From: Eledone cirrhosa | Taxonomy: Eukaryota | Assembly: GCA_964016885.1 (NCBI GenBank) | Contig: OZ024742.1 | Location: 160,084,001 to 160,148,000 of the forward strand | Length of the DNA stretch: 64,000 nt | Direction of reading: 5' to 3' | In this document: piece after piece, positions 1 through 64,000 of the stretch | Layout: each line of letters begins with the position of its first letter | Numbering within the stretch: position 1 is the stretch's first letter | Program-made: the position numbers and the translations under genes | Notes under the pieces: generated by a model | Databases searched by the model: none | What the model was told of the DNA's origin: nothing | Seen by the model: the letters and a program-made list of their open reading frames with translations, nothing else

Positions 1-289
1 TTGTGTCATCTTGTGGTCTGTCTTTTATCTGAAAATACTGTGTGATCTGGTGGTCTGTCTTTAATCTAGATACACTGTGTCATCTGGTTGTCTGTCTTTA
101 ATCAAGAGACACTGTGAGATCTGGTTGTCTGTCTTTAATCTAAAGACACTGTTTCATCTGGTGGTCTGTCTTTAATCTAGAGACACTGTGTCATCTGGTT
201 GTCTGTCTTTAATCTAAAGACACTGTGTCAACTGGTGCTCTGTCTTTAATCTAAAGACACTGTGTCATCTGACGGTCTGTCATTAATTT

Positions 290-472
290 CAGTGGATTGG
301 CAGTATCGGTAGAGGGTCGGACGCCATGCTTTGACGCATAGAGTTACGGCCCTTGCCATTCTGAGTTCAAATCCCGCCGAGGTTAACTTTGCTTTCATCC
401 TTATGGCGTCGATAAAATAAAGTACCAGTAATACACTGGATAATTGCTGGCCTTGTGCCAAAAGTAGAAACA
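290..472 (+). mobile_element. tRNA-derived SINE, young short subfamily, inserted in the satellite
   Basis: A-box-like TGGCAGTATCGG, B-box GAGTTCAAATCC, 3' end GGCCTTGTGCCAAAAGTAGAAACA. Flanked by ATTAATTT at 282-289 and 473-480. Confidence 0.9.
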
Positions 473-488
473 ATTAATTTAAAGACAC

Positions 489-673
489 GGGCGGTGGATT
501 GGCAGTATCAGTAGAGGGTCGGACGCCATGCTTTCCAGCATAGTTACGTCCCTTTACGATCTGAGTTCAAATCCCGCCGAGGTTGACTTTGCCTTTCATC
601 CTTACGGGGTCGATAAAATAAAGTACCAGTAATGCACTGGGTAATTGCTGGCCTTGTGCCTAAAGTAGAAACA
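489..673 (+). mobile_element. Second SINE copy, in tandem with the first
   Basis: Same family with a different internal variant. Flanked by 16-bp direct repeat ATTAATTTAAAGACAC at 473-488 and 674-689. Confidence 0.9.
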
Positions 674-1804
674 ATTAATTTAAAGACACTATGTGTCATC
701 TGGTGGTCTGTCTTTAATCTAAAGACAATGTGTCATCCGGTGGTCTGTCCTTAATCTAAAGATAAAATATGTCATCTGGTGGTCTGTTATTAATCTAAAG
801 ACACGATGTGTCATCTAGTAGTCTTTTATATAAAGACACTGTGTCATCTGGTTGTCTGTCTTTAATCTAAAACACTGTGTCATCTGGTGGATGTCTTTAA
901 TCTAAAGACACTGTGTCACATGGCGGTCTGACTTTAATCTATAGACACTGTGTCATCCGGTGGTCTGTCATTATCTAAAGATACAATATGTCATCTGATA
1001 ATATGTCTTTAATCTAAAGACACCGTGTCATCTGGTGGTCTATCTTTAATCTAAAGACACTGTGTCCTCTGGTAGTCTGTCTTTAATCTAAAGACATTGT
1101 GTCATCTGTTGGTCTATCTTTAACCGAAAGACACTGTGTCATCTTGTGGTCTGTCTTTAATCTAAAGATAGTCTGTCAGCTGGTAGAATTTCCTTAATCT
1201 AAAGACACTGTGTCATCTGGTAGTCTCTCTTTAATTTAATGACACTCTGTCATCTGGTAGTCTTTAATCTAAAGACATATGTCATCTGATCGTCTGCCTT
1301 TAAGCTAAAGAAAAAATGTGTCATCTGGTAGTCTGTCTTTAATCTAAAGACACTGTGTCATCTGGTGGTCTGTCTTTAATTTAAAGACACTGTCTCATCT
1401 GGTGGTCTGTCTTTAATTTAAAGACACTGTCTCATCTGGTGGTATGTCATTAATCTAAAGACGATCTGTCATGTACTGGTCTGTCTTTAATCTAAAGACA
1501 CTGTCTCATCCGGTGGTGTGTCTTTAATCTAAAGACGCGATGTGTCATCTGGTAGTCTTTTATATGAAGAAGCTTGGTCATCTGGTTGTCTGACTTTAAC
1601 TTTAATCTAAAGATACTGTGTCATCTGGTGATCTCTCTTTAATCTAAAGACACTGTGTCATATGGTGGTCTGTCTTTAATCTAAAGACACTGTGTCATCC
1701 GGTGGTCTTTCATTATCTAAAGATACAATATGTGATCTGATAGTGTGTCTTAAATCTAAAGATACTGTGTCATCTGGTAGCCTGTCTTTAATCTAAAGAT
1801 AAAG

Positions 1805-4800
1805 TGTCATCCGGTGGTCTGTCTTTAATCCAAAGACACTGTGTCATCTGGTGGTCTGTATTTAATCTAAAGATACTGTGTCATCTGGTGGTCTTTCTTT
1901 AATCTAAAGACACTGTGTCATCTGTTGGTCTGTATTTAATCTAAAGATACTGTGTCATCTGGTAGTCTGTCTTTAATCTAAAGACATTGTGTCATCTGGT
2001 GGTCTGCCTTTAATCTAAAGACACGATGTGTCATCTTGTGCTCTGTTTTTTATCTGAAAATACTGTGTCATCTGGTGGTCTGTCTTTAATCTAAAGACAC
2101 TGTGTCATCTGGACGTCTGTCATTAATCTAAAGACACTATGTGTCATCTGGTAGCCTGTCTTTAATCTAAAGACACTGTGTCATCCGGTGGTCTATCTTT
2201 AATCCAAATACACGATGTGTCATCTGTTGGTCTGTCTTTAATCTAAAGACACTGTGTCATCTGGTAGTCTCTCTTTAATCTAAAGACATTGTGTCATCTG
2301 GTAGTCTGTCTTTAATCTAGAGACACTGTCATCTGGTTGTCTGTCTTTAATCAAGAGACACTGTGTCATCTGGTTGTCTGTCTTTAATCTAAAGACACTG
2401 TTTCATCTGGTGGTCTGTCTTTAATCTAAAGACATTGTGTCATCTGGTAGTATCTCTTCAATCTAACGACACTGTGTCATCTGGTAGTCTGTCTTTAATC
2501 TAAAGACACTGTGTCATCTGGTGTTCTGTCTTAAATCTAAAGACACGATGTGTCATCAGGTAGTCTGTCTTTAATCTAAAGACACTGTGTGATCTGTTGG
2601 TCAGTCTTTAATTTAAACACTGTGTCATCTGGTAGTCTTTAATATAAAGCCACTGTGTCATCTGGTGATCTATCTTTAATCTAAGGACACTGTGTCATCT
2701 GGCGGTCTGTCATTAATCTAAAGACACTATGTGTCATCTGGTAGCCTGTCTTTAATCTAAAGACACTGTGTCATATGGCGTCTGTCTTTAATCTAAAGAC
2801 ACTGTATCATCTGGTGGTCTGTCATTATCTAAAGATACAATATGTCATCTGATAGTATGTCTTTAATCTAAAGATACTGTGTCATCTGGTAGCCTGTCTT
2901 TAATCTAAAGACAATGTGTCATCTGGTGTTCTGTCTTTAATCTAAAGACACTGTGTCATCTGGTGGTCTGTCTTTAATCTAATGACACTGTGTCATCTGG
3001 TGGATGTCTTTAATCTAAAGACACTGTGTCACATGGCGGTCTGACTTTAATCTATAGACACTGTGTCATCCGGTGGTGTGTCTTTAATCTAAAGACGCGA
3101 TGTGTCATCTGGTAGTCTTTTATATGAAGAAGCTTGGTCATCTGGTTGTCTGACTTTAACTTTAATCTAAAGATACTGTGTCATCTGGTGATCTCTCTTT
3201 AATCTAAAGACACTGTGTCATATGGTGGTCTGTCTTTAATCTAAAGACACTGTGTCATCCGGTGGTCTTTCATTATCTAAAGATACAATATGTGATCTGA
3301 TAGTGTGTCTTGAATCTAAAGATACTGTGTCATCTGGTAGCCTGTCTTTAATCTAAAGACAAAGTGTCATCCGGTGGTCTGTCTTTAATCCAAAGACACT
3401 GTGTCATCTGGTGGTCTGTATTTAATCTAAAGATACTGTGTCATCTGGTGGTCTGTCTTTAATCTAAAGACACTGTGTCATCTGGTGGTCTGTATTTAAT
3501 CTAAAGACACTGTGTCATCTGGTAGTCTCTCTTTAATCTAAAGACATTGTGTCATCTGGTAGTCTGTCTTTAATCTAAAGACATTGTGTCATCTGGTGGT
3601 CTGCCTTTAATCTAAAGACACGATGTGTCATCTTGTGCTCTGTTTTTTATCTGAAAATACTGTGTCATCTGGTGGTCTGTCTTTAATCTAAAGACACTGT
3701 GTCATCTGGACGTCTGTCATTAATCTAAAGGCACTATGTGTCATCTGGTAGCCTGTCTTTAATCTAAAGACACTGTGTCATCCGGTGGTCTATCTTTAAT
3801 CCAAATACACGATGTGTCATCTGTTGGTCTGTCTTTAATCTAAAGACACTGTGTCATCTGGTAGTCTCTCTTTAATCTAAAGACATTGTGTCATCTGGTA
3901 GTCTGTCTTTAATCTAGAGACACTGTCATCTGGTTGTCTGTCTTTAATCAAGAGACACTGTGTCATCTGGTTGTCTGTCTTTAATCTAAAGACACTGTTT
4001 CATCTGGTGGTCTGTCTTTAATCTAAAGACATTGTGTCATCCGGTAGTATCTCTTCAATCTAACGACACTGTGTCTTCTGGTAGTCTGTCTTTAATCTAA
4101 AGACACTGTGTCATCTGGTGTTCTGTCTTAAATCTAAAGACACGATGTGTCATCAGGTAGTCTGTCTTTAATCTAAAGACACTGTGTGATCTGGTGGTCA
4201 GTCTTTAATTTAAACACTGTGTCATCTGGTAGTCTTTAATATAAAGCCACTGTGTCATCTGGTGATCTATCTTTAATCTAAGGACACTGTGTCATCTGGC
4301 GGTCTGTCATTAATCTAAAGACACTATGTGTCATCTGGTAGCCTGTCTTTAATCTAAAGACACTGTGTCATATGGCATCTGTCTTTAATCTAAAGACACT
4401 GTATCATCTGGTGGTCTGTCATTATCTAAAGATACAATATGTCATCTGATAGTATGTCTTTAATCTAAAGATACTGTGTCATCTGGTAGCCTGTCTTTAA
4501 TCTAAAGACAATGTGTCATCTGGTGTTCTGTCTTTAATCTAAAGACACTGTGTCATCTGGTGGTCTGTCTTTAATCTAATGACACTGTGTCATATGGCGG
4601 TCTGTCATTAATCTAAAGACACGATGTGTCATCTGGTAGTCTTTAATATAAAGACACTGTGTCATCTGGTTGTCTGTCTTTAATATAAAGACACTGTGTC
4701 AACTGGTGGTCTGTCTTTAATCTAAAGACACTGTGTCATCTGGCGGTATGTGTCATCTGGTAGCCTGTCTTTAATCTAAAGACACTTTGTCATACGGTGG

Positions 4801-7800
4801 TCTGTCCTTAATCGAAAGACACTGTGTCATCTCGTGGTCTGTCTTTAATCTAAAGACACTGTGTCATCTGGTAGTATCACCTTAATCTAAAGACACTGTG
4901 TCATCTGGTAGTATCACCTTAATCTAAAGACACTGTGTCATCTGGTAGTATCACCTTAATCTAAAGACACTGTGTCATCTGGTAGTCTCTCTTTAATCTA
5001 ACGACACTGTGTCATATGGCGTCTGTCTTTAATCTAAATACACTATTTCATCCAGTGGTCTGTAATTATCTAAAGATACAATATGTCATCTGATAGTATG
5101 TCTTTAATCTTAAGACATTGTGTCATCTTGTGGTCTGTCTTTTATCTGAAAATACTGTGTCATCCGGTGGTCTGTCTTTAATCCAAAGACACTGTGTCAT
5201 CTGGTGGTCTGTATTTAATCTAAAGATACTGTGTCATCTGGTGGTCTTTCTTTAATCTAAAGACACTGTGTCATCTGTTGGTCTGTATTTAATCTAAAGA
5301 TACTGTGTCATCTGGTAGTCTGTCTTTAATCTAAAGACATTGTGTCATCTGGTGGTCTGCCTTTAATCTAAAGACACGATGTGTCATCTTGTGCTCTGTT
5401 TTTTATCTGAAAATACTGTGTCATCTGGTGGTCTGTCTTTAATCTAAAGACACTGTGTCATCTGGACGTCTGTCATTAATCTAAAGACACTATGTGTCAT
5501 CTGGTAGCCTGTCTTTAATCTAAAGACACTGTGTCATCCGGTGGTCTATCTTTAATCCAAATACACGATGTGTCATCTGTTGGTCTGTCTTTAATCTAAA
5601 GACACTGTGTCATCTGGTAGTCTCTCTTTAATCTAAAGACATTGTGTCATCTGGTAGTCTGTCTTTAATCTAGAGACACTGTCATCTGGTTGTCTGTCTT
5701 TAATCAAGAGACACTGTGTCATCTGGTTGTCTGTCTTTAATCTAAAGACACTGTTTCATCTGGTGGTCTGTCTTTAATCTAAAGACATTGTGTCATCTGG
5801 TAGTATCTCTTCAATCTAACGACACTGTGTCATCTGGTAGTCTGTCTTTAATCTAAAGACACTGTGTCATCTGGTGTTCTGTCTTAAATCTAAAGACACG
5901 ATGTGTCATCAGGTAGTCTGTCTTTAATCTAAAGACACTGTGTGATCTGTTGGTCAGTCTTTAATTTAAACACTGTGTCATCTGGTAGTCTTTAATATAA
6001 AGCCACTGTGTCATCTGGTGATCTATCTTTAATCTAAGGACACTGTGTCATCTGGCGGTCTGTCATTAATCTAAAGACACTATGTGTCATCTGGTAGCCT
6101 GTCTTTAATCTAAAGACACTGTGTCATATGGCGTCTGTCTTTAATCTAAAGACACTGTATCATCTGGTGGTCTGTCATTATCTAAAGATACAATATGTCA
6201 TCTGATAGTATGTCTTTAATCTAAAGATACTGTGTCATCTGGTAGCCTGTCTTTAATCTAAAGACAATGTGTCATCTGGTGTTCTGTCTTTAATCTAAAG
6301 ACACTGTGTCATCTGGTGGTCTGTCTTTAATCTAATGACACTGTGTCATCTGGTGGATGTCTTTAATCTAAAGACACTGTGTCACATGGCGGTCTGACTT
6401 TAATCTATAGACACTGTGTCATCCGGTGGTGTGTCTTTAATCTAAAGACGCGATGTGTCATCTGGTAGTCTTTTATATGAAGAAGCTTGGTCATCTGGTT
6501 GTCTGACTTTAACTTTAATCTAAAGATACTGTGTCATCTGGTGATCTCTCTTTAATCTAAAGACACTGTGTCATATGGTGGTCTGTCTTTAATCTAAAGA
6601 CACTGTGTCATCCGGTGGTCTTTCATTATCTAAAGATACAATATGTGATCTGATAGTGTGTCTTGAATCTAAAGATACTGTGTCATCTGGTAGCCTGTCT
6701 TTAATCTAAAGACAAAGTGTCATCCGGTGGTCTGTCTTTAATCCAAAGACACTGTGTCATCTGGTGGTCTGTATTTAATCTAAAGATACTGTGTCATCTG
6801 GTGGTCTGTCTTTAATCTAAAGACACTGTGTCATCTGGTGGTCTGTATTTAATCTAAAGACACTGTGTCATCTGGTAGTCTCTCTTTAATCTAAAGACAT
6901 TGTGTCATCTGGTAGTCTGTCTTTAATCTAAAGACATTGTGTCATCTGGTGGTCTGCCTTTAATCTAAAGACACGATGTGTCATCTTGTGCTCTGTTTTT
7001 TATCTGAAAATACTGTGTCATCTGGTGGTCTGTCTTTAATCTAAAGACACTGTGTCATCTGGACGTCTGTCATTAATCTAAAGGCACTATGTGTCATCTG
7101 GTAGCCTGTCTTTAATCTAAAGACACTGTGTCATCCGGTGGTCTATCTTTAATCCAAATACACGATGTGTCATCTGTTGGTCTGTCTTTAATCTAAAGAC
7201 ACTGTGTCATCTGGTAGTCTCTCTTTAATCTAAAGACATTGTGTCATCTGGTAGTCTGTCTTTAATCTAGAGACACTGTCATCTGGTTGTCTGTCTTTAA
7301 TCAAGAGACACTGTGTCATCTGGTTGTCTGTCTTTAATCTAAAGACACTGTTTCATCTGGTGGTCTGTCTTTAATCTAAAGACATTGTGTCATCCGGTAG
7401 TATCTCTTCAATCTAACGACACTGTGTCATCTGGTAGTCTGTCTTTAATCTAAAGACACTGTGTCATCTGGTGTTCTGTCTTAAATCTAAAGACACGATG
7501 TGTCATCAGGTAGTCTGTCTTTAATCTAAAGACACTGTGTGATCTGGTGGTCAGTCTTTAATTTAAACACTGTGTCATCTGGTAGTCTTTAATATAAAGC
7601 CACTGTGTCATCTGGTGATCTATCTTTAATCTAAGGACACTGTGTCATCTGGCGGTCTGTCATTAATCTAAAGACACTATGTGTCATCTGGTAGCCTGTC
7701 TTTAATCTAAAGACACTGTGTCATATGGCATCTGTCTTTAATCTAAAGACACTGTATCATCTGGTGGTCTGTCATTATCTAAAGATACAATATGTCATCT

Positions 7801-8510
7801 GATAGTATGTCTTTAATCTAAAGATACTGTGTCATCTGGTAGCCTGTCTTTAATCTAAAGACAATGTGTCATCTGGTGTTCTGTCTTTAATCTAAAGACA
7901 CTGTGTCATCTGGTGGTCTGTCTTTAATCTAATGACACTGTGTCATATGGCGGTCTGTCATTAATCTAAAGACACGATGTGTCATCTGGTAGTCTTTAAT
8001 ATAAAGACACTGTGTCATCTGGTTGTCTGTCTTTAATATAAAGACACTGTGTCAACTGGTGGTCTGTCTTTAATCTAAAGACACTGTGTCATCTGGCGGT
8101 ATGTGTCATCTGGTAGCCTGTCTTTAATCTAAAGACACTTTGTCATACGGTGGTCTGTCCTTAATCGAAAGACACTGTGTCATCTCGTGGTCTGTCTTTA
8201 ATCTAAAGACACTGTGTCATCTGGTAGTATCACCTTAATCTAAAGACACTGTGTCATCTGGTAGTATCACCTTAATCTAAAGACACTGTGTCATCTGGTA
8301 GTATCACCTTAATCTAAAGACACTGTGTCATCTGGTAGTCTCTCTTTAATCTAACGACACTGTGTCATATGGCGTCTGTCTTTAATCTAAATACACTATT
8401 TCATCCAGTGGTCTGTAATTATCTAAAGATACAATATGTCATCTGATAGTATGTCTTTAATCTTAAGACATTGTGTCATCTTGTGGTCTGTCTTTTATCT
8501 GAAAATACTG
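1805..8510. repeat. 3353-bp tandem higher-order duplication, itself containing ~1560-bp subunits
   Basis: Marker pairs at 1808/5161, 3121/6474 and 4876/8229 (offset 3353). TATATGAAGAAGCTT at 1561/3121 (offset 1560). Confidence 0.9.
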
Positions 8511-11500
8511 TGTCATCTGGTGGTCTGTCTTTAATCTAGATACACTGTGTCATCTGGTTGTCTGTCTTTAATCTAAAGACACTGTGTCATCTGACGGTCT
8601 GTCATTAATTTAAAGACACTATGTGTCATCTGGTGGTCTGTCTTTAATCTAAAGACAATGTGTCATCCGGTGGTCTGTCCTTAATCTAAAGATAAAATAT
8701 GTCATCTGGTGGTCTGTCATTAATCTAAAGACAAGATGTGTCATCTAGTAGTCTTTTATATAAAGACACTGTGTCATCTGGTTGTCTGTCTTTAATCTAA
8801 AACTCTGTGTCATCTGGTGGATGTCTTTAATCTAAAGACACTGTGTCACATGGGGGTCTGACTTTAATCTATAGACACTGTGTCATCCGGTGGTCTGTCA
8901 TTATCTAAAGATACAATATGTCATCTGATAATATGTCTTTAATCTAAAGACACCGTGTCATCTGGTGGTCTGTCTTTAATCTAAAGACACTGTGTCCTCT
9001 GGTAGTCTGTCTTTAATCTAAAGACATTGTGTCATCTGTTGGTCTATCTTTAACCGAAAGACACTGTGTCATCTTGTGGTCTGTCTTTAATCTAAAGATA
9101 GTCTGTCATCTGGTAGAATTTCCTTAATCTAAAGACACTGTGTTATCTGGTAGTCTCTCTTTAATTTAATGACACTCTGTCATCTGGTAGTCTTTAATCT
9201 AAAGACATATGTCATCTGATTGTCTGCCTTTAAGCTAAAGAAAAAATGTGTCATCTGGTAGTCTGTCTTTAATCTAAAGACACTGTGTCATCTGGTGGTC
9301 TGTCTTTAATTTAAAGAAACTGTCTCATCTGGTGGTCTGTCTTTAATTTAAAGACACTGTCTCATCTGGTGGTATGTCATTAATCTAAAGACGATCTGTC
9401 ATGTACTGGTCTGTCTTTAATCTAAAGACACTGTCTCATCCGTTGGTGTGTCTTTAATCTAAAGACGCGATGTGTCATCTGGTAGTCTTTTATATGAAGA
9501 AGCTTGGTCATCTGGTTGTCTGACTTTAACTTTAATCTAAAGATACTGTGTCATCTGGTGATCTCTCTTTAATCTAAAGACACTGTGTCTTCTGGTTGTC
9601 TGTCTTTAATCTAAAGACACTGTGTCATCTGTTGGTCTGTCTTTTATCTAAAGATATTGTGTCATCTGTTAGTCTGTCTTTAACCGAAAGATACTGTGTC
9701 ATCTGGGGGTCTGTCTTTAATCTAAAGACACTGTGTCATCTGGTAGTATCTCCTTAATCTAAAGACACTGTGTCATCTGGTAGTCTCTCTTTATTCTAAA
9801 GACATTGTGTCATCTGGTGGTCTGTCTTTAATCTAAAGACACGATGTGTCAACTGGTAGTCTGTCTTTAATCTAAAGACACGTTGTGTCATCTGGTAGTC
9901 TGTCTTTAATCTAAAGACACGATGTGTCATCTTGTGGTCTGATTTTTATCTGAAAACACTGTGCCATCTGGTCGTCTGCCTTTAATCTAAAGACACTGTG
10001 TCATCTGGTGGTCTGTCTTTAATCTAAAGACATTGTCTCATCTGGTAGTATCTCTTTAATCTAACGACACTGTGTCATCTGTTAGTCTCTCCTTAATCTA
10101 AAGACACGATGTGTCGTCTTGTGTTCTGTCATTAATCTAAAGACACTATGTGTCATCTGGTAGCCTGTCTTTAATCTAAAGACAATGTGTCATCCGGGAG
10201 TCTGTCTTAAATCGAAATACACGATGTGTCATCTGGTAGTCTGTCTTTAATATAAAGACACTCTGACATCTGGTGGTCAGTCTTTAATCTAAACACTGTG
10301 TCATCTGGTAGTATCTCTTTAATCTAAAGACACCGTGTCATCTGTTAGTCTCTCCTTAATCTAAAGACACTGTGTCGTCTTGTGTTCTGTCATTAATCTA
10401 AAGACACTATGTGTCATCTGGTAGCCTGTCTTTAATCTAAAGACAATGTGTCATCCGGTGATCTGTCCTTAATCTAAAGATACAATGTGTCATCTGATAG
10501 TGTGTCTTGAATCTAAAGATACTGTGTCATCTGGTAGCCTGTCTTTAATCTAAAGACAAAGTGTCATCCGGTGGTCTGTCTTTAATCCAAAGACACTGTG
10601 TCATCTGGTGGTCTGTATTTAATCTAAAGATACTGTGTCATCTGGTGGTCTGTCTTTAATCTAAAGACATTGTGTCATCTGGTAGTCTGTCTTTAATCTA
10701 AAGACATTGTGTCATCTGGTGGTCTGCCTTTAATCTAAAGACACGATGTGTCATCTTGTGCTCTGTTTTTTATCTGAAAATACTGTGTCATCTGGTGGTC
10801 TGTCTTTAATCTAAAGACACTGTGTCATCTGGACGTCTGTCATTAATCTAAAGGCACTATGTGTCATCTGGTAGCCTGTCTTTAATCTAAAGACACTGTG
10901 TCATCCGGTGGTCTATCTTTAATCCAAATACACGATGTGTCATCTGTTGGTCTGTCTTTAATCTAAAGACACTGTGTCATCTGGTAGTCTCTCTTTAATC
11001 TAAAGACATTGTGTCATCTGGTAGTCTGTCTTTAATCTAGAGACACTGTCATCTGGTTGTCTGTCTTTAATCAAGAGACACTGTGTCATCTGGTTGTCTG
11101 TCTTTAATCTAAAGACACTGTTTCATCTGGTGGTCTGTCTTTAATCTAAAGACATTGTGTCATCCGGTAGTATCTCTTCAATCTAACGACACTGTGTCAT
11201 CTGGTAGTCTGTCTTTAATCTAAAGACACTGTGTCATCTGGTGTTCTGTCTTAAATCTAAAGACACGATGTGTCATCAGGTAGTCTGTCTTTAATCTAAA
11301 GACACTGTGTGATCTGGTGGTCAGTCTTTAATTTAAACACTGTGTCATCTGGTAGTCTTTAATATAAAGCCACTGTGTCATCTGGTGATCTATCTTTAAT
11401 CTAAGGACACTGTGTCATCTGGCGGTCTGTCATTAATCTAAAGACACTATGTGTCATCTGGTAGCCTGTCTTTAATCTAAAGACACTGTGTCATATGGCA

Positions 11501-14500
11501 TCTGTCTTTAATCTAAAGACACTGTATCATCTGGTGGTCTGTCATTATCTAAAGATACAATATGTCATCTGATAGTATGTCTTTAATCTAAAGATACTGT
11601 GTCATCTGGTAGCCTGTCTTTAATCTAAAGACAATGTGTCATCTGGTGTTCTGTCTTTAATCTAAAGACACTGTGTCATCTGGTGGTCTGTCTTTAATCT
11701 AATGACACTGTGTCATATGGCGGTCTGTCATTAATCTAAAGACACGATGTGTCATCTGGTAGTCTTTAATATAAAGACACTGTGTCATCTGGTTGTCTGT
11801 CTTTAATATAAAGACACTGTGTCAACTGGTGGTCTGTCTTTAATCTAAAGACACTGTGTCATCTGGCGGTATGTGTCATCTGGTAGCCTGTCTTTAATCT
11901 AAAGACACTTTGTCATACGGTGGTCTGTCCTTAATCGAAAGACACTGTGTCATCTCGTGGTCTGTCTTTAATCTAAAGACACTGTGTCATCTGGTAGTAT
12001 CACCTTAATCTAAAGACACTGTGTCATCTGGTAGTATCACCTTAATCTAAAGACACTGTGTCATCTGGTAGTATCACCTTAATCTAAAGACACTGTGTCA
12101 TCTGGTAGTCTCTCTTTAATCTAACGACACTGTGTCATATGGCGTCTGTCTTTAATCTAAATACACTATTTCATCCAGTGGTCTGTAATTATCTAAAGAT
12201 ACAATATGTCATCTGATAGTATGTCTTTAATCTTAAGACATTGTGTCATCTTGTGGTCTGTCTTTTATCTGAAAATACTGTGTCATCCGGTGGTCTGTCT
12301 TTAATCCAAAGACACTGTGTCATCTGGTGGTCTGTATTTAATCTAAAGATACTGTGTCATCTGGTGGTCTTTCTTTAATCTAAAGACACTGTGTTATCTG
12401 TTGGTCTGTATTTAATCTAAAGATACTGTGTCATCTGGTAGTCTGTCTTTAATCTAAAGACATTGTGTCATCTGGTGGTCTGCCTTTAATCTAAAGACAC
12501 GATGTGTCATCTTGTGCTCTGTTTTTTATCTGAAAATACTGTGTCATCTGGTGGTCTGTCTTTAATCTAAAGACACTGTGTCATCTGGACGTCTGTCATT
12601 AATCTAAAGACACTATGTGTCATCTGGTAGCCTGTCTTTAATCTAAAGACACTGTGTCATCCGGTGGTCTATCTTTAATCCAAATACACGATGTGTCATC
12701 TGTTGGTCTGTCTTTAATCTAAAGACACTGTGTCATCTGGTAGTCTCTCTTTAATCTAAAGACATTGTGTCATCTGGTAGTCTGTCTTTAATCTAGAGAC
12801 ACTGTCATCTGGTTGTCTGTCTTTAATCAAGAGACACTGTGTCATCTGGTTGTCTGTCTTTAATCTAAAGACACTGTTTCATCTGGTGGTCTGTCTTTAA
12901 TCTAAAGACATTGTGTCATCTGGTAGTATCTCTTCAATCTAACGACACTGTGTCATCTGGTAGTCTGTCTTTAATCTAAAGACACTGTGTCATCTGGTGT
13001 TCTGTCTTAAATCTAAAGACACGATGTGTCATCAGGTAGTCTGTCTTTAATCTAAAGACACTGTGTGATCTGTTGGTCAGTCTTTAATTTAAACACTGTG
13101 TCATCTGGTAGTCTTTAATATAAAGCCACTGTGTCATCTGGTGATCTATCTTTAATCTAAGGACACTGTGTCATCTGGCGGTCTGTCATTAATCTAAAGA
13201 CACTATGTGTCATCTGGTAGCCTGTCTTTAATCTAAAGACACTGTGTCATATGGCGTCTGTCTTTAATCTAAAGACACTGTATCATCTGGTGGTCTGTCA
13301 TTATCTAAAGATACAATATGTCATCTAATAGTATGTCTTTAATCTAAAGATACTGTGTCATCTGGTAGCCTGTCTTTAATCTAAAGACAATGTGTCATCT
13401 GGTGTTCTGTCTTTAATCTAAAGACACTGTGTCATCTGGTGGTCTGTCTTTAATCTAATGACACTGTGTCATCTGGTGGATGTCTTTAATCTAAAGACAC
13501 TGTGTCACATGGCGGTCTGACTTTAATCTATAGACACTGTGTCATCCGGTGGTGTGTCTTTAATCTAAAGACGCGATGTGTCATCTGGTAGTCTTTTATA
13601 TGAAGAAGCTTGGTCATCTGGTTGTCTGACTTTAACTTTAATCTAAAGATACTGTGTCATCTGGTGATCTCTCTTTAATCTAAAGACACTGTGTCATATG
13701 GTGGTCTGTCTTTAATCTAAAGACACTGTGTCATCCGGTGGTCTTTCATTATCTAAAGATACAATATGTGATCTGATAGTGTGTCTTGAATCTAAAGATA
13801 CTGTGTCATCTGGTAGCCTGTCTTTAATCTAAAGACAAAGTGTCATCCGGTGGTCTGTCTTTAATCCAAAGACACTGTGTCATCTGGTGGTCTGTATTTA
13901 ATCTAAAGATACTGTGTCATCTGGTGGTCTGTCTTTAATCTAAAGACACTGTGTCATCTGGTGGTCTGTATTTAATCTAAAGACACTGTGTCATCTGGTA
14001 GTCTCTCTTTAATCTAAAGACATTGTGTCATCTGGTAGTCTGTCTTTAATCTAAAGACATTGTGTCATCTGGTGGTCTGCCTTTAATCTAAAGACACGAT
14101 GTGTCATCTTGTGCTCTGTTTTTTATCTGAAAATACTGTGTCATCTGGTGGTCTGTCTTTAATCTAAAGACACTGTGTCATCTGGACGTCTGTCATTAAT
14201 CTAAAGGCACTATGTGTCATCTGGTAGCCTGTCTTTAATCTAAAGACACTGTGTCATCCGGTGGTCTATCTTTAATCCAAATACACGATGTGTCATCTGT
14301 TGGTCTGTCTTTAATCTAAAGACACTGTGTCATCTGGTAGTCTCTCTTTAATCTAAAGACATTGTGTCATCTGGTAGTCTGTCTTTAATCTAGAGACACT
14401 GTCATCTGGTTGTCTGTCTTTAATCAAGAGACACTGTGTCATCTGGTTGTCTGTCTTTAATCTAAAGACACTGTTTCATCTGGTGGTCTGTCTTTAATCT

Positions 14501-17500
14501 AAAGACATTGTGTCATCCGGTAGTATCTCTTCAATCTAACGACACTGTGTCATCTGGTAGTCTGTCTTTAATCTAAAGACACTGTGTCATCTGGTGTTCT
14601 GTCTTAAATCTAAAGACACGATGTGTCATCAGGTAGTCTGTCTTTAATCTAAAGACACTGTGTGATCTGGTGGTCAGTCTTTAATTTAAACACTGTGTCA
14701 TCTGGTAGTCTTTAATATAAAGCCACTGTGTCATCTGGTGATCTATCTTTAATCTAAGGACACTGTGTCATCTGGCGGTCTGTCATTAATCTAAAGACAC
14801 TATGTGTCATCTGGTAGCCTGTCTTTAATCTAAAGACACTGTGTCATATGGCATCTGTCTTTAATCTAAAGACACTGTATCATCTGGTGGTCTGTCATTA
14901 TCTAAAGATACAATATGTCATCTGATAGTATGTCTTTAATCTAAAGATACTGTGTCATCTGGTAGCCTGTCTTTAATCTAAAGACAATGTGTCATCTGGT
15001 GTTCTGTCTTTAATCTAAAGACACTGTGTCATCTGGTGGTCTGTCTTTAATCTAATGACACTGTGTCATATGGCGGTCTGTCATTAATCTAAAGACACGA
15101 TGTGTCATCTGGTAGTCTTTAATATAAAGACACTGTGTCATCTGGTTGTCTGTCTTTAATATAAAGACACTGTGTCAACTGGTGGTCTGTCTTTAATCTA
15201 AAGACACTGTGTCATCTGGCGGTATGTGTCATCTGGTAGCCTGTCTTTAATCTAAAGACACTTTGTCATACGGTGGTCTGTCCTTAATCGAAAGACACTG
15301 TGTCATCTCGTGGTCTGTCTTTAATCTAAAGACACTGTGTCATCTGGTAGTATCACCTTAATCTAAAGACACTGTGTCATCTGGTAGTATCACCTTAATC
15401 TAAAGACACTGTGTCATCTGGTAGTATCACCTTAATCTAAAGACACTGTGTCATCTGGTAGTCTCTCTTTAATCTAACGACACTGTGTCATATGGCGTCT
15501 GTCTTTAATCTAAATACACTATTTCATCCAGTGGTCTGTAATTATCTAAAGATACAATATGTCATCTGATAGTATGTCTTTAATCTTAAGACATTGTGTC
15601 ATCTTGTGGTCTGTCTTTTATCTGAAAATACTGTGTCATCTGGTGGTCTGTCTTTAATCTAGATACACTGTGTCATCTGGTTGTCTGTCTTTAATCTAAA
15701 GACACTGTGTCATCTGACGGTCTGTCATTAATTTAAAGACACTATGTGTCATCTGGTGGTCTGTCTTTAATCTAAAGACAATGTGTCATCCGGTGGTCTG
15801 TCCTTAATCTAAAGATAAAATATGTCATCTGGTGGTCTGTCATTAATCTAAAGACAAGATGTGTCATCTAGTAGTCTTTTATATAAAGACACTGTGTCAT
15901 CTGGTTGTCTGTCTTTAATCTAAAACTCTGTGTCATCTGGTGGATGTCTTTAATCTAAAGACACTGTGTCACATGGGGGTCTGACTTTAATCTATAGACA
16001 CTGTGTCATCCGGTGGTCTGTCATTATCTAAAGATACAATATGTCATCTGATAATATGTCTTTAATCTAAAGACACCGTGTCATCTGGTGGTCTGTCTTT
16101 AATCTAAAGACACTGTGTCCTCTGGTAGTCTGTCTTTAATCTAAAGACATTGTGTCATCTGTTGGTCTATCTTTAACCGAAAGACACTGTGTCATCTTGT
16201 GGTCTGTCTTTAATCTAAAGATAGTCTGTCATCTGGTAGAATTTCCTTAATCTAAAGACACTGTGTTATCTGGTAGTCTCTCTTTAATTTAATGACACTC
16301 TGTCATCTGGTAGTCTTTAATCTAAAGACATATGTCATCTGATTGTCTGCCTTTAAGCTAAAGAAAAAATGTGTCATCTGGTAGTCTGTCTTTAATCTAA
16401 AGACACTGTGTCATCTGGTGGTCTGTCTTTAATTTAAAGAAACTGTCTCATCTGGTGGTCTGTCTTTAATTTAAAGACACTGTCTCATCTGGTGGTATGT
16501 CATTAATCTAAAGACGATCTGTCATGTACTGGTCTGTCTTTAATCTAAAGACACTGTCTCATCCGTTGGTGTGTCTTTAATCTAAAGACGCGATGTGTCA
16601 TCTGGTAGTCTTTTATATGAAGAAGCTTGGTCATCTGGTTGTCTGACTTTAACTTTAATCTAAAGATACTGTGTCATCTGGTGATCTCTCTTTAATCTAA
16701 AGACACTGTGTCTTCTGGTTGTCTGTCTTTAATCTAAAGACACTGTGTCATCTGTTGGTCTGTCTTTTATCTAAAGATATTGTGTCATCTGTTAGTCTGT
16801 CTTTAACCGAAAGATACTGTGTCATCTGGGGGTCTGTCTTTAATCTAAAGACACTGTGTCATCTGGTAGTATCTCCTTAATCTAAAGACACTGTGTCATC
16901 TGGTAGTCTCTCTTTATTCTAAAGACATTGTGTCATCTGGTGGTCTGTCTTTAATCTAAAGACACGATGTGTCAACTGGTAGTCTGTCTTTAATCTAAAG
17001 ACACGTTGTGTCATCTGGTAGTCTGTCTTTAATCTAAAGACACGATGTGTCATCTTGTGGTCTGATTTTTATCTGAAAACACTGTGCCATCTGGTCGTCT
17101 GCCTTTAATCTAAAGACACTGTGTCATCTGGTGGTCTGTCTTTAATCTAAAGACATTGTCTCATCTGGTAGTATCTCTTTAATCTAACGACACTGTGTCA
17201 TCTGTTAGTCTCTCCTTAATCTAAAGACACGATGTGTCGTCTTGTGTTCTGTCATTAATCTAAAGACACTATGTGTCATCTGGTAGCCTGTCTTTAATCT
17301 AAAGACAATGTGTCATCCGGGAGTCTGTCTTAAATCGAAATACACGATGTGTCATCTGGTAGTCTGTCTTTAATATAAAGACACTCTGACATCTGGTGGT
17401 CAGTCTTTAATCTAAACACTGTGTCATCTGGTAGTATCTCTTTAATCTAAAGACACCGTGTCATCTGTTAGTCTCTCCTTAATCTAAAGACACTGTGTCG

Positions 17501-17620
17501 TCTTGTGTTCTGTCATTAATCTAAAGACACTATGTGTCATCTGGTAGCCTGTCTTTAATCTAAAGACAATGTGTCATCCGGTGATCTGTCCTTAATCTAA
17601 AGATACAATGTGTCATCTGG
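3300..17620. repeat. Near-identical ~7.12-kb tandem higher-order duplication inside the satellite
   Basis: Diagnostic variants recur at a 7123-bp offset: TATATGAAGAAGCTT 6474/13597 and 9491/16614; ATCAC triplet 4876/11999 and 8229/15352; GTGATC 10458/17581. Confidence 0.92.
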
Positions 17621-18800
17621 TATTCTGTCTTTAATCTAAAGACACGATGTGTCATCTGGTAGTCTTTTATATAAAGACACTGTGTCATCTGGTTGTCTGT
17701 CTTTAATCTAAAGACACTGTGTCATCTAGTGGTCTGTCTTTAATCTAAAGACACTGTGTCAGATGGCGGTCTGTCTTTAATCTAAAGACACGATGTCTCA
17801 TCTGGTAGTCTTTAATATAAAGCCACTGAGTCATCTGGTTGTCTGTCTTTAATATAAAGACACTGTGTCAACTGGTGGTCTGTCTTTAATCTAAAGACAC
17901 TGTGTCATCTGGCGTTATGTGTCATCTGGTAGCCTGTCTTTAATCTAAAAACACTTTGTCATACGGTGGTCTGTCCTTAATCTAAAGATATTGTGTCATC
18001 TGGTAGTCTATCTTTAATCGAAAGATACTGTGTCATCTCGTGGTCTGTCTTTAATCTAAAGACACTGTGTCATCTGGTAGTATCACCTTAATCTAAAGAC
18101 ACCGTTTCATCTGGTAGTCTCTCTTTAATCTAAAGACGTTGTGTCATCTGGTAGTCTGCTTTAATCTAAAGACATTGTGTCATCTGGTGGTCTGTCTTTA
18201 ATCTAAAGACACGATGTGTCATCTGGTAGTCTGTCTTTAATCGAAAGACACGATGTGTCATCTTGTGGTCTGTCTTTTATCTGAAAATACTGTGTCATCT
18301 GGTGGTCTGTCTTTAATCAAGAGACACTGTGAGATATGGTTGTTTGTCTTTAATCTAAAGACACTGTTTCATCTGGTGGTCTGTCTTTAATCTAGAGACA
18401 CTGTGTCATCTGGTTGTCTGTCTTTAATCTAAAGACACTGTTTCATCTGGTGGTCTGTCTTTAATCTAGAGACACTGTGTCATCTGGTTGTCTGTCTTTA
18501 ATCTAAAGACAATGTTTCATCTGGTGGTCTGTCTTTAATCTAAAGATACTGTACCATCTGGGAGTCTGCCTTTAATCTAAAGATACAATGTGTCATCTGA
18601 TGGTCTGTCTTTAATCTAAAGACACTGTGTCATCTGGTGTTCTATCTTAAATCTAAAGACACGATGTCTCATCTGGTAGTCTTTAATATAATGACACTGT
18701 GTCATCTGGTTGTCTGTCTTTAATCTAAATACACTGTGTCATCTGGTGCTCTGTGTTTAATCTAAAGACACTGTGTCATCTGACGGTCTGTCATTAATTT

Positions 18801-18980
18801 GTGGATTGGCAGTATCGGTAGAGGGTCGGACGCCATGCTTTCCAGCATAGTTACGTCCCTTTACGATCTGAGTTCAAATCCCGCCGAGGATGACTTTGCC
18901 TTTCATCCTTAAGGGGTCGATATAATAAAGTACCAGTAATGCACTGGATAATTGCTGGCCTTGTGCCTAAAGTAGAAACA
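18801..18980 (+). mobile_element. Third SINE copy in the satellite
   Basis: Same family. TSD ATTAATTT at 18793-18800 and 18981-18988. Confidence 0.9.
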
Positions 18981-21900
18981 ATTAATTTAAAGACACTGTG
19001 TCATCTGGTGGTCTGTCTTTAATATAAAGACACTGTGTCATCTGGTTGTCTGTCTTTAATCTAAAACACTGTGTCATCTGGTGGATGTATTTAATCTAAA
19101 GACACTGTTTCATATGGCGGTCTGACTTTAATGTAAATACACTGTGTCCTCTGGTAGTCTGTCTTTAATCTAAAGACATTGTGTCATCTGTTCGTCTGTC
19201 TTTAATCTAAAGATACTGTGTCATCTGGTAGTCTATCTTTAACCGAAAGACACTGTGTCATCTTGTGGTCTGTCTTTAATCTAAAGATACTCTGTCATCT
19301 GGTAGTATCTCCTTAATCTAAAGACACTGTGTCATCTGGTAGTCTCTCTTTAATTTAATGACACTGTGTCATCTGGTAGTCTGTCTTTAATCTAAGGACA
19401 TATGTCATCTGATAGTATGTCTTTAATCTAAAGACACTGTGTCATCTGGTTGTCTGTCTTTAATCTAAAGACACTGTGTCATCTGGTTGTCTGTCTTTGA
19501 TCTAAAGACACTGTGTCATCTGTTGGTCTGTCTTTTATCTAAAGATACTAGTATCTCCTTAATCTAAAGACACTGTGTCATCTGGTAGTCTCTCTTTATT
19601 CTAAAGACATCGTGTCAACTGATAGTCTGTCTTTAATCTAAAGACACGATGTGTCATCTGGTAGTCTGTCTTTAATCTAAAGACACGATGTGTCATCTTG
19701 TGGTCTGTCTTTTATCTGAAAATACTGTGCCATCTGGTAGTCTGCCTTTAATCTAAAGACACTGTGTCATCTGGTGGACTGGCTTTAATCTAAAGACATT
19801 GTGTCATCTGGTAGTATCTCTTTAATCTAACGACACTGTGTCATCTGGTAGTCTGTCTTTAATCTAAAGACATCTGTCATCTGGTATTCTGTCTTAAATC
19901 AAAATACACGATGTGTCATCTGGTAGTCTGTCTTTAATCTAAAGACACTCTGACATCTGGTGGTCAGTCTTTAATCTAAACACTGTGTCATCTGGTAGTA
20001 TCTCTTTAATCTAAAGACACTGTGTCATCTGTTAGTCTCTCCTTAATCTAAAGACACTGTGTCGTCTTGTGTTCTGTCATTAATCTAAAGACACTATGTG
20101 TCATCTGGTAGCCTGTCTTTAATCTAAAGACAATGTGTCATCCGGTGGTCTGACCTTAATCTAAAGATACAATGTGTCATCTGGTCTTCTGTCTGTAATC
20201 TAAAGACACAATGTGTCATCTGGTAGTCTTTTATATAAAGACACTGTGTCATATGGCGTTCTGTCTTTAATCTAAAGACACGATGTCTCATCTGGTAGTC
20301 TTCAATATAAAGCCACTGTGTCATCTGGTTGTCTGTCTTTAATCTAAAGACACTGTGTCAACTGGATGTCTTTCTTTAATCTAAAGACACTGTGTCGTCT
20401 TGTGTTCTGTCATTAATCTAAAGACACTATGTGTCATCTGGTAGCCTGTCTTTAATCTAAAGACAATGTGTCATCCGGTGGTCTGACCTTAATCTAAAGA
20501 TTCAATGTGTCATCTGGTGTTCTGTCTTTAATCTAAAGACACGATGTGTCATCTGTTGGTCTGTCTTTAATCTAAAGACACTGTGTCATATGGCGGTCTG
20601 TCTTTAATCTAAAGACACGATGTGTCATCTGTTAGTCTTTAATATAAAGCCACTGTGTCATCTGGTTGTCTGTCTTTAATATAAAGACATTGTGTCAACT
20701 GCTGGTCTGTCTTTAATCTAAAGACACTGTGTCATCTGGCGGTATGTGTCATCTGGTAGCCTGTCTTTAATCTAAAGACACTTTGTCATACGGTGGTCTG
20801 TCCTTAATCTAAAGATACTGTGTCATCTGGTAGTCTGTCTTTAACCGAAAGATACTGTGACATCGGGTGGTCTGTCTTTAATCTAAAGACACTGTGTCAT
20901 CTGGTAGTATCTCCTTAATCTAAAGACACTGTTTCATCTGGTCGTCTCACTTTAATCTAAAGACATTGTGTCATCTGGTGGTCTGTCTTTAATCTAAATA
21001 CACTGTTTCATCCAGTGGTCTGTAATTATCTAAAGATACAATATGTCATCTGATAGTATGTCCTTAATCTAAAGACACTGTGTCATCTGGTGGTCAGTCT
21101 TTAATCTAAAGACACTGTCATCTGGTGGTCTATCTTTAATCTAGAGACTCTGTGTCATCTGGTTGTCTGTCTTTAATCTAAAGACAGTGTTTCATTTGGT
21201 TGTCTGTCTTTAATCTAAAGATACTGTGCCATCTGGGAGTCTTTCTTTAATCTAAAGACACTGTGTCATACAGGGGTCTGTTCTTAATATAAAGATACAA
21301 TGTGTCATCTGATGATCTGTCTTTAATCTAAAGACACTGTGTCATCTGGTGTTCTATCTTAAATCGAAAGAGACTGTGACATCTGGTGGTCTGTCTTTTA
21401 TCTAAACACTGTCTCATCTGGTAGTCCCTCCTTAATCTAAAGACACTGTATGATCTGGTGTTCTGTCTTTAATCTAAAGACACGATGTCTCATCTGGTAG
21501 TCTTTAATATAAAGACACTGTGTCATCCGGTGGTCTGTCCTTAATCTAAAGATACAATGTGTCATCTGGTGTCCTGTCTTTAATCTAAAGACACGATGTG
21601 TTATCTGGTAGTCTTTTATATAAAGAAGCTTGGTCATATGGCGGTCTGTCTTTAATCTATAGACACTGTGTCATCCGGTGGTCTGTCATTATCTAAAGAT
21701 ACAATATGTCATCTGATAGTATGTTTTTAATCTAAAGACACTGTGTCATCTGGTTGTCTGTCTTTAATATAGAGACACTGTGTCATCTGGTGGTCTGTCT
21801 TTAATCTAAAGATACTGTGCCATGTGGTAGTCTGCCTTTAATCTAAAGACACTATGTAATCTGGTTGTCTGTCTTTAATCTAAAAATACTGTGTCATATG

Positions 21901-24900
21901 GCGGTCTCTCTTTAATCTAAAGACACCGTGTCATCTGGTAGTCTCCCCTTAATCTAAAGACACTGTGTCATCTGGTGTCCTGTCATAAATCTAAAGACAC
22001 GATGTCTCATCTGGTAGTCTTTAATATAAAGACACTGTGTTATCCATCTGGAGGTCTGTCATAAATCTAAAGACACTATGTGTTATCTGGTAGCCTGTCT
22101 TTAATCTAAAGACACTGTGTCATCCGGTGGTCTTTTCTTAATCTAAAGATACAATGTGTGATCTGGTAGTCTTTTATATAAAGACACTGTGTCATCTGGT
22201 TGTCTGTCTTTAATCTAAAGACACTGTATCATCTGGTGGTCTGTCCTTAATCTAAAGACACTGTGTCATATGGCGGTCTGTCTTTAATCTAAAGACACGA
22301 TGTCTCATCTGGTAGTCTTTAATATAAAAACACTGTGTCATCTGGTTGACTGTCTTTAATCTAAAGACACTGTGTCATCTGGTAATCTCTTTTTAATCTA
22401 AAGACACTGTGTCATCTGGTAGTCTGTCTTTAATCTAAGGACATCGTCTCATCTGGTGGTCTATCTATAATCTAAAGACACTGTCATCCGGTAGTATCTC
22501 TTTAATCTAAAGAATCTGTATCATCTGGTGATCTGTCTTTAATCTAAAGAATCTGTATCATCTGGTGATCTGTCTTTAATCTAAAGAAACTGTGTCATCT
22601 GGTGTTCTGTCTTTAATCTAAAGACAAGATGTGTCATCTGGTAGTCTTTCTTTAACCGAAAGACACTGTGTCATGTGGTGGTCTGTCTTTAATCTAAAGA
22701 TACTCTGTCATCTGGTAGTAACTCCTTCATCTAAAGACACTGTGTCATCTGGTAGTCTCTCTTTAATCTAAAGACACTGTGTCATCTGGTGGTATGTCAT
22801 TAATTTAAAGACAATGTGTGATATAGTGGTCTGACTTCAATCTAAATATACTGTGTAATCCGGTGGTGTGTCTTTAATCTAAAGACACTCTGTCATCTGG
22901 TTATCTGTCTTTAATCTAAAGACATTGTGTCATCTGGTAGTATCTCTTTAATCTAAAGACACTCTGTCATCTAGTTGTCTGTCTTTAATCTAAAGACATT
23001 GTGTCATCTGGTAGTATCTCTTTAATCTAAAGACACTCTGTCATCTGGTTGTCTGTCTTTAATCTAAAGATACTGTCATCCGGTAGTATCTCTTTAATCT
23101 AAAGAATCTGTATCATCTGGTGGTGTCTCCTTAATCGAAAGAAACTGTGTCATCTGGTGTTCTGTCTTTAATCTAAGGACATATGTCATCTGATTGTCTG
23201 CCTTTAAGCAACAGAAAAAATTGTGTCATCTTCTGGTCTGTCTTTAATCTGAAGCCACTGTGTCATCTGTTGGTCTGTCTTTAATCTAAATACACTCTGT
23301 CATCTGGTTGTCTGTCTTTAATCTAAAGACACTGTATCATCTGGTAGCTGTCTTTAATCTAAAGACACTGTGTCATCTGGTTGTCTGTCTTTAATCTAAA
23401 GACTTTGTGTCATCTTGTGGTCTATCTATAATCTAAAGACACTGTCATTTGGTAGTATCTCTTTAATCTAAAGAATCTGTATCATTTGGTGGTCTGTCTT
23501 TAATCTAAAGAAAATGTCATCTGCCGGTCTGTTTTTAAACTAAAGACACGATGCGTCATCTGGTAGCCTGTTTTTAATCTAAAGACAGTGTCATCCGGTG
23601 GTCTGTCCTCAATCTAAATATACAATGTGTCATCTGATAGTATGTCTTTAATCTAAAGACACTGTGTCATCTGGTGGTCTGTCTTTAATCTAAAGACACA
23701 GTGTCATCTGTTAGTCTGTTTTTAATCACTGTGTCATATAGTGGTCTGTCTTTAATCTAAAGACACTGTGTCATCTGGTGGTCTGACCTTAATCTAAAGA
23801 TACAATATGTCATCTGGTGTTCTATCTTTAATCTAATGAGACGATGTGTCACCTGGTAGTCTCTAATATAAAGTCACTGTGTCATCTGGTGGTCTGTCTT
23901 TAATCTAAAAATACTGTGTCATCTGGTAGTCAGTCTTTAATCTAGAGACACTGTGCCATGCGATAGTCTGCCTTTAATCTAAAGACACTGTGTCATCTGG
24001 AGGTTTGTCTTTAATCTAAAGACTTTGTGTCATCTGGTAGTCTGATTTTGATCTAAAGACACTGTGTCATCTGGTGTTCTGTCTTTAATCTAAAGACACG
24101 ATGTGTCATCTGGTGTTCTGTCTTTAATCTAAAGACACTATGTCATCTTGTGGTCTGTCTTTAATCTAAAAATACTGTGTCATCTGGTAGTATCTCCTTA
24201 ATCTAAAGACACCATGTCATCTGGTAGTATCTCTTCAATCTAAAGACACTGTGTCATCTGGAGTTCTGTCTTTAATCTAAAGACACGATGTCTCATCTGG
24301 TAGTCTTTAATATAAAGACACTGTGTCATCTGTTTGTCTATCTATAATCTAAAGACACTGTGTCCTCTGGTAGTCTGTCTTTAATCTAAAGAAACTGTGT
24401 CATCTGGTGTTCTGGCTTTAATCTAAAGACACGATGTGTCATCTTCTAGTCTGTCTATAATCTAAAGACATATGTCATCTGATGGTCTGCCTTTAATCTA
24501 AAGAAACGCTGTGTTATCTGGTGGTCTGTCTTTAATCAAAAGACTATGTGTAATCTGGGTCTCTGTCTTTAATCTAAAGACACAGTGTCTTCTGGTGGTC
24601 TGTCTTTAATATAAAGACATTGTGTCATCTGGTGGTCTGTCTTTAATCTAAAGACATTGTGTTATCTGGTAGTCTCTGTTTAATATAAAGACACAGTATC
24701 ATCTGCTACTCTGTCTTTAATCTAACGACATATGTCATCTGATGGTCTGCCTTTAAACTAAAGAAACAATGTGTCATCTGTTGGTCTGTCTTTAATATAA
24801 AGACTGAGTCATCTGGTGGTCTGTCTTTAATTTAAATACACTGTGTCAACTGTTTGTCTATCTTTAATCTAAAGACACTGTGTCATCTGTTGGTCTGTCT

Positions 24901-24939
24901 TTAATCTAAAGACACTGTGTCATATGGTTATCTGTCTTT

Positions 24940-27900
24940 AATCTAAAGACACTGTGTCATCTGGTGGTCTGTCTTTAATCTAAAGATACTGTGTCATCTG
25001 TCTGTCTTTAATCTAAAGACACGATGTGTCATCTGGTAGCCTGTCTTTAATCTAAAGACACTGTGTCATCTGGCGTTCTGTCCGTAATCTAAAGATACAA
25101 TGTGTCATCTGATAGTATGTCTTTAATCTAAAGACACTGTGTCATCTGGTGTTCTCTCTTTAATATAAATAAACTGTGTCATCTGGTTGTCAGTCTTTAA
25201 TATAAAGACACTGTGTCATCTGTTTGTCTGTCTTTAATCTAAAGACAATGTGTCATCTGGCGGTTTGTTTTTAAACAAAAGACACTATGTGTCATCTGGT
25301 AGCCTGTTTTTAATCGAAAGACAGTGTCATCTGGTGGTCTGTCCTCAATCTAAATATACAATGTGTCATCTGATAGTATGTCTTTAATCTAAAGACACTG
25401 TGTCATCTGGTGGTCTGTCTTTAATCTAAAGACACTGTGTCATCTGGTAGTCTGTTTTTAATCTAAATACACTGTGTCATATAGTGGTCTGTCTTTCATC
25501 TAAATACACTTTGTCATCCGGTGGTCTGACTTTAATCTAAAGATACAATATCTCATCTGGTGTTCTGTCTTTAATCTAAAGAGACGATGTGTCACCTGGT
25601 AGTCTCTAATATAAAGACACTGTGTCATCTGGTGGTCTGTCTTTAATCTAAAAATACTGTGTCATCTGGTAGTCAGTCTTTAATCTAGAGACACTGTGTC
25701 ATCTGGTTGTCTGTCTTTAACTTAAAGACACTGTTTCATCTAGTGGTCTCTCTTTAATCTAAATATACTGTGCCATGCGATAGTCTGCCTTTAATCTTAA
25801 GACACTGTGTCATCTGGAGGTTTGTCTTTAATCTAAAGACTCTGTGTCATCTGATAGTATCTCTTTAATCTAAAGACACTGTGTCATCTGGTAGTCTGTC
25901 TTTGATCTAAAGACACTGTGTCATCTGGTGTTCTGTCTTTAATGTAAAGACACGATGTGTCATCTGGTGGTCTGTCTTTAATCTAAAGACACTGTGTCAC
26001 CTGGTTGTCTGTCTTCAATCTAAAGACACTATGTCATCTTGTGGTCTGTCTTTAATCTAAAAATACTTTGTCATCTGGTAGTATCTCCTTAATCTAAAGA
26101 CACCATGTCATCTGGTAGTCTCTCTTCAATCTAAAGACACTGTGTCATCTGGTGTTCCGTCTTTAATCTAAAGACACGATGTCTCAACTGCTAGTCTTTT
26201 ATATAAAGACACTGTGTCATCTGTTTGGCTATCTATTATCTAAAGACACTGTGTCCTCTGGTATTCTGGCTTTAATCTAAAGACACTGTGTCATCTGGTG
26301 TTCTGGCTTTAATCTAAAGACACGATGTGTCATCTGCTAGTCTGTCTATAATCTAAAGACATATGTCATCTGATGGTCTGCCTTTAAACTAAAGAAACGA
26401 TGGGTTATCTGGTGGTCTGTCTTTAATCTAAAGACTCTGTGTAATCTGGTTCTCTGTCTTTAATCTAAAGACACAGTGCCATCTGGTGGCCTGTCTTTAA
26501 TATAAAGACATTGTGTCATCTGGTGGTCTGTCTTTAATCTAAAGATATTGTGTTATCTGGTAGTCTCTGTTTAATATAAAGACACTGTATCATCTGCTAC
26601 TCTGTCTTTAATCTAACGACATATGTCATCTGATGGTCTGCCTTTAAACTAAAGAAACAATGTATCATCTGTTGGTCTGTCTTTAATATAAAGACTGAGT
26701 TATCTGGTGGTCTGTCTTTAATTTAAAGACACTGTGTCAGCTGTTTGTTTATCTTTAATCTAAAGACACTGTGTCATCTGTTGGTCTGTCTTTAATCTAA
26801 AGACACTGTGTCATCTGCTGGTCTGTCTTTAATCTAAAGACACTGTGTCATCTGGTGGTCTGTCTTTAATCTAAAGATACTGTGTCATCTGTCTGTCTTT
26901 AATCTAAAGACACGATGTGTCATCTGGTAGCCTGTCTTTAATCTAAAGACACTGTGTCATCTGGCGTTCTGTCCGTAATCTAAAGATACAATGTGTCATC
27001 TGATAGTATGTCTTTAATCTAAAGACACTGTGTCATCTGGTGTTCTCTCTTTAATATAAATAAACTGTGTCATCTGGTTGTCAGTCTTTAATATAAAGAC
27101 ACTGTGTCATCTGTTTGTCTGTCTTTAATCTAAAGACAATGTGTCATCTGGCGGTTTGTTTTTAAACAAAAGACACTATGTGTCATCTGGTAGCCTGTTT
27201 TTAATCGAAAGACAGTGTCATCTGGTGGTCTGTCCTCAATCTAAATATACAATGTGTCATCTGATAGTATGTCTTTAATCTAAAGACACTGTGTCATCTG
27301 GTGGTCTGTCTTTAATCTAAAGACACTGTGTCATCTGGTAGTCTGTTTTTAATCTAAATACACTGTGTCATATAGTGGTCTGTCTTTCATCTAAATACAC
27401 TTGGTCATCCGGTGGTCTGACTTTAATCTAAAGATACAATATCTCATCTGGTGTTCTGTCTTTAATCTAAAGAGACGATGTGTCACCTGGTAGTCTCTAA
27501 TATAAAGACACTGTGTCATCTGGTGGTCTGTCTTTAATCTAAAAATACTGTGTCATCTGGTAGTCAGTCTTTAATCTAGAGACACTGTGTCATCTGGTTG
27601 TCTGTCTTTAACTTAAAGACACTGTTTCATCTAGTGGTCTCTCTTTAATCTAAATATACTGTGCCATGCGATAGTCTGCCTTTAATCTTAAGACACTGTG
27701 TCATCTGGAGGTTTGTCTTTAATCTAAAGACTCTGTGTCATCTGATAGTATCTCTTTAATCTAAAGACACTGTGTCATCTGGTAGTCTGTCTTTGATCTA
27801 AAGACACTGTGTCATCTGGTGTTCTGTCTTTAATGTAAAGACACGATGTGTCATCTGGTGGTCTGTCTTTAATCTAAAGACACTGTGTCACCTGGTTGTC

Positions 27901-28730
27901 TGTCTTCAATCTAAAGACACTATGTCATCTTGTGGTCTGTCTTTAATCTAAAAATACTTTGTCATCTGGTAGTATCTCCTTAATCTAAAGACACCATGTC
28001 ATCTGGTAGTCTCTCTTCAATCTAAAGACACTGTGTCATCTGGTGTTCCGTCTTTAATCTAAAGACACGATGTCTCAACTGCTAGTCTTTTATATAAAGA
28101 CACTGTGTCATCTGTTTGGCTATCTATTATCTAAAGACACTGTGTCCTCTGGTATTCTGGCTTTAATCTAAAGACACTGTGTCATCTGGTGTTCTGGCTT
28201 TAATCTAAAGACACGATGTGTCATCTGCTAGTCTGTCTATAATCTAAAGACATATGTCATCTGATGGTCTGCCTTTAAACTAAAGAAACGATGGGTTATC
28301 TGGTGGTCTGTCTTTAATCTAAAGACTCTGTGTAATCTGGTTCTCTGTCTTTAATCTAAAGACACAGTGCCATCTGGTGGCCTGTCTTTAATATAAAGAC
28401 ATTGTGTCATCTGGTGGTCTGTCTTTAATCTAAAGATATTGTGTTATCTGGTAGTCTCTGTTTAATATAAAGACACTGTATCATCTGCTACTCTGTCTTT
28501 AATCTAACGACATATGTCATCTGATGGTCTGCCTTTAAACTAAAGAAACAATGTATCATCTGTTGGTCTGTCTTTAATATAAAGACTGAGTTATCTGGTG
28601 GTCTGTCTTTAATTTAAAGACACTGTGTCAGCTGTTTGTTTATCTTTAATCTAAAGACACTGTGTCATCTGTTGGTCTGTCTTTAATCTAAAGACACTGT
28701 GTCATCTGCTGGTCTGTCTTTAATCTAAAG
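24940..28730. repeat. 1891-bp tandem higher-order duplication inside the satellite
   Basis: Marker pairs at 24991/26882, 25261/27152 and 26811/28702. Confidence 0.92.
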
Positions 28731-31700
28731 ATACTGTGTCATCTGGAGGTCTGTCTTTAATCTAAAGACACGATGTGCCATCTGGTAGTCTTTAATCTAA
28801 AGACACTGTGTCATCTGTTGGTCTGTCTTTAATCTAAACACACTGTGTCATCTGGTTGTCTGTCTTTAATCTAAAGACACTGTGTCATCTGGCGGTCTGT
28901 TTTTAAAGTAAAGACACGGTGTGTCATCTGGTAGCCTGTTTTTAATCTAAAGACAGTGTCATCCGGTGGTCTGTCCTCAATCTAAATATACAATGTGTCA
29001 TCTGATAGAATGTGTTTAATATAAAGACACTGTGTCATCTGGTGGTCTGTCTTTAATCTAAAGACACTGTGTCCTCTGCTCGTCTGTCTTTAATCTAAAG
29101 ACACTGTGTCATCTGGTAGTCTGTCTTTAATCTAAAGACACTGTGTCATCTGGTGGTCTGACCTTAATCTAAAGATACAATATGTCATCTGGTGTTCTGT
29201 CTTTAATCTAAAGAGACGATGTGTCATCTGGTAGTCTTTAATATAAAGTCACTGTGTCATCTGGTAGTATCTCCTTAATCTAAAGACACTGTGTCATCTG
29301 GTGGTCTGTCTTCAATCAAAAAATACTGTGTTATCTGGTAGTCAGTCTTTAATCTAGAGACACTGTGTCATCTGGTTGTCTGTCTTTAACCTAAAGACAC
29401 TGTTTCATCTAGTGGTCTCTCTTTAATCTAATGATACTGTGCCATGCGATAGTCTGCCTTTAATCTAAAGACACGATGTGTCATCTGGTAGTCTGTCTTT
29501 AATCTAAAGACACTGTGTCATCTGTTTGTCTATCTATAATCTAAAGACACTGTGTCATTTAGTGGTTTGTCTTTAATCTAAAGACACTGTGTCATCTAGT
29601 TTGACTGTCTTTAATCTAAAGACACTGTGTCATATGATGTTCTGTCTTTAATCTAAAGACACTGTGTAATCTGGTAGTATCTCCTTAATCTAAAGACACT
29701 GTGTCATCTCGTAGTCTGTCTTCAATCTAAAGACACTGTGCCATCAGGTGGTATGTCATTAATCTAAAGACACTGTGTCATCTGATAGTATGTCTTTAAT
29801 CTAAAGACACTGTGTCATCTGGTGTTCTGTCTTTAATATAAAGACACGTTGTGTCATCTGGTAGTCTTTAATATAAAGACACTGTGTCATCCGGTGGTCT
29901 GTCTTTAATCTAAAAACGCGATGTCCCATCTGGTAGCCTGTTTTTAATCCAAAGACACTGTCATCCGGTGGTCTGTCCTCAATCTAAAGATACAATGTGT
30001 CATCTGGTGGTCTGTCTTTAATCTAATGATACGATGTGTCATCTGGTGGTCTGTCTTTTATCTAAAGAAACTCTGTCATCTGGTCGTCTGTTTTTAATCT
30101 AAAGATATATGTCGTCTGATGGTCTTCCTTTAAGCTAAATAAACAATGTGTTATCTGGTGGTCTGTTTTTAATCGAAATATACAATGTGTCATCTGATAG
30201 TCTGTCTTTAATCTAAAGACACTGTGTCATCTGGTGGTCTGTCTTGAATCTAAAGACACTGTGTCATCTGATGGTCTGTCTTTAATCTAAAGAAACTATG
30301 TCATCTGGTGTTCTGTCTTTAATCTAAAGACACGATGTGTCATCTGGTAGTCTGTCTTGAATCTAAAGACACTGTGTCATCGGATGGTCTGTCTTTAATC
30401 TAAAGACACTGTGTCATCTGATGTTCTGTCTTTAATCTAAAGACACGATGTGTCATCTGGTTGTCTGTCTTTAATCTAAAGACCCTGTGTCATTTGTTTG
30501 TCTATCTATAATCTAGAGACACTGTGTCATCTGGTGGTCTGTCTTTAATCTAAAAATACTGTGTCATCTGGTGGTCTGTCTTTAATCTAAAAATACCGTG
30601 TCATCTGGTGGTCTGTCTTTAATCTAGAGACACTGTGTCATCTGGTGCTCTGTCTTTAATCTAAAGACACTCTGTCATCTGGTTGTCTGTCTTTAATCTA
30701 AAGACACTGTCATATGGTGGTTTGTCTTTAATCGAAAGACACTGTGTCATATGGTGGTCTGTCTTTAATCTAAAGACACTGTGTCATCTGGTAGCCTTTC
30801 TTTAATCTAAAGACACTGTGTCATCTGGTAGACTGTCTTTAATCTAAAGACATTGTGTCATCTGGTAGTCTGTATTTAATCTAAAGACACTGTGTCATCC
30901 GGTGGTCTGACCTTAATCTAAAAATACAATATGTCATCTGGTGTTCTGTCTTTAATCTAAAGAGACGATGTGTCACCTGGTAGTCTTTAATATAAAGTCA
31001 CTGTGTCATCTGGTGGTCTGTTTTTAATCTAAATACTGTGTCATCTGGTACTATCTCCTTAATCTAAAGACACTGTTTCATCTGGTGGTCTGTCTTTAAT
31101 CTAAAAATACTGTGCATCTGGCAGTCAGTCTTTAATCTAGGGATACTGTGTCATCTGGTTGTCTGTCTTTAACCTAAAGACACTGTTTCATCTGGTGGTC
31201 TCTCTTTAATCTAAAGATACTGTGCCATGCGATAGTCTGCCTTTAATCTAAATACTGTGTCATCTGGTAGTATCTCCTTAATCTAAAGACACTGTGTCAT
31301 CTGGTAGTCTCTCTTTAATTCTAAAGACACTCTGTCATCTGGTGTTCTGTCTTTAATCTAAAGACACGATGTGTCATCTGGTAGTCTGTCTTTAATCTAA
31401 AGACACTGTGTCATCTCTTTGTCTATCTATAATCTAAAGACACTGTGTCATCTGGTGGTCTGTTATTAATCTAAAAATACTGTGTCATCTGGTGGTCTGT
31501 CTTTAATCTAGAGACACTGTGTCATCTAGTGGTCTGTCTTTAATCTAAAGACACTGTGTCTTCTGGTAGTCTGTTTTAATCTAAAGACACTGTGTCATAT
31601 GGTAGTCTCTATTTAATCTAAAGACATTGTGTCATCTGCTGGTCTGTCTTTAATCTAAAGATACAATGTGTCATCTGGTGTTCTGTGTTTAATCTAAAGA

Positions 31701-33231
31701 CACTGTGTCATCTGGTGTTCTGTCTTTAATCTAAAGACACAGTGTCATCAGGCGGTCTGTTTTTAATCTAAATACTGTGTCATCTGGCGGTCTGTTTTTA
31801 ATCTAAATACTGTGTCATCTGGTAGTATCTCCTTAATGTAAAGACACTGTGTCATCTGGTAGTCTCTCTTTAATCTAAAGACACTGTGTCATCCGGTGGT
31901 CTATCCTTAATCTAAAGACACTGTTTCATCTGGTGGTCTGTCTTGAATCTAAAGACACTGTGTCATCTGGTGTTCTGTCTTTAATATAAAGACACGTTGT
32001 GTCATCTGGTAGTCTTTAATATAAAGACACTGTGTCATCAAGTTGTCTGTCTTTAATCTAAAGACACTGTGTCATCTTGCGGTCTGTCTTTAATCTAAAG
32101 ACACGATGTGCCATCTGGTAACCTGTTTTTAATCTAAAAACACTGTGTCATCCGGTGGTCTGTCCTCAATCTAAAGATATAATGTGTCATCTGGTGGTCT
32201 GTCTTTAATCTAATGATACGATGTGTCATCTGGTGGACCGTCTTTTATCTAAAGAAACTCTGTCATCTGGTAGTCTGTCTTTAATCTAAAGACATGTCAT
32301 CTGATGGTCTGCCTTTAAGCTAAATAAACAATGTGTTATCTGGTGGTCTGTCTTTAATCTAAAGACACTGTGTCATCTGGTGGTCTGTCCTTAATCTAAA
32401 GCTACAATGTGTCATCTGATAATCTGTCGTTAATTGAAAGACACTGTGTCATCTGGTGGTCTGTCTTGAATCTAAAGACACTGTGTCATCTGATGGTCTC
32501 TCTTTAATCTAAAGACACAGTGTCATCTGGTGGTCTGTCTTAAATCGAAATATACAATGTGTCATCTGATAGTCTGTCTTTAATCTAAAGACACTGTGTC
32601 ATCTGCTGGTCTGTCTTTAATCTAAAGACACTGTTTCATCTGCTGGTCTGTCTTGAATCTAAAGACACTGTGTCATCTGATGGTCTGTCTTTAATCTAAA
32701 GACACTGTGTCATCTGATGGTCTGTCTTTAATCTAAAGACACTGTGTCATCTGATGGTCTGTCTTTAATGTAAAGACACTGTTTCATCTGGTGGTCTGTC
32801 TTTAATCTAACGATACAATGTGTCATCTGATGCTCTGTCTTTAATCTAAAGACACTGTGCCATTTGGTGATCTGTCTTTAATCTAAAGACACTGTGTCAT
32901 CTGGTGGTCTGTCTTTAATCTAAAGACACTGTGTCATCTGGTGTCCGTTTTTAATCTAAAGACACTGTGTCATCTGTTGGTCTGTCTTTAATCTAAAGAC
33001 ACTGTGTCATCTGATAGTCTGTCCCTTAAGCTATAGAAACAATGTGTTATCTGGTGGTTTATCGTTAAGGTACAGAAATTGTGACATCTGCTGTTTTTTT
33101 CATTTCAAGCCAAAATTCCATTGTATTTTAGGCAGTAAATTGACAGAATGGAGAGGATTCTCTTCCCCTGATCTACAATGTTACTCGATGTTTCATAAAT
33201 AACATTCCAAATATCCCTTAAATAATTGTTT

Positions 33232-33365
33232 CTAATTTTGGCACAAGGACAGCACTTAACCTGTATATTACTGGTATTTTATTTTATCGACCCCGTAAGG
33301 ATGAAAGGCAAAGATAGCCTCGGCGGGATTTGAACTCAGTCTGTAAAGGGCTGTAACTCTATGCT
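33232..33365 (-). mobile_element. SINE fragment
   Basis: Reverse complement of the B-box and GTCGATAAAATAAA...CCTTGTGCC tail. Confidence 0.75.
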
Positions 33366-33657
33366 GAATGTGAAGTGAAAATAAAAATAAAAATGAAAAT
33401 AAAGTTAAAAATGAAAGTAAATCGGAAAGAGAAGTCTGTAAAGAGGATAATTTAAGGAAAGTGAAGAACAAGAGTTTATGGAGGATAAGTATCTGAAAGT
33501 GAGTTAAGTTTATATGCGCTGGAAAGCAAGTGTGATTTCATGTGTGGGCAACTGATGAAAATTTGTGTGTTTGTATTTAGGCAGGTTTTTGGTGATTTAA
33601 GGTTCTGTAAAATCCAATATTTTTCACTTATGCAGAGTGTGCATCTTCTTTTACTTG

Positions 33658-33937
33658 CAGGGCAGGATTAAATGGGGCGCAAAGGGGCAATTGTCCCCGG
33701 TCCCCTGCAGTGGGGCCCTACCAGCGACGGCCGTAGCAATTTATTTGTGCCCTCAGCTGCGCTTTTTAGTTTTAGGATGATTAGAATTTTTTAATTTAGT
33801 ATCTGTATGTATAACTTTTTAATTCCAATTACTTGCGCCAAGCTAACTTTGATATGTATTCTAATTCTTTTGTGTATAAAGTGCTCCCCAAACCTGGAGT
33901 GCCCCCCCCTCACACACAATGTCTAAATCCAACCCTG
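33658..33937. mobile_element. Putative hAT-type MITE
   Basis: Imperfect TIRs CAGGGCAGGATTAA...TAAATCCAACCCTG. Degenerate 8-bp flanks TTTACTTG / TCTATTTG. Confidence 0.55.
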
Positions 33938-34269
33938 TCTATTTGAGAATGTCCCTGTCAATGACACCACACTGATGAAGAGTATTTTTGTCACCACTAT
34001 GAACATTGCAGTTGTTTAACTGTGTTGGAATAGACAAGTGCTCTCCAGTCGTTGTTAAAGATATAAACCCTAAACATTACTGAGAGCAGTACCAGATTTA
34101 TATATGGGAAAATTAAGAACATTTTGGATAATGAAATTCTAAATACATAACTTGTCTGAGTGTTTTTTCTCTGGGTGTGGTCTAGGATGTCAGTATAAGT
34201 AAAAGCAACAATACCACCTCTCAGAGGTAGGAGAAATTGACAAGTAAGCAATATTTATTTACATATTTA

Positions 34270-34590
34270 TGGTATACAAAATAAAAGTACTTTAAAATAA
34301 TCAAAATAATAAACAAGGAGAGAAAAAAGATGAAGAGAAAAATAAGCGGGGGGAGATAGGTTAAAAAAGGATTGAAGGAAAAAGAGGAGGTAAACTCTTA
34401 CACCCTTGGCTGGGCAATATATCTCAGCTGGCCCCGCGGATAAGATTAGGAAAGCATGGCCCCGGAAAACAGCCAGTAAATCATGCTGCATCAGCCATTC
34501 CACCTCACGGAGCTCCTTTGTTAGACGAGATGCTCTCCTCTCGATTTTGTGGTGGAAAATGACAGTCTGGGAACCGAGGACAGCAGGAAC
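34270..34590 (-). mobile_element. 3' fragment of a CRE-like (restriction-like endonuclease) non-LTR retrotransposon
   Basis: Minus strand reads VLGSQTVIFHHKIERRASRLTKELREVEWLMQHDLLAVFRGHAFLILSAG, which aligns by eye with the peptide at 36978-37241. Confidence 0.7.
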
Positions 34591-34689
34591 AATTTGACCT
34601 CTATTTGGCTTTAAATGCTTATCATTCGAAATGAGTTGTTACAGAAAAATCGTGGGTAACTCATATACGGTACACATAAGCAACGCCAA

Positions 34690-35152
34690 TAAGGCAACAT
34701 GTGGACAACTACGAAGGCCTGATAAGCACTATTAAGAAAAGAAAAATGAGATGGTATGTTCATGTGACAAGATCAGTATCCAAAAATAGTTCAGGGGAAT
34801 AAAAAGTTAAGAAAATCTAAAGAATAAATGGGCAGATAACACCAAAGAAGGGACCAGTAAAGAAATCGCAACAACCCAAGTCTTGCCTCGCAATAGATAG
34901 ATGGAGGGAAGTGGTACATCGCACAACTCTGCAACGACCCTGGAGAGAAGGGTACATTCTCTAACCTGCGGCGCTCACACAAGCCAGGAGGTAAACTCTC
35001 AGCTACAATGTAAATCCTGGCTCACAATAGAAATAGATGGAGGAGTGGGCGGATGTGTGTGTGTGTGGGGGGGGGGGGGTATACACTGCTCCCTCATGCA
35101 GCGCCCTCGTGATATTAGAGGGTCGAGACAGAAGAGAAGTGAGGTGAAGTGA
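34690..35152 (+). mobile_element. Degenerate RTE-clade LINE 3' fragment
   Basis: RKRKMRWYVHVTR and WADNTKE-like remnants. Short-repeat tail GAAGTGAGGTGAAGTGA. Confidence 0.6.
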
Positions 35153-35240
35153 TCATTTTATCATTGTTAGCGTTTGATAGAAGATTCAAATTTATATTAT
35201 TGATAAAATACGTCATAATAACTTTAATTCTGAAATCAAA

Positions 35241-35891
35241 ATGGACACCATATTAGTCGCAATTATTTTCTTCCAAACTATTTCAGTTTTATTTTATATA
35301 GCAATTTTCTCCACTTGTTGGCAGAAACGGTTAAGGCAGTTTCAACTAATTTCTTTTTCAATAATCCCTGTTGTTTGTTTCGGAAGTCTTCTCGCTATAC
35401 TTATTCTAGATGAATGTCAACAAAAGAAAAATCCACATGAAATCACCGACACCGGAAGTACAAGCGACATTGTCGTCAGCCGTTTCAGTCGTTTGGTTTG
35501 TCAACCATTTTTTCATGAATATTTTATCACTGCATCTGATTGGCTTAACATCGATAGTTTCTTTGTTCAAAATATATTCATTGTAACTCTATATTTATCG
35601 TATATCCAACTTCTGCTTTTCCCTATAATATCACCAACAACATCCACCATATGGTATACTGCAGTGTTATGTTGCGTCACTTCTACGATTGTCAACGTGA
35701 TAGAAATATGTCTGGAACAGTTGGAAAGTAAACAATGTAAACCGTCCACTATATCTACGTTGCTTCAATACTTTGATATATTTCATTATTTGCCACAGCC
35801 GACAGTTTTCTGTGAAACTCTAAGTAAAGTTAATTTCCCTCTTTCCAGCAGAACTTTGTATACATCATGGGTCACAGATTATCTCTCATAA
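35241..35891 (+). CDS. Uncharacterised 216-aa multi-pass membrane protein-like ORF
   Basis: 651-nt non-repetitive open frame in AT-rich DNA, AAAATGG start context, about four hydrophobic segments, AATAAA at ~35962. No family recognised with confidence. Confidence 0.4.
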   Translation: MDTILVAIIFFQTISVLFYIAIFSTCWQKRLRQFQLISFSIIPVVCFGSLLAILILDECQQKKNPHEITDTGSTSDIVVSRFSRLVCQPFFHEYFITASDWLNIDSFFVQNIFIVTLYLSYIQLLLFPIISPTTSTIWYTAVLCCVTSTIVNVIEICLEQLESKQCKPSTISTLLQYFDIFHYLPQPTVFCETLSKVNFPLSSRTLYTSWVTDYLS

Positions 35892-35984
35892 ACACCATCA
35901 TTTGTAGTCTTTTTTTTTTAAAAATTTCCAATAGATTGGAAGCCAAAATCTATATTATAATAATAAAAATAATTATAATAACAA

Positions 35985-36197
35985 CTGTTTCTACTTTAGG
36001 CAAAGCCAGCAATTTGTAGAGGAGGGGAAAGTCGATTAAATCGTCCCCAGTTTATTACTGGTACTTTATTTTATCGACCCCCGTAAGGATGAATGGCAAA
36101 CTAACCCCGGCGGGATTTGAACTCTGATCGTAAAGGGCTGTAACTTTATGCCGCGAAGCATGATGTCCGATGCTCTTCCGATATTGCCAATTCACCG
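35985..36197 (-). mobile_element. SINE, long form with internal GACGATTTAATCGACTTTCCCCTCC segment
   Basis: A/B boxes and 3' tail on the minus strand, ending in an (ATT)-rich run. Confidence 0.85.
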
Positions 36198-36313
36198 TAT
36201 GTATGTATGTATGTATGTATGTATGTATGTATGTATGTATGTATGTATGTATGTATGTATGTTTGTATGTACGTAAAATATATTAGTTTAATGCTTGAAA
36301 TATCAGGAAAAGA

Positions 36314-36351
36314 GTCTTAACGTTTCGGACACTAGTCCTTCATCAGAGGAT
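36314..36351 (-). ncRNA. Minimal hammerhead-ribozyme-like motif (Penelope pLTR type)
   Basis: Minus strand CTGATGA-a-GGAC-tagt-GTCC-GAAACGTTA; stem I is weak. A more decayed second motif lies at ~36478-36512. Confidence 0.55.
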
Positions 36352-36764
36352 AGTTATATATATATACAAACATATATATATTGAGAAATGTACATAGCAG
36401 CCGAAGTGTACAATAAATATATGCCAAAAAAAACCAAAAACGAATTTCCATGTAAATTGAAAAAATGCTATACACCTTCATTCGTTCGGACCTCAGTTCT
36501 CATCAGAAGACGTGTACATCACTAAACAACCACAACTTCTGAATATATATCTTAACTACCAGCACGAGCGCTAATCATATGCAAATTAGTACGTTATGTC
36601 AGAATATTAGAAAGAGCCAATGGGTATGTATGCCCATCAAACATGTGTTTACTTGTGGTAGATGATATACACGCCCGTTAGAGATGGTTTCATTGTAAAT
36701 CACATTGGTCATTTAATTCTTGTTTTGTGATTTGCATGCGTGTGTTTTGTAGTTAATTATATGC

Positions 36765-36960
36765 AAAATTCCGAACAAAAACATGGATTTGGGAGGAGGG
36801 ATAAGTCAGTTATATCGACCCGAGTATTTGGCTGGCATTTTATTTTATTAATCTCGGAACGATAAAAAATAATGTTGACCTCGGCGGGATTTGAAATTAG
36901 AATGTAAAGAGCTTGATCAAATACAGCAAAGAATCGTGTCTGGCGCTTTAAAAAATTTTG
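36765..36960 (-). mobile_element. Older SINE copy
   Basis: GACCTCGGCGGGATTTGAA B-box region in reverse, with SINE body. Confidence 0.7.
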
Positions 36961-36977
36961 CAAACCACGGTAACAAT

Positions 36978-37415
36978 CGCAAAGCAGAGGAAAGGAAGAT
37001 AAACAAATACCGGGGGTTGTCCGGCTGCGTCCTCTTCGAACCTGTCGCTGTTGAGACTTCAGGCGTACTTGGACCCCGTACTGCCGAGCTCATCCGAAAG
37101 ATCGGAACATCAGCAGCCCGTCTGAGGAAGGAGCCACGCGAGGTTGGGTGGCTGTTGCAGCGGGTGTCGCTGGCCATTGTCCACGAAAATGCTTTTGCAG
37201 TCTTGTCGGCGGGACACAGCCTCAACACCACCGAACCCTAGACCTAGAGCCCAGCACCCCCCTCTTCCCTCTCCCATTCTTCTGTGACTCTAGATCCCCT
37301 GCCCGTCCCTTCATTTTCTGTTTTCAAATATCTGTAGTGTTATTTGAAATAGATGTGTTTACGATTTTTTGGAATTTTATTAATAAAAAATATTTAGCTG
37401 ATAAGAAAAAAAATT
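36978..37415 (+). mobile_element. 3' end of a CRE-like non-LTR retrotransposon (endonuclease C-terminus, 3' UTR, A-rich tail)
   Basis: AEERKINKY...FEPVAVETSGVLG...LLQRVSLAIVHENA matches my recollection of CRE-clade C-termini. Local GC island followed by AATAAA and A-runs. Confidence 0.75.
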
Positions 37416-37449
37416 CTCACTGAAATTCATCCTAATTCATAACTAGCGG

Positions 37450-37750
37450 ATAGGCGCATGGTTTAGTTATTAAGGTGTTCGATTCACAATCTTAACGTCA
37501 GGAGTTCGATTCATTGTAGCGCGTTTACTGTATATTTGAGCAAGATATTTTATTTCACATTGCTACAGTCCACTCGGCTAGAAATAATTCAAAGGGTCAA
37601 CCATGTCACATACTTATGCCACCTTCGATCTCCCTGAGAATTGTGTTAAGGGTACACCTGTCTGTAGAATGCTCAGTGAGTTGCAGATTAATTTCACGAG
37701 CAAACTGTTTCGTTGTTTGAACAATTGAAAAATGTGTCATAACTGATGGA
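37450..37750 (+). mobile_element. Second tRNA-derived SINE family
   Basis: GGCGCATGGTTTAGT...GGAGTTCGATTC head. Body CTCCCTGAGAA...AATTTCACGAGCA is shared with a headless copy at ~54030-54250. Confidence 0.7.
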
Positions 37751-37756
37751 GATCAA

Positions 37757-37759
37757 ACA

Positions 37760-37806
<47 letters not shown>

Positions 37807-37811
37807 GTACG

Positions 37812-37902
<91 letters not shown>

Positions 37903-37925
37903 ACATACACACACACACACACACA
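37757..37925. repeat. (CACG)n(CA)n microsatellite
   Basis: Seen directly. Confidence 0.97.
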
Positions 37926-37939
37926 GGTAGTATGTTGCC

Positions 37940-38290
37940 TTAGGACAAATCTTAGGATTTCTTGGCGTGACCACATCACAAACGAGATCATGGAAAAGAA
38001 CTCGGCTGAATAATCTGCAGTACACCATCATCGTACGACAGCGAAGATCCTTGAGCATGTGCTATGCATGTTCACGAAGGGAGCAGCAAGAGCTTCCTTC
38101 AAAAGGAAACTAGATGGGTGGGAGGGTACAGAAAACAAGACATACCCGTCAATACCTGGTTGAGGTCTGTGGAGGAAGATTTGGCATGCATGAACCTGGC
38201 CTTGTTTGGCTTGGTTTGGGAGCAGGCTGGTAACAAGGTTTTCAGCCGCGAGGAATAGAGATCTCACGTTGTCCAATGCTCTATAAAGAA
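37940..38290 (+). mobile_element. Degenerate RTE-like LINE 3' fragment
   Basis: Remnants such as EIMEKTRL and TWLRSVEEDL resemble RTE ORF C-termini. Confidence 0.5.
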
Positions 38291-38999
38291 GATTTTATCA
38301 ATACTGGTGGGATGAAACAAAATATCTACCTCAGTGAGGTTTGAACTCAGACACGTTACAGAATTTATTTAAACAACACAAGACACTTTGTCCTTTGTTT
38401 TAAAGAGACTGCTAATCCGTGGAAAGAAATAGAAAAGAAGATATTTACTTACAAAAGCGGTGGGGCTGGTAAATTGAATAGATTTCTCATATTAAAGAAA
38501 GCATGTTAACAAAATTAGAATATCAGATACACTTAAACCTATCTCTTTTATGTTCTCTCTCTCTCGTTCTTCGTCTCCCCCCCTCTCTCTCTGTTTCCAC
38601 AACTTGGCCTTCAGTCGCCACCTAATCTAATTGCGATTATTAGGTTAATGATTACCATATATTAACTCTAATTATTATTAAGGAATTTAAACAACGCCTC
38701 GTGACGCGAGAATGGTGCATCGTAAAATTTACATTGATATGGTGCAAAGATGTCTTTGCTCCCTCTCTCCATGTATCTTTCCCCTCTCATCCTCCCCCCC
38801 CTCTCTCTCTCTCCACTTAATAGCTTATCACTGGGAGATAGCAATTGCTGGAAAAATTCTAATAGATTAGGAACGAAAAATGCAACAGTGTTTGACGGGA
38901 AAATTCCGTTTAGCTTTTTATATTTGGAAAGAAAATTAAATTAAAATCCGTGTTTTTCTTCTCTTATCTTATGACTCCATACCAAGAGATAACGATTGA

Positions 39000-39001
39000 T
39001 G

Positions 39002-39063
<62 letters not shown>

Positions 39064-39175
39064 CATGCATTGATAAATACAGGTCCCGTTAGTTGGCGAC
39101 AAAGAACGCATGTCATAGAGCCGGCCCAATGTATATTTGTATATATATATATAATTTTATATATATGTATGTACG

Positions 39176-39260
<85 letters not shown>

Positions 39261-39600
39261 AGATAAATCGAGATCTTGTTAAATGACGATAGATAATGCA
39301 CATCATATATTCTCGGTAGCACAGCATAATTATATATATGCATGCCTGCATTATTTAAATAAATGTGTGTGTGTGTATGTATGTTTATAAATACACACAC
39401 ATACACACATACATATATATGTATACATGTGTGTGTATACACACACACACACATATATATATTACACATCTCTATAGTGTGTATATATATATATATATAT
39501 ATACATATATGTATGTGTGTGTGTGTTTGTGTGCGTGTGTACATACATGTATATGTACGTATATATGTATTCATTCATACATACATATACGTTACAATGT
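39000..39600. repeat. Compound (GT)/(TA)/(TATG) microsatellites
   Basis: Seen directly. Confidence 0.9.
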
Positions 39601-40222
39601 ATATCTTGTTTCAGCGTGACAAATCTGACAGAGGCAATATGGCTAACTTTCAGGTTCAGTGAACACTACAGATACTGATACAGGATACATACACATATAA
39701 TATAATCTCGTACAGTTCTTGTTTTTTGTACGTTTCTTTAGTAAGTCTATCACGTCGTTTATTTTCGAATCATCCACATATTCTCGTGAAGCATTTTACA
39801 TGGAGTTGGTCGCCAAACATGATAACGAAATTAATGCCACACGCAAGTCATGCTTCTGTAATCGTTCTGGGACAAAGAAATACGTCGTAGAGTTATTTTT
39901 CTTCCTTAATTTGAATATAATTATATATATCCATAGGTCCTTAACCCATGATAGTCGTATGGGCGCTGTAGTGATATACAGAGTTTCTTGGGCATCTTAA
40001 AACTGGTGGAACCCATCACTCTCTAAGTTTGCACACGGTGTGGATTTCTTTCGGAGAGAGAGAGAGAAAAGAGAGAGGGATAGGTTAGGGTGGAGAGATG
40101 TGGAAACATCGATTTTAGTACTTGACTGGTACATGATTAATCGACCACAAAATGATAAAAGGCAATTTTGGACCCATATCCCTTCCATATACTGTACCGA
40201 TTGTGTTGTTATTTCTGTTTAC

Positions 40223-40321
<99 letters not shown>

Positions 40322-40642
40322 TATCGAGTGGTCTTGGATTTCCTACCTATAGCTGCTCGCACATTGCTCGGTTTGTTGTTGTTTTTTCGCTGTTTTGTTA
40401 CTGTTTTCTCTTTTCTTCCCCTTTGCTTTCCTTCCCTCCTACCTCCGTTTTCCCAATAACTTATCCAGTTATTGACGCCCTGGGGTGAAGTGGTATCTTG
40501 TCTTTAAAGCGTAGAAATATCTGAAACCCCCAGTAGACAACTGATGAGGAAACCCCCCGTTCTTGCTTTCTTCGTATTCCCACTGCATTTTAAGTTACCT
40601 TAAATACCAACTACACAGCCATTTCTATTTTCCATATATTTC

Positions 40643-40878
<236 letters not shown>

Positions 40879-41146
40879 CTACCTAACTCGTCCCATGGAC
40901 TGAGTGCTCTACCACTACGGATATTACCTTCCAGTGTTCCACCATATATATATGTATGTATGTATGTGTATATGTGTGTGTGTATGTGTTTTAGTTAAGT
41001 GTATAACCGTTCGAGGCACAGGTCCGTTTCGTTTAGGTTGTATTCCAGTGTTACGACTGTAGTATGCAGAACGTAAATAGATTTAAAATAGTCGAAGTCG
41101 GTGGTGCTGCATATGTACAAACTTTATTTGCATATTACGATTGTTC

Positions 41147-41268
41147 AGCTCGACGCTTTTTTGACATCTCATCAGATATGCGAGCTTATATATGCAAAAC
41201 TGAGTTTAGATGTGTCATTGCACATATAAGCTCGCATATCTGATGAGATGTCGAAAAAGAGTCGGGCT
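41147..41268. repeat. Short inverted repeat, ~50-bp arms
   Basis: GACATCTCATCAGATATGCGAGCTTATAT...ATATAAGCTCGCATATCTGATGAGATGTC. Confidence 0.85.
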
Positions 41269-41333
41269 ACGTCACCTTCATTGTACCCTGAGCTGATGGA
41301 TATTGAAACAATTGTAATATGCAAGCCATTCCG

Positions 41334-41374
41334 CTGAGCCGATGATTCGGTAAGGTGAAACAAATTGTCCTCGG
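41334..41374 (+). ncRNA. Degenerate hammerhead motif of the same family as 40784-40822
   Basis: ctgag-CCGATGA-ttcggtaaggt-GAAAcaaattgTC-ctcgg. Confidence 0.5.
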
Positions 41375-42369
41375 CAATGGTTAGAGCAACAGGCTTACAA
41401 TCGTGAGGTTTTGAGTTCAATTCACGGATCGGCCATTGCGTTGTGTTCTTGAGCTAGACTCTTTATTTTCAGGTTGCTCCAGTTCAATTCAGTTTAATGC
41501 CAAGCTGTATCGGCTATTGCCTTTTCCCCTGGACAACATCAGTGGCATGGAGAAGGGAGACTGGTATGTATGGGCGACTGCTGGTCTTCTACAAACAACC
41601 TTGCCTGGACTTGTGCCTTGTCCAGTGCAAGGTCATTCGTGACAGAAGGTTTTTTTTAGCTTATATATATATAAAGTAGCTGTGGTTGAATCTTACATCA
41701 TTTTATTGATTACTTATTGATTACATATATATAATATATATCTGTATATATATTTATATAAATAGTATAGATATATATATTTCATTTTTGTATTTATTTT
41801 GCGATATCTTTTTATCTGAAAAGGTGTGTTGAAACATATATTGTTATACTTTGGAAGGGCCATGCCAATAATACACACACGCACATGTTAAATTTCACTT
41901 CAATTTATTATCATAATTGCCCAGTCGGTTAGTTTAATAGTCGGATGGTGGTTTAATTGTTGATTGTCATCAAAGCTCTTTCGACACACATTCTGTGACC
42001 GCCTCCATGACTATTTCTGTCATACACCATCTTGTTTTTGTAAGCTGTATACTTAGGCTGCGCATGCGTTATATCCGGGTTATAATTCATGCGCAGCACA
42101 ACAACGGTATCTTCGTATTTAGCGCTGTAGGCTAACCCTAAAATATGTGCCTTTTCTCCCACTTATGTGCCCTATCCTCCTAAATGAAATATTTTCAACA
42201 TACAGTTTGGCAAGTTGTTTTCCACAATTCTAGTTCTGATCACACTAAGTATATTTCTGAGCTCGTATTTTCTATACTTTCGTTAAAAGTTTTAGGTGTC
42301 ATTGTTTTCGTGAGCAGGCGCGCTTTCCTTTGATCTTGCGAAACGTCCAAATTGTGACAATTGATAGTT

Positions 42370-42970
42370 GGAAGGACAGAGAGCTGCACCAGCATTGTGT
42401 TCGTACTTTCTTTATCGATCACAAAAGGATGAAAAAGGCCAAATAGACCTTGGTGAGATTTGAACTCAGAGATTCCGATAAAATGCCCAACGTCCTTTGT
42501 GCGGTTGCTTTCTATCTGTAGACAATAGGTAGCAGTAATGCGTTTGAAAGGCAGCAAATTGGTAGAGTTGTTAGAACGTCGGATAGAATACATTGCAGTA
42601 TTCGTCCCGGCTCTTTACGTTCTGAGTTCAAATCCTGTCAACGTCAACTTTCTCTTTCTTTCGCGGTCGAGAAAAAAAAGTACCAGTCAAGTCCTGAGGT
42701 CGATTTTTCTTCTATATCTCTTTCACATTTTCATTCTCTCCCTCTCTATCCTTCTCTGGAAGAAATCGGCACTGTTCAGATCTAGAGTGTGGATGAACTC
42801 TATCAGATTTAAAATGTCAAACAACCGCCGTATGTCACAACAGCAGCCATACAATTCCTTTAAGAATTACGGGTTCATACACCCATACAATACATTTGAA
42901 GCTTGAATCAATTAAATTTATTCACTCCAGAAAATTCGGCCTTGTGCCTATGAAAGAAATCAATAACTCT
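42370..42970. mobile_element. Two divergent older SINEs: minus ~42370-42520 and plus ~42550-42970 (interrupted)
   Basis: TTTGAACTCAG and CTGAGTTCAAATCC B-boxes, GTACCAGTC and GGCCTTGTGCC tail. Confidence 0.65.
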
Positions 42971-43204
42971 TTGTTCCTATTGATCTTTAGTTAATAAAGT
43001 CCCTCATTACAAGCTACCAAGATACCTGCATGTTTTCATTTTATTCTTCGTTCATCATTATTAGTGTTTTTTTTTTCGTATGTTAGTTTCGCTGTTGCTG
43101 CAGCTGTTGTTGTTGTTTCTGCTGCTGCTATCCTTGTTGTTGTTGTTGCTGCTGTTGTTGTTGTCGTCGTCGTCGTCGTCCTTCTTCTTCTTCTTCTTCT
43201 TCTG

Positions 43205-46200
43205 CTTAAAAGAAACCCCACCAACCATGGAAGTCGAACAACCCGACCTTCACAAGACCCGGGAGGTAAGTAAACCTTCCCTCTCTCTCTCTTAGCTTAC
43301 CAATATGGCCATATTAAGAGTAGGAAGTTTAAATGTTCGCGGCCTGGGGTCACCCTGGAAGCAGGGTCGCTGGAAATGGATGTGATTGCCGTAAGCGAGA
43401 CCAGAATTTTCGACACGCGCGCACTAGCCCCCATTTTCGACGACTATCAGATCTTCGCATCTGTTAGCAGGCCCGGAATGAGGGGTGGGGTGGCAGTGCT
43501 GTTTAGGAAAGGACTGGATCTCGAGGTAAGGTCGATCTTCCGGGACCCGGACGGTAAGTTGGTGGTCTTGGATGTGAGCAGTAGCGAAGGTGGTGCCTTT
43601 AGACTGCTGGCCGTCTACGCCCCTACAGGGGCCGGACGACCTGACTTCTTTAGGCGCCTGGAGACCTTTCTGGGTACGTCTCGCCCTTTACTGTTAGCGG
43701 GGGACTGGAATGGAATCTTAGACGCACCGCTGGGATTGTGTGGGAGTAGCCGATAGGAGCGGGGGGGTGCAAAAGCCTCAAGCACCTACTCAGCCAGTTC
43801 CAACTGTCTGACAGGTATCGACTAGATTTCCCCAATGTGCCAGTATGGACATGGACCAACCGAATGGGGTCATCTAGATCGTATATAGACAGGATCTTCA
43901 TTAGGAAAATAGATAGAAATAGTGTGGGCTGTCCACTTTTTAAAACGGTCGCCTATTCAGATCACAAATTTGTGATCTGTACGGTCGACCTAAATAAAAC
44001 GCGTAGGTTAGGACCGGGTTACTGGAAGCTGAACATGTCATTTCCGGCACGTAAGGCTTACAGGGACCAGGTCAACAATTTAGTTAAGCAAAAGTTGACA
44101 GGGGGGATCATCAATAACAGATGGTGGTGGTGGTGGTGGTGGGGGGGGGCTCTCAAAAAAGAGATTAGAGTAACTTCGATAGAGTTCAGCAAAGAACTAG
44201 CGTTAGAGAAAAATAGAAAGGAGGGGAGCTGGTAGATAAGTTAGACGAGGCTATTTGTAGTGGAATCGCAACTGACATGCTAGCGGCGAGAATGGCATTA
44301 GACCATTTCTTCAATGCCAAACACGAAGGTTGCATTGTCAGAGCTAAGGCGCGTGCGCTGAGAAACGAGGGAACTAAAGCTGTTCGATGGGCCCGCGTGG
44401 CGGAGCCGCAGCGTGGTAATAAAACCACAATTCGGTCTTTGGCGGACCGAGACGGACACGAGATAAGCGATTCCAAGCGGATGTGTGAGGCCTTTCGCCA
44501 GCACTTTGCTCGGTTATTCAGGGAGAGTGGCGAGTCAGAGAGAGTAGCGGATTTAAGTCCCTACCTTGACGGCTTGCCGCGCATCTCGACGGTAGACGTT
44601 GAGCGCTGCGAAAGGCCGATTACTTCAGCCGAAATTCAGGACGCCCTTGTCGGCTGCATGAGGCGCAAGTCACCCGGTTTGGATGGCCTGCCCTACGAGC
44701 TTTACGTAAATATGCCAGACTTGTTCTCCGAACTCCTCAAAGCACTCTACTGCAACTGGCAGCAGAATGGGAGTATTCCCAGTTCTGTGAGCAGGGGAGT
44801 GGTGACGCTGATAAGGAAAGACGAGAACAAGAGGGATACATTAGACAACTTCAGGCCCATAACTCTGCTCAACACAGAGTTTAAGATTTTGGCCAAGGTG
44901 TTAGCAAAGAGATTGGTGCTTGTCGTCGAGGATTTGGTTGGGGAGGCGCAAACTTGCGCAATCCCAGCCAGGTCCATACACGACAATCTTCACCTCATGC
45001 GATACATCATAGAGAGGGTAGGGTGTAAACCTGGCTTCGGTGGGGCACTGATCAATTTAGATCAATCGAAAGCATTCGATAGGGTCGACCATCGGTATCT
45101 GGAGTTTGTCCTCAAAGCAGCTGGCTTCGGCCCTGTCTTTAGAAGCTGGATCGTTGCAATGCACAGCGGCACACGCTCGGTGGTCAAGGTTAATGGCCAC
45201 CTCTCGGAAACATTTCGGCTCTCCCGATCGGTCCGTCAAGGGTGCCCTCTCTCTTCCCTTCTGTACGTATTGACTCTCGAGCCTTTACTGCGGAAGCTGG
45301 AGCTGTTGCAGGGCATCCCGCTCGAACCGGGACGTGGAAAGGCGGTGTCGGCGTATGCGGACGACATCACCGTGATGGTGTCGAACACCTCAGAAATCGA
45401 GGTGGTCGGCACAATATTGAAGGAATATGAAAGGTTGACAGGAGCCAAACTTAACCCGGAAAAGTCGGTGGGCTTGCAGCTCGGAATCTGGAGAGGCAAG
45501 CCCATGCCGTCCAACAGCGTCGTGGGGCGCTGGACAGACGGACCGGTAAAGTTGCTCGGGGTTTGGTCCGGACCAGACCTCCAGGTGGAAAAGAATTGGG
45601 ACGAGGTAACGAGCAGAGTAGCCAGTCTCACCCAAAAATGGGCTGGGAGGAAGCTATCACTGAAAGGTCGCGCGGAGGTGGCGAATGCGTACATCGCGTC
45701 CGTCATCTACTATCGCCTAACCGTCATGCCTTGCCCCCGTCCGCGCCTCGTCAAGTTGGAACGGCTCCTCTTCAAATTCTTGTGGAGGGGACAAGTTCCG
45801 TTGGTGAGGCAGTCCATCTGCTGCCAGCACCCTCTACGCGGAGGGCTGGGCATGCCGTGGCTAATGATGCGCAGACATGCGTTGAGGCTGCGACATCTCC
45901 AGATATTCTGCCTCAATGGTGAACAGGTGTGGTCGCCGTTTATCAGACGGGTCTTTCCGCAGCTCATTTCTTTGACTGAGCTGCAGTCCTGGGTCAAGAA
46001 GAGACCGAGACTGGGTGACTGGCACCTGGAATATTGCAGGCACTCACTGCCCTCTACCAAGCGGGCAATGCGATCAGTGGAACTTCCACTCTCGAGTTCT
46101 ATAGAGGATTAGTGGTGGGCAAGTGCGATGACGCACTCGGAGAAGCTTTGGGCCTCGACGAAGTCGAACTGACCAGTCTGTACCGGAGGACCTTTGAGCC

Positions 46201-47004
46201 GGGGACGATGGACAATTTCCAGAAATCCCTCGCTTGGCAGCGCTACCGGGGGGCACTGCCGGTTCGGGATAAACTCTACAGGCACGGAAGTGCTGTCAGA
46301 CGGACCTGCCCAAGATGCGCACAGAACGACGAAACCGTTCTGCACGCACTTGTCCAATGTCCGTGCATTACTGACTTGTGGAGTTATGTCGAACAGCTAC
46401 TGTCGCGTGTGGAACAAATCCGGCTATCGGCCGAGTCCATAGTGAAGATCGAGCCGCCACCTTCCTTAGATCAGGAAGAGCAGGAAATTTTCCTCTGTCT
46501 GGTGGCAGTTGCGAAAGAGATTATATGGTTGACCAGGTTGAAAGGACTAAAGACAGACACTTTTCTCTTCGGCCAATCCCTCATCAACTTCTTCAAGTTT
46601 CACCTGGAAAGGAGGGTGAGGGTGGAGAGAAAAGTGCTGCCCCCCAGTACATTTGCTAAAAGGTGGGTGAATGTGGCGAGAATGGCTCGTGTGAATGGGC
46701 CTACTCTGACCATGCGCCTATAGGCTGGCTAACTTGAGGAGAGGGGTGCTCTCCCTGGTTGCCCTAGAAGCGCAGGGTGGTTCAGGATTGATGGGGTACC
46801 CGAATCATCCCAGGGTCGTCCACCCCCTATCGGGGAATTTATTTTGTTATATTTATGCATAGTTTATTTTATATTTTTATATTTTAATTGTAAAATTAGT
46901 CTTGCCATTGTGCACTTTTACTCGACCTTATTGTAAACCCCCACTGTCCCTGTCTTTGTATTGTCCCCTACATGTCGGCCCTTGTGGCTAATAAATGAAA
47001 TCAA

Positions 47005-47055
<51 letters not shown>
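43205..47055 (+). mobile_element. 5'-truncated Tx1/L1-clade LINE
   Basis: GC-rich block between (TTC)n and (ATT)n. Likely ORF1 tail ends at 43295, followed by ORF2, a 3' UTR and AATAAA. Confidence 0.92.
43305..46723 (+). pseudogene. LINE ORF2 (APE endonuclease, reverse transcriptase, zf-RVT), frameshifted
   Basis: SLNVRG, SET, VYAP, GDWN, IDRIF, SDH (APE); KSPGLDG, FRPITLLN, LDQSKAFD, RQGCPLS, AYADD (RT); CPRC..ETVLHALVQC. Split over at least four frames. Confidence 0.93.
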
Positions 47056-47244
47056 CATTACTATTCTACTTATTACTATTGTTATTGGGCGGTGGCGAGG
47101 GTGGGTGAGTGAGTAAAACCTTCATTTGTCAATAGTTGTTCTCTAGTTATTTTTGTTTTGTATTGTTTATATAAATTTTCTTATTTTCTTTCCACACCTT
47201 ACTTTTAATGTTTTCGCTTGTAAACAGTGTTACTACCGGGTTAA

Positions 47245-50186
47245 ATATATATATATACGATATTAACAAATGGAAACTATATTTATAAAACCATATTTAT
47301 TTCATTATACATATTTCAAGGACACCAAGTTAAATTATGGTGTGCTTTCGTCAGATAAAATATAATATAGAGCAGTTTTATAAATAAATATTGACATACC
47401 CTTAAACAATGCAACCATTACTGTTGGAAGCTCCCGGATAGTGGAGTTATAACTTTAATTATATTATTAGGTAAGTTAGTATTGGATATTTTAAAATAAG
47501 CCGTTGGGTTACGGAGAAAGAGAGAGAGAGAGAGAGAAAGAGCAGAACTACAGTGAGAAAAAGATAGAGAGAGAGGAGAAAGAGAAAGGAGAGAGAACAA
47601 AACTCTAAGTCATATCTTGTTGAGTTATCTTAACTTTTGAGATGAAATGAATAAATAAAATTAGAAATGTTAATAATCATGAATCGAATATACATATATA
47701 ATATGAGAAATTTAACCATTGTTTAAATATGATTAGATGTTTAGTTAATCAGTTAAATATTGAGATCAATACATTAAAAATTGGGATCTATATATTAAGA
47801 AATCTATATATTATTATTAAGACTATATTGTTAAAGATCTATATATTATATAACATGTATACACACGCAAAAATACATACATATAAATATATATACACAC
47901 GTATAAAAATATATATACATATCTAACTACGTATATAATATATACATACAAAATATAAAGGATTCTTTAATTTAAGATATAGGAGTCTTATAAAATCAGA
48001 GAAAGTCATTTCAATGTAATATCAAAGCAGCGTGAAGGAAAATTACGTTATTTAGTTATATCAATGTTACAATTGTTAAGATATTAAAGGAAATTTTATT
48101 TTATACACACTTTATGTTATTAAACACATTTTTTTATATAAGTTTTATAAGATTACCTGTTATGTATTTATGACTGTTATTATATGTCTATTTGTCACGA
48201 ATCTTGGGATAATCCCTATAAATAAGTGCAATCGAATTGTATGGGTATACACGTATATATACATACATAATTCCCACATATACATACATATATGTACCCA
48301 CACAAATAGGTAGATACGCATCACATATATATATACATACAGATAGACATACAGGCATAAAACATATGTACATGTATATCAATACACACATACACATATA
48401 TATACACGCATATAGAGAGAGAAGTATATATAAATACAGTACATAGTATATAGTATAATTGAAGTACATAAAATACAAAAGAATTATATTACGATTTGGA
48501 AATATAATTATAAGCAATATAACTTTTAAAATATTATAGAATATTTCAAGTTATAATTTCAAAATAATAATATGTTTAATAGATTTACTATAGAAATGTT
48601 CTACGTATATTTAACTTAATTTTATATCCATAAGAGAAATAAACAGAAATTTTCAAAAGATAAACTTTCGAAAATAGGAGAAACTATCAAACAATAAAAA
48701 TATTTCCCCTTTTAAGAGCTTTCAGTATATTTCTCTAGAATAGTTTATTATATTTATTTATATTTAGGAAGAAAAGTTTTTTTGACTTGAGTGTATAAGC
48801 AGTAAAAAAAAATGAAGGAATCTAGTGATTTAATGACAGGTTCAATATATTAATAGAATTAATTAATTAATTATATATTACATTTTAAATTTATATTTAA
48901 ACGTTGAATTTAATCTATGTCTACAGCAACTGAATAAATTGTTCCTTAGGTTCAGGGAATTTTTGGTCTTTAAAATAAAGAATATTTCCTCTATACAAAG
49001 ATCACAATTTTCTGAAGAGGAGTTAAAAGGAGTAGCGTTTGAAATAATATTCCAAATCAACGAATATTCAACGTTCTTTAGTTTGAGATCCCATAATAAG
49101 CTAGATAGAGAAGTTGAAGATTTTTTGTTTGGATCTGTAAAATAATTTTTATGATTATTGAAGCGGGATTTAAACTCTGTGGAAGTGGATCCCACATAAT
49201 TAAATGAATTTAAATTAGTTTTTACATTACAATTATATACTATATTTTTAGCTAAGCAATTGTTATTTAACGGACAGTTAGATTTATTTCTACAGTTACA
49301 TTTATCAAATTGGATATTGCTTGGGTTATTATTGGTATTTTGGTTAGGTTTTAAATTTCTATTATTAATTATTAAATAAATGCGCTAAATTTTTGGTGGA
49401 AGAATAAGTTAATTTTATAGTATGTCTATTAAAAATTGAGTAATATCTATGGGTTCTAGGGAAGCATTTGTCAAGAGCTTTAAAAAATAGTTTAGCAATA
49501 GGGGTTTTAATATTTAATGAGAAAGGAGGAGCGAACCGTAATATGTTCCTAGTTCTCTTTCTTTTTTGCTTTCGGAATTATTGTAAGGTTTTCTATTATA
49601 GTTGTTAAAATTGTTAAAATAGTTAAAATTGTTACGATTATGGTTAGTTGTTATATTATTATTATTATCAATGTATTTAATTTTATTTCTATACCCAGCT
49701 CTACCTAACGCTTCGTTGTAAAAATGTGCTTTTTCATCAAATATATTCTTATTAGCTGAAATTCTCGAAATTCGTCCCTGTACAGAGTTCACTATAGTAT
49801 TTTTAACGGATCTGGGGTGAATAGAGTTAAAATTGACGTAGTTTAAGTTCTCATTTAGTTTGTGAAATGGATAATGAAGACATGTGTTAAGATTTAGTGT
49901 TACATCTAGAAAGTTAACTATTTTATGGTTATTCTCTATTTCTACTTTTAGATTAAGGTAATTAAAAAATTGTATAATTTGTTTTCTTTTTCTATTTACT
50001 TCACAGTTATTATTTTCTATAAGTAAAAGCATGTCATCACAATATAAACCTCCGGTTATCTCATGTATTTTCTTATGTAGAGAATTATTTATAAAGAGGC
50101 CCACAAGATCCGTTACCTGAGCGGAATCGGATGATCCCATAGTTATATCGAAGTTATTATTTCTATCTGCCCTAGTCCAGTGTTGG

Positions 50187-50190
<4 letters not shown>
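47245..50190 (-). mobile_element. 5'-truncated Penelope-like retroelement
   Basis: RT and GIY-YIG remnants, a long AT-rich 3' region, and a hammerhead-like motif at ~47300-47364 (CTGACGA-aagcacacca...tggtgtcctt-GAAA). Bounded by (TA)n. The left boundary is approximate. Confidence 0.8.
48878..50190 (-). pseudogene. Penelope-like RT + GIY-YIG endonuclease, frameshifted
   Basis: [26 protein letters not shown]; RNILRFAPPFS...FPRTHRYYSIFNRHTIKLTYS; CNCRNKSNCPLNNNCL-NIVY...YVGST...RFNNH...CDLCIEE...CRH. Confidence 0.9.
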
Positions 50191-50272
<82 letters not shown>

Positions 50273-50274
<2 letters not shown>

Positions 50275-50813
50275 GTGGGAAAGTAAAAAATCGGAGAATA
50301 GACCGTTAAAACATGTTTATTTAAAACAGTACCTACGTACGTTTCGCCCAGTTGGGCTTCTCAAGGGCATAAATAATCACAAGTTTTCCTTATATTGCTC
50401 GGAAACAGTTTTTGGGGTTAAATCCACATCAAGGCTCATTGCTCGCAAAAATATCTTGTTTTGATTTTGCAGCAGGTCAAGGGAGGTAACTCTGGCCGGT
50501 GTTAGGGCAGTCTTTCCCGGACAATTTTTTTTTTTTTTTTTTGCCGCAAAAAAAAAAAAAATTGTCCGGGAAAGACTGCCCTAACACCGGCCAGAGTTAC
50601 CTCCCTTGACCTGCTGCAAAATCAAAACAAGATATTTTTGCGAGCAATGAGCCTTGATGTGGATTTAACCCCAAAAACTCTTTCCGAGCAATATAAGGAA
50701 AACTTGTGATTATTTATGCCCTTGAGAAGCCCAACTGGGCGAAACGTACGTAGGTGCTGTTTTAAATAAACATGTTTTAACGGTCTATTCTCCGATTTTT
50801 TACTTTCCCACGT
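50273..50813. repeat. ~540-bp near-perfect palindrome with variant hammerhead motifs in both arms
   Basis: ~270-bp arms centred on T-run/GCCGC/A-run at ~50545. Plus-arm motif at 50716-50756. Confidence 0.95.
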
Positions 50814-50974
50814 GCTTACGCTCTGCTAACTCTCTAGCCCACTAAATATTAACACTTCGAATATTTAATACTGTCGGCACTAGTATCGAGCACCTTTGGC
50901 ATACGCTACTTGGCAAATAACCATATGTATCACCTATCCCCCCTTTTTTTCCTCTTTCTCGATACGTAAATACT

Positions 50975-51167
50975 ATATATATATATATATGTATATTTAT
51001 ATATATATATGTATATATATATATGTATATATATATATATGTATATATATATATGTATATATATGTATATATATATATGTGCATATATATATATGTATAT
51101 ATATATATGTGTGTATATATATATATATGTATATATATGTATATATATATATGTATATATATATGTG

Positions 51168-51260
<93 letters not shown>
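50975..51260. repeat. (TA)n-type microsatellite
   Basis: Seen directly. Confidence 0.97.
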
Positions 51261-51263
<3 letters not shown>

Positions 51264-51317
51264 AATTAATAAAGTAATGAATAAACAAAGAAACAGTTCC
51301 TTATATTAAAAAAATTC

Positions 51318-51455
51318 ATCATTTTACGATCGTTTCTAGGATATATATGTGTTAGTGTTGGTATGCATATTCTATAGATCTATGTAAAATATTTATACAA
51401 ACTATCAGAGGGAATATACATACCTACACATATATATGCTGTCTTCAGAAATAAT
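51318..51455 (-). ncRNA. Hammerhead-like motif with a greatly extended stem II
   Basis: Minus strand attattt-CTGAAGA-[~105-nt self-complementary segment]-GAAAC-gatc-GTA-aaatgat. Confidence 0.6.
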
Positions 51456-51533
51456 TGTTTCTACTTTAGGCACAAGGCCAGCAATTACCCAGTGCATTAC
51501 TGGTACTTTATTTTATCGACCCCGTAAGGATGA
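51456..51533 (-). mobile_element. SINE 3' fragment (young subfamily) in the left palindrome arm
   Basis: TCATCCTTACGGGGTCGATAAAATAAAGTACC...GTAGAAACA on the minus strand, joined through TCAT microhomology. Confidence 0.9.
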
Positions 51534-51792
51534 TATTTGTTTATTGAAAAGACAAAGATTTAATACAATAGGTCTGTTTGGGAACAGGTCTTGAATTGAC
51601 CAATAGAAAGAAAGTGAAGGTCAAGATAGCAATCTAGTAGTAAGAGAACCTAAATTAAGGTTCTCTTACTACTAGATTGCTATCTTGACCTTCACTTTCT
51701 TTCTATTGGTCAATTCAAAACCTGTTCCCAAACAGACCTATTGTATTAAATCTTTGTCTTTTCAATAAACAAATATCATTATTTCTGAAGAC

Positions 51793-51974
51793 GTGGATTG
51801 GCAGTATTGGGAGAGGGTCGGACGCCATGCTTTGACGTATAGAGTTACGGCCCTTGCCATTCTGAGTTCAAATACCGCTGAGGTTAACTTTGCCTTTCAT
51901 CCTTACGGGGTCGATAAAATAAAGTACCAGTAATGCACTGGTTAATTGCTGGCCTTGTGCCTAACGTAGAAACA
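51793..51974 (+). mobile_element. Near-full-length young SINE in the right palindrome arm
   Basis: 15-bp TSD ATTATTTCTGAAGAC at 51778-51792 and 51975-51989. Confidence 0.93.
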
Positions 51975-52271
51975 ATTATTTCTGAAGACAGCATATATAT
52001 GTGTAGGTATGTATATTCCCTCTGATAGTTTGTATAAATATTTTACCAACACTAACACATATATATCCTAGATCGTAAAATGATGAATTTTTTTAATATA
52101 AGGAACTGTTTCTTTGTTTATTCATTACTTTATTAATTTATCTTGACTCTGTTTTCCGTTAATTTTCACCGAAAATAGTTTTTGAATGCATCTTCTCTTT
52201 TCATGATATCTGGATTACATTGAGTTCTTCATACGGATTGGACACTACCGTAAATTTTTGGTAGATTTATC

Positions 52272-53612
<1,341 letters not shown>

Positions 53613-54393
53613 ACATACGCATTTCTTTCTTATATTTTAAAAGTATTTCTTTTTTCTAGTTTTTGCTGTTAAAGTAAATACGACATCAATTTACAAATTT
53701 GAACTTAGCCTTCTCGTAACTTTAAATACGGCAAACTTCAAACGAATTTTTAGCTTAGGGGTTGGTGGTTCTTTTTGTTTGATTTTTGTTTGTTTGCTTT
53801 TATTTTCTTCTATAGGTCAACATGTTGAAGAAGTAAATATTTTCCCAGCGCCACCCTCCTACACTTACCCTCTGCTCCCCATCTATTTACATGTCTGCTC
53901 CGTAACATAGCGATGCACGGTATTAGCAGGCACAAACAATATGTAAACTGCAGAGAGAAGACAACATCACCAACAACAAAATTTTGACAGAACTTATGGC
54001 AAATATCAACAATAAAGCGACACTAGATCCTACTGAGCCGGCAAAAATTAGTTGTACCTACCTGTATTTCAAAGGGCCATCTTTGCCTTCCTTGCCACAT
54101 ATTTCATCATACTGAATCTCCCTGAGAACTACGATAACTGTACACACATCTTTCTAAAGAGTGCTTAGCCACCTGCGCTTCAATTTTACGTGCAGGCTGT
54201 TCCATTGTTCGTACAACTAAAATACTCGTCGACGATACCGACGGAGGCCCGATACATTAAGCGGCAATATTCTTCAGATTAGTTCTGTGTTAGCCTGTGT
54301 TATATATTTCGTTAGGTATGTTAGCACAAACACTTAACTGTTGTCTCATGTGGATGGCATCCCAGAGTAATTTCCGTTGGTTGTAGTCTCCTG

Positions 54394-54802
54394 ATCATCA
54401 TCGTCGTCACCGTCTACACCACCACCATCACCGCCATCAGTGTCATTATCACCATCACGGACATCATCATCATCATCATCATCATCATCATTATCACTGT
54501 CCACACCACCACCATCACCGCCATCAGTGTCATTATCACCATCACGGACATCATCATCATCATCATCATCATTATCACCGTCCACACCACCACCATCACC
54601 GCCATCAGTGTCATTATCACCATCACGGACATCATCCTCATCATCATCATCATTATCACCGTCCACACCACCACCATCGCCGCCATCAGTGTCATTATCA
54701 CCACCACGGAGATCATCACCATCACCATCACGATCATCACCATCACCATCACCATCACGATCATCACCATCACCATCATGCTCATCATCATCATCATCAT
54801 CA
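54394..54802. repeat. Minisatellite (four 81-87-bp units) in (CAT/CAC)n low-complexity DNA
   Basis: CCGCCATCAGTGTCATTATCACC recurs at 54431, 54518, 54599 and 54680. Confidence 0.9.
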
Positions 54803-55232
54803 GCACACCCATCACAATATTCATGACCATCTTCATCAAGCAGCATCTGCTCTCGGCAGTTTCAATATCATGGGCCGCTATCCATGGTTAAATACGGACA
54901 TATACATAGTGAGACTCCAATCTACTCCAAGGTCGGTGGTTGATAGGCAGACCACTGCTGGCCCCTCGCCAATGGGAGGGGGTATACCTTCAAGTATAGA
55001 GTGCCCACCCAGAATACTCTGATGTTCCCCTCCTCAACCCCAAACCCTGGGACACTGGTGGAATCGTACTCCTATCCCATGCTTGCTTTTCTCTGAATGT
55101 TCAACAACAATCATTTCTTAATAAAATCTTGTTTTTCATCTACATCTTTAAGACAATTATTTCGTTTACAACAGAAATAATCAATCAAGTCCCTGTAATA
55201 TTGCAGCCAGTTGTTGAGGTGTCACTCTAGAC

Positions 55233-55549
55233 CAGTGGTTCCCAACCTTTTGTGCATCATGCCCCACCTCAACATCTAAAATATTGTTATCTCCCCTTTT
55301 GACACGAAAACAGTAATGATCAACTGCAATGTGTAAACAAATTGGTGTATAAGTGGTGCCACATGCACACTAACATATGGAGGAGGTGAGACAGGAGTTT
55401 CTGACAATAATGTGTAGCAAAGTTGCATTGGTGTAAAAGTAATAAAGTAAAACCTGAGGTTTGTTCTCATTAACATCATTTTCAAATGGCCCCCTTAAAT
55501 ATTCAAATTGCCCTCCTGTGGGATGTGCGCCCCACATTGGGAATCACTG
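55233..55549. mobile_element. hAT-Charlie-type MITE
   Basis: TIRs CAGTGGTTCCCAA...TTGGGAATCACTG. 8-bp TSD CTCTAGAC / CACTAGAC resembles the Charlie NTCTAGAN target. Confidence 0.85.
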
Positions 55550-56160
55550 CACTAGACATTTTACTGTTACTTCATCATGACATTTCAATGGGCCTTAGAC
55601 ATGCTTAGCGTGCCCATTTCCTCTGCCAGTTACAGCAGGATACGAAACGTCATGTACCTATTTCAATTGGTATTTGTGAATGTCCATGGTTGCTTTTTGG
55701 GGGCCAATTAATTTTGACGAGGGATCAGCCTGCTGGGGGAAAAGGTAGTGTCCCCACTTTTTTGGTGACAAGAGGTGAGATTTGAAATCAGAATTCACAG
55801 AGGCGGAAACTATCTCATCTAACGATTTACTGATTCGGGCCTATTTATCATACCTGGGTTATTTATCATACCTGGGTTATTTATCATACCTGGGTTATTA
55901 CTTTATTTATCGACCTCGAAAGGATGAACTCATAACGTACAAAGTAAGAAAAGATACCGCAAAGCATTCTGTCTGTCTCTTTAACGACCAACTCACCGTA
56001 GCTGGGCTGGTGCTTTATTTATCAAATTCGAAAGGATGGAAGGCAAAATTGACCACAGTAGAGTTTGAACTCAGAACGCACAGAGCTCGAACAAATACCA
56101 ATGCATTTAGACCGACGCTGTAAACTCTCTGTCAATTCTGTACTTTTCGATATTTGAATA

Positions 56161-56848
56161 CATTTTTTAAGAGAGTCACTCCAAGTAGAGCCGCTACTTC
56201 TCCGAATTGAGTGATCACAGCTCCGGTATTACGGGCATGTGGTTAGAATGTCTCAGAAAAGAATCGCTGGACAGATTTTACGAGCAAAACCAACCGGCAG
56301 GAGACCCAGGGGTAGACCCTGAGCAAGGACCCGCTCGAAGGAATGTTTGAGAATTCTGCTCCCACGACGCTCTCAGGAATAAGTAAGAGAAGAAGAAGAA
56401 GGAGAAGAAGAAGTATTCTAACTTCTGTCATTGCCTATCCTTTCCCACAACTTAGTCATATCTTCATTTATATTGTTTCATCTTTCCTTGGGTTGTTTGT
56501 TTTGACGTTTTTTTTTTGTGTCTTCTCGTCACATACCAAATCTAAATGATTGATGTTTCATTGAAGGTCATGGTAGCAGAGTTCTCAAACGGGTCCTGTC
56601 AGAAGCAATCGTCTCCAACTGATCCGGCTGGATCCCCTTAGCGCGACCAACTAAGCTCATGGATGTTATCCAAACTTTTTGTTCGGGGTCTACACCTGGT
56701 CTCCTGCCGGTTGGTTTTGCTCGTAAAATCTGTCCAGAGATTCTTTCTTTAGATATTCTAACTACATGCCTATAGTATCGGAGCTGTGATCTCTCAATTA
56801 GGAGAAGTCGTGGCCCTACCCGGAGTGACTCTTGTCAAAAATATATTT
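56161..56848. mobile_element. Two RTE 3' fragments in inverted orientation (+ ~56161-56412, - ~56585-56848)
   Basis: Both are homologous to 62700-63000. (AGA)n tail on the plus copy. Confidence 0.8.
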
Positions 56849-56864
56849 AGCAGTATCAGAGCAT

Positions 56865-57137
56865 CGGATTGGTAGAATCATTAGAGCATCGGACATGTTT
56901 TGCGCCATATAGCCGGGGCCCTCTACGTTCTGAGTTCAAATTTTTTCGAGGTTAGCTTTGCCTTCCTAGGTCCTTCCTAGATCGATGAAATAAAGTACCA
57001 GTCAAGTACTGAGGTCGATATAATTGACTTCTCATTCTCCGAAAATTGCTGACCTTGTGCCAAAACTAGAAACCATTATTGTACCAGTAATGTACTGGGT
57101 AATTGCTAGCCTTGTGCTAAAAGTAGAAACAATTATT
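56865..57137 (+). mobile_element. Older SINE with a 51-bp young SINE 3' fragment (57081-57131) in its tail
   Basis: Fragment GTACCAGTAATGTACTGGGTAATTGC...GTAGAAACA flanked by ATTATT. Confidence 0.85.
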
Positions 57138-57229
57138 ATCATCGGCATCCACGTCATCATCATCTTCGCTATCGTCGTCGTCACCATCGTTATTGCAAAT
57201 GCCTCATCGTAATCATCATCAATACCTCT

Positions 57230-57495
<266 letters not shown>

Positions 57496-57910
57496 TGCAG
57501 CTGCTGGGGCGTTGCATTAACTCAGCTCAGTTAGTTAATGTTTATTACTTCAGCAATTTTTTCTTTTTCACTTTCACATATTGTTAGTTTCAGTAAATAC
57601 TTAACGTTTATAATTGTTAATGACAATAACGTGACTCCTGTTACTTAAACAACAACAACAACAACAGTAACAACAACAAAACACAACCAAAACAACAAGA
57701 AAAACAAGAAAACAAAGACAAAATCCCACTACAAAAAACAACAAAAACATCCCTAAAACAGAAACAAAACTCATGCACACAAAAAACAATAACAACAATA
57801 ACAATAAAAACTCAAAATAGCCACAAAAACTGCAAAAACACCAAAAAAATCAAGAAAACAACGACAAAATCCCCTACAAAATAACAACAAAGACACCCAA
57901 ACACCCCCAA

Positions 57911-57951
<41 letters not shown>

Positions 57952-58133
57952 AAACAACAACGACGAAAATCTCCAAAAATAGCAACAAAACACCCACATA
58001 AACAGTAAAACAACAGAAACAACAACACCTTTTCTATTTATATATTAATGGTGTGGCTTGTAGCCAACTTTTTATTTCCTCTCATTCAGTTGATCTTAAT
58101 GTTTTAACTGTATATTTCAAAACATGTTACTTC

Positions 58134-58233
58134 GCTACGGAGTGTATTAAAGGCAGGATGTATGAGTTTTTAGCAAAATCTTATTAATATTATTGCTAAA
58201 AGTCACACATCCTGCCTCTACTCACCCCGTAGC
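58134..58233. repeat. Imperfect inverted repeat, ~42-bp arms
   Basis: GCTACGG...AGGCAGGATGT...TTTTAGCAA / TTGCTAAAA...ACATCCTGCCT...CCGTAGC. Confidence 0.75.
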
Positions 58234-58470
58234 AAAATCTTAACACCCCGAGCGTATGAGCCTATTTTAACCTTGAGTCTGTATGCTGGAGAGAATAGAG
58301 GAGAATGGGACACCTATATATGGTGCCCTTATTGATGAGGGTGATCTCAGATCTGTGAGATTCCTTAATTACCTTTGGGTGATCCCCATCCTGTGTTTTT
58401 CTGTTTACTCATTTTTATGTAAATTCGCACTGTCTTGTTCTTTTCTATTGCCCTTTATGTTTCTGGACAT

Positions 58471-59254
58471 TACTGATAGAATAACTATGTAGCTTGTGTT
58501 TCTTCCTATCTTCGGTTAGCTTTCCCCTGTTTGTTTACTTGACTCACTCACTTTACGCGTTTTAATTGTCCTAATAACTTATTTTAGTTATTATTGCACC
58601 AACGTGAGGTATATGATTTTTAATGCAATGAAATATCAATGACCGTTGACAAATCACTGATGAGGGACTCATTTTATAACATGTTATCCATGTGCAACCA
58701 TGCAGTATTCTTCTCCCCATATTTTTCACATATATTTACCTAAACTGCGATTCTGTTTTTCTCTCTCTCTCTCTTACTGCTCCCTCGTTCTCTCTGTTTC
58801 TCTTACTTTCTTTCGTCCCCTCTGTCATGTCAGTTAACACTTTCTCTCTACTGACCTCTTCCTCGCACTTCCACTCACTCACTCACTGTTTCTCCCCTTC
58901 TCACTTCCCCCCGTTCGCTACGAAAACGATTTCCTTCTTTCTTACATCGGATTCATCGCGAAAGGTCTATTTCTTCCTCGCTCATATATTCACCCAGCTT
59001 ATACTGATAGAATAACTATGTAGCTTGTGTTTCTTCCTATCTTCGGTTAGCTTTCCCCTGTTTGTTTACTTGTCTCACTCGCTTTACGTGTTTTAATTGT
59101 CCTAATAACTTATTTTAGTTATTATTGCACCAACGTGAGGTATATGATTTTTAATGCAATGAAATACCAATGACCGTTGGCAAATCACTGATGAGGGACT
59201 CATTTTATAACATGTTATCCATGTGCAACCATGCAGTATACTTCTCCCCATATT

Positions 59255-59257
<3 letters not shown>
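58471..59257 (+). repeat. Two ~256-bp direct repeats (offset 531 bp) ending in (TA)n; pLTR-like
   Basis: 58471-58726 vs 59002-59257 are highly similar. Each holds ACTGATGAGGGA with a decayed downstream core. Confidence 0.85.
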
Positions 59258-59345
<88 letters not shown>

Positions 59346-59554
59346 GAATCATTTAGAAAAATTAACAAAGAGAGGACAAGACAACGAATGAAAATAAGGC
59401 AAAATGCAAAACAATTTTTTTAAGGGGACAAAAATATATTTTTTGAAAATAAAAATCGGCCGTTGAGATGGACTTTGACAGTTTCGACCCCTACCATATA
59501 TATATAGATAGATAGATAAATATATACGGGTGTGTATGATTGTGTATAGAATAT

Positions 59555-59889
59555 TATATTAATAAGAGGAATTCCAACTTTGTCTGATTTACTCGTTTTA
59601 TTTACAATCCTTTAAAATTTATAATGGTATTATAATGAAATAGTATGATAAAATATTAAATGTTAAGTGTTAATTGAACAAGTACTTTCATGCTTTCGCA
59701 ATCTTCAGGTTCATAATGTGTGGTGACAGTCAAGTTTGCAGTTGAAAATTGCTAACTTGACTGAAAGTACTTGTTCAATTAACACTTAACATTTAATATT
59801 TTATCATACTATTTCATTATAATACCATTATAAATTTTAAAGGATTGTAAATAAAACGAGTAAATCAGACAAAGTTGGAATTCCTCTTA

Positions 59890-59897
<8 letters not shown>
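59555..59897. repeat. Fold-back repeat (136-bp arms, 71-bp spacer) with a hammerhead at 59675-59713 (-)
   Basis: Arms 59555-59690 and 59762-59897. Minus strand reads tgaac-CTGAAGA-ttgcgaaagcat-GAAAgtacTT-gttca. Confidence 0.92.
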
Positions 59898-59972
<75 letters not shown>

Positions 59973-60529
59973 ACGATGTTCAGACCTAGAGAAAGATGGG
60001 CTTTGCCGGGTTTAAATGACCATGACACTTAGTTGTGCCGATACGATTCATTTGGTGTTCAGGGTTCATGGATGGTTATCTAGTTATAGATTCTCAATTA
60101 AATCTGTTTTAATATAAATCCTTACAACATTTGATTCATTCGTCTTGTTTTCATGATGGGTATAAACTGAATACTTTTCAATCTTCTGATGGTCATTTCC
60201 TCATTATAAAGGCAGTTTCTCACATTTTCTTTCCCACACCCTATTTCTTTTGAAACTCCTGACAAGTGCTTGCTTTGGAACTGGTTACTTGCAGGCTTGT
60301 TGGGAGTGATGTCCAATAATAACAAATGTATTTTCTTGAAGGAAATTTATTCAATCTTTGCTGTAATGTACCGTTCAGTCATCGTCAACTATTTGAATAA
60401 TTTTCTGTCTCCAGCTCCTGGATTAAATAAATAGCTTAACCCATTCGTTACCATGTTTTCAAATGAAAAGTACTGGTTATGATAGCCCCACTTCATATTT
60501 GAACACAGCCGATATTTTCCAGCCCCCTG

Positions 60530-60860
60530 CTTTCGACCAATCATCAAAACGACACCAAGATACTTGAACTTCTCCACCTGCTTCAGTGGAACATCATTCG
60601 CGTGCAGAGTGCACAGTGCAGGCTTCCTTGAGAGGACAAGTGTCTCAGTCTTCGGAACACTGATTTTCACTTTTGCCATGCAGTACTCGGCAGCAAGCCT
60701 ATCAAACGAATGTCGGAGATCACCTTTAGACGAGTTAAGTAGTACCATGCCGTCTCAAAATTCTAGCTCACTGATCCTTACACCCACCAATCATCATACA
60801 GCTTCCAGCCTGGCTGCGCATGTCAACCTTATACATGATGATTGTGAACAGGAGAGCTGA
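60530..60860 (-). mobile_element. RTE-clade RT fragment
   Basis: KISVPKTETLVL...LKQVEKFKYLGV. Confidence 0.8.
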
Positions 60861-61242
60861 CAGTACGCAGCTTTGGCGGAGTCCGACATCCACATTGAAT
60901 GATTTCCTACATAGCACCATTTATCTGAACAGAAATACAATGGCATTCGTATAGGAACTTCACGGCAACGAGAAGCTCTCCATCTCATACTCTAATCACA
61001 CTTCAATTTGCAAGAAAATAAGAGAGTAGTACGAAATAAGAAAAATACGTTATTTAAAAACCTTATTCGTAGAATCAACAACAATAAGAAATACATAAAA
61101 GAAAACAACAAAAAAGAAAAAAAAATGAAATGAAACGTATCAGGTATCCCGTATTTCAAGAGTTCATTTATTTCTCTTTCTTTTAATTTTGTGTTCTTCA
61201 TAAGAATTAGATAGAAATAATCTGCCAAGCGGATGTTACGTT

Positions 61243-61273
<31 letters not shown>

Positions 61274-61327
61274 ATATATATATATGTAAAATAACATATA
61301 TATATATATATATAATACATACATATA

Positions 61328-61381
<54 letters not shown>

Positions 61382-61644
61382 ATAACTGTAGAACTGCATT
61401 CCGTTTGTAATGAGGTTTTTAATTTAACATAATCGTGCAAATTCATTTACTGAGATGGCATCAGATTGAAAGGGATACTATTTTCAGAGAGATGATTCTT
61501 AATACATGTCAGCATGGGGTAGTCTATCTCAGTAGCTATGATATTGTTAGAAGCTGTAATAAAACAACATACTGAATTATTCAGAATTTGTTTGTACGTG
61601 GTTGAGTGCAAAACAAGGTAAAGGTGATTTTGTTGTTGTTACTA

Positions 61645-62420
61645 ATGGTTTTTAATTTGGGCACAAGGCCTGTAATATTTTGTCTGTGAGATGGCGGGGT
61701 GGCGCACAATCAGTTAAATCGGCCCAAGTACGGGTATTTTATTTTATCAATCCCGGGAGGATAAATGTTAAAGCTGCACTTGGCAGGATTTAGACTCAGA
61801 GAGAGAGAGGGAGAGAAAGAGAAATAGATAGAAAGACAGAGAGAGAAGAAGAAGTCGATTACAGCGGCATCAGTTCTTGACTGGTGCTCTATTTTATCGA
61901 TCTGGAAGGATAAAAGGTATAGTTGACCTTCGTGGGATTTGAACTCAATTCGTGAAGATTGAGGACTGATACCGGAAAGAATTTTGTTCGACTTTCTAAT
62001 GATTCTTCCAGCCAGCCTCCCATAATTTTGTTAATAATTGTTTCTACTTTTGGCACAAGACCAGCAATTACCCAGTGCATTACTGGTACTTTATTTTATC
62101 GACCCCGTAAGGATGAAAGGCAAAGTTAACCTCGGCGGGATTTGAACTCAGAATGGCAAGGGCCGTAACTCTATGCGTCAAAGCATGGCGTCCGACCCTC
62201 TACCGATACTGCCAATAATGATGGTTTCTAAGTTTTGTTCAAGGCCAGCAATCTGTAGAGAATGGAAAGTCAATAATATCGGTCCAGTATGTGACTGGTA
62301 CTTTTTCTTATTGACCTCGGAAGGATGAACGGCAAAGTTGACCTCAGCAGGATTTGAACTAGAAGGTAAAGAACCGTAATTAAAGCTGCAAAGAATTTTG
62401 TCGATGCTCTAATTCGGCCC
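61645..62420 (-). mobile_element. Cluster of four same-strand SINEs, including a young copy at 62039-62213
   Basis: Repeated GGATTTGAACT B-boxes. The young copy is nearly identical to 290-472 and flanked by AATAAT. Confidence 0.85.
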
Positions 62421-63003
62421 CGTGTCTTCCCTTACTCATGACGAAAGGCAAGAGGCTGAATTAAATGCAAGAATTATAGAAGCTGGTGCATTAATTCGCC
62501 AGCTTCAGCACTCGGTAATAAGAAGAGAAGTAGGTGTAAAAGCCAAACTCACCATATACAATTCGGTGTTCGTGCCAATCCTTACGTATAGTCAAGAATC
62601 TGGGGCGATGACTGAAAGAATACGATTGTGAATACATGGTCGAAATGGGGTCCTCCGAAAGGATTTTAGAATGACATTACTCGATATGATACGTAGCTCA
62701 GAAATCAGGGAGTCGGTTCAGGTAGAGCCACTACTTCTCCGAATGGAGAGATTACAGTTCCCATACTACGAACATGCAATTAGAATCGCTGGACAGATTT
62801 AACGGGAAAAAACCAACCGGCAGAGACCCTGAGGCTGACCACGAGCAAGATGTTTGGATAACATCCATGGATTCGACTGGTCTCGTTTTAGGGATCCAGC
62901 TGGATCAATTGGAGACGGTTGCAAATGATAGGACTCTCTGAAAGGCGTGTCTGAAGACTCTGCTCCCACGATTCTCACATGAATAAGAGGGCGAAGAAGA
63001 AAA
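62420..63003 (+). mobile_element. RTE-clade LINE 3' fragment
   Basis: ELNARI...KAKLTIYNSVFVPILTYSQES; ends in GAAGAAGA. Confidence 0.85.
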
Positions 63004-63177
63004 ACCTCTAACGACTCTGCCAATTCATCAACTTCTGTTGTTGTTAATAATAATAGCGATAGAAATACCTTGAAGCCTGCGTAGAAAATATACTAAATTG
63101 TGGCATACTGAACAAGTGAAAAACCTACTAGTCACTTCGAATTCAAATGATTTTCATTGGTTATATAATATTTGAAG

Positions 63178-63330
63178 GGCGGCGAATTGGCAAAATCGTT
63201 AGAACATCGGATAGAATGTTTTATGGTATTCGTCTTTGCTCTCTGCGCTGATTCAACTTTGTTTTTCATCCATTCCCATTCGAGTTCCTTAAAAAGGTAC
63301 CTGTCCAGCATTGGAGTCGATTCTTCCACA
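63178..63330 (+). mobile_element. Degenerate SINE
   Basis: GGCGGCGAATTGGCAAAATCGTTAGA head and GTACC...GGAGTCGAT body. Confidence 0.6.
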
Positions 63331-64000
63331 CATACTCTATACCTCTCTCATTCTCCTTCCCTAGAAGAAATCAACTAGGTTCAGATATGATGTATGTCAT
63401 GACGGCGTCCTCTACGACACCATCAAGAATTACGGATCCATACATAATAGTTGAAATGTAGCTGGCTAATACATTGAGGACATGAACAAATGTGGACGGG
63501 GAACTAGTTCATATCCTGATTGATTCTAATTAGCATGAAATCACTTACTGAACTTTAGGTCCATGGTACCGCTACGAAAGTCACCACTGCTTCTCCTACC
63601 CAGCTAGTCTTATGCCACCTCCACTTAGATATTCCCGATTCACTTAGATCGCTACCCATTTAGTATAAATCCTTCCACACGCACCACATGAATGACCACA
63701 TCCAGTCGAAAGAATTAATATAAAAAAAATCTCTAAAACGAGTTTATTAATTCAGATGAGAAGCTAGTAGTAAAACTTTGCATTAGACTAAAGACTTTAA
63801 TTTTTAAGGTGATGCAGCTAGAGTGCTGTTTTGTACTTTTTAAGAATGTCTTGCTAATGCAGTACGGGACGTTAAAAAGTTAATAACTTTTAACACCTTG
63901 TAATGATTTTGTAGAAATGCCAAAGAACGTGTTTAATTCAAATATTTACAGTATCATTACTAGTGGAGAGATCATTGTGATAATTTGCGCCAGCAGACCT

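What the first reader, a model, noticed from the sequence alone, without database searches (positions are those of the whole stretch)
51261..52141. Palindrome with SINE sequence at mirror-identical positions, exactly at the hammerhead core
Seen: the right arm has a near-full SINE with TSD ATTATTTCTGAAGAC, which is hammerhead stem I plus the CTGAAGA core. The left arm has only the last 78 bp of the SINE at the same nucleotide, joined by TCAT microhomology, and differs at 2 sites. The right arm has lost exactly GAAAC and ~22 bp of stem II, while the left-arm motif stays complete. Inference: either two independent hits on one target, or insertion before fold-back formation followed by deletion, or arm-to-arm conversion. 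The layout puts a Pol III promoter directly upstream of a ribozyme motif.
Basis: partly seen in the sequence, partly recalled or inferred. Interest (0 to 1): 0.72.

Follow-up and report, generated by a model that had tools for sequence, protein, structure and literature searches.

The report
SINE hotspot in Penelope hammerhead stem
This palindrome is the cut-down, mirrored end of a Penelope-like jumping gene whose hammerhead stem holds the favourite landing sequence of a very common SINE, filled in about one in five copies across the genome, so the two mirror-placed SINEs are likely two separate, ordinary insertions and not a new promoter-ribozyme device.

Summary
The anatomy is real. The palindrome is a 5'-truncated Penelope-like element (PLE, Neptune-like ORF) with an inverted copy, sitting in (TA)n, with a type I hammerhead motif in each arm. 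The mirror position is no coincidence of this locus. The SINE lands at C|ATTAT sites genome-wide, and stem I starts with C|ATTATTT. That base is SINE-filled in 408 copies and empty in 1406. Among 71 filled sites there are 61 different 5' junctions, duplications of 0-19 bp, and frequent re-insertions: recurrent target-primed insertion. Here the two SINE pieces differ at two common SINE alleles, and the closest PLE relative is empty, so two independent hits are most likely (about 0.75). The promoter-ribozyme layout fails at this locus. The near-full SINE has a B-box mismatch and precedes the broken hammerhead; the intact hammerhead follows a promoterless fragment. Unexplained: the site is about ten times fuller than the same 9-mer in the element's ORF (22% vs 2.3%). 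Reads could not test the assembly.

The parts
50974..51263 (.). (TA)n array, left flank (PLE target)
   Evidence: TRF
51264..51651 (-). Inverted, 5'-truncated copy of the PLE 3' repeat (pLTR), no tail
   Evidence: 99-100% identical to many dispersed copies, 724 candidates
51316..51455 (-). Left-arm type I hammerhead motif, complete: stem I 51449-51455 paired with 51318-51324; CUGAAGA 51442-51448; long stem II; GAAAC-GAUC-GUA 51325-51336; predicted cut between 51325 and 51324
   Evidence: sequence; constrained fold -30.3 vs MFE -33.8 kcal/mol; pair counts; cleavage untested
51456..51533 (-). 5'-truncated SINE (last 76 bp plus TCAT overlap), commonest tail haplotype, no promoter boxes
   Evidence: junction unique in the genome
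51652..51657 (.). 6-nt loop at the centre; T51651 and A51658 pair (likely fold-back priming point)
   Evidence: comparison with relatives L116, L119, L120; mechanism inferred
51651..52141 (+). 5'-truncated sense copy of the PLE 3' repeat
51778..51792 (+). Upstream 15-bp target-site duplication
   Evidence: sequence
51793..51974 (+). Near-full SINE, 182 bp, lacking the first few bases seen in other copies; B-box-like word at 51866 with 1 mismatch
   Evidence: 153,747 exact matches to a 25-nt tail pattern genome-wide
51975..52086 (+). Downstream duplication plus broken hammerhead: 23-bp deletion after 52046, 5-bp deletion at about 52070-52073 that removes G12-A13-A14
   Evidence: the 5-bp join recurs once elsewhere
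52142..52277 (+). One-sided tail (element sequence that in tandem copies leads on towards the ORF), about 135 bp
   Evidence: L080, L081, L079
52275..53592 (.). (TA)n array, right flank
   Evidence: TRF

Best explanation
A truncated Penelope-like element lies here in a (TA)n array as a sense copy plus an inverted copy, and two different copies of an abundant SINE likely inserted later and separately, one in each arm, at the same C|ATTATTT word that begins hammerhead stem I. Shown: the PLE family identity, the SINE's genome-wide preference for C|ATTAT, 22% filling of this base across copies, and varied 5' junctions and duplications. Inferred: the inverted arm was made from the same template at integration, likely by the cDNA folding back over a 6-nt loop. 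A LINE enzyme (RTE-like by recall, partner not identified) would nick at C|ATT, and the SINE RNA tail ending in AUUAUU would anneal there and prime. That fixes the 3' junction and leaves the 5' end variable: near-full with a 15-bp duplication on the right, truncated and joined by TCAT on the left. The two right-arm deletions are likely later slippage between short repeats beside small palindromes. The locus is predicted to be inert debris.
For: PLE: long copies carry an RT ... CxC ... GIY-YIG frame (L082, 612 aa; Atlas first hits 0.96-0.98 with RVT_1/GIY-YIG shares 21-49%; Pfam itself found 0 families for L082), inverted ends and a one-sided tail, as described in PMC8557442 (passages) and PMC4209133. 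Target rule: in 67 reconstructed non-PLE sites, +1..+5 are ATTAT at 93-100% per position and -1 is C in 66%. Recurrence: 408 filled vs 1406 empty; 61 distinct 5' 30-mers in 71 filled sites, duplication match 0-19 bp; 14 of 70 sites hold more than one SINE, about the same rate as first hits. On C1 (78 of the 80 listed filled sites fetched), inverted pairs with at least one SINE were 19 one-arm and 9 both-arm. This locus: the left tail equals the commonest haplotype (5 of 77 other tails identical). Both differences are among only 12 of 228 possible changes that reach 5% in 79 tails. Flanks differ by just 1 substitution in 277 aligned bases. The PLE variants shared by both arms also mark L120, which is empty at the site, and L119, which holds a different SINE. 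Near-zero duplications are common (12 of 71 at 3 bp or less).
Against: Both-arm pairs exceed independence: 8 of 27 vs 3.4 expected, p=0.016, with L073 dropped as a duplicate of L072. Up to 3 of those 8 look copied, not independent: L072 has the same junction in both arms, L085 folds back inside the SINE, and L075 has different junctions but an identical tail haplotype seen only there. The copied pair L072 also differs at 2 of the last 76 bases, so 2 differences alone prove nothing. A microhomology deletion would give the same TCAT join, and this locus has two other such deletions. Sequence context does not fully explain the hotspot: the same 9-mer in the ORF is filled in 21 of 907 and a second C|ATTATTT in the repeat in 0 of 76. 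The -3 base test was not significant (12 of 23 vs 6 of 23, p=0.13).
Confidence: 0.75

Rival explanations
1. One SINE inserted after integration, was copied to the other arm by arm-to-arm conversion or hairpin repair, and the left copy then lost its 5' part by a TCAT microhomology deletion.
For: Both-arm pairs are in excess (8 of 27 vs 3.4). L075 shares a private SINE tail between arms despite different 5' junctions, and L072 shares a junction. The loop is only 6 nt, and two other microhomology deletions are present.
Against: It needs two transversions in 76 bp, both onto common SINE alleles (12 of 228 possible changes), against 1 substitution in 277 flank bases. The two right-arm deletions and the 51590 change were not copied across.
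Confidence: 0.14
2. The SINE was already in the source PLE copy, was duplicated when the inverted arm formed, and was then deleted in part on the left.
For: It happens in the family: L085 folds back inside a SINE, and L072/L073 carry one junction in both arms. The arms share rare PLE variants, so they come from one template.
Against: The closest relatives by those variants are empty (L120) or hold a different SINE (L119). The right-arm tail haplotype was found at 0 of 77 other filled sites. The same two-allele problem applies.
Confidence: 0.07
3. The hotspot is made by more than sequence, for example the stem II hairpin extruding in DNA, PLE endonuclease nicks, or template switching onto SINE RNA during PLE reverse transcription. 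This concerns the cause of the hotspot and can be true together with two independent hits.
For: 22.5% filling vs 2.3% at the same 9-mer in the ORF, 0 of 76 at a second site, and an estimated 8-15% background for CATTATTTCT. Several short copies fold back or end at this same word (L007, L016, L021, L022, L027; sample biased by the query).
Against: A sister family with the same hammerhead fold made up 12 of 40 sampled unfilled sites and 0 of 62 filled sites, though it looks younger (mean pairwise identity 96.6%, n=9, vs 90.6%, n=40). A weight matrix built without this site ranks the three sites in the observed order, 7.3, 4.9 and -1.9 bits (n=60, background includes PLE copies). Duplication lengths resemble those elsewhere.
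Confidence: 0.2
4. The structure is an assembly or read artefact of a palindrome.
For: Palindromes are hard to sequence and assemble (established knowledge; PMC8557442 passage notes assembly problems).
Against: The arms differ in SINE alleles, junction and deletions in ways a mirrored read would not produce. Each feature has counterparts at other loci.
Confidence: 0.04

Closest known systems
EN+ Penelope-like elements, Neptune-type (PMC8557442, passages read; PMC11167929, first of four parts read)
   Same: RT followed by a C-terminal GIY-YIG domain with a Cys motif before it; 5' truncation; an inverted 5'-truncated copy; one-sided tail; (TA)n target; hammerhead in the 3' repeat.
   Different: The tail is about 135 bp against the 30-40 bp described. 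Clade placement is by motif reading and Atlas neighbours, with no tree built.
Type I hammerheads of metazoan PLE pLTRs (PMC4209133, first of four parts and passages read)
   Same: CUGANGA and GAAA core, 2-bp stem III with a palindromic tetraloop, NUH cut triplet, enlarged stem II; pairs on opposite strands 100-700 bp apart in truncated PLEs are reported there.
   Different: Stem II closes about 105 nt and begins with a fixed C-A mismatch (144 of 146 copies, 11 of 11 sister copies). No Rfam match. Activity untested.
Parallel SINE insertion at hotspots, e.g. CanSINEs in cats (PMC4084570, passages read)
   Same: Independent insertions at one site with different, overlapping duplications, driven by a target motif.
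   Different: Here the hotspot lies inside another retroelement and is hit in at least 408 paralogous copies of one genome, with frequent re-insertion.
Non-LTR retrozymes (10.64898/2026.07.22.740005, first of five parts read)
   Same: Non-coding PLE-derived sequence with a type I hammerhead.
   Different: Not a tandem array of hammerhead units; this is an inverted truncation product of a coding family.

Membership tests
EN+ Penelope-like element (Neptune-type) | [quoted passage not shown] | tested here: met
   L082 frame of 612 aa with RT-type and Cys/YIG motifs read by eye (motif names recalled); Atlas hits 0.95-0.98 carry RVT_1 and GIY-YIG in 21-49% of members; Pfam scan found none for L082 and no relevant family for the other two frames. 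The window copy itself has no ORF.
EN+ Penelope-like element (Neptune-type) | pLTR in tandem or inverted arrangement with a one-sided tail | tested here: met
   Inverted ends in L071-L079, L082 and L084, direct in L080 and L081, tail on one end
EN+ Penelope-like element (Neptune-type) | Insertion into (TA)n | tested here: met
   Both flanks; tail-less ends of relatives run into TA
EN+ Penelope-like element (Neptune-type) | RT phylogeny places it in Neptune | not tested
   No tree built
Type I hammerhead ribozyme | Core CUGANGA, GAAA and NUH | tested here: met
   Left arm complete; 157 of 176 copies matched the GAAAC-GAUC-GU pattern in the expected window (most of the 19 misses are the upstream diverged repeat, shifted or cut-off copies), triplet GUA 141 and GUU 11. 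Not met in the right arm.
Type I hammerhead ribozyme | Three stems closing the core | tested here: inconclusive
   Stems I and II are supported (U-A/U-G exchange at stem I pairs 5 and 6; A-U to G-C in 5 of 11 sister copies), but pair 10.1-11.1 is C-A. The hammerhead fold is 1.7-3.5 kcal/mol above the MFE. The SINE shortens stem I from 9 to 7 pairs.
Type I hammerhead ribozyme | Self-cleavage | not testable with these tools
   Needs an in vitro assay, as monomer and as dimer
tRNA-derived SINE inserted by target-primed reverse transcription | Short, high copy, fixed 3' end, variable 5' end, target duplication | tested here: met
tRNA-derived SINE inserted by target-primed reverse transcription | Internal Pol III A and B boxes, tRNA-related head | tested here: inconclusive
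   B-box-like word with 1 mismatch in this copy and no A-box match at 1 mismatch; exact B box in many other copies; ARAGORN found 0 genes
tRNA-derived SINE inserted by target-primed reverse transcription | 3' end shared with a partner LINE | not tested
   Partner not searched for
Non-LTR retrozyme | Tandem units each with a complete hammerhead | tested here: not met
   The two motifs are on opposite strands and one is broken; the upstream repeat in long copies has a degenerate core

The most novel reading that the evidence does not exclude
The hammerhead of this PLE is a true SINE trap, about ten times hotter than its sequence word alone, so that SINE promoters sit directly ahead of intact ribozymes at roughly 190 loci (38 of 83 sampled, scaled to 408). 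At some 60 of these (13 of 83) no T4 stop precedes the cut site, which would give Pol III read-through RNAs that end by self-cleavage or at the T-run just after stem I. The SINE would thereby silence or rewire its host element. This window's copy would be a dead example.
Probability: 0.1. Interest if true: 0.6.

Novelty: new member of a known kind. Interest (0 to 1): 0.27.

Why it matters
The locus itself is ordinary transposon debris. The family-level result is useful: one base of one element has been hit independently hundreds of times. That gives a natural experiment on SINE target choice and 5'-junction formation, and it warns that same-site SINEs in this genome are not evidence of common descent. 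If read-through from these SINEs into intact hammerheads were shown, it would be a new way for one retroelement to modify another. The eight literature searches run listed no title or abstract opening on a SINE hotspot in a PLE hammerhead; the library lacks most subscription papers.

Tried and rejected
Rfam scan: only sub-threshold miRNA-type hits on palindromes and TA runs, no hammerhead. Pfam on three ORFs: nothing relevant. Phage tblastn: no match. ARAGORN: 0 genes. Sequencing runs: no RNA holder listed, which says nothing about expression. Contigs of X1, X2, X3 and X6 and raw reads of X21 were too short or came from other copies. None bridged the centre or the left junction, and 51596-51700 had no cover, so the assembly and allele state remain untested. 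Single-master origin of all filled copies: rejected by 61 of 71 distinct junctions. A PLE sub-lineage carrying this SINE: rejected by L119 and L120. SINE-hammerhead retrocopies ending at GTA: none in 83. SINE insertion as the cause of core loss: not supported, since small core deletions were seen in 3 copies, 2 filled and 1 empty, and the 23-bp join in 0 of 163 others. A simple -3 base rule for the hotspot: right direction, not significant. Earlier-finding look-ups by sequence and by words returned nothing. No supplementary files were read.

Full report
1. Observation. Aligning the arms confirms the description. The right arm has a 182-bp SINE (51793-51974) between 15-bp duplications. The left arm has the last 76 bp (78 with the TCAT overlap), with its 3' end on the same base. 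The pieces differ at two sites. Outside the SINE the arms differ by one substitution in 277 aligned bases and two right-arm deletions. The deletions are 23 bp between TAC repeats and 5 bp between two GA; the latter can be placed three ways. The arms meet at a 6-nt loop. The element continues to about 52277 as a one-sided tail and lies between two (TA)n arrays.

2. What the palindrome is. The arm is a dispersed repeat (724 candidates, best copies 99-100% identical). Long copies show inverted or direct ends around an ORF. The L082 frame reads RT, then a Cys motif and a GIY-YIG-type end (motif names recalled). The Atlas places it with RT/GIY-YIG clusters, commonest taxon Mollusca, while Pfam found no family for it. 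Inverted 5'-truncated copies, one-sided tails and TA bias are described for PLEs (PMC8557442, passages; PMC11167929, part 1 of 4). Opposite-strand hammerhead pairs 100-700 bp apart in truncated PLEs are reported in PMC4209133 (part 1 of 4; passages).

3. The hammerhead. The core letters are present in the left arm. A constrained type I fold costs 3.5 kcal/mol over the MFE there and 1.7 in an empty copy. Across 157 copies with a located core (of 176), stem I pairs 5 and 6 vary mostly between U-A and U-G. A sister family shows an A-U to G-C change in stem II (5 of 11) and a GUU triplet. Against this, pair 10.1-11.1 is C-A in both families, stem II closes about 105 nt, and Rfam gave no match. It is a plausible atypical PLE hammerhead; cleavage is untested.

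4. Why the SINE sits there. The SINE is very common (153,747 exact matches to a 25-nt tail pattern). In 67 reconstructed sites outside this hammerhead site, the duplication starts ATTAT and is preceded by C in 66%. Stem I of the hammerhead begins with exactly this word. Genome-wide the site is filled in 408 exact matches and empty in 1406. I examined 78 of the 80 filled sites listed for C1, plus one C2 pair and the window. Of 71 sites with a readable 5' junction, 61 have distinct 30-mers and the duplication match runs from 0 to 19 bp. Of 70 sites, 14 hold two or more SINEs. This is repeated independent insertion, not one master copy. Parallel SINE insertions at hotspots are known (PMC4084570, passages).

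5. One hit or two here. On C1, inverted pairs with at least one SINE were 19 one-arm and 9 both-arm (after removing two false pairs with the upstream diverged repeat and one double row). With L073 dropped as a duplicate, 8 of 27 both-arm pairs exceed the 3.4 expected (p=0.016). Up to three of the eight look copied: L072, L085 and L075. So copying is real in this family, and the copied pair L072 also differs at 2 of 76 tail bases. For this locus the evidence favours two hits. The left tail is the commonest haplotype (5 of 77 others identical; the right tail 0 of 77), and both differences fall among the 12 of 228 changes that reach 5% in 79 tails. The rare PLE variants shared by the two arms occur at only five places for the pattern tested. 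Two are these arms; L120 is empty at the site, L119 has a different SINE, and L116, which shares fewer of the variants, has yet another junction. The TCAT join is unique in the genome, as most junctions are, and duplications of 3 bp or less make up 12 of 71. I put two independent hits at 0.75, conversion at 0.14, insertion before fold-back at 0.07 and artefact at 0.04.

6. What is not explained. The background filling of CATTATTTCT is an estimate from 25,035 sites and 4,483 filled junctions: 8-9% with the measured share of C-preceded targets, 23 of 44, or 10-15% with assumed shares. Within the same element, the same 9-mer in the ORF (antisense) is filled in 21 of 907 and a second site in the repeat in 0 of 76. 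The hammerhead site is therefore about twice background and ten times the ORF site. A matrix built without this site ranks the three in the observed order, but it is small and its background holds PLE copies. The three cold sites have T at -3 and the hot one A, yet the direct test was not significant (p=0.13). A sister family with the same fold was 12 of 40 sampled unfilled sites and 0 of 62 filled. That argues against the fold as the cause, but the two samples cover different spans of C1 and the sister family looks younger.

7. Promoter and ribozyme. At this locus the near-full SINE has a mismatch in its B box and a T4 run follows before the core; the core has lost G12-A13-A14. The intact motif follows a fragment without the B box. 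Elsewhere, 38 of 83 filled sites combine a near-full SINE, an exact B box and an intact core, and 13 of these have no T4 before the cut site. None of the 83 ends at the cut site. The 5-bp core deletion recurs once genome-wide and a 4-bp version once in my sample, in an empty copy. An earlier unchecked note (e1-10343661) reports recurrent small deletions at a hammerhead cut site in another family; the deletions here lie a few bases 5' of the cut and fit slippage as well.

8. Verdict. A new member of known kinds: a PLE inverted insertion plus a SINE target hotspot. Interest 0.27. The novel case, a true SINE trap that makes Pol III-driven self-cleaving RNAs at other copies, has probability about 0.1 and interest 0.6. 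Other papers seen: 10.64898/2026.07.22.740005 (part 1 of 5), PMC4758252 and PMC13282606 (passages); none describes this site in what I read. The assembly and allele state could not be tested.

Noticed in passing
window 50274-50812: A second palindrome 450 bp upstream (4 mismatches in 267 bp), a different dispersed family (1942 candidates), with a compact hammerhead-like motif whose core reads UUGAGAA, like the U3-A8 variant described in PMC4209133; likely another PLE end in (TA)n.
   Followed up: partly
window 279-689 and 18790-18995: Within the 37-bp satellite (2-33090) the same SINE sits only at a rare unit variant: 2 of 5 GTCATTAATTT units are filled (one twice in tandem), 0 of 30 GTCATTAATCT.
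   Followed up: partly
L250-L254, L264, L265, L268, L278, L280, L283, L285: Sister PLE family with the same long-stem hammerhead, a GUU triplet and a compensatory pair; not seen filled by the SINE in my sample.
   Followed up: partly
L085 (G000:C1:374827800-374830000): Fold-back whose centre lies inside the SINE, showing that a SINE-bearing copy can be the template of an inverted insertion.
   Followed up: partly
L075 (G000:C1:17713800-17720800): Arms 4.8 kb apart share a private SINE tail but have different 5' junctions, a likely arm-to-arm conversion.
   Followed up: partly
L007, L016, L021, L022, L027: Short copies whose fold-back centre or 5' end falls at or beside the same ATTAT word at the start of stem I; the sample is biased by the query's end.
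   Followed up: no
L082:5270-5430: A diverged second copy of the 3' repeat about 235 bp upstream, with a degenerate hammerhead start; in the L072 and L146 subfamilies it keeps the target word.
   Followed up: no
window 40773-40859 and 41155-41260: Two further short inverted repeats, seen only as sub-threshold Rfam miRNA hits.
   Followed up: no
L072 and L073 (C1, about 339 kb apart): Near-identical elements with near-identical flanks, likely a segmental duplication.
   Followed up: no
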